Positions 1 to 39,933 of a DNA stretch of 39,933 nucleotides are shown one piece after another. Position 1 is the stretch's first letter; every line of letters begins with the position of its first letter. The stretch is taken from contig JAUCBJ010003080.1 of the NCBI GenBank assembly GCA_032718475.1, positions 1 through 39,933 on the forward strand, in the 5' to 3' direction. The notes under the pieces are model-generated. The model saw nothing but the letters and a program-made list of their open reading frames with translations. It had not been told where the DNA came from and did not search any database. Both the position numbers and the translations under genes were made by a program. This stretch comes from Nemertoderma westbladi. Lineage: Eukaryota; Animalia; Xenacoelomorpha.

Positions 1-559
1 GCCCACCCCTACCTACGGGTATCCTCAGGCTTCAGCCGACTATTTTGTGCTTAAAAGCTGAACTTTTATTAATAACATGAAAATTTTAGGTATTCATGTC
101 TTATTCTTTTTAAAAATTCCCCGTTTTGATAATAGAAAATAATGTCAATTAACATAACTTTTTTCAATGAAATTCACCGTCATTGTTTTTATCGAAACGG
201 TAACATTATATTAATGAATAATTATTTTACTCTATGGGAAATTCACTTTATTTGTACTGTTGCTGTTAAGAATTCAGCATCTTGTACTTTAGCCAAGAAC
301 AAGAAGAGTACTGCTTGTTTGTATAAAGGGTAGTAGTGTGCAATAAATTGCTTTGTATGGTGTGTTATACTTATTTAATTCCATAATATTACTATTTCAT
401 TCATGTTACAATGCTACATTGTAAGCAACTTATTAGAAATTAAATAGAAAAATGGCACATTTTGGCATTAAATATTGTAATCATATTATTGTGCTTATGG
501 TATCCTAAACGTGATAAAGTGATAACGTTAATTATTCACATCTATCTTTTTTTATTCAG

Positions 560-798
560 TACCGGTACGCAAACCAATAATAAAAAGACCCTGGACCATG
601 GCGGAATCAACGGCCTTGACGAATCTTAATGGAATTCAGGAGATGCTTTTACTTGAAAAGCTACCAGGTAAAGATCCTCTGGAAAAGTTAATAATTGAAA
701 ATCCCGTGCTAAGTGGTAGAACATGGCGAAATGTCAAAGACTATTATCGGAACAATCGGAAGAAAATCTTAGAAGAGCTATCAGTGAAAAACAACTAA
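560..798 (+). CDS. Probable 3'-terminal exon encoding a Myb/SANT-like helical domain (PVRKPIIKRPWT...LPGK...LSGRTWRNVKDYYRN)
   Basis: A polypyrimidine tract ending in CAG (tctttttttattcag, ends 559) precedes a frame that is open from 562 to TAA at 798. The pattern KRPWTxxE...PGKxxxE...LxxRTWxxVKDY.RN resembles the C-terminal domain of animal tyrosine-recombinase/SET-associated (Crypton-like) proteins. The family assignment is from memory. Confidence 0.55.
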
Positions 799-1202
799 AA
801 CACAAGTAGCTGACAAAAAGTACATCGTTTTGTTAACCCAAAACAATGCTTGTTGACACAGACATTTATTTTCGTTATCGAAGCGGGGAACATAACTGAA
901 TTCATATTATTAAAGTTAATCATATGGAAGGAGAGTATATGAGCAACGACTCCCGGTTAGATCTAAATGTAGGGCGTGGCGTGGATGAGATGAACTTTCA
1001 GGAGTTGCTTAATTAACATTTAATTAAATTAAACGTCTGCTTTACGTTCATATTTTGTAGTAACTACTGTGCATATTTGTTGTATTTTGTTTTAATATAC
1101 AAATGTTTTATTTGTATTGTATTTTGTATTGTGCAGTAAACTATGTACTAAGTTGTGAATAGATAAGGCATTATAATACATCATTATGTCGGGATACAGT
1201 AA

Positions 1203-4200
1203 ATTTTGTAGTACTGATTACCAGTTGTTCGTATTTTGTAGTACTGATTACCAGTTGTTCGTATTATATAGTACTGATTACCAGTTGTTCGTATTATATA
1301 GTACTGATTACCAGTTGTTCATATTATGTAGTACTGATTACCAGTTGTTCGTATTATATAGTACTGATTACCAGTTGTTCGTATTATATAGTACTGATTA
1401 CCAGTTGTTCATATTATGTAGTACTGATTACCAGTTGTTCGTATTATATAGTACTGATTACCAGTTGTTCGTATTATATAGTACTGATTACCAGTTGTTC
1501 GTATTATGTAGTACTGATTACCAGTTGTTCGTATTATGTAGTACTGATTACCAGTTGTTCGTATTATGTAGTACTGATTACCAGTTGTTCGTATTATATA
1601 GTACTGATTACCAGTTGTTCGTATTTTGTAGTACTGATTACCAGTTGTTCGTATTATATAGTACTGATTACCAGTTGTTCGTATTATGTAGTACTGATTA
1701 CCAGTTGTTCGTATTATGTAGTACTGATTACCAGTTGTTCGTATTATATAGTACTGATTACCAGTTGTTCATATTATGTAGTACTGATTACCAGTTGTTC
1801 ATATTATGTAGTACTGATTACCAGTTGTTCGTATTATGTAGTACTGATTACCAGTTGTTCGTATTATATAGTACTGATTACCAGTTGTTCGTATTATGTA
1901 GTACTGATTACCAGTTGTTCGTATTATATAGTACTGATTACCAGTTGTTCATATTATGTAGTACTGATTACCAGTTGTTCGTATTATATAGTACTGATTA
2001 CCAGTTGTTCGTATTATATAGTACTGATTACCAGTTGTTCATATTATGTAGTACTGATTACCAGTTGTTCGTATTATATAGTACTGATTACCAGTTGTTC
2101 GTATTATATAGTACTGATTACCAGTTGTTCGTATTATATAGTACTGATTACCAGTTGTTCGTATTATATAGTACTGATTACCAGTTGTTCGTATTATATA
2201 GTACTGATTACCAGTTGTTCGTATTATATAGTACTGATTACCAGTTGTTCGTATTATATAGTACTGATTACCAGTTGTTCATATTATGTAGTACTGATTA
2301 CCAGTTGTTCGTATTATATAGTACTGATTACCAGTTGTTCGTATTATGTAGTACTGATTACCAGTTGTTCGTATTATATAGTACTGATTACCAGTTGTTC
2401 GTATTATATAGTACTGATTACCAGTTGTTCGTATTATATAGTACTGATTACCAGTTGTTCGTATTATATAGTACTGATTACCAGTTGTTCATATTATGTA
2501 GTACTGATTACCAGTTGTTCGTATTATGTAGTACTGATTACCAGTTGTTCGTATTATATAGTACTGATTACCAGTTGTTCGTATTATGTAGTACTGATTA
2601 CCAGTTGTTCGTATTATGTAGTACTGATTACCAGTTGTTCGTATTATGTAGTACTGATTACCAGTTGTTCGTATTATGTAGTACTGATTACCAGTTGTTC
2701 GTATTATGTAGTACTGATTACCAGTTGTTCATATTATGTAGTACTGATTACCAGTTGTTCGTATTATATAGTACTGATTACCAGTTGTTCGTATTATATA
2801 GTACTGATTACCAGTTGTTCATATTATGTAGTACTGATTACCAGTTGTTCGTATTTTGTAGTACTGATTACCAGTTGTTCGTATTATGTAGTACTGATTA
2901 CCAGTTGTTCGTATTATGTAGTACTGATTACCAGTTGTTCGTATTATATAGTACTGATTACCAGTTGTTCGTATTATGTAGTACTGATTACCAGTTGTTC
3001 GTATTATGTAGTACTGATTACCAGTTGTTCGTATTATATAGTACTGATTACCAGTTGTTCATATTATGTAGTACTGATTACCAGTTGTTCGTATTATGTA
3101 GTACTGATTACCAGTTGTTCGTATTATGTAGTACTGATTACCAGTTGTTCGTATTATGTAGTACTGATTACCAGTTGTTCGTATTATATAGTACTGATTA
3201 CCAGTTGTTCGTATTTTGTAGTACTGATTACCAGTTGTTCGTATTATGTAGTACTGATTACCAGTTGTTCGTATTATGTAGTACTGATTACCAGTTGTTC
3301 GTATTATGTAGTACTGATTACCAGTTGTTCGTATTATGTAGTACTGATTACCAGTTGTTCGTATTATGTAGTACTGATTACCAGTTGTTCGTATTATGTA
3401 GTACTGATTACCAGTTGTTCGTATTATATAGTACTGATTACCAGTTGTTCGTATTTTGTAGTACTGATTACCAGTTGTTCGTATTATGTAGTACTGATTA
3501 CCAGTTGTTCGTATTTTGTAGTACTGATTACCAGTTGTTCGTATTTTGTAGTACGGATTACCAGTTGTTCGTATTATGTAGTACTGATTACCAGTTGTTC
3601 GTATTTTGTAGTACTGATTACCAGTTGTTCGTATTTTGTAGTACTGATTACCAGTTGTTCGTATTTTGTAGTACTGATTACCAGTTGTTCGTATTTTGTA
3701 GTACTGATTACCAGTTGTTCGTATTTTGTAGTACTGATTACCAGTTGTTCGTATTATATAGTACTGATTACCAGTTGTTCGTATTATATAGTACTGATTA
3801 CCAGTTGTTCGTATTATATAGTACTGATTACCAGTTGTTCGTATTTTGTAGTACTGATTACCAGTTGTTCGTATTTTGTAGTACGGATTACCAGTTGTTC
3901 GTATTATATAGTACTGATTACCAGTTGTTCGTATTATATAGTACTGATTACCAGTTGTTCGTATTATATAGTACTGATTACCAGTTGTTCGTATTATCGT
4001 AGTTGCGTGATTACCAGTTGTTCGTATTATGTAGTACTGATTACCAGTTGTTCGTATTATATAGTACTGATTACCAGTTGTTCGTATTATGTAGTACTGA
4101 TTACCAGTTGTTCGTATTTTGTAGTACTGATTACCAGTTGTTCGTATTTTGTAGTACTGATTACCAGTTGTTCGTATTATATAGTACTGATTACCAGTTG

Positions 4201-4214
4201 TTCGTATTTTGTAT
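1203..4214. repeat. 30-bp minisatellite, about 100 copies, consensus GTATTATGTAGTACTGATTACCAGTTGTTC
   Basis: Perfect 30-bp phase is directly visible, with four recurring variants in the first 10 nt of the unit. One irregular unit at ~3991-4023 shifts the phase. Confidence 0.98.
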
Positions 4215-4281
4215 TATGGAAATTTGCGACATATGTAGAGGTACCGGTAATCTACTTAGTTCTTACTAGGCGAGATAGTAG

Positions 4282-4628
4282 CAAACCGGGGACTGTCACA
4301 CTCCGTTATTGGCTTCGTATAATTTTTCACCTACGATTTTGCGACATCTAGCGGCGAATATTACAAAGCGGGGAGCACGGATATTTTTCACACAAAGCGG
4401 GGACCATAAATTCCGATACACTCCACATTCATAGACACACCAAGTTCGCTTCATAAACACAAACCGGGGATGATATAAAATAAAATTATATTTATAAAAA
4501 ATGACGTCATACTGATTATATTTGACCTCCTTAATATGATTATAGACGTCTTACAAACCGGGGAGCTCCCCGGTTTGCAATCGCTCCCCGCTTTGCGGGT
4601 CAAAAGTACAGTATGTCTCCCCGGTTTG
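4282..4628. repeat. Cluster of CAAA(C/G)CGGGG motifs in both orientations, including a perfect 24-bp palindrome at 4554-4577
   Basis: Direct copies at 4282, 4364, 4393, 4460 and 4554; inverted copies at 4568, 4586 and 4619. The palindrome reads CAAACCGGGG-AGCT-CCCCGGTTTG. Confidence 0.85.
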
Positions 4629-4649
4629 CACCATCCGGCAGAACACCCT

Positions 4650-4677
4650 CACACACTAACACACACACACACACACA
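4650..4677. repeat. (CA)n microsatellite
   Basis: cacacactaacacacacacacacacaca. Confidence 0.8.
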
Positions 4678-5059
4678 TTACGGTAATAATGGTCACTTAT
4701 GTCAAAGACCGTGATTCTTAATAAATTCGATAAATATCACTTTATTCTTGGTTAAATTCGACCATCCGAGATTCAGGGTGGTTTTCAACCTGGGAGAGGA
4801 TATCCTGAATAAATATTTTACTCTCCTTTATTAATCGACGTGGCACTCAAGCTTGGATAGCGAAGTGCGAACGCAGAAAGGGTTAGTATTATTTAGTGTT
4901 AGCTTTTCAAGCTAGCTTGGGACGCACTCACGAGCTGGCTTGGTTGGGGAAGCTGTCTGCAAGCAAGTTTCATGAGATTGTACGTGAATACGTAAGGGGA
5001 AGGTATGGGCAGCAATGAATGGGCTTTCCAGGTTTTAGAAGTCTCACAGAATTCATAGG

Positions 5060-5370
5060 AAACTTAAGGTACGATTATTTAGAGCAGCAGTAGTTCCAGT
5101 ACTCCTCTATGGGAGTCCATGCTAGGCTCTAACTGCTGAGGACACCAAATCTCTGTATGGCACTTTCACAAGAATGCTGCAGTGCTACGCCGGGTTCATT
5201 TGTGTCATGTACAATGCATACATCTCCAACCAGACACTATATAACATTGGAGGTGTCTCATTGGTGAGACATTGTTTTCTCCATGAGGACCAGCCTGTGC
5301 ACAATCTTGTTGGCAGCCCCAATCTTGTTGCCAAGGAGAAAATAACCATACTGGACATTGCATGACCATT
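5060..5370 (+). pseudogene. Decayed RTE-clade LINE fragment (region downstream of the RT domain)
   Basis: With a frameshift and a stop it translates to LKVRLF.RAAVVPVLLYGSPC*ALTAEDTKSLYGTFTRMLQ. This matches the RTE consensus LKIRLFRATVESVLLYGSETWTLT...LDGCYTRMLR. Confidence 0.75.
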
Positions 5371-5989
5371 GATTGATGAGGATAATCTCGCGAAAGTCAG
5401 GGCGATAGGGAGTTGTGGCGGCGCAATTTCATCGATAATCCGGAATAGCATTCTTAATGCACACAGCATTGGAGCGTGTCAATTGTGGTGTTAAGCCGGC
5501 ATAACATCCCAATGTGCAGTTGCAATACAGCAGAGCGATTATAATAATAGTATTAGTAGTAAGCTGGGGTCAAGATAGCTTCAAACTTGTTTGCTTTTTG
5601 GGGAATGGGGAAGCCTATTTCTTGAGTCCCGGTGAAGCTCCTGTGCGATCCGCGACACCGCATTATCTACCGTAGCGATAGTAGGCCTATCGCGTGCGGA
5701 GTAGAAGTAACAAACTGTTCGCAGTCGTAATCTGAGATTTCGTGAAAATCTTATTCATAAATTGGTACTTTTTTGTTGCTTATTATTCTTAAAGAGAACG
5801 AAATAGAGTTACAAAATAAATTGAACTGCAGTATTTTACATTTACTAAATGACTTCCATAGTTTCTGCGATTGCAATTATTGTAGCCTACTCTTCAACTC
5901 CTGACCATGGCTTACAATATATACGGCGCAACAGGTTGTCAATTTGGCCTAGAAAAAAGAGGCCAGTTTTATGATATGCGGAGAGTTTG

Positions 5990-6415
5990 ATTATTGGATG
6001 TTTGCAACCGGATGTTGAAAGGGGAAAAGCCACCATCACTTTGGACTAAAGGTCAACTAAAGTCTCTCACTAAGAAAGGAGACCTCGGTATACCAACAAA
6101 CTATCGTGGGATCTGTCTGCTTGTGGTAGCTGCCAAAATATACAATAAAATGATTCTATATAGAATTAGACCTCACATAGAGAAACTACTGCATAAGAGC
6201 CAAAACGGATTTCGACCAAGTAGATCAACAATATAGCTAAGATACTTGCGCTACGGAGACTGATTGAAGGAATTAAGTCAAAGAATCTCCCCGACTTCAA
6301 GAAAGCATTCGACTCAATCCATAGAGGTAAATTTCTGGAAATCCTAAGAGCTTATGGAATACCAGAGGTAATTGTGGCTGACATTGGATTATTATATTGT
6401 GACACAGAAGCTCTG
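5990..6415 (+). pseudogene. Decayed RTE-clade LINE reverse transcriptase fragment (RT domains 0-3)
   Basis: KKGDLGIPTNYRGICLL..AAKIYNKMILYRIRP....QNGFRPSRST, then ILALRRLIE and DFKKAFDSIHRGKFLEILRAYGIP. Stops and frameshifts are present. Confidence 0.9.
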
Positions 6416-6599
6416 GTTTTTCGGAAATTTTTTTCTTTACCAAAGTGTTTATAATAGTTTCACGACAACATTGATGCATTAACTTTCAATATATACATTT
6501 AAGAGACGCGAGATTAACTAACATTCACCATTAACTTGTATCCTAAAATCAAAAAACCCATTTTTGAGCAAAAAACTTTAAGCCCAAAAAAGGCATTAA

Positions 6600-7012
6600 G
6601 GGGGGGGGGGGGGGGGGGGGGTACACCATTTTCGGACAACTCTTCGATTTATCACTCTCAACGCTTCATATTTTTTTCGTTTTGGCTATGATTTGGAATA
6701 TAGGTACCTAAGATGCTATTCTACATGATAGGATACATGTACGTTGTACAAGTACAGTAGTAGGGTTAAGAAGTTGACAATTTCATAAAAGAAAATTTGG
6801 AGATAATCGACCTTAACGTTATACGTAGTAATAGTAATTTCAATAGGTTTCCCTAAATGGAAATTGTTATAACTTGAAAACTAAAAGAGCTATTAAATAG
6901 CAGTTTTCAGATTTGGAAACACCATCAAATAATGCATTATAATAGATCATAAAAATAATTTCGACACATTTTGGACCAAAATGGTGTACACCCCCCCCCC
7001 CCCCCCCCCCCC
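6600..7012. mobile_element. Non-autonomous DNA transposon (MITE) with TTAA TSD, Kolobok-like
   Basis: TTAA at 6596-6599 and 7013-7016. Termini are G22-TACACCATTTT and AAAATGGTGTACA-C22. TTAA followed by purines fits Kolobok better than piggyBac, which starts CC. Confidence 0.75.
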
Positions 7013-7731
7013 TTAAATCAAAAATGCAGAGGTGGCATCCGGCCTAGCTGGATTCGCCCTGTTTTGAAGTACAAAAATCAGGTCAATGCCAACCATCAAC
7101 AAAAAATCCCATCTAATTTTAATTTTCGGGAGTTGGCAGGTAGGGCCTAGACTACTGTATATGATGTATTTGACCAATTGAATAGTCTTTAAAAGAATAA
7201 ATAACGTACTGGCGTTGTTTCCAAGGTATTTATTTAGCTATTTGTTTTGTTTGTTCTTGAATTATTAAATAATGTAACTTCTTTTGCACTATGTAGTGTT
7301 TGTTCTGTAGGTAGGCCTACATGTATGTTTTTGTTTAATAGTTTCCCGTCAGAGCTGCTTCGATTATTTTTGTATAGAAATTAAATATGTATGATCGCAA
7401 ATCAAATTACTAAAAAAGAGTTTTAGTGATTGTAACATTGTAAGTTTTACAGCATGCTGTATTGTTACAGTACAACAACTACAGTATAGTGTGGAGTAAT
7501 TACATAGTACTGTATGTGTGAATTAAAAAATGAATATCATTATATATTTAATGCTGCTCTAATATGGAAAAAATGTGCAATTTAAATAAAGTACCAAATA
7601 GATCAAATCAAATACTCGTATTACCTAGCCTGGTCACCGAGTGCGTTATCTGCACTTTATATTTAATAAGCTTTTTATTTTTTATAAGCACCAATTAGTG
7701 TTTTATGGAAAAATGTTCTTGAACATTTGGG

Positions 7732-7947
7732 ACTGGTTACGAATAGGGGACCCTCCTGAATGCAGACAGCTTTCTGCATTTTTTTTGCAATTTTCTGCTC
7801 TTTTGTTTTTTCAAATCGTTTTTGTTTTGGTTCCTTCTGGCTACCCTGTAACCTGCTCCTTTACTTTTCAATTTATTTTTGTGATTTGATGTGATTTGTT
7901 GTGATTCTGAAATCAGCATTCAGGAGGGTCCCCTATACGTAACCAGT
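7732..7947. mobile_element. 216-bp MITE with 32-bp terminal inverted repeats
   Basis: ACTGGTTACGAATAGGGGACCCTCCTGAATGC (7732-7763) pairs with GCATTCAGGAGGGTCCCCTATACGTAACCAGT (7916-7947) with one mismatch. Confidence 0.8.
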
Positions 7948-9123
7948 TCTGAACATGTTTAAATATTATTAAAAAATAAATGAATTATTCCAGAATATTA
8001 TGGAATAATTGAACTTATGTTCCAGAACATATATTTTGTTTTAGGACATTGGGAAAAGTAAGTATTAGGCCTATATAATATTAGCACCACAACGTTATCT
8101 GCACACCTCCAAATCTCTACCAAAAGTTGGTTATACTAAAGTTACTACAGGTAGTTTTTAATAATTTTTTGGAAAAGTTCTAAAACATGTTAACTACTGT
8201 AACTACGCCTATTCATTTAAAATAACAACCATGTTCCGTTGCAGAAACAATATTTTTCGTTCTAAAACACTTTTTAAGAAATATTTAGTATTACATACTT
8301 GATTTAGTGCTGGTTTGTTACCGGTATTGATTAAATTTCAAAAATTAATAAATTATTTCAACTGTCAATAGCTATAAATAACCATAAAAACATTCATGAA
8401 ATAATAATAACAAAGTAATTCGCCATTATTCATTTTTAAATATTATAATATTCCTCTAATCACTTTTTAAATGAACAAAAAAATTGATGTTCTAAGATAT
8501 TTTAGAATAGCTTGGTTATTATTCTACAACATTTTTCAATAGCAAAATGGTAAAATATTAAAAAAAATTGGTGGGATTCATAGTATATACTGACTCAGGT
8601 CTAGGTCAAAATGTCTTTTTTAATGAATTGGTGTCTCCTAGAACATGATAATACAGTATGTAGTAAAAATTTATGCTGAATGATACAGTACAAGCTCACA
8701 AAAATCAACACAATCAATTTAAAAAAAAATTTTGTTTCTCTTCCACGTTTTTTAAAATTAAATATAAAAAGTAGAAAAGTGGAAAAGTGATCAGGAAATA
8801 AGGTCGTGTGCAATCCTCACCCGCGAGAAACAATCGCCCGATTATTCCCAATTCAGGGAAAGTAGCAGGTTACAGTGGCATGTAGGCCTACTGTATTTCT
8901 AACTCAAACAATCCAACAGTTGAAATTCAGGTTCAGGATTAAATTCAGGTTGAAATTATTTATCAAGTGAAGATTGAACGTGGGCGAACTTTGCTGCAAA
9001 CCGAAAAAAGCCTTTTAAAATATTTGTTGAAACGGCATCACAAACTGCTGTGTGGTAGAATCTACGTTTAATTTACTGCAGCATGCTGTAGGCCTATAAT
9101 AAATCTTTTTAGCATAAGCTGCG

Positions 9124-11571
9124 ATGGCGATGGCTTACGGAATCAGAAAACGGTCTCCTGAAAACGAAATCTTTGATGATTACGAACTAAATCCATATTC
9201 GGATGAACTCCAACATCTCAATGGTATTGATGATATTCACAAGGATGTAGATTACCATTTTGGAACTGGTTTGATCCCGCAAAAGGCAAAACGACGCAGA
9301 TTGATATCTAGAAACGATCGTTATCATGAAATTGAGAAATGTGACGAATTTGAGAGTGATAGCGGAAAGGTAGGACGATCGCAGTTTTTGATCGATTATG
9401 AAGACTTAATACAAAAGAATAATCATCATAATATTGAGCAACTAGACGATAATTCATTTCCAAACAGGAATATTGGAAATATAACTGCAAAAGTTCATAA
9501 CAATAGACAGTTTAGTGACGATTTGCCATATTTTAATATACCTGTCACGTCTCCTCTACATTCCTCTATCATACAAAATCGCATTCCTGACGAGCCTAAT
9601 TGGCATTCAAGGGGAAGTCCATTGCCAACCAGTAATGTAGATATGGTGTATCGCCTAGCAAAGCAGCCGACGGGAGAGATTGCACATCCTTCCGGGTTCG
9701 ACGCTTGTCGGGATAGAAAAAATGAGGATAATGACAGATTAGCTGTTTATTTGACAGAAGCGGAGTATCAATACCTTCGGATGGGACATAATGAAGCCTT
9801 GCAGAATGTTAAAAACGAAAGGAGTTTTCGGAGCTATCAACCCGGTACACGAATACCGCGACACAACAGGCCTGATTTTATGAGGCCGATTCAACGTCCT
9901 TCGAATACCAGGCGTGACCCCGGTTTGTTTGAAAGTGTTGCTTGTGATCGCGGGAATTTAACTCACCACAATGATGCAAGGCAAACAAAATGTTCAAAGA
10001 ATCGCGATGAGGTTCGGTATTGTAACTCCAGGGAACCGTTGATGAGTGATAACCGCCAATTCCGCTCCAATGAAATTGAACGATGTGATTATCTCCCACG
10101 GGAAAATCTACGTATTGATAATGACGGGTGTTCACATGGTGATGACATGGAGGAAAGTCCAAATGGGAGGAGAGAATGTAATCCTCGTGTTTATAGTGAG
10201 AATAAAAAGCAACGGCATGCTTATATTGGGGTTAGAGATAGATCCGCGTTTGGGGAATTATATGGAAGGCCCATCATAAATAAAAGCACCCTAGGTGATA
10301 CTCGACCCACAGTGTCGAGAGATAAACCACATCAGGATCGGATACTTACCTCTAACCATTTATCTGAAAATGGGCGATCGAATCTCCATAACCATAATCA
10401 CATATATAATAGTGATTGGAATTTCTCATATGATAGGGGACATTCGAAAAGACATAGGAAATGTCCAAAAATGTATTGGGAATCTCTTAAAAGTCCTCCA
10501 CGTCGCAGTGGGATGGGTGATTGTATTGGAAAATCATCAGATACCTGCTGTGATCATCACACTACCGGTGAGATAGAGCGTCAGTGTACACCGCGACCGC
10601 CTACCTGTTGCCATCCCTCTCTATCAAAGTGTCGGATCATAAGGAGTCAATGTTGTTGTTCATTTACTTCGAGTAGAGAATCCCAAGGCAACACTGATCA
10701 GAATATTCGTAGTTGCTGTTCCCTCACTCATCAAAGACAGAATTGTACTTCCCCTACAGTCAATCATTCCATCCCCGTAAAACTACCCACTTCAATTGGA
10801 AACGCCAAGTGTTGCAAATTCCATCCTCGCGATCACGGGAAAACACATCGCACTTCGAGCATCTCCAACACAGTTGTTGATAAACAATGCAGCAAGCGTA
10901 TCAGTAAGGCTGAAAGAGCTGAAGTGTATCAATGTAAGAGTGTTCACGCCTGTAAGAGCGCTCCTCCAACCGAGACAAAAGGGAACATTCCTTCGCCCCA
11001 GCTTCGTAGCTGTCACAGTGCTGGAGTTGATATCTCTGTAACAAATGTTCCGTCAACCAGGAAGTTACGCACTCCATCCTCTGTGGCATGTTCAACAATC
11101 ACTGCTGACAATCGAAGTTCATTGCGTGGTGAACTGCACCGGCGGTGCAATGCACCGATATTATGTGCTGATGAAAGCCGTGGTGATTGCAATGCACCGA
11201 GATTCTGTGCTGATGAAAGCCCCAAGGAGACCTTTGTGTTATCACACAAACCGGTACCCTCCAATGATGTGCGACAACCTCTGATTGTTTATGACAATGA
11301 TGAGTATTACACCTATAACCTAAATGGAAAGACTCATGCCAAACCAATGGGTGGCGACTATAAAGCAAGGTATACTTCGACAAGGAGAAAAATCAACAAG
11401 CAAAAATATTTATTGTCGCCTGGTAGCAAGTGGACGTTGGAGATGCAGAAGATATTTGATAGCGCAGCTGCGCGAGACCAGTCGGGTAACAATTGGACGC
11501 CAGTCGGGACGGGCAATATATTCGAATACGACCCGCACTATCGTATAAAACGACAATTGCAAAAATGTTGA
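9124..11571 (+). CDS. Uncharacterised 815-aa protein: probably disordered, Arg/Ser/Asp-rich, with a Cys-rich central region; single uninterrupted ORF
   Basis: A 2448-bp non-repetitive ORF in AT-rich DNA, with higher GC than its flanks. AATAAA follows at ~11634-11643 and a possible acceptor (tttttag) lies at ~9106-9112. No domain was recognised. Confidence 0.75.
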   Translation: MAMAYGIRKRSPENEIFDDYELNPYSDELQHLNGIDDIHKDVDYHFGTGLIPQKAKRRRLISRNDRYHEIEKCDEFESDSGKVGRSQFLIDYEDLIQKNNHHNIEQLDDNSFPNRNIGNITAKVHNNRQFSDDLPYFNIPVTSPLHSSIIQNRIPDEPNWHSRGSPLPTSNVDMVYRLAKQPTGEIAHPSGFDACRDRKNEDNDRLAVYLTEAEYQYLRMGHNEALQNVKNERSFRSYQPGTRIPRHNRPDFMRPIQRPSNTRRDPGLFESVACDRGNLTHHNDARQTKCSKNRDEVRYCNSREPLMSDNRQFRSNEIERCDYLPRENLRIDNDGCSHGDDMEESPNGRRECNPRVYSENKKQRHAYIGVRDRSAFGELYGRPIINKSTLGDTRPTVSRDKPHQDRILTSNHLSENGRSNLHNHNHIYNSDWNFSYDRGHSKRHRKCPKMYWESLKSPPRRSGMGDCIGKSSDTCCDHHTTGEIERQCTPRPPTCCHPSLSKCRIIRSQCCCSFTSSRESQGNTDQNIRSCCSLTHQRQNCTSPTVNHSIPVKLPTSIGNAKCCKFHPRDHGKTHRTSSISNTVVDKQCSKRISKAERAEVYQCKSVHACKSAPPTETKGNIPSPQLRSCHSAGVDISVTNVPSTRKLRTPSSVACSTITADNRSSLRGELHRRCNAPILCADESRGDCNAPRFCADESPKETFVLSHKPVPSNDVRQPLIVYDNDEYYTYNLNGKTHAKPMGGDYKARYTSTRRKINKQKYLLSPGSKWTLEMQKIFDSAAARDQSGNNWTPVGTGNIFEYDPHYRIKRQLQKC

Positions 11572-11927
11572 TTTATATAACACTTTAACCGTAAGGTTTA
11601 TCTTTTATGCATAAAGTATAAGTAATAATTGTTAATAAATAAACCAGTTTATAAGCCCATATTAGTTTGTAGATGTTTTCTATGCATTTAGGCGCATTAC
11701 TGTACTATTAATTATATTCGTATTGTAGTTAATTACAGTAAGCTGTTTATAGTAAAAAACCATGCCGGGGGTATGTTTCAACTAAAAAATTTTCCTGAGA
11801 TCCTGGCATGCATGCAATCAGTAAGCAGATCAACCTTTCCAGCTGATCGGTAGGTTTCAACCAAACCAAGATGTTAAAATTAATAAGGCGACAGTAGGCT
11901 ACAGAGAAACTCCAAAGCGAGAAGAAC

Positions 11928-12136
11928 CATCAATGTGTGTTGTTTGTGTCGAGGCATACCTCACTAACCAATGGGAAGCATCAGTGTGTGTTGTTTGTGT
12001 CGAGGCATACCTCACTAACCAATGGGAAGCATCAATGTGTGTTGTTTGTGTCGAGGCATACCTCACTAACCAATGGGAAGCATCAATGTGTGTTGTTTGT
12101 GTCGAGGCATACCTCACTAACCAATGGGAAGCATCA
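11928..12136. repeat. 51-bp tandem repeat, 4 near-identical copies
   Basis: CATCAATGTGTGTTGTTTGTGTCGAGGCATACCTCACTAACCAATGGGAAG x4, with one A>G variant. Confidence 0.95.
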
Positions 12137-12807
12137 CCATAAACATTCATCACCATTTTGTATGCTTGTTAATATTGAACCGACCGACACATATATGCAT
12201 ATAAAATATATAAAATAAAACATATTTTGTTGTGTGTTTATTTTCGTTTCAGCTAAAACTTGGCGTGGGAACTTTTTTATCCAATTAAATCAGAATTTTA
12301 GACGGATAGTTCTGAAACGTTAATGGACCTTTAGGTCATATTAATACGCAGTATTTAATCAGGCTATCGCACCATACATTGTATGTCTACTCCAATATAG
12401 TATGTATCCAAATAGACACTCTTTTATCACTAATCACACCATACTGTACTTTCTTAACAGCCAATCCAATTATTACAGTATACCCAAAGTACAATATTTA
12501 CCACTCAGAGAACGATGCCCACTCCCAAACAATTCGCCCACGTGCCGTGGGCTGGGAAAATGCAGGTGGACAGCAAGTATAGTACTATAGTATATACCTT
12601 CCAAGTTGTAGCTTAAACGGATTGTAAATAACAAAGTTGCAGTTGATGTGAACTTCACATATTTCTCCATTTAGCGACAGACTGGGGAACTGCAGACTCT
12701 GTATTACGTTTGAACGAGTTAGGGAGATACACTTCTAGCAAGCTTTAGTAAACGAGATTTCAACGACATACAGTAGGTTCAAACTTATATGCTGTATACA
12801 GACATAT

Positions 12808-12847
12808 AGAGACAGACAGTCAGATAGACAGACAGACAGACAGACAT
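12808..12847 (+). repeat. (GACA)n microsatellite, possibly part of a Helentron/DINE-like element end
   Basis: agagacagacagtcagatagacagacagacagacagaca followed by a T/TATA-rich tail. The element assignment is inference. Confidence 0.6.
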
Positions 12848-13323
12848 TTTCTTTGTTATATATTTTTCTGTAATATCTGTATATTGAATACGATAAGATT
12901 TATAGTATTAGCCATCACTGTTATTTTCTTCATTTCGATACGTTTCCCCACACCCGTTCCAGTTACTCATTTTTACATAAATTATGCACTTATAATATAA
13001 AATTCTGCACTCTACGTCTATATTTTTCATTTGGATTGTAAGTTTCTTTATATATAATAATTGTTTATTCAGGGATGTAAGTTTCGACTGGTTTCTAGTT
13101 GCGCCTCTAGCGCCAACAGTGGGTCATCTACAACACGCGGGGACGACGACGACCACAGATGGAGCCATTACAACGAGTTTATATTCCAACGTCCCTGATT
13201 GGTTCAACTTTGACTGAGCTGACAGAACATACTGTACAGTACATATGTTCTCATTGGCTGCCCAAACTAATATTTTGGATGCGGTGGCCTAAAGTACATC
13301 GATTTGTAACGTCTATACGTTGT

Positions 13324-13554
13324 CAGTTTGTGTATACAAACACTAAAATAAATGTTTACAGTTTGTGTATACAAACACTAAAATGAATGTATACAGTTTG
13401 TGTATACAAACACTAAATGTGTACAGTTTGTGTATACAAACACTAAATGTATACAGTTTGTGTATACAAACAGTAAATGTATACAGTTTGTGTATACAAA
13501 CACTAAATGTATACAGTTTGTGTATACAAACAGTAAATGTATACAGTTTGTGTA
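13324..13554. repeat. 30-bp tandem repeat (~7.5 copies) with an internal near-palindrome GTTTGTGTATACAAAC
   Basis: The unit CAGTTTGTGTATACAAACACTAAATGTATA is directly visible. Confidence 0.93.
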
Positions 13555-15022
13555 TTTGGGTACAAAATTGTCGCATAATATTTTAAATTTAACATTATTT
13601 TGTTTTATCTTAATTGTTTTGTTTAATTTGTTGACGACTCTGTTGTTTATCATTAATTTTAGAATTAACCATCTCTATGTTGTATTTGCCCGCCGTTAGT
13701 TGTTATTTCTTAAATAATTAACAACAAGTGTTTAAGATAATATTATTCCCACTTCAAATATATTATCTTTCCTTTGTGTTCGTTTGTTTAAAGTCGTATA
13801 GAGTAATAAACATAGAACTATACTAAAATAATTTATTATTTAATATTTATTGATGACATATCGCATTTAAAATTTCTTTAATATTAATAATTTTATATTG
13901 TCATATTTTATTATTTCTGTTGTAGGCCCTATTATAATTAGATATTTACATTTTTGAATCAAATTACATAACTACATAAACATTACATAACTCAATTTCA
14001 TAATGTACAGTAGCACTTGATAACATTAGTTAACTTCTCTATTATAACCCCAGCAACAACGCACAGATGTTAAAACGCCTCATCTCTATTATAACCCCCC
14101 ACAGCACACATATGTTAAAAAACGCCTCCCACTGCACTGTAATGTTATAAAGTGCTATATAATACGATCTAAAGTTTTTAATTAAATTATAACAGTAAAT
14201 TTATATTTTATCAAGCTTCTACTGTATAACAAGCAATATTTACCATTTAGTTTTTGATTTTCAGTACCGGTATACTTTTAGTATCAGTTAGGAGTTCACA
14301 CATTTTGAACCTCGGCAGTAGTCCTTAGGACCTGATATTGAGAGCATTGTGTCTTGTTACATTTATATTATACGAAGCTGGCTATCTATTATATTAATTT
14401 AATTGATACAATTAGGATCTAAAAAATATAAATTATAAGAGACAAGTTGTTTAATATTAATATAATTAAAGTTAATTTTTTGGAATTCATCGCATTTGTG
14501 AAATTAAATAAATTGAAGGAACCAGAACATTTATATCTACTTTATAATTACTAAAATAAAACCAGAACAATGTATTTAAATTATCTTTATTTATTGTTCT
14601 AGTATTTATATCATTAGGTTGCAAATGTGTTTGAAATGTGTTTTAATGTGTTTGTTACTGTTTTTTTGTTGTTTTCAGACAAAACACATACTGTCCAGTT
14701 AACATAATGTAATAAATTTGGCCCGCCTTCGCAACGTCAACATTTGGTCTCCAGGTGGGATCGAACTGGTGACTTAGTCGTACCTGGAAATATTATTAGT
14801 CTACATTAAATGCCCGTTAGTATTTTCAGGCGAACTGCTATCAGGAATGGATAGGCCTAGAGACGTCCAACCTGGAGGTTATCTGATCGACCCCACCTGA
14901 ACGTAGCCATTATTATCAACTTTGGTAAGCTGTGCCCAACAAAAATTATAGGCCTAATATAATATGAAACTCATAATACAAATAAACATTTATGGCGTCT
15001 TGGCTTCCCTTAGTTTTACATT

Positions 15023-15273
15023 GTCGCAGTGTCCGAGTGGATACGGCACCTGAACTGCTTACACAATAGTGTTTGGTGGCGCAGGTTCGAATCCGACTAA
15101 AGGCTGTAGAAATTTCGCACTGTTGTGTCCCTAGGCAAGACACATTAGTGCCTACGTCAACCTAGCGGTATAATGGAAACCTGGCTTTGCTGGGGTAATG
15201 ATAATAAAAGCGCTTTGAGTACGCTGAGCGTAGAAAAGCGCTATATAAATAACCAATATTATTATTATTATTA
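15023..15273 (+). mobile_element. tRNA-derived SINE with a Deu/Nin-like core and an L2-type 3' tail
   Basis: A-box GTGTCCGAGTGG (15029-15040), B-box GGTTCGAATCC (~15084-15094), core TGTGTCCCTAGGCAAGACAC, and tail AAGCGCTTTGAG...GAAAAGCGCTATATAAAT...(TTA)n. Confidence 0.85.
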
Positions 15274-16827
15274 TATTCTCCATTGTTTTCCTATTGGAAA
15301 GGCTATTATTAGCTCTTTGTTATTTTATCCTAAATAACTGTTTCATATAATACAGTAATAAACTCATTATTATGTAACTACTGTATAAATAAATTTATTG
15401 TTTATAGTAAAAATATAATTTCAACATGTAAAATTCTGTTCTGGTTTCATTTAACTTGTCAATTTTTGGGGTACCAATTTCGTTGCGATGACCTATATGA
15501 ACTGGCTCTTAGCGCAAGACCATGCAACTTTTGAAAGCCCATATCGCAGCTTCCGTATTATTCAGATATTTGGAATCCCGGCAACGTCTTTCCCATTGGT
15601 ACCACCGTATCGCAATAGTTTAATAATGAATGTAGTCGGCCTACTGTACGACTTGTACAATATCGATGGAGATATACTGTACCTTATGTATGTAAGCATG
15701 TAATCAAAGATTGAATTCGAAAATAAAACTTCTGACTGTAATAATACTGTAGTCGAGTAAACACTAACCTAAAACATTAAGAGGAAGTGGAAATTTGGTA
15801 CAACTGAGATTTTTTACATTTTCTAGTCAATTCGAGGGTGTTGATTCCGAATCCGGTTCATGCCAAGCGTGAAAAGTTGAGCATTTTGTTCTAGAAGCAT
15901 TTATATTCTAGAAAAAGACTTGTGATTGGATACCATTGCTTTGGTTGATAATAATTGATTTATTTTAATATAATTGATAATTAAAATACATCAGATGAAA
16001 ATCTGGACAAATGACCCAACGGACAAACATGGACAACGTATGAAACCTGAACTTGTTGAGGTTAAACCATAAATGAGTACAACAATTAGTTATATAAGAA
16101 TTAATAATTAAATATTGGTAATGTCAACAACTGATATAAACAAGATATTTTAAAATACAGTTATATAACATAATATCAGTTCAGGTAAATACGAAGTTCA
16201 CATCAGCAATTAATTAAGCAGCAGTAATATAATAATTGTCATTCGAATCTCTTTAACAGTTTAAATAAAATCCCAGGCAGTTTAGTACTTTCATTTGCGG
16301 TACCAAGATCATAACAATAGAGTAGAAACTCGTCACTATGGTTACTATTTTTTAACAAATTCTTCCCTAAAATTCCAAATTTTTCAATAACACAATATAT
16401 CAAATAGGGCCTCGGAACGCGATGAATGGGTTTAACATGCCCGGTACTACTGGTCATCTTGGCAAACGTGGGGACTTTCCTTTGCTTGGTACAAATATTA
16501 ACAAAACAAAGGCCCGATCTAACAGTCCTTTTGTTCCAGTTTAATTTATAACCGTTACTATGGTTAAACCATAGCAACGCCAATTTCATTATTACAGTAG
16601 TTGCATAATTAATTATGTGCATTTAAGCAAAGTGTTGTAATAACAAATTACTGTACGTACGTATTCAAATGAACCTGGCCATACAGTATATTAAAAAATA
16701 GAAAATATAGTTTGTCTAATACGGTTTGCAATTTAAATTTGAGTGAGGCGGCACTTGAGTATCTGCCTCATGAGGTAAACCTCGTTTCCATGAGGGTCTT
16801 AGGGGAATAATGCAAAAATTATTAATG

Positions 16828-17010
16828 TTTAAAATTCTAACTAAAATAGACAATATTTAAAATGCTAACAAAATATACAATATTTAAAATTATAACTAAA
16901 ATGGACAATATTTAAAATTATAACTAAAATGGACAATATTTAAAATCATAACTAAAATGGACAATATTTAAAATTATAACTAAAATAGACAATAATTAAA
17001 TTTATAACGA
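16828..17010. repeat. 28-bp AT-rich tandem repeat, ~6 copies
   Basis: TTTAAAATTATAACTAAAATGGACAATA recurs at 16883, 16911, 16939 and 16967, with degenerate flanking copies. Confidence 0.9.
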
Positions 17011-17114
17011 AATTAGAGAATCTTTAGAATTAATACTAAACTCTGTTGACAATTAATTAAAATAAAACCAGAAATTAATAAAAAAAAATAAAAAAAATAA
17101 ACAATAAATAGATC

Positions 17115-18390
17115 GTTCCATGGACTTCCTCCGCGAACTTGGCCGGCGTGTAGAGAAGGTCAGCGGGAATATGAGGGCAACTGAACACCTGCGTCAACGC
17201 ATTGGGGTCTGTGTGCAGGCAGGTAATGCTGCCTGTATCAAGCAATCGTTTGGATCAGCAGGCCCGTATCGTGCGGGGGGGCTTTGGGGGCACTGCCCCC
17301 CCCCCCCAGACAAGTCCCACTGTCCCCCCAGATATATGTCTTGTTCACTCGTCTTGTTCACAATTATTTAATAATAATAGTGTTGACCCCAGTGATCAAT
17401 ATTATTGGATACACATTGATATACAGTACTAAGGATTCACACTTCTACACACTGACCTTACTCCCCACCATCCCATTTTGGTCCAATTATATAATACTAC
17501 ATGACATTGACCTACCTACCTGTAATTACTAAAAATACCCGAAAGCTCCAGGTTCTCTCATTGGCTACCAGGAGATGTTTGTTGTTGACCCATTGTCTAT
17601 TTGTCTGTAATTTTGGAGCCAGCCTGCAGCTAAAAGGCTTGGCGCTGAGGGTTGCGCTGGTATCCATAGCTATAATTTGTTGTAACTTAACCTTAACCAT
17701 ATTATACCTGAAGTGGGTCCTTCGTGCAGCACTTGTAAATTATGTAAATGTCAACTTGAAAGAAATATAAGCAAAATCTAAGCAAATGCCCTTGATCACT
17801 AACACCGGCCTAGAGGCAGGCTTGAAAACTGCAGTCGATTTTTAAGACCTCAGAAAAAGTTTAATAATGACATAGCATATATAGCACATATATAGCACAT
17901 ATAATAATGGTCTAGTACAATTCTGCCAAGTTTCCGCTTAAACGGTTTAATATCAAAGAAATGGGAGGACATTTAATGCTTAGACATGTAGCCATCTAGC
18001 AGGAGACTGGACTGTTGAACTGTTGGTGTCAAAGGTTGCTAACTAATGTCAAGTTTTGGACATATTTATGCCTACAGATTTTCAATTCGACAGCTTTAAA
18101 TCTGACGAATGTTACGTTAATGAATTCGTTATGTCAACAACTATTTGCCATTATTGACATACTACTTAACTTAACAGTGTCAGTTCGCCAAGGCTCCGCC
18201 AATTTCGTGGCTCGCCCCACACCTTTCAACAATATTGATTATATTTATGTACTACTTTAACTCTCACTTTGTTGTATGCTCCCCAAATCCAAGTTATGGG
18301 TTTGCCCCCCCAGATTTGGCCTCTGCCCCCCCCCCCCCCCCAGATAATATGATCACCATACGGGCCTGTGGATCAGGCATAGGCAACTGA
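17115..18390 (+). pseudogene. 5'-truncated CRE-like (restriction-like endonuclease) non-LTR retrotransposon 3' end, split by a hAT insertion
   Basis: FLRELGRRVEKVSGNMRATEHLRQRIGVCVQAGNAACI matches the CRE C-terminal motif FLxELGRRL...L.QRLS.A.QRGNA. Removing 17259-18376 restores ...KQSFGSGIGN-TGA (stop 18388-18390). Confidence 0.7.
17259..18368. mobile_element. Non-autonomous hAT-type DNA transposon
   Basis: TIRs CAGGCCCGTATCGTG and CACCATACGGGCCTG match at 14/15. A perfect 8-bp TSD, TGGATCAG, lies at 17251-17258 and 18369-18376. Subterminal GCCCCCCC motifs are present. Confidence 0.92.
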
Positions 18391-18686
18391 ATCCAGTGAA
18401 TATATTAAGAATAACGAAGATGACAATTCATTAAACTTATTATATATGAAATGGAAAGTGATCCGTATAATATATTTTATAGAATTTTCTTTAGTTATAA
18501 ATAGATAATAACTATTAAGATATAATATTTACAATCAAACATGGATAAAAATAATGGATCTTATATTTTAAGTGAAATGTGGCAGGTCGGGTGCGGGGTT
18601 ATGTAACAGACATTTCGGCTGGTGGGATCTGGAGTACCCTTGCATGGTCCGGTCACATGGGCTCCTATGGAATCTAATTTAGTTAA

Positions 18687-19804
18687 GGGGGCGGGGTGGG
18701 GGGGGGGGGTAGCGCATTTTCTGACCAAAAAGTCGAATTGTTGAAACATATCCTATCTGATGCAGAATTTCATTTTGAATACAAATATGTAAACCGTTTT
18801 TTCATATCTTGCTTAGTTTTCGAGATATCTGGGATAGAAGATACTGGCTCCGATATATCGCGATATTGGTAAAGGCGATGGAGTTTGGGGTTTGCATTCA
18901 ATTTCTCCAAAATTCTGTGCTCATTGGTGCCAATTTGATGTCTCCTCGAGAAAGAGCACAAAATTTTAATTGCGAAGAAATTTTTTTCTATGATTATTGG
19001 ACCTACTAATCAGTTTATAAGACAACTTTAAGTCTCCGGAATAAAGACGGGACTCGAATAAGCGACTCTGCGGTATTTGTGGGATTACACGGAATAGACT
19101 TATCGGTAATCGGAGATCTTCAAAATGTATTATCTCCAGTTGTAGTGGTCGCACGAAGTTCGTTTTAGGTTCATTCGAAAGCTCTTTTCCTAGAGAACAA
19201 AGTTACGATTTGATTTAAGATAAAATGGTTGTGATGCAACATAACATGAATTTGGGTAAAATATGCCTTGCAAATTTTGTTCAAGATATGATTGTTCAGG
19301 CAGCTTTCAAGAGTTTGCCAAACCAAATGGTAACTTTGGTCCTTGAGAAAATAGCTTTGAATGAGCTCAAACAAACTCCGTACGACCACTAGAACTTGAG
19401 ATTATACATTTTGAAGATCTTGTAATCCCACAAAGACCACAGAATCGCTTATTCGAGTCCCGTTTTATTTTATTCCGGAGACTTGAAGTTGTCTTATAAA
19501 CTGATCAGTAGATCCAATAATCATAAAAAAATATCTACACAATTAAAATTTTGTGCTCTTTCTCGTGGAGATATCCAATTAGCACCACTGAGCACAGAAA
19601 TTTTCAGAAATTGAAAGCAAACCCCAAACTTCATCGCATTTACCGATATTGCGATATATCGGAGCCAGTATCTTCTATCCCAGATATCTCGGAAACTAAG
19701 CAAGATATGGAAAAACGGTTTCCATATTTGGATTCAATATGAAATTTTGCGTCAGATAGGATATGTTTCAAAAATTCCACTTTTTGGTCAGAAAATGCGC
19801 TACC
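18687..19804. mobile_element. Foldback element with ~500-bp inverted arms, Kolobok-like termini
   Basis: GGTAGCGCATTTTCTGACCAAAAAGT... (from 18708) is the reverse complement of ...ACTTTTTGGTCAGAAAATGCGCTACC (to 19804). Homology continues inward to ~19216 and ~19320. The left end is TTAA-GG; the right end is a degenerate CC-TAAA. Confidence 0.85.
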
Positions 19805-20425
19805 TAAAGTAAATGCGGAATTATGTAACATATTAGGTACGAAAGAATGTATTGGTTGTTTTAAAAAAAAATTATTACATTTTTTACTGATACTTTTTTC
19901 TTTTTCTTTTACTTTTTTTTTATTACTCAAAAAGCTTTAAAACCATTAAGAAAAATTCGATTATTATATGTTTTAAAAATATAAATCAAATCCCCCTCTT
20001 TCATAATAAACAATCTAGCTCCTGATTCGTTGTTTCCAATTTTACATCAACGTTTCCGGGACTTACTTTATTTATAATAGTAAAATGTATTATATAGGTT
20101 GTTTTAAAAAAAATTTCGTTATCATGCGGTCTATACAAAACTAGTATACATGGTATAGGAGGATTTGAAACGATAAATATCTCAGTTATACGTGAGAGCA
20201 TGGCCTTCTATTCTCAGTGTGTTAATGGGATTCAGAATACATTTTAACATAAAGAAATGCAGAAATCACCATTTCGGCAAAATTGGCATATAGGTGGTTT
20301 CAAAATGAAAGGGACGATATATAGATACGTGGATACCTGGATACGTAGGCACATACATACGTCATGTACATGGAAAAGCTTAACGCAATAATTTTTATTG
20401 TCCGTTTATATCACTCATTATGTCC

Positions 20426-20623
20426 TTTTTTTTACTTTTTATGTCCACCAGAAATTTACCGTTAGGTTCCATGCTACCGGTTTCTCTACTGCTGTTCTCT
20501 CAGGCTATCAGTAACGGTATTAGTTTTTTTTTTACTTTTTATGTCCTCCAGAAATTTACCGTTAGGTTCCATGCTACCGGTTTCTCTACTGCTGTTCTCT
20601 CAGGCTATCAGTACCGGTATTAG
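20426..20623. repeat. 100-bp direct tandem duplication
   Basis: TTTACTTTTTATGTCC..CCAGAAATTTACCGTTAGGTTCCATGCTACCGG...GGTATTAG starts at 20431 and again at 20531. Confidence 0.93.
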
Positions 20624-20785
20624 TATATAGAGCACTATTTTGCAGTATTGCTGTATTGTATGTACAGATGTACAGTAGGTATAAAGCAGGTATTTTAGTC
20701 AGTTCCGGCACCGGTACTGCTGTAGGCCTATTGTGTAGCCTACCATTTAAATACGGTAATGGTAGGCCTACGGTACGGCTGACCG

Positions 20786-21805
20786 GTTGTTTTGGTTAGA
20801 AAATCCCGCCTCTGTAACCTGCTCCTTTCCCTGATTTGGTAAAGTGACCGTTTATTGTTTTGGATAGAAAGTCCCGCCTCTGTAACCTGCTCCTTTCCTT
20901 CGTTTTGTAAAGTGACTGTTTATTGTTTTGGTTAGAAAATGCCGCCTCTGTAACCTGCCCCTTTCCCTCAATTAGTTAAATGATCGTTTATTGTTTTTGG
21001 TTAGAAAATCCCGCCTCTGTATCCTGCTCCTTTCCCTCAATTAGCTAAGTGATCGTTTATTGTTTTGGTTAGAAATTCCCGCCTCTGTAACCTGCTCCTT
21101 TCCCTCAATTAGTTAAGAGATCGTTTATTGTTTTGGTTAGGAAATCCCGCCTCTGTAACCTGCTCCTTTCTCTCAATTGGTAAATGTTATCGTTTATTGC
21201 TTTGGTTAGAAAAGACCATCTATGTAACCTGCTCCTTTCCTTCATTTGGTAAAGTGATTGTTTATTGTTTTGGTTAGAAAATCCCGCCTCTGTAACCTGC
21301 TCTTTTCCCTGATTTGGTAAAGTGACCGTTTATAGTTTTGTTTAGAAAGGCTAGCCTCTGTAACCTGCTCCTTTCCTTCATTTGGTAAAGTGACTGTTTA
21401 TTGTTTTGGTTAGAAAATCCGGCCATAACCTGCTCCTTTCCATCAATTGGTAATTGTTTTTGGCTATAAAATGAGTGTTTTGCTTCGTCATGTGGTAATC
21501 GATTATCGACAACAACCACAAACTATTAAATTTAGAGTCTTTTACCACAGGCGCATATGGAAATCTAGCTCATAGTCTATACTGCGTATAAATCATGGAA
21601 TTTTGAATGTTTTGGCACAGGCATAGTGAAACCAACTGTCTGACAGACCAGAAATCAGAAGTCTGACAGTTTGAAGAAATACATACATAAAAAGTCATTA
21701 AAAGGACAACAAAAGTCATTAAAGGGACAACAAAGGTCATTATGCACAATTCGTAAAAAAAGGAGGACAAAAAAGTCAAATAAAAGGACATAAAAAATCA
21801 CTGCC
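20786..21805. mobile_element. Interspersed repeat, copy 1: ~68-bp tandem array (~10 units) plus a ~350-bp unique end
   Basis: The unit is TGTTTTGGTTAGAAAATCCCGCCTCTGTAACCTGCTCCTTTCCC... The end (...ATCACTGCC, reading CAGTG on the minus strand) is shared with 32750-33605. Confidence 0.85.
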
Positions 21806-22908
21806 AAAGCTTAACCCTAGTGATACAGTGCTGCAGCGATAGGCCTACCGCGCTGCGCGCTACCACCGGTATGGTGGTATGGCTGTACGGCCAGACGGAA
21901 GTACGGTACGGCACTGCAGGTGCAGCACTGCAATACAGCAATATCAGAATGTACAGATATATAATCAGATAATAACGGTCTGCCGGTACAGTATCTGCTG
22001 TACTGTCTGACTGTACTGTACTGCAGTACAGCCTGACAGCAGTACTCTGGTACTGCAGTAGGCAGGTGCCGGTATGCAGGTATGGTAGGCCTGCGCCTGC
22101 ACAGCTGCAGGTGATCTGAGTCCTGAGAGCCGACAGGCTGAGAGGCGAGGGTTGAGGGAGGGCCGAGGTAGCGATAAATAATAACTTGAATAAATGAATT
22201 AAGAAATTTTAAATTAAGAAAATTAAGAAAGAATTAATGAATAAAGAAAAGATTCATACATATTTTATTTAAATTTAAATTCAGTCGATTTTTAATAATC
22301 CATACATATCTTATTCAAATTTCAATAGTTCTACCGATTCTACACTAGGCCTACTTTGTTTTAACCTATATTAGTTTGTTGTTTGTGCATCGCCGGTTTC
22401 TAACAGTCCTACGCTGGATTGAGTACCGGTACATGTATTTCGTTCAGTCGTTGGTGTCGTATCAGGTTTTTTTTATACTCTTCATCAACTTCTTACTATA
22501 TTTTGTTAGGCCTATCCTATTACCGGTATTACATACAACATATTAATTTACTTTCAGTTCTGGTTCTATATAAAGATTGCCTTAAATTATGTCGGTGATG
22601 GGTATCTATAAGTTTAACTTCCTCTTACCCTAAACTATTAAACATTAAACACTTTAAACAATACGTACCGGTAGGCCTCATAACAGCATAGGCTGATAGG
22701 CCCTAATGTCTGAATGTAATTATAATTGCATTACATTCCTGCATTCTGACATCTGGACATTGCACATTGCATTATACTGTTATAATTACATTGCATACAG
22801 TGCATTAGTAGGCCTACTGTCTGACTGTAGGTTTAACTGTATTAGGCCTATCTGCCTATAACAGTATAATCTGATAATGCCGTACCTAATGCCTAATCTG
22901 CTAATAGC

Positions 22909-23483
22909 ACTGTACAGCCAGACAGCCAGGCTGCAAATGAAGTGCAAAAATCGCAACGCGTTGTGCGCGGTAAAAGCGCGCGGAATTGAAATAAAAGTGC
23001 GCGAAATGATGTGAAAGACAACAAAAGTGCGCAGTAATCTGTGCAAAATATCAAAAGTCATAAAGTCAGAAAGTGCGCGGACAGGTGACAGGCGGGTGAG
23101 GTATAAAAAAGTATTTCATGCATGCAAGATGCAAGGTGAGAAAAATAATTAGCCACAAAAAATTTCGCTCGCTTTGCTCGCGTTTCTTTGCATTTTGCAT
23201 TGTCGGATTGCAGATTGCTCAAATGTCTAAATTTCACTCACTTTGAGTTTTGCTCGCGTATCTTTTACATTTTGCATTGTTAATGAAAAAATTTTGTTCG
23301 CTTCGCTCGCCTTTGTTTTTCGTTTTTTTTTTTTTTGTTAAAATGAGGTGTACGCGTTTTTTTCAGTGCATGCCGGTATTGGGTATATTGTCCTATATTG
23401 CGCGGGTGAAAAATTTTGCGCAGGCGTTGTGCGCGGTTCAGTGTTCAGTGGTGGTTTGCAGCCTGGTTGTCTGGTTGTACAGT
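22909..23483. mobile_element. Possible non-autonomous DNA transposon with 29-bp TIRs
   Basis: ACTGTACAGCCAGACAGCCAGGCTGCAAA (22909-22937) pairs with TTTGCAGCCTGGTTGTCTGGTTGTACAGT (23455-23483) with two mismatches. Internal GCGCG and TCGCTCGC motifs are present. No clean TSD. Confidence 0.6.
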
Positions 23484-23527
23484 AGCAATAGGCCTAGGGT
23501 TTTTCTCATTTATTAATTTTTTACAAC

Positions 23528-24600
23528 ATGGTGCGGAGCGGACACATACACACGTAAGCGTAAGCCAGGCTGCCAGGGTAGCAGGGAAACGAGGTTCCCC
23601 AAAATTATACTTCGGACACAGTTCGGAGAGTATGGAAGCAGCAATTAAAGCCATTTCCAAGGGGACATCGATTAAAAAAGCCTCAACAATCCATAAAATT
23701 CCTTATGGAACTCTTTGGAACCAAGTCCATAAATATAAAGACCGGAAAGTTGCCAACAGGCAACAGCTCTTACAGACAAAGAGGAAATGGATCTTGTGAG
23801 AGTGATAAACTGATCAAAGAGGTGACAGAGTGGAAATTCCCGTTATGCCCAATTGATATAAAGGATATGATCCGAGATTATTTAAACCGAAAAGGCGAGA
23901 CCAACGGGGTTTTTAAAGATAATACACTGGGCAATGACTGGTTGAAGAGTTTCATTAAACGTCATAAACTTACACGTCGGATTGCAGACAACTTTAAACT
24001 GGTTTGACTGTCGAGGTCGTCGAGGGATTCTTTGAGAATTGGTCGAAGGTAATTGAAAATATTCCCCCTGAAAATATTTTTAATTACAATGGGACAAACA
24101 CTACTGCACTAGGGACGATCCTGGTGCTGTTCATGTGATTGATTACACAGCGATGTTTAACAGTTTAAGACGTGTGGAGAGAGTGGATGGTAGGACCAGC
24201 GCTGTTTCGAACTGTGGTTCTTTATATCTTTAACACCTTCTTGCCTCATTGCCAGACACTTCCTGGTGTGAAGGTGTTAGTAGGTGACAATTGAGGAAGT
24301 CACTTCTCGCTGAAGGTGATTCTAGCATGTGTGGATAATAATAACAAGTTCGTTCAGTCGTTGCATTGCCACCAAATGCATCACATATAATGCAACCCCA
24401 AGACGTTGGTTGCTTCAGAACACTCAAGAGAGTTTGGCGGGATATTTTAAATATTTGGAGGCGGGAGAGTCTGTCTCGTGGGTCAATACCAAAGAACCAA
24501 TATCCAAGGCTCCTCAAGAAGTTATGTCTGAGTGTGGCTGATCTCCAATCAGCCAAATCTCCTAGTCGCTGGGTTTAAAGGCAGTGGGTTATATCCAAGG
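23528..24600 (+). pseudogene. Decayed pogo/Tigger-family DDE transposase
   Basis: psq-type HTH (MEAAIKAISKGTSIKKASTIHKIPYGTLWN), CENP-B-type HTH (GNDWLKSFIKRHKL), IPPENIFNY, DDPG, GDN.SHF and LPPNASHIMQPQDVGCFRTLK, spread across frameshifts and stops. Confidence 0.9.
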
Positions 24601-24613
24601 TGTACTAAATAAC

Positions 24614-25609
24614 AGGTCATGCAGCGAGCGGATTGCTGAAATTAGCGTAGGCCTTTCCCTATTTATAGCCATTTTTTCATAATATTTCCTTAGAAACTTC
24701 TTATGTGCTACCGGTACTTTGGTTAGGTGGATATGATGACTACGTGGACTAGGATTCATAGCAATGTAATAAAATGTCTTTCTGGAATTTTTATCTTTTA
24801 GTTGCCAAGGTAACCGTGTGCAAAGTTCAAATTCAAGACGACAAGGGATTCTGTTCTTGAGATTTGGTATGTGCAGATGTGAGGAAAGGAAATAAGAGTC
24901 TATCAAAATATTTTACATTTTAATTTTTTTTCTATGCCGTTTCCATGGTGACGGGAATTACGATAATTTCCCATTATGACCGCCAGATATAAATTGGGCT
25001 ACTATTTACTACTTATATTATTTTCAACAAACATGCCTGGTGGCTGTCCTTCAGTCCTTTATTTCTAATAATTGCTAACCGAAATTTAATATTCCTGAAT
25101 GTCAAAATCATGCTATCACAGGTCTTTCTCTCTGATTGGACAGTTTAGTTTATTGGCAAATATTGACTTTTAGAAATATGATTCACAATTGACGAATTAT
25201 AAAATAAACTTATTTAAATTATTAAAATTAACTTATTATTTAGACTGACAAATTTTTCATTCTACTTATTTCCATGGCAACGGGAATGTAAACAAATTCA
25301 AATGTAAAATATTTTGATAGTCTTTTATTTACTTTAATCACCTACCAAATCTCAAGGAAAGACAAAGAATCCATTGTCGCCTTGAAATAGAGGCGCGCAA
25401 ATTTTGAACTTTGCACCCGGTTACCTTGGCAACTACAAGATAACAATTCCAGAAAGATATTTTATTACATTTCTATGAACCCTAGTCATCATATCCACCT
25501 CACAAAAGTAGTATAAAAGAAGTTTCTAAGGAAATATTATGAAAATAGTGCCCTAAATAGGGAAAGATCGGCCCACGCTAATTTCAGCAATACGCTCGCT
25601 GCATGATCT
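24614..25609. mobile_element. Foldback element with ~335-bp inverted arms, inserted at the 3' end of the pogo relic
   Basis: TCATGCAGCGAGCG.ATTGCTGAAATTAGCGT...GTTGCCAAGGTAACC...CCGTTTCCATGG (24617-24949) is mirrored by CCATGGCAACGG...GGTTACCTTGGCAAC...ACGCTAATTTCAGCAAT.CGCTCGCTGCATGA (25272-25606). Confidence 0.88.
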
Positions 25610-25691
25610 ACGAGACATATTTGCCGTTTTATACCATAACATAACTACAGTATTTTATTTATGTTATCAATATATTTTAAGGGAACAAGTG

Positions 25692-26035
25692 AAAACGTAC
25701 CCTGGTTAAAACGTACCCGAACAAAAATGTACCCGAATACTGGGTACGTTTTAACAATGATGCATTGGGTACGTTTTGGTAGTACAAAAATAAATAGCAA
25801 AAATAAACGGTAACCTGCTATTGACTCTCGTTTATTGTTTTGGTTAGATTAATTCGTCGCTGTAACCTGCTCCTCTCCCTTTAAATCCCCAGACCTAACG
25901 ATATTGATTGGTTGTAGGAAGTTTTGTTAGGATGACTATAATGTCTTGTGGGTCTCTAAGTTAAATAAAACGTACTGGAAATATTGGTACGTTATTGATT
26001 GGGTAAGTTTTAACCGAGGTACGTTTTGACCTGTA
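25692..26035. mobile_element. Probable right terminus of a pogo-type element, with AAAACGTACC repeats in both orientations, ending ...GTACGTTTTGACCTG-TA
   Basis: Motif copies at 25692, 25708, 25743(-), 25767(-) and 26018(-). A CAG/TA terminus is typical of the Tc1-mariner-pogo superfamily. Confidence 0.55.
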
Positions 26036-26394
26036 ACCTGTAATTGACCTGTAATTTTAGATAAATGCTATATTTACCGGTATAACCCATTTGGTTGATG
26101 TATTACACTTACAGTATTACTTATGATCTCAATAAAGAATAAACCAATACCAATACTTATAGAAATAAATAAAAACTTTCCATTTCCATAATTGTAGCCT
26201 GCCGTTTATTTTACAAAACAATGGCACAGATGGAATGCTGACAGGGACAGACTGATATCAGAACGACAAGTAGACAGTACGGTAGGCAGACCAGATAGGT
26301 TGGGTTAAACTGCTGAAGCCTGCAGCTGAAAGTGTTTAGGTTAATTGCTGAATTATTAAATGAAAATTAATACAGATAGCGGATTAATATAAAT

Positions 26395-29300
26395 ATGAAG
26401 GTTGCTTTTTTATCGCAGTGGAAAAATGGAAATAAGTCAGTTGTTAAAGCACTCCAGCTCAGGGAACAGGGGATGTGTATCAAACGTCAGAATATCCGCT
26501 TGGCCCAAATTGCTGAAGATAAATCAATGCATTGCAACTTTGATACAAAATCTGTGTCCCTAACAGGAAATGTTAGATCTTCCTTTTTAGTAACTTTCAA
26601 TTCGGACTGGACACTAATGGCGTCAACCCACGGTGACCACAACATTCATATAACGAATATCGATTCTGGCAAAGAAATAAAAACCTTAAGCGGTCACCCA
26701 CGGACGCCTTGGACGGTAACATTCCACCCCACGCAGAAAGACATCCTCGCAAGCGGGTGTTTGGGTGGTGAGGTTCGAGTTTGGGATTTGGATGGTGGTA
26801 GTGAAGTGTGGACTTACAATCAGTTTATAGTCATATCGTCTGTGTCATTCCACCCTTCTAAACAGCTTCTAGCCATCGCAACGTCCAACGAGATATTTCT
26901 ATGGGATTGGAGTCAATCAGTCCCACAAATCAGCATGAAAACCGACTCAGTGGCTGAAAAAGTGCGCGTAGTGCGGTTTGATGCGACAGGACGTTACCTA
27001 TACACCGCCATTACTAATCCGATGTCGCCAGGATCCGGCGAAACGTCTACAGCTCGCGGGGTATCTTTCCACTTCAGTCGTCCCACGGTTTACTCCCGCT
27101 CTTTTGCCCCCTTTGGCTCTGATTCCTCAGCGGAAGTAGGTCATCCTTCTCCACTCATAAGAAAAAGAAACACACAGAGTTCTCTTCCTGGGAATTTGCG
27201 CAGGAGATTGAGCGGCTTGATCTCACAGGTGGAAAAACTCAAACAGGAAGCGACAATTCAACGTCGTACATTGTTCAATCTGATGTCCGGTAGAAACCGG
27301 CGTTCCTCTGTAACCCCATCCGAGTCGGTGAAACAGGCTGGATCCTCGACTTCCGTCGATCAGGTTTCTCGCGAGCCTGGTACCTCAACGTCCTCATTTC
27401 GTTCTCTATTTGAAGAAATTCGCTCCCGCATTAACCTGTGCAAAGAAATTCGTAATAAAGTTACTACTAGCGAGACTTCTAGTGGCATATCTAATGGGTA
27501 CAGTCAGCTGCATGATGCCTATTCAGCATTAATGTCGGGCTTAGAGCGGTTAATGTCTCAGATTTCTGATGTGCAGGGCGATGTGCACCTGGGCCGTAGC
27601 GCAGAGAGTAACGTCTCTACTGTTAGTGGTGCTAGCACCTCAGATAACAGGAAGTTAAACTTAAAACTCAGAAAACTTACACCGGTGAAGAAATCAGAGT
27701 CCACAAATATGTCAGTCTCAATGTCCATGATAGACCGTGGAAAAGGTACGCGAATCGAAGATGCAAACAAGCCACTTAGATTGGGTGTCCAGCATTCTTC
27801 TACTTCGATAGGGTTTGAGCCTAGCGAACCTCCCTCTCAAATTGATAGTAGTAATAGTAAGCAGATTGATGATAATCGTAGTAAAATCAAAATAGAAGCT
27901 AAGTGTACCGAACAAGAAGAGTCATCAAGCTCTGAAAGATCCACCAAATCGCAATTAGTAAAAGAGTTAATGAAGAGTCTGGATAGCCTAGAGAGTACTC
28001 TCGATAACTACAGCCTAGAGAATAGCGGTACTCTCGATAACTACATTGCTAAGGTGGAAGGCAAATATGGAGCTGAATCAAACGATACTTCGTCGGAGAG
28101 ATCACGTACTGGATCGTCCAAACTCGTGAGAAAGAGGTCTACGTGTGGCTCATTTGGATCCGGTAATGGGTCATCTAGATCCGGTGGTGGGCCATCTGGA
28201 TCCGGTGTTGGGTCGTCTGGATCCGGTGGTGGACCATCTGGATTCGGTGTTGGGTCATCTGGATCCGGTGGTGGGCCATCTGGATCTACTGGAGGTGAAT
28301 CTGGATCTGCTGATGGCTCGCCTGGATTTGGTGGTGGGTTATCTGGATCCGGTGTGAAATCACCTGGATCCCCCATGTGCCACTCAGGCAATCGGTTTGG
28401 TGCGGGAGTCGGTCGTGTAACTCGTCAAATGTTACGGTCTTTGTTTGATGGCAGTGCGTCTTGTCCTTCTAGGTTAGACGCCCCTACATCTACGTCTTTA
28501 CAGTCTAGAAAACGTAAAAATGCTTCTCCAGATAAAGTTAGTAGCAATGACGCTTCTATTGGAAGGGCTATCTCGCGGAGGTCTGCTAGCCTCAAACAGG
28601 CGAGATTTACAAATGTCGACGACGTTGCAATTAGTAAATCGAAGGATGTTAATGTTTGTAAGGCTAGTAAAGGGTCGAGTGCAAAAGTGTTGGCAAACAA
28701 AGGAGGAAATTATATGGCAGCTGCTAATGGGGCGTCTTCCACTTGTAGTCTAAATATATCCTCCAATGTGGGCAACTTCGTTAAAGAAAGTTTCCCTGAC
28801 ATTGATAAAGACAAACCCTCTTCAGGAGAAGCTAATCAATTTGGGTTGAAGAGAAGGAAGGTTTCCGCTCTAGCAAATGATAGAGCTATAAGAAGTAATT
28901 GTAAAGGAAGTTCATCCAACGAGAGAGCTCAGAAAAGGGGCGGTAAGGCAAGTTCATCCAATGGGAGACCTGGGAAAAGGGGCGGTAAGGCAAGTTCATC
29001 CAATGGGAGACCTAGGAAAAGGGGCGGTAAGGAAGGTCCACCCAATGAGAGAGCTAGAGGGAGAGTTGTTAAGTCAACTCTATCCGACTTGGGAATGGAT
29101 GGAAAGAATAGCACAATACACAAGTTATTGCGACGCCCTGTGGTTGTTATACAGCCGGATATTGGTGGGCGGAAACGGAAAGTTAGCCAGCCATTGAAAT
29201 CGGAAACCCCATCCGCAGCTTCTCAAACTCCAGCTGAAACTCCCCAAAGGGATTGGGTATTTTTTAGCAACGGTTTTGTGGATAGAACCATTCTCGGAGG

Positions 29301-30825
29301 ATCCAATCCATCTCCCATTCAGACTACGTCCAATGGTAATGAGTCAACATTTCAACCAATTGGCTCAAACGGCCCCCGCGTTGCGTCTACGTCTACGCCC
29401 GTTGGTGGAATCTCTGAAGAAGGGGGTGATCCTGTGCAGACTCCCATCTACTCCCATGCAGGCCCGTCTCAGGCAAGTACTACATCGCAGACATCTGACT
29501 CCGTAGCAGGGCGGGGCTGGACCGTTCATTTACAGATGCAGGACGATCAGCCGCCCCGAATAGGCAGGTCGTTGGTAGCCCGATACAGGATGCGGACACG
29601 ACATCGTTCCAGCAGCCCACCCCGCCCGCCACCCGCCACAACCCCAGCTCCTCCACCCGTATCTTCCGAACCCCCGGCGCCGCCACCAGCGCCGTCCCAA
29701 GTGCGAACCCGCATCCGTTTACGGATGGAGGACGATGAATCGCCGGAATCGCCCCCCGATCTCACCGTAACCGTCCGGGTCTTGCACGACCCCGGGAGCG
29801 ACGCGGCCTCCCCCGAACCAACCCCTGCCCCGGTTCCCCCGCTGTTCCCCCGGCGATCTCGCCTCCTCCGGCCCCCCATGTGGATCTCAACCGAGCGTCG
29901 ACCCCCACCACGAGGGGCCCCCCCTCCCGCCGGGGCCGGCAGCCCCCCGTCGCCCCCCAGCGGGCTGGCCCCCTCCGGCGTGTGGTTAGACCCGCCGCTG
30001 ATCCCGTCATCTCGCGTCTCCTTCGGTCGACCGCACGCCACACCCGAAGAAACCACGTCCCTCCAAACCGCTATAAACCGCGCCATCGCCGGCGCATTCG
30101 CCAACGTTCTAGAGAACGCCAGTGGCAACGGGAGCGGCGGACTGCACAACCAGACATGTCGCATTCAGTGTTGGGACATAGATTCGATGCCGAGCATCTC
30201 CGACCCGGACGCCAACGTCCTCGTCCCACATTGTAAGATCCTAAACGACTCGAGTATCGATATATCTTCGGACGGCCGGTTATTAGCGACATTCATTCCG
30301 TTCTACGGCTCCTACCCTTCCTACCACTCACCCTCAGCTGTTGGGATATTCTCTTTGGAGTCCGCAACTAAAGGGAGATTGCTTCACACTAAACCGGTGG
30401 GCCCAGCGGCAGTCAGTCTCTCCATATCGCCCCGGAGTCGTTACATCCTACTCGGACTCGGCTCCAACCGACTGAACTGGCATTTCGGTTCGTCCAGACA
30501 GGCGATCGCCGAGATCCTGCAGTTGGTATCGCAACCGGGGTCGTCCGAGGCCGCGCTGCTGCAACACGTTGCCTCGGTGAACCACGATAACGCGACGGTG
30601 TCCCGTAGGTCCACGTTCGTGAGCGTGAACGCGGCCAAGTGGCTGCCACAGACCGCCGTCGGGTTCGTTTACGGCACGAGTCGAGGCGATCTGCATATGT
30701 GTCGCGCCGCAACCCCCAAAGTTGTTCCTGTTCCTTCAGTGTTCCTCACGGATATATTCAGTTCCCGGGGTGGTCGTGACTCATCCTTGTCGCAGTCGGC
30801 CTCGACTCAAACTGATTTATTGTGA
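26395..30825 (+). CDS. AMBRA1: AMBRA1-like (DCAF3) split-WD40 CRL4-DDB1 substrate receptor and autophagy regulator; CDS without introns
   Basis: The N-terminus (MKV...VVKALQLREQG...RSSFLVTF..D.TLMASTHGDHNI...GHPRTPWTVTFHP...ASGCLGGEVRVWDLDGGSE...EKVRVVRFD..GRYL.TAI.NP) parallels human AMBRA1. So does the C-terminus (T.RIQCWD...NVLVPHCKILNDSSIDISSDGRLLA...SPRSRY...VSVNAAKWLP...YGTSRGDL). A long disordered linker separates them, and a TQT motif lies at the C-terminus. Confidence 0.95.
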   Translation: MKVAFLSQWKNGNKSVVKALQLREQGMCIKRQNIRLAQIAEDKSMHCNFDTKSVSLTGNVRSSFLVTFNSDWTLMASTHGDHNIHITNIDSGKEIKTLSGHPRTPWTVTFHPTQKDILASGCLGGEVRVWDLDGGSEVWTYNQFIVISSVSFHPSKQLLAIATSNEIFLWDWSQSVPQISMKTDSVAEKVRVVRFDATGRYLYTAITNPMSPGSGETSTARGVSFHFSRPTVYSRSFAPFGSDSSAEVGHPSPLIRKRNTQSSLPGNLRRRLSGLISQVEKLKQEATIQRRTLFNLMSGRNRRSSVTPSESVKQAGSSTSVDQVSREPGTSTSSFRSLFEEIRSRINLCKEIRNKVTTSETSSGISNGYSQLHDAYSALMSGLERLMSQISDVQGDVHLGRSAESNVSTVSGASTSDNRKLNLKLRKLTPVKKSESTNMSVSMSMIDRGKGTRIEDANKPLRLGVQHSSTSIGFEPSEPPSQIDSSNSKQIDDNRSKIKIEAKCTEQEESSSSERSTKSQLVKELMKSLDSLESTLDNYSLENSGTLDNYIAKVEGKYGAESNDTSSERSRTGSSKLVRKRSTCGSFGSGNGSSRSGGGPSGSGVGSSGSGGGPSGFGVGSSGSGGGPSGSTGGESGSADGSPGFGGGLSGSGVKSPGSPMCHSGNRFGAGVGRVTRQMLRSLFDGSASCPSRLDAPTSTSLQSRKRKNASPDKVSSNDASIGRAISRRSASLKQARFTNVDDVAISKSKDVNVCKASKGSSAKVLANKGGNYMAAANGASSTCSLNISSNVGNFVKESFPDIDKDKPSSGEANQFGLKRRKVSALANDRAIRSNCKGSSSNERAQKRGGKASSSNGRPGKRGGKASSSNGRPRKRGGKEGPPNERARGRVVKSTLSDLGMDGKNSTIHKLLRRPVVVIQPDIGGRKRKVSQPLKSETPSAASQTPAETPQRDWVFFSNGFVDRTILGGSNPSPIQTTSNGNESTFQPIGSNGPRVASTSTPVGGISEEGGDPVQTPIYSHAGPSQASTTSQTSDSVAGRGWTVHLQMQDDQPPRIGRSLVARYRMRTRHRSSSPPRPPPATTPAPPPVSSEPPAPPPAPSQVRTRIRLRMEDDESPESPPDLTVTVRVLHDPGSDAASPEPTPAPVPPLFPRRSRLLRPPMWISTERRPPPRGAPPPAGAGSPPSPPSGLAPSGVWLDPPLIPSSRVSFGRPHATPEETTSLQTAINRAIAGAFANVLENASGNGSGGLHNQTCRIQCWDIDSMPSISDPDANVLVPHCKILNDSSIDISSDGRLLATFIPFYGSYPSYHSPSAVGIFSLESATKGRLLHTKPVGPAAVSLSISPRSRYILLGLGSNRLNWHFGSSRQAIAEILQLVSQPGSSEAALLQHVASVNHDNATVSRRSTFVSVNAAKWLPQTAVGFVYGTSRGDLHMCRAATPKVVPVPSVFLTDIFSSRGGRDSSLSQSASTQTDLL
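28155..28372 (+). repeat. In-frame 21-bp tandem repeat (Gly/Ser heptads) inside AMBRA1
   Basis: TCTGGATCCGGTGGTGGGCCA-type units, ~10 copies, encoding SGSGGGP/SGSGVGS. Confidence 0.9.
28905..29052 (+). repeat. In-frame 42-bp repeat (SSSNGRPGKRGGKA, ~3.5 copies) inside AMBRA1
   Basis: AAGGGGCGGTAAGGCAAGTTCATCCAATGGGAGACCT is repeated. Confidence 0.85.
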
Positions 30826-31014
30826 AAATTAATGAGTGTTTTTCGATAATTTCTTTGATTTAATTACAAATAAATATGATTTCTTTAATATTCTGTTACG
30901 ACAAAGTGTCGTCGTTAGTGTTTGTATCATTAGTTTCTTCCTCGACTAACATGGAGGGGGGGGGGGGGGGGGGGGGATGATTATAATGTCCATCATACAT
31001 TCTTCCCTTCCGTT

Positions 31015-31070
31015 GCATTGAATTCAGATCTCCCAGGAGGTCGTGGGTTCGATCCCCGCAGGGGGTCCAG
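31015..31070 (+). other. tRNA-like 3' half, probably a SINE head remnant
   Basis: GGAGGTCGTGGGTTCGATCCCCGCAGGGGG contains a B-box/T-arm, but no A-box/D-arm or acceptor stem was found. Confidence 0.4.
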
Positions 31071-31607
31071 GGCAGTTCGGCACGAATGCTTTAAAGGGAC
31101 TAGCCATGTGTACTGTAGTTTCCTCGGAAATTATAATTATATCGACTTACGTCTTAAAATTTATCATCTATTTAATTAATTAATTAAATATAATTTAATA
31201 ATTTTAAATAATTAATTATATATATTTATATTTTTCGAGGTGAATAATAATTTTGGTGAAATTTTAGACTGAAGACTGTTCTATCGATATTTGTAATATA
31301 TTCAAAAACTAAAAAAAAACCCGTACAGCAAATGTGGCAATGCCTACCATATTGACCAATTTCCCGTTCGTGATTTTAAGATTTGTCGAATTTTGAAATA
31401 AACTTAGAAAGAGCGATAATTTCTGCATATTGTGAAACCAGAAAATTCCCCAATATTTATTTGCCGTTATCAGAGAAACATTCAGAAAAGCAATAATTTA
31501 GAATAAATTTTTGTCACGTATTGGAAATTTATAAAAAGTTCGTACTTTTTGTCCATATTCCTGAAAATTGGAAATTATCAGTCGTCAGTATCAGTTTTTT
31601 TTGCTTA

Positions 31608-31692
31608 ATGGTGGTAGTGAGGTGTCCGATGGTGGTAGTGAGGTGTCCGATGGTGGTAGTGAGGTGTCCGATGGATGTAGTGAGGTTTCCGA
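31608..31692. repeat. 21-bp tandem repeat x4
   Basis: ATGGTGGTAGTGAGGTGTCCG. Confidence 0.92.
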
Positions 31693-32617
31693 CAAGCGAC
31701 ATCAGATCTAAGTAGAAAGTTGCATAGTTAGAAAAAAATTTAAAATTCAGTCACTGATAGAGATTTTTAATCCAGTGACAACATAGTTAGTTAGTAATTT
31801 TAATATTTAGTTAGTAACAATAATATTTTTAAATTTGAAACACAAATATCAACACGAATATCAATGGGTGAGTGAGGGAGACTTGACTTACGGGAGACTT
31901 GATTTTTTTTTAATAACTCAAAAACTATTGTAAATTATTTAACAATACCACACAAAAATGTGTATAAAACATGTTGGCTACACCCGCGCAACAATGTTTT
32001 ATTACCTTTTGGTTATTTTTTGTTCTATTTTCAATAAACGTTTTCTGGGTTCAAAAGTATATTTTTGCCTCGCATCCTTCTTTTACTGTATGTTAATTGT
32101 AATTACCCACATGTGTTGACTAATTATTGCACTATCCTGCGATATATTGTTTTCCAGTTTTGGTTCAGCCGTTTTGAAATTATATCAATTAATATATAAA
32201 AAGCCCATGTGGGGGGACTTGACGCCCGAGTGTGAGGGAGACTTGAAGCCTCCAATGCTAACGTCTACCTAGAGATACACCAACGCGTAGATAACGTTTT
32301 CATAGCGTTTTCATTTGCTGCAATGTGGTCAATGGACGTAATTGAAGCATCCTCGTTAAGTAAGATACAAAATTTTATGTTAGCTAGTGTTTTAGGTAGG
32401 TTTAGCTAGTAATTTCGACACTGGTTCCGATATCCTACTTCCCTCTATAAATATTTTGTAGTAGCTACTGTAGTTCTTCTTACTTTTTGTATAGAAAATG
32501 TTCCAGAAGGTGCTAGCTATTCATTTTAAAAAAAAAATATGTTCTAGAACAAATATTTTTTGTTCTAGAACATTTTTTAGAAAAAAATCTGGATTGTATT
32601 TAAAACGAATGGAATCG

Positions 32618-32733
32618 TTCTAAAACGTGTTTAAAATCAATAAAAAATTCAAAATTTTTTTATTTCAGAAAATTTTTTTCACAATATTTTTTTTTTCAAA
32701 ATTTTTTTTATTGATTTTAAACACGTTTTAGAA
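32618..32733. repeat. Perfect 30-bp inverted repeat (hairpin)
   Basis: TTCTAAAACGTGTTTAAAATCAATAAAAAA (32618-32647) and TTTTTTATTGATTTTAAACACGTTTTAGAA (32704-32733). Confidence 0.85.
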
Positions 32734-32749
32734 TGCGTTTTAAATAGAA

Positions 32750-33605
32750 AAAAAATCCCGCATCTGTAACCTGCCCCTTTCCCTCAATTAATTAAATGGT
32801 CGTTTATTGTTTTGGTTAGGAAATCCCGCCTCTGTAACCTGCTCCTTTCTCTCAATTGGTAATGTTATCGTTTATTGTTTTGGTTGGAAAATCCCGTCTC
32901 TGTAACCTGCCCCTTTCCCTGATTTGGTAAAGTGACTGTTTATTGTTTTGGTTAGAAAATCCCGCATCTGTAACCTGCTCCTTTCTCTCAATTGGTAAAT
33001 GTTATCGTTTATTGTTTTGGTTAGAAAATCCCGTCTCTGTAACCTGCTCCTTTCCCTCAATTAGTTAAATGATCGTTTATTGTTTTGGTTAGAAAATCCC
33101 GCCTCTGTAACCTGCTCCTTTTCCTGATTTGGTAAAGTGACTGTTTATTGTTTTGGTTAGAAAATCCGGCCTTAACCTGCTCCTTTCCATCAATTGGTAA
33201 TTGTTTTTGGCTATAAAATGAGTGTTTTGCTACGTCATGTGGTAATCGATTATCGACAACAACCACAAACTATTAAATTTAGAGTCTTTTACCACAGGCG
33301 CATATGGAATTCTATCTCATAGTCTATAAATCATGGAATCATGGAATGTTTTGGCACAGGCATAGTGAAACCAACTGTCCGACAGACCAGAAATCAACAA
33401 ATTTTGAATGTTTTGGCATAGGCATGTTGAAATCAACTGTCTGACAGTCCAGAAATCATCAGTCTGACAGTTTGAAGAAATACATACATAAAAAGTCATT
33501 AAAAGGACAATAAAAGTCATTAAAAGGACAACAAAAGTCATTATTCACAATTCGTAAAAAAAGGTGGACAAAAAAAGTCAAATAAAAGGACATAAAATCA
33601 CTGCC
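32750..33605. mobile_element. Interspersed repeat, copy 2 (same family and orientation as 20786-21805)
   Basis: ~6-7 units of the 68-bp repeat, followed by the shared unique segment (GGCTATAAAATGAGTGTTTTGC...CAGGCGCATATGGAA...ATCACTGCC). Confidence 0.88.
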
Positions 33606-33642
33606 TTTCCGTAGGCCAATCATATCAGACCATTATTATGCC

Positions 33643-34789
33643 ACAAGTCCCTAAAAGGTGCCACCCTGCTCCATAGCGCGGGAAATTCAATTGATTGAAA
33701 GACATGTTATTTGTACTGGAAAGGGTGGCAGATCAGATCTGCCACCTATATATTGGCGGTAAATTCAAATCTGTTTTAACATTGAATACATGAATAGAGT
33801 AAGACCAATCTGCCAATGTAATTCATTGAATCAGAATAAATTATTTATTATCGGTTTAACTCACTCATCCGTTAACGTTGTTGATTTATCTATTCTGGGA
33901 CTTCGAGCAGCACGTGAACAACTAAACCAGCACGCTAACTACCGGTAGTCTGGGGCTTCGAGCACCACGTGAAACAACTAAACTGGCTGGTTACCTAGTC
34001 TGGGACTTTGAGCAGCACGTGAACAACTAAACCAGCACGTTAACTTGTCTGGGGCTTCGAGCAGCACGTGAACAACTAAACTGGCTGGTTACCTAGTCTG
34101 GGACTCCGAGCAGCACGTGAACAACTAAACCTGCACGTTAACTAGTCTGTTACTTCGAGCAGCACGTGTACAACTATGCTGCCTGGTAAACAAGTCTGGG
34201 ACTTCGAGCAGCACGTAAACAAACTAAGCTATGACTGGTTAACTAGTCTGGTACATGTCTGGGACAGATATAGCAGTATAGGCAGAAGCATTATACACCT
34301 ATTGTTATTACAGTTAGGGCCTACCTGCGATATATTTTACTATCAGTTCCCTGCTATATTGTTATAATTATAATGTTCTGATGTAATTATAACTGATACA
34401 AGCAAATAATAAATGTTCTTTACATTCTACTGATAGAAGTTAAGCCAAATCCCCTGATCCCCCCTCCTCAATTTGCAATTTTGCTCGAAGTCCCAGACTA
34501 GTTAACCAGTCAGCTTATTGTTCACGTGCTGCTCGAAGTCCCAGAATAGATAAAACAACAACAATAACGGATGAGTGAGTTAAACCGATAATAAATAATT
34601 TATTCTGATTCAATGAATTACATTTAGTCTTACTCTATTCATGTATTCAATGTTAAAACAGATTTGAATTTACCGCCAAAATATAGGTAGCAGATCTGAT
34701 CTGCCACCCTTTCCAGTACAAATTACATGTCTTTCAATCATTTGAATTTCCCGTGCTATGGAGCAGGGTGGCACCTTTTAGGGACTTGT
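33643..34789. mobile_element. Foldback/Mutator-like non-autonomous element with ~280-bp TIRs, an internal 49-bp tandem array and a 10-bp TSD
   Basis: Termini ACAAGTCCCTAAAAGGTGCCACCCTGCTCCATAGC... and ...GCTATGGAGCAGGGTGGCACCTTTTAGGGACTTGT. TSD TTATTATGCC at 33633-33642 and 34790-34799. Seven copies of CTGGGACTTCGAGCAGCACGTGAACAACTA at 33895-34230, with inverted copies at 34484-34544. Confidence 0.9.
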
Positions 34790-35565
34790 TTATTATGCCT
34801 ACCACCGGTACTATATTATTTCCGTAGGCCTACACCAAACAATGATAGGCTGATAGGCCTACAGCAAGGGCAACAGCAACTCTGCTACAGTACTGCAGTA
34901 GTAGAGTTGTCCTTGGCCAACAGCTGTAGGTACAGAGCTAGGTATTGCAGTATTGTCCAAAATACCACAACTGCAGAACTCAGAACTGTAGAGTACAGAC
35001 CAAGGACTACAGGTAGTCCTTCTGGTACAAACATCAGAACATAACCAGATAAGAGATAACGTATGATTTAGGAGTACGGCAACGGTACCCATAAAGCTTT
35101 GAGGCATATTTCCAAGGCAACAAGGGCAAATGGAGAATGGAGTCCTTTATACTGTTACCGGTACCGTATATCGATGTTGCAATGGGCAGATGGGGGTGAT
35201 GTGCTAGCTAGCTGGCTATGGGCTGGGCTAGCTAGATAGATTCAATCTGTTTTCAAGCTTCGTCAGTTCGTCCTTCCCCTTCGTGGATCTCGCTCTGTAG
35301 CTTCTAACTAGCTTAAGAAAGAACGCCGTCTGGCATTGGCAGTGTGTCCGGAGGTCAAGTGAGCCTAGCTAGTTTCGCGGAAATGTGAACGCCTGAACTG
35401 GTTTAGCAAGACTTTTGGGTACCTTGGAGTTTGGAGAGTCCTGGCAGCCAGAGTTGTAGTGGTCTGGAGGTATGCTAGTTAAGTTACTAACAGAACAGTA
35501 ACCCCTAATTTAAAATATATATTATTGTATTAAATTTTAAACTGTCAACAAATGACAATAATATA

Positions 35566-38211
35566 ATGGATATTGATACTGTCACAAATAATATTAAACG
35601 GTTGGTGGAAGACTTGACTCATATACGCATATGCTCATATATTTCAGTCGATGACATCCTTTATCAGCTATTGGGGAATCTTCTTACCATTGATGAAATT
35701 GGGCGGATTAAGTCTGAAAAAGTAAGCAGTGCTAAAGTAATTGCCTTATTAAACACACTACTAAAAAAACTAGAAGGGAAAGATTCCAAACAAAAAAAGG
35801 AAATACTGGAAGTATTCATTCATATTTTGAAGGCAAGTCCACCGCATGCATATATTGCAAATCAGTTAGAGACCGGCTTAATTGGGGATGATTGTGATTT
35901 TGCCTACAAAAGAGCCCTGCTAAAAATGTCCTCAAACTTAGTAGAGCAATGTGATCCCAAAGATATGTTGATATTTTTTAAGCAGCACGGGGTATTCGGA
36001 TCAAGAACCCTGGAACTGATAGAGTATACACCTTCTTGGGAAGCAACCGATTGTATAATTGAACACCTTCTAGATTGTGCGCCTGGGTGGCAAGAATCTC
36101 TCAAAGAGGCATTAACTAGTCACCGCATAGATCAGGGACATTTATGGGACAAATTATATGAAATCTATGAAGAAGAGCTTAAAAACATACGTCAAAGAAA
36201 AGATAAATTTACAGAGTTCGTTTTTCCAACATTATCTGAACAACCATTATCTGTAACTGCAGATGTTAGTGAATCTGAGGTGGTTGTGCCTCACATTCAA
36301 CAAACAAATATAATTCCACTTCAACCTGATCTGAGTTCTGGCTATCTTGAGCCACTCGATTACCTTGGCGAATTTTATGTTGATGACTTAGAATTTCTAC
36401 AAAATATTACCGAAAATCTAATTACAAAAGGTGATAATATATCTAAAATTATTGACATAGTTAATTGCGTGTTATGTTGTGACACACCATCATCAGTAGA
36501 TCAACTTACAGATCTATCAGATATAAATCTCAAAATTAGCAACCTAAAGGGTATATTGAAGAATTTAATTGAGAAAAGAATTCATTTATTGTTGAATAAC
36601 GACTTCTTTTTTGAAATGTATTTAAAAAAATTGAAAGATGCCATTCAAATAACAGCATTTCGCTTGTTCGCTGACGTTGCTGCAAGCTCGAACTCAAAGT
36701 TACGTACTGATTTTATAATATGCCGTACAAACTTTGAAGGTTTAATTTCGAGGTTATTATCCGGGGATATTAACTGTAAGTGGATGGGAGATGCAGGGAT
36801 CATGGATGATGAGCATATAGAGACGTTATGCAAGATGTTGGCTCGTTTGGAAGTCTGTGATAGATTCAACGATTCAAATGACCAAGATAAAATCAATTTT
36901 GGTGACATTAATAGGCTTCGTCAACTTATTATTGTTGATGATTCTAGTTCAACTCAGATTGTTAGTGAAAGTTTCTCTCATTTATTTAATTTCCGTTTCT
37001 GCCGAATGTTAAGCGATACTATTAAAGATTTAGAGAGTAACGAGGATTTGAAGGGATCTGATGTGACGAGTTACAGGAATGATTTGATTGTAATAGCCAC
37101 CAGTGCTGATATAGCGAAGAAGAAGATTGAGAGTATTATGAAATCTTTGCCAATGATAATAAATCATAATACGGAATGGAAGTTATTTAAATTTGTTGGC
37201 GATCAATTAGAAAAAATTGATAATATTAAGTCAACAAAGTACAAGTACACTATAATTGTGGAGAAGTTCCATGAATCTATTATAACATTGAGAAATAGCG
37301 ATATCGATCGATGCATCGACATTCCAAACCATCCTGATGATTGTGATATTCCATCCTCTACGTTTAAAGATAGAGAAAACGAATTTTTAAATTTCTTCCA
37401 AAAGTACTGTTATAGTTGTGAAAGTTGGCTTGGAATTTCAAAATCGAAACGCAAAGAAATTGCAAACAAGCACGTTGATGAGTTGAAAATTTTCTTTCAC
37501 ATAAATCAAAACATCCCCAATGATATTATGTTCACTGATTTAGGAGACAGACATTGCCCAATAATATCACAAATTAATTCTTACAAGTTATCTTTGCGGA
37601 ATATGATCAAACGATTTCTACCCTCGCTACTCATTTGTGTTGCCTTCAACATGGGGAAGAAATACAACACTAAATCCTTTACTGACCTCGCGAATATTGT
37701 TGAGAAACTACCAAAGGAGGTAATCGAAAAGGAAATGAGAGCCATAAAGGATAGAGTGAAAACGGCACCTTTGTTAGGGAAAAAAACAAAGCTGATTGTG
37801 TACTTAGAAGTAAATCCAAAGTTAGAACGTTCCGCACACTATGATGATCCTAATCTAACTTTAGACCAGATATCGATTATAACGAAGTATCGTTTGGGCG
37901 ACACTAATCTCCGTAATGAGGTTGGCCGTTATCCCGGAAAAAACGCCGACGATAGAATCTGTCTCTATTGCGATGAGAAACAACCGGAAGATATCAAACA
38001 TTTCCTGTTTGGATGTCCTAGTTACGATGATTTGAGAGGTAAATACAAAGAGAAGGGGATTTTCTTTGATCCCACTTCCAAAAGTCAACTCGATTCAATG
38101 TTTAATAAAACAGATTTTATTCTATTGGCTGATTTTTTAAAAGAAATGGAAGAGCGAAGAGATGAAATGTTTAAACAGATTCCTATTGCGGAAGGCGAAT
38201 TTGTGACCTAG
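35566..38211 (+). CDS. 881-aa protein: tandem CARD-like (RIG-I 2CARD-type) N-terminus, helical middle, and LINE-ORF2-like C-terminal CCHC zinc-binding domain; single uninterrupted ORF
   Basis: A 2646-bp ORF. Residues ~5-103 and ~112-198 show death-fold spacing (ILYQL..LLTIDEIGRI...KVIALLNTL; YKRALLKM...LVEQCDPKDML...ATDCIIEHLL...GWQESLKEAL...LW). Residues ~739-870 read KL.VY...ITKYRLGDTNLRNEVGRY...RICLYC...EDIKHFLFGCPSYDDLR. Confidence 0.82.
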   Translation: MDIDTVTNNIKRLVEDLTHIRICSYISVDDILYQLLGNLLTIDEIGRIKSEKVSSAKVIALLNTLLKKLEGKDSKQKKEILEVFIHILKASPPHAYIANQLETGLIGDDCDFAYKRALLKMSSNLVEQCDPKDMLIFFKQHGVFGSRTLELIEYTPSWEATDCIIEHLLDCAPGWQESLKEALTSHRIDQGHLWDKLYEIYEEELKNIRQRKDKFTEFVFPTLSEQPLSVTADVSESEVVVPHIQQTNIIPLQPDLSSGYLEPLDYLGEFYVDDLEFLQNITENLITKGDNISKIIDIVNCVLCCDTPSSVDQLTDLSDINLKISNLKGILKNLIEKRIHLLLNNDFFFEMYLKKLKDAIQITAFRLFADVAASSNSKLRTDFIICRTNFEGLISRLLSGDINCKWMGDAGIMDDEHIETLCKMLARLEVCDRFNDSNDQDKINFGDINRLRQLIIVDDSSSTQIVSESFSHLFNFRFCRMLSDTIKDLESNEDLKGSDVTSYRNDLIVIATSADIAKKKIESIMKSLPMIINHNTEWKLFKFVGDQLEKIDNIKSTKYKYTIIVEKFHESIITLRNSDIDRCIDIPNHPDDCDIPSSTFKDRENEFLNFFQKYCYSCESWLGISKSKRKEIANKHVDELKIFFHINQNIPNDIMFTDLGDRHCPIISQINSYKLSLRNMIKRFLPSLLICVAFNMGKKYNTKSFTDLANIVEKLPKEVIEKEMRAIKDRVKTAPLLGKKTKLIVYLEVNPKLERSAHYDDPNLTLDQISIITKYRLGDTNLRNEVGRYPGKNADDRICLYCDEKQPEDIKHFLFGCPSYDDLRGKYKEKGIFFDPTSKSQLDSMFNKTDFILLADFLKEMEERRDEMFKQIPIAEGEFVT

Positions 38212-38982
38212 GTAGTTAAAGTTTGTAAATGTTCTTCGATGAAAAATTTGTTTGTAAAGAAGCTATTGTTATCACTATTATCTACCGAGATTTGCATTTT
38301 CTTTCTGGGTGTACCGGTACCGCTATATATTAAACCTTACATGAGTTGGCTGGTTTTTATAGCAACATACACCAACGCGAATATCTGAATTGCGGTGAAC
38401 TGAAACTAGTGGATGAAAATTATTTACTAAACATTTTTTTTATTGAATACAATCTCAAAAATCATAGTTTTTTAAATTTCGTTTCATTTTCTGCACCACA
38501 AAACAAATGATTTTGAAAAATATATGCCAATTTAATGAAGTTTCTTAAAGTCGTGATAAAACATTCTGACACTAAAATGGATAGTTCTAAATTAGAAGTT
38601 ATTGGGGTATTTCGAAATTATAAATACACCAATAAAACACCTCGAAAACAGTGAAAATTTGGATTGCACTTCAACACTTTACAGATTACGGGATTATCCT
38701 ACCCTAACAATACACCAATTGAATAATACAGTAATTCCTTCCGGTTGTGCCAGTACTCAGCGGTTTGGTGTATAATTTTAGATTCTTTCGATATATTTTT
38801 AGCGGCATATAAGTTATATTAGTAGTGTTTTCTCCTAGGATGTGCTGTGCGAGGAGTACATTTAGGATTATCAATTACTTAGAATATTACATGTGTTAAA
38901 ATTCCTGCCTCTCAATATTTTCACTGTTTCCGGATTTTTTACAGTGTTTTCCTTGTATTTTATTGTTTTCCTAATTTGGAAC

Positions 38983-39419
38983 TAGGAAATGACCGGGTCT
39001 GGAATATTCGCCACGGGCCGGGGTCGGATTTTTCCCATGTTTAATAATGCTTGGGTTATTAATATTAATATTGTTCAATTTATGCTCAAAGATTTTCCAA
39101 TACATTGTTATATTTATAAAAAGTAATGGTATAAAAATGTTATGTTGTATTACTATACAGTTATTATAACAATAATAAAATAGGCATGATGAAAAGAGAG
39201 TGCAAATTACCGGTACGATCATTTCATAATAAATTAATAATGTCTTAATAGGGAGATAATATTGAGGTAAATAAATAATTGGCCAGATATCTATTTTCAT
39301 TGGCCAGGTTCTAAATTTATTTTTATTTCTTATTGCTTGGGAGTGGGTAGAAAAAATACAAAAAAAGTTAAATTTTTTTAAGTAAACCCGGCATTTTAAA
39401 GGGCCCCGGTCGTTTCCTA
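38983..39419. mobile_element. Possible MITE with 15-bp TIRs
   Basis: TAGGAAATGACCGGG (38983-38997) pairs with CCCGGTCGTTTCCTA (39405-39419) at 14/15; the interior is AT-rich. Confidence 0.45.
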
Positions 39420-39933
39420 TTTAGAACTACAATTAGTTTTTAAAGTATTTCTTGTATTGCCCCCGCCGTCGCCAGAAAACAAAACATTGTTACAGTAGAT
39501 TAAAGATATAGAGGGGGTCGTATTGCTTGTGGTCATTGTTCGCATCGTAAAGTGCTAAGCTTCGCCCTTTGTATTACAAAAGTGCTATTTTATTTTACAA
39601 TAACCTCTTATAGATTTGTTAATTTTTATTTACTAATATTTGGAATGATATCTTGTGTTTACTGTTAACTGGAGATCCCCTATTTCCTACTATATTTTTT
39701 TAATTTTCCAGAACATGTAAATTTTTGATTTTAAATGATTTTTTTTCCATATATATGTAAAATATTTTTTATTCTAGATCATGTAAAAAATGTGTAACCA
39801 CCAACCGGTCATGGCCTTTTCACTATTAATAATTATAGTAATATTTAGGAATATTTAATGAAAGTCATATCCTTTTTATTTTATGTAATTAATTACAGTT
39901 ACTGTAACAACCGTAAATAATTTTACACTTAGC

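What the first reader, a model, noticed from the sequence alone, without database searches (positions are those of the whole stretch)
35566..38211. Tandem-CARD protein fused in frame to a retrotransposon (LINE ORF2) zinc-binding C-terminal domain: candidate new innate-immune sensor or decoy
Seen: one intact 881-aa ORF. Its first ~200 aa are two consecutive death-fold-like units, and the second closely follows the RIG-I CARD2 pattern (YRLLL...PTDII...AEKLVECLL...NWPKTLKLAL...LW versus YKRALL...PKDML...TDCIIEHLL...GWQESLKEAL...LW). There is no Walker A or DExD/H helicase, NACHT or caspase motif. The last ~140 aa (from ~37780) instead carry the run KL..Y...TK.RL....L..E.GRY...R.C799xxC802...ED..H812FL..C817P.Y..LR. 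Known: this run is the signature of the C-terminal CCHC region of CR1/L2-group LINE ORF2, which follows the RT domain; here no RT or endonuclease is present. Inference: a domesticated retroelement nucleic-acid-binding module has replaced the helicase/CTD of an RLR-like receptor. The protein could sense LINE RNA or RNP, or act as an integrated decoy coupling retroelement activity to CARD signalling. The TE relics nearby are all frameshifted, while this segment is open and keeps all four zinc ligands.
Basis: partly seen in the sequence, partly recalled or inferred. Interest (0 to 1): 0.85.

Follow-up and report, generated by a model that had tools for sequence, protein, structure and literature searches.

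The report
Death-signal domains on tamed LINE enzyme
An animal gene joins two cell-death signalling (CARD) domains to an eroded copy of a jumping gene's copying enzyme and zinc-binding tail, with a sister gene that lacks the CARDs, and it likely works as a sensor that would link jumping-gene RNA to cell death.

Summary
The 881-aa ORF, two CARDs and the CCHC tail are confirmed. Single alignments to intact LINE ORF2 run from the RT YxDD loop (aa 505) through the zinc knuckle. Weaker, collinear evidence extends the LINE part to aa ~262. So an eroded RT is present and only the endonuclease is gone. The first Asp of YxDD is Asn, so the polymerase is likely dead. The gene is single-copy with one paralog (G000:C1505, 68% identical, dS 0.8, dN/dS 0.18-0.24). 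The paralog keeps the first CARD residues but lacks both CARDs. This fits an old, selected host fusion, not a transposon or a recent insertion. The CARDs resemble this genome's apoptotic-type CARDs, and no RIG-I-specific likeness was found. The CTD keeps 6 of 8 LINE-conserved basic residues, the RT part 4 of 26, and the module is acidic overall. Best model (0.4): a retroelement-RNA/RNP sensor feeding CARD-caspase signalling, with a CARD-less regulator. Expression, binding and orthologues are untested or not found. No earlier scan note on this architecture was found.

The parts
35566..38211 (+). Single open reading frame, 881 aa: CARD-CARD-linker-eroded LINE ORF2 (RT-like, thumb/wrist, CTD); no APE endonuclease
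   Evidence: tblastn with 69 LINE ORF2 proteins finds no endonuclease match in or near the ORF
35572..35877 (+). CARD 1 (aa ~3-104); its first 13 residues are shared with the CARD-less paralog
   Evidence: PF00619 24.9 bits, cut-off 23.9; 84% DNA identity over 58 nt to G000:C1505
35893..36165 (+). CARD 2 (aa ~110-200), acidic (net -11 over aa 106-205)
   Evidence: own-genome CARD HMM 19.5 bits, 0 of 1000 shuffles; collinear with tandem ROCO CARDs; charge
36181..36348 (+). Linker (aa 206-261), predicted coil
   Evidence: no secondary structure over aa 216-261 in the low-confidence model; no LINE or CARD match
36349..36942 (+). Likely eroded N-terminal RT region (aa 262-459); register of motif A ambiguous; strongly acidic
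   Evidence: anchored global z 2.7 for Q, 1.7 for the paralog; 22 of 88 strongly conserved LINE columns matched, 28 in gaps; hhalign E 0.004
36943..37200 (+). RT palm (aa 460-545) with motif B Gln464 and motif C YRND at aa 503-506 (37072-37083); first Asp replaced by Asn (paralog YKDD)
   Evidence: Q464 and D506 invariant across all 64 rows of alignment A3; HSP from codon 505; motif positions
37201..37785 (+). Palm-to-thumb connection (aa 546-612, poorly conserved) and thumb/wrist region (aa 613-740, basic, net +11)
   Evidence: model aligns to L1 ORF2p up to residue 1062 at about aa 728 (model biased by LINE rows)
37786..38208 (+). LINE ORF2 C-terminal domain with CCHC knuckle (C799 37960, C802 37969, H812 37999, C817 38014); keeps 6 of 8 LINE-conserved basic residues
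   Evidence: zf-RVT E 0.07

Best explanation
This single-copy, purifying-selected gene fuses two CARDs to an eroded LINE ORF2 lacking the endonuclease, and it likely acts as a sensor whose wrist and zinc-knuckle tail would bind retroelement RNA or RNP and whose CARDs would then recruit CARD-bearing caspase or Apaf-1-type partners. Shown: the architecture, single-copy status, selection against the paralog, Asn at the first YxDD Asp, and retention of basic and zinc residues in the CTD. Inferred: an ancient LINE of the group still active in this genome landed in frame behind a tandem-CARD gene (or captured one) and lost endonuclease and polymerase chemistry. The gene then duplicated, and one copy deleted aa ~34-268 in frame, giving a CARD-less form that would compete for ligand, as LGP2 does among RLRs. 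Untested: transcription, ligand, CARD partner and autoinhibition.
For: Selection: NG86 dN/dS 0.24 (CI 0.19-0.31) at dS 0.80 over 588 codons, all sub-regions with upper CI <=0.45; ML omega 0.18, LRT p 2e-33. Copy number: the 2CARD part has 1 match (itself) among 7 candidates, the middle 2 of 2. A sampled intact LINE has 10 of 69 scored matches at >=95% identity, itself included. Age: stem of 1.6 substitutions per site to the LINEs against tips of 0.23 and 0.14. Fusion predates duplication: the paralog keeps the first CARD codons. A CARD region decaying at 0.4 substitutions per site stayed stop-free in 0 of 300 simulations. Binding surface: the CTD keeps 18 of 31 strongly conserved LINE columns and 6 of 8 basic columns; thumb/wrist is as basic as or more basic than all 62 LINE rows. 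In L1 all five core domains contact template or primer, and the CCHC may bind single-stranded nucleic acid (PMC10830420, passages). Output side: 133 CARD matches, 48 caspase-domain matches. The best two of 71 CARD units for CARD2 belong to CARD-caspase-like genes (scores 67, 65; next 59).
Against: No expression data could be examined. The LINE-derived module is acidic (pI 5.6; paralog 5.5) while all 62 LINE rows have pI >=8.0, and even the CTD is net -6. The RT part keeps only 4 of 26 conserved basic columns. RT homology upstream of aa 460 is weak: paralog z 1.7, deep-profile hhalign best E 0.017 on a 32-column piece, no Pfam RVT_1 hit, Atlas hits under 0.9 with 106-112 shared features. No orthologue was found, so selection rests on one paralog pair and cannot be measured on the CARDs. 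The CARD2 preference for caspase-like CARDs is a small margin. The CTD shows lower dS (0.46) than the rest, so some conversion cannot be excluded.
Confidence: 0.4

Rival explanations
1. Protein-level decoy or guard: the acidic RT-like module no longer binds nucleic acid but mimics ORF2p (or nucleic acid) to catch ORF1p, host cofactors or a pathogen antagonist, and so trips the CARDs.
For: Net charge reversed against all 62 LINE rows; 22 of 26 conserved basic columns of the RT part lost; a new 29-residue block identical between the paralogs at aa 327-355.
Against: The CTD keeps 6 of 8 basic columns and all four zinc ligands in both paralogs; thumb/wrist is basic in the window gene.
Confidence: 0.2
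2. Housekeeping or developmental death adaptor: the dead RT fold serves as a scaffold, as in Prp8, with no link to retroelements.
For: Catalytic Asp lost; the profile of these CARDs matches apoptotic CARDs; steady purifying selection rather than rapid change; precedent of non-catalytic Prp8 (PMC5718144, passages).
Against: The most LINE-like part retained is the nucleic-acid-facing CTD, which a pure scaffold need not keep.
Confidence: 0.15
3. Dominant-negative LINE restriction factor: the ORF2-like module is the working unit (as in the CARD-less paralog) and the CARDs are optional or only oligomerise it.
For: The paralog is intact and selected without CARDs; related LINEs are young and abundant here.
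Against: The CARD region has stayed open since before the duplication; for L1TD1 and Lyosin, reporter assays showed no L1 repression (bioRxiv 10.1101/2024.04.25.591049, passages).
Confidence: 0.1
4. Not a host gene: a protein of an unusual low-copy retroelement, an unexpressed relic, or an assembly join.
For: No transcript evidence; no orthologue; active retroelement lineages also show dN/dS below 1 (established knowledge).
Against: Two loci only, no young copies; no endonuclease match; no convincing target-site duplication; flanks not shared beyond 16 nt upstream; the same start joined to the same RT on a second contig argues against a mis-join.
Confidence: 0.08
5. Only aa ~460-881 are LINE-derived; aa 262-459 are an unrelated helical host domain (nearer the first reader's anatomy).
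For: Weak statistics for this stretch; model pLDDT mostly under 50 there even with LINE rows; two competing registers.
Against: Whole-middle anchored score z 3.3, above all 93 natural control windows from 44 ORFs (max 3.04); collinear motif matches from aa 270; length matches the missing RT part.
Confidence: 0.07

Closest known systems
APE-type LINE ORF2p (human L1 ORF2p, PMC10830420; R2 protein structures; this genome's intact LINE families)
   Same: Collinear palm, thumb/wrist and CCHC CTD; the biased model's top matches are R2 and L1 ORF2p (Foldseek E 1.2e-3; Z 9.6, rmsd 5.4, 453 aligned).
   Different: No endonuclease, two CARDs in its place, first YxDD Asp is Asn, fingers eroded, acidic, single copy.
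RIG-I-like receptors RIG-I/MDA5 and CARD-less LGP2 (PMC7827607, passages)
   Same: Layout: N-terminal tandem CARDs, C-terminal nucleic-acid-type module with a zinc site, and a CARD-less paralog.
   Different: No DExD/H helicase or RLR CTD; CARDs not RIG-I-like in the tests run. The likeness is of logic, not descent.
Domesticated LINE proteins: L1TD1, Lyosin (ORF1p), BCNTp97 (RTE endonuclease) (bioRxiv 10.1101/2024.04.25.591049, abstract and passages)
   Same: LINE coding sequence fused to or kept as a host gene under purifying selection.
   Different: Those use ORF1p or the endonuclease; here the RT-wrist-CTD part is kept and joined to death-fold domains.
TRADD-N/DED genes fused to retrotransposons in marine invertebrates (PMC8195603, section 11)
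   Same: Death-signalling adaptor domains fused directly to retrotransposon sequence, proposed as a route to new immune architectures.
   Different: There TRADD-N, with no evidence in the text read of selection on the transposon part or of a dead RT used as a domain; source-data supplements were not seen.
Domesticated RT folds: rvt genes, TERT, Prp8 (PMC5718144, passages)
   Same: RT fold retained by the host; Prp8 lost its catalytic residues.
   Different: None of these is described there with CARDs or a LINE wrist/CCHC tail; this pair is so far confined to one genome.

Membership tests
CARD (death-fold) domain | Sequence profile match, unit 1 | tested here: met
   PF00619 24.9 bits vs cut-off 23.9 for aa 1-105; 20.6 in the whole protein
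CARD (death-fold) domain | Sequence profile match, unit 2 | tested here: met
   19.5 bits on own-genome CARD HMM, 0 of 1000 shuffles; no Pfam hit
CARD (death-fold) domain | Six-helix Greek-key fold | tested here: inconclusive
   Single-sequence model has six helices per unit but mean pLDDT 35; fold searches on it gave only generic helical matches
RIG-I-like receptor | DExD/H helicase core and RLR C-terminal domain | tested here: not met
   No such Pfam family in the protein; the space is filled by LINE-derived sequence
RIG-I-like receptor | RIG-I-type CARDs (PF16739) | tested here: inconclusive
   E 0.011, 16.1 bits vs cut-off 28.2, on unit 1 only; none on unit 2
RIG-I-like receptor | Ligand-triggered CARD signalling through MAVS | not testable with these tools
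   needs cell assays
Autonomous APE-type LINE ORF2p | N-terminal APE endonuclease | tested here: not met
   No Pfam or tblastn match in or beside the ORF, while sampled intact elements have it
Autonomous APE-type LINE ORF2p | RT catalytic triad (L1 D600, D702, D703; PMC10830420) | tested here: not met
   YRND at aa 503-506, first Asp is Asn; motif A is Asn389 or Asp436 depending on register; paralog has YKDD
Autonomous APE-type LINE ORF2p | Thumb/wrist and C-terminal CCHC domain | tested here: met
   profile E 3.5e-33; four ligands in both paralogs
Autonomous APE-type LINE ORF2p | Dispersed young copies with target-site duplications | tested here: not met
   two loci at 68% identity; no convincing flanking duplication
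   No named references were at hand. On the tail, the pair sits with this genome's LINE group (87/87, weak) and grouping with 11 more distant tails is rejected at p-AU 0.02, a group picked after seeing the tree
Domesticated TE-derived host gene | Single copy, intact frame, purifying selection | tested here: met
   (selection measured between paralogs, aa 270-873 only)
Domesticated TE-derived host gene | Expression and orthologues at a syntenic position | tested here: inconclusive
   no run could be listed and no related genomes are held; public protein searches blank

The most novel reading that the evidence does not exclude
An animal has turned a retrotransposon's own reverse-transcriptase machine into a pattern-recognition receptor: a dead LINE ORF2 that recognises LINE RNA or RNA:DNA intermediates and fires tandem CARDs into caspase signalling, tuned by a CARD-less paralog. 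This would be a convergent RIG-I/LGP2 pair built from the parasite it watches, in a genome where RLR domain searches were blank.
Probability: 0.3. Interest if true: 0.9.

Novelty: new variant of a known kind. Interest (0 to 1): 0.72.

Why it matters
Reported LINE domestications use ORF1p or the endonuclease, and one 2024 paper calls them few. A selected CARD-CARD-RT-wrist-CCHC protein was not found in the literature searches run. If it senses retroelement RNPs it would be a dedicated LINE sensor of a new build and an animal example of a decoy or sensor taken from the parasite itself. The pair is also a natural experiment on the unresolved role of the ORF2p wrist and CCHC domain: these parts were kept while catalysis and most basic residues of the RT core were lost.

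Tried and rejected
Expression: no RNA holder was listed for window:35300-38800, so no reads were laid; this is no evidence either way. Orthologues: 0 of 7993 scored candidates for the whole protein, 0 of 715 for aa 700-870, both limited to 484-1542 aa; 0 hits at E<=0.001 for aa 1-615 among 1.84 billion representatives; 0 of 593 pattern matches confirmed in metagenome contigs. PDB sequence search with the whole protein: 0 hits. Single-sequence AlphaFold model unusable (pLDDT 35); its fold searches are meaningless and list no CARD. The second model used 62 LINE rows, so its RT fold is not independent evidence; Foldseek gave no match at E<=0.001. A complex prediction for CARD-to-RT autoinhibition was not available, so that idea is untested. 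RLR domains PF11648 and PF18119 gave no match in G000, but the controls did not ring either, so absence is not shown. The ML fit for aa 546-612 ran away and is not used. Sub-region z values use boundaries chosen after seeing the alignment and are inflated. Herpes_BTRF1 rejected as chance. Papers listed for RTEX gave no clade-defining feature. Scan notes: none on this architecture.
Full report
Observation. The ORF is real: 881 aa at 35566-38211 (+), in DNA of about 35% GC. The neighbouring AMBRA1-like WD40 gene is one 1476-aa frame, and sampled caspase and Apaf-1-like genes also lie in long single frames. A single-exon reading is therefore natural in this animal genome (G000, 407 Mb; the species was not determined).

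The N-terminus. Unit 1 passes the Pfam CARD cut-off when scanned alone. Unit 2 has no Pfam hit but scores 19.5 bits on an HMM of 67 CARD units of this genome, with 0 of 1000 shuffles above 5.0; unit 1 scores 10.7 with a best shuffle of 9.4. The pair aligns collinearly with 12 tandem CARDs of the genome's COR-containing proteins. A profile of that alignment finds 30 PDB sequences at E<=0.01, led by CED-3, caspase-9, RAIDD, CED-4 and Apaf-1, none named RIG-I, MDA5 or MAVS; 12 of its 13 rows are not the query, so this describes the CARD family, not the query alone. Among 71 sampled units, CARD2 scores best against two CARD-caspase-like genes, by a small margin. The structural check of the CARDs was inconclusive.

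The LINE part is larger than stated. Searching G000 with the protein gave 41 matches among 52 scored of 469 candidates: itself, one paralog, and 39 further matches of 24-30% identity over about aa 611-860, two reaching back to aa 484. The long frames fetched from these are LINE ORF2s; the two scanned have RVT_1 and one also the endonuclease family, and their profile matches L1 ORF2p at E 1e-50. One tblastn HSP runs from codon 505 to 38079 (E 5e-15) and one in the paralog starts before motif C (E 4e-13). MAFFT, given 62 LINE rows, placed Q464 on the invariant motif B Gln and D506 on the second motif C Asp. For the whole middle (aa 262-614) an anchored global score gives z 3.3, above all 93 natural control windows (max 3.04), but the paralog reaches only 1.7. 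hhalign gives E 0.004 with 9-14 LINE rows and 0.017 with 69. The Atlas lists RVT_1 clusters for both middles at 0.86-0.87, which is lead level only. I conclude: palm to CTD is firm; aa 262-459 is probably eroded RT, with two possible registers for motif A. A model folded with LINE rows has pLDDT 73-83 over the palm and 77-95 over most of the tail but under 50 over much of aa 262-466, and matches R2 and L1 ORF2p; this is threading, not proof. Motif C reads YRND in the window gene and YKDD in the paralog; in L1 the D702Y mutant is the RT-dead control (PMC10830420, passages), so the window protein is likely inactive. The donor clade is unresolved; the CR1/L2 label was not tested.

Host gene, not transposon. 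The paralog at G000:C1505 is an intact 630-aa frame, 68% identical over aa 270-873. dN/dS is 0.24 by counting (CI 0.19-0.31, dS 0.80, 588 codons) and 0.18 by ML, and below 1 in every region with a usable fit. The CARD region and the middle have no other copies among the candidates examined. The DNA search over 34600-38900 returned itself, the paralog (two pieces) and 38 copies of an upstream repeat, from 40 scored of 553 candidates. An intact LINE tested the same way has 10 of 69 matches at >=95%. The pair sits on a long stem with short tips. The paralog starts with the same 13 residues (84% DNA identity over 58 nt), shows a second short match to aa 25-33, then resumes at aa ~269. Since these residues are the start of the CARD match, the simplest history is fusion, then duplication, then in-frame loss of the CARDs in one copy. 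On that history the CARD region has stayed open for a time in which 0 of 300 neutral simulations did. Caveats: one pair only; active elements also show low dN/dS; CARD selection is inferred.

How it likely works. What was kept points to the tail: 18 of 31 strongly conserved LINE columns and 6 of 8 basic columns in the CTD, against 4 of 26 basic columns in aa 262-612. Thumb/wrist is net +11. Against that, the module as a whole is acidic, unlike all 62 LINE rows. I favour a sensor that grips retroelement RNA or RNP by wrist and knuckle and passes the signal through its CARDs to the genome's large caspase, Apaf-1-like and ROCO-CARD set (133 CARD matches among 150 scored; 48 caspase matches among 58), with the paralog as a CARD-less competitor. 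I put domestication at about 0.85 and this whole mechanism at 0.4.

Comparison with what is known. It is laid out like RIG-I with LGP2 (PMC7827607, passages) but fails RLR membership. It fails membership as an autonomous LINE protein. Domesticated LINE proteins in the one paper read derive from ORF1p or the endonuclease (bioRxiv 10.1101/2024.04.25.591049, abstract and passages). TRADD-N genes fused to retrotransposons are the nearest precedent for the route (PMC8195603, passages and section 11; its source-data files were not seen and could list similar fusions). Prp8 and rvt are precedents for a retained RT fold (PMC5718144, passages). Searches listed nothing whose title or abstract start describes a CARD-RT protein; the library lacks most subscription journals.

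Verdict. A real, selected, so far lineage-restricted fusion with a more surprising anatomy than first reported; function inferred. New variant of a known kind, interest 0.72.

Noticed in passing
G000:C1505:12018-13909 (L002:1402-3294, +): CARD-less paralog, 630 aa, intact, with YKDD; central to this report but outside the window.
   Followed up: yes
G000, e.g. C180, C1258, C6666, C877, C7004 (L038-L087): Large family of long single-frame genes (~1100-1200 aa) with a COR domain followed by two or three C-terminal CARDs; the Roc part is assumed, not examined.
   Followed up: partly
G000:C8978 and C8663 (L121:1477-2727, L124:1474-2778, -): CARD-caspase-like genes lacking the catalytic cysteine motif, likely pseudocaspases; C1230 keeps it.
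   Followed up: partly
window 26395-30825 (+): 1476-aa single-frame WD40 gene, AMBRA1-like (name from recall of its split propeller; Pfam gave generic WD40 families).
   Followed up: partly
window 35552-35566 (+): Four-codon upstream ORF whose stop overlaps the start codon of the gene; not present in the paralog.
   Followed up: no
window 34600-34790: Young repeat with at least 38 copies at 94-99% identity, 0.8 kb upstream of the gene.
   Followed up: no
window 1186-4002 (+): Tandem array with a 30-nt unit that reads as a 938-aa open frame; likely a satellite.
   Followed up: no
window 9124-11571 (+): 815-aa ORF with no Pfam match.
   Followed up: no
window 5910-6233 and 23705-24007: Short LINE RT relic and a Tc5-type transposase HTH fragment.
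   Followed up: no
L029:929-4969 (-), G000:C556: A LINE copy in which ORF1-like sequence and ORF2 form one 1347-aa frame, while a sister copy (L023) has them in separate frames.
   Followed up: no
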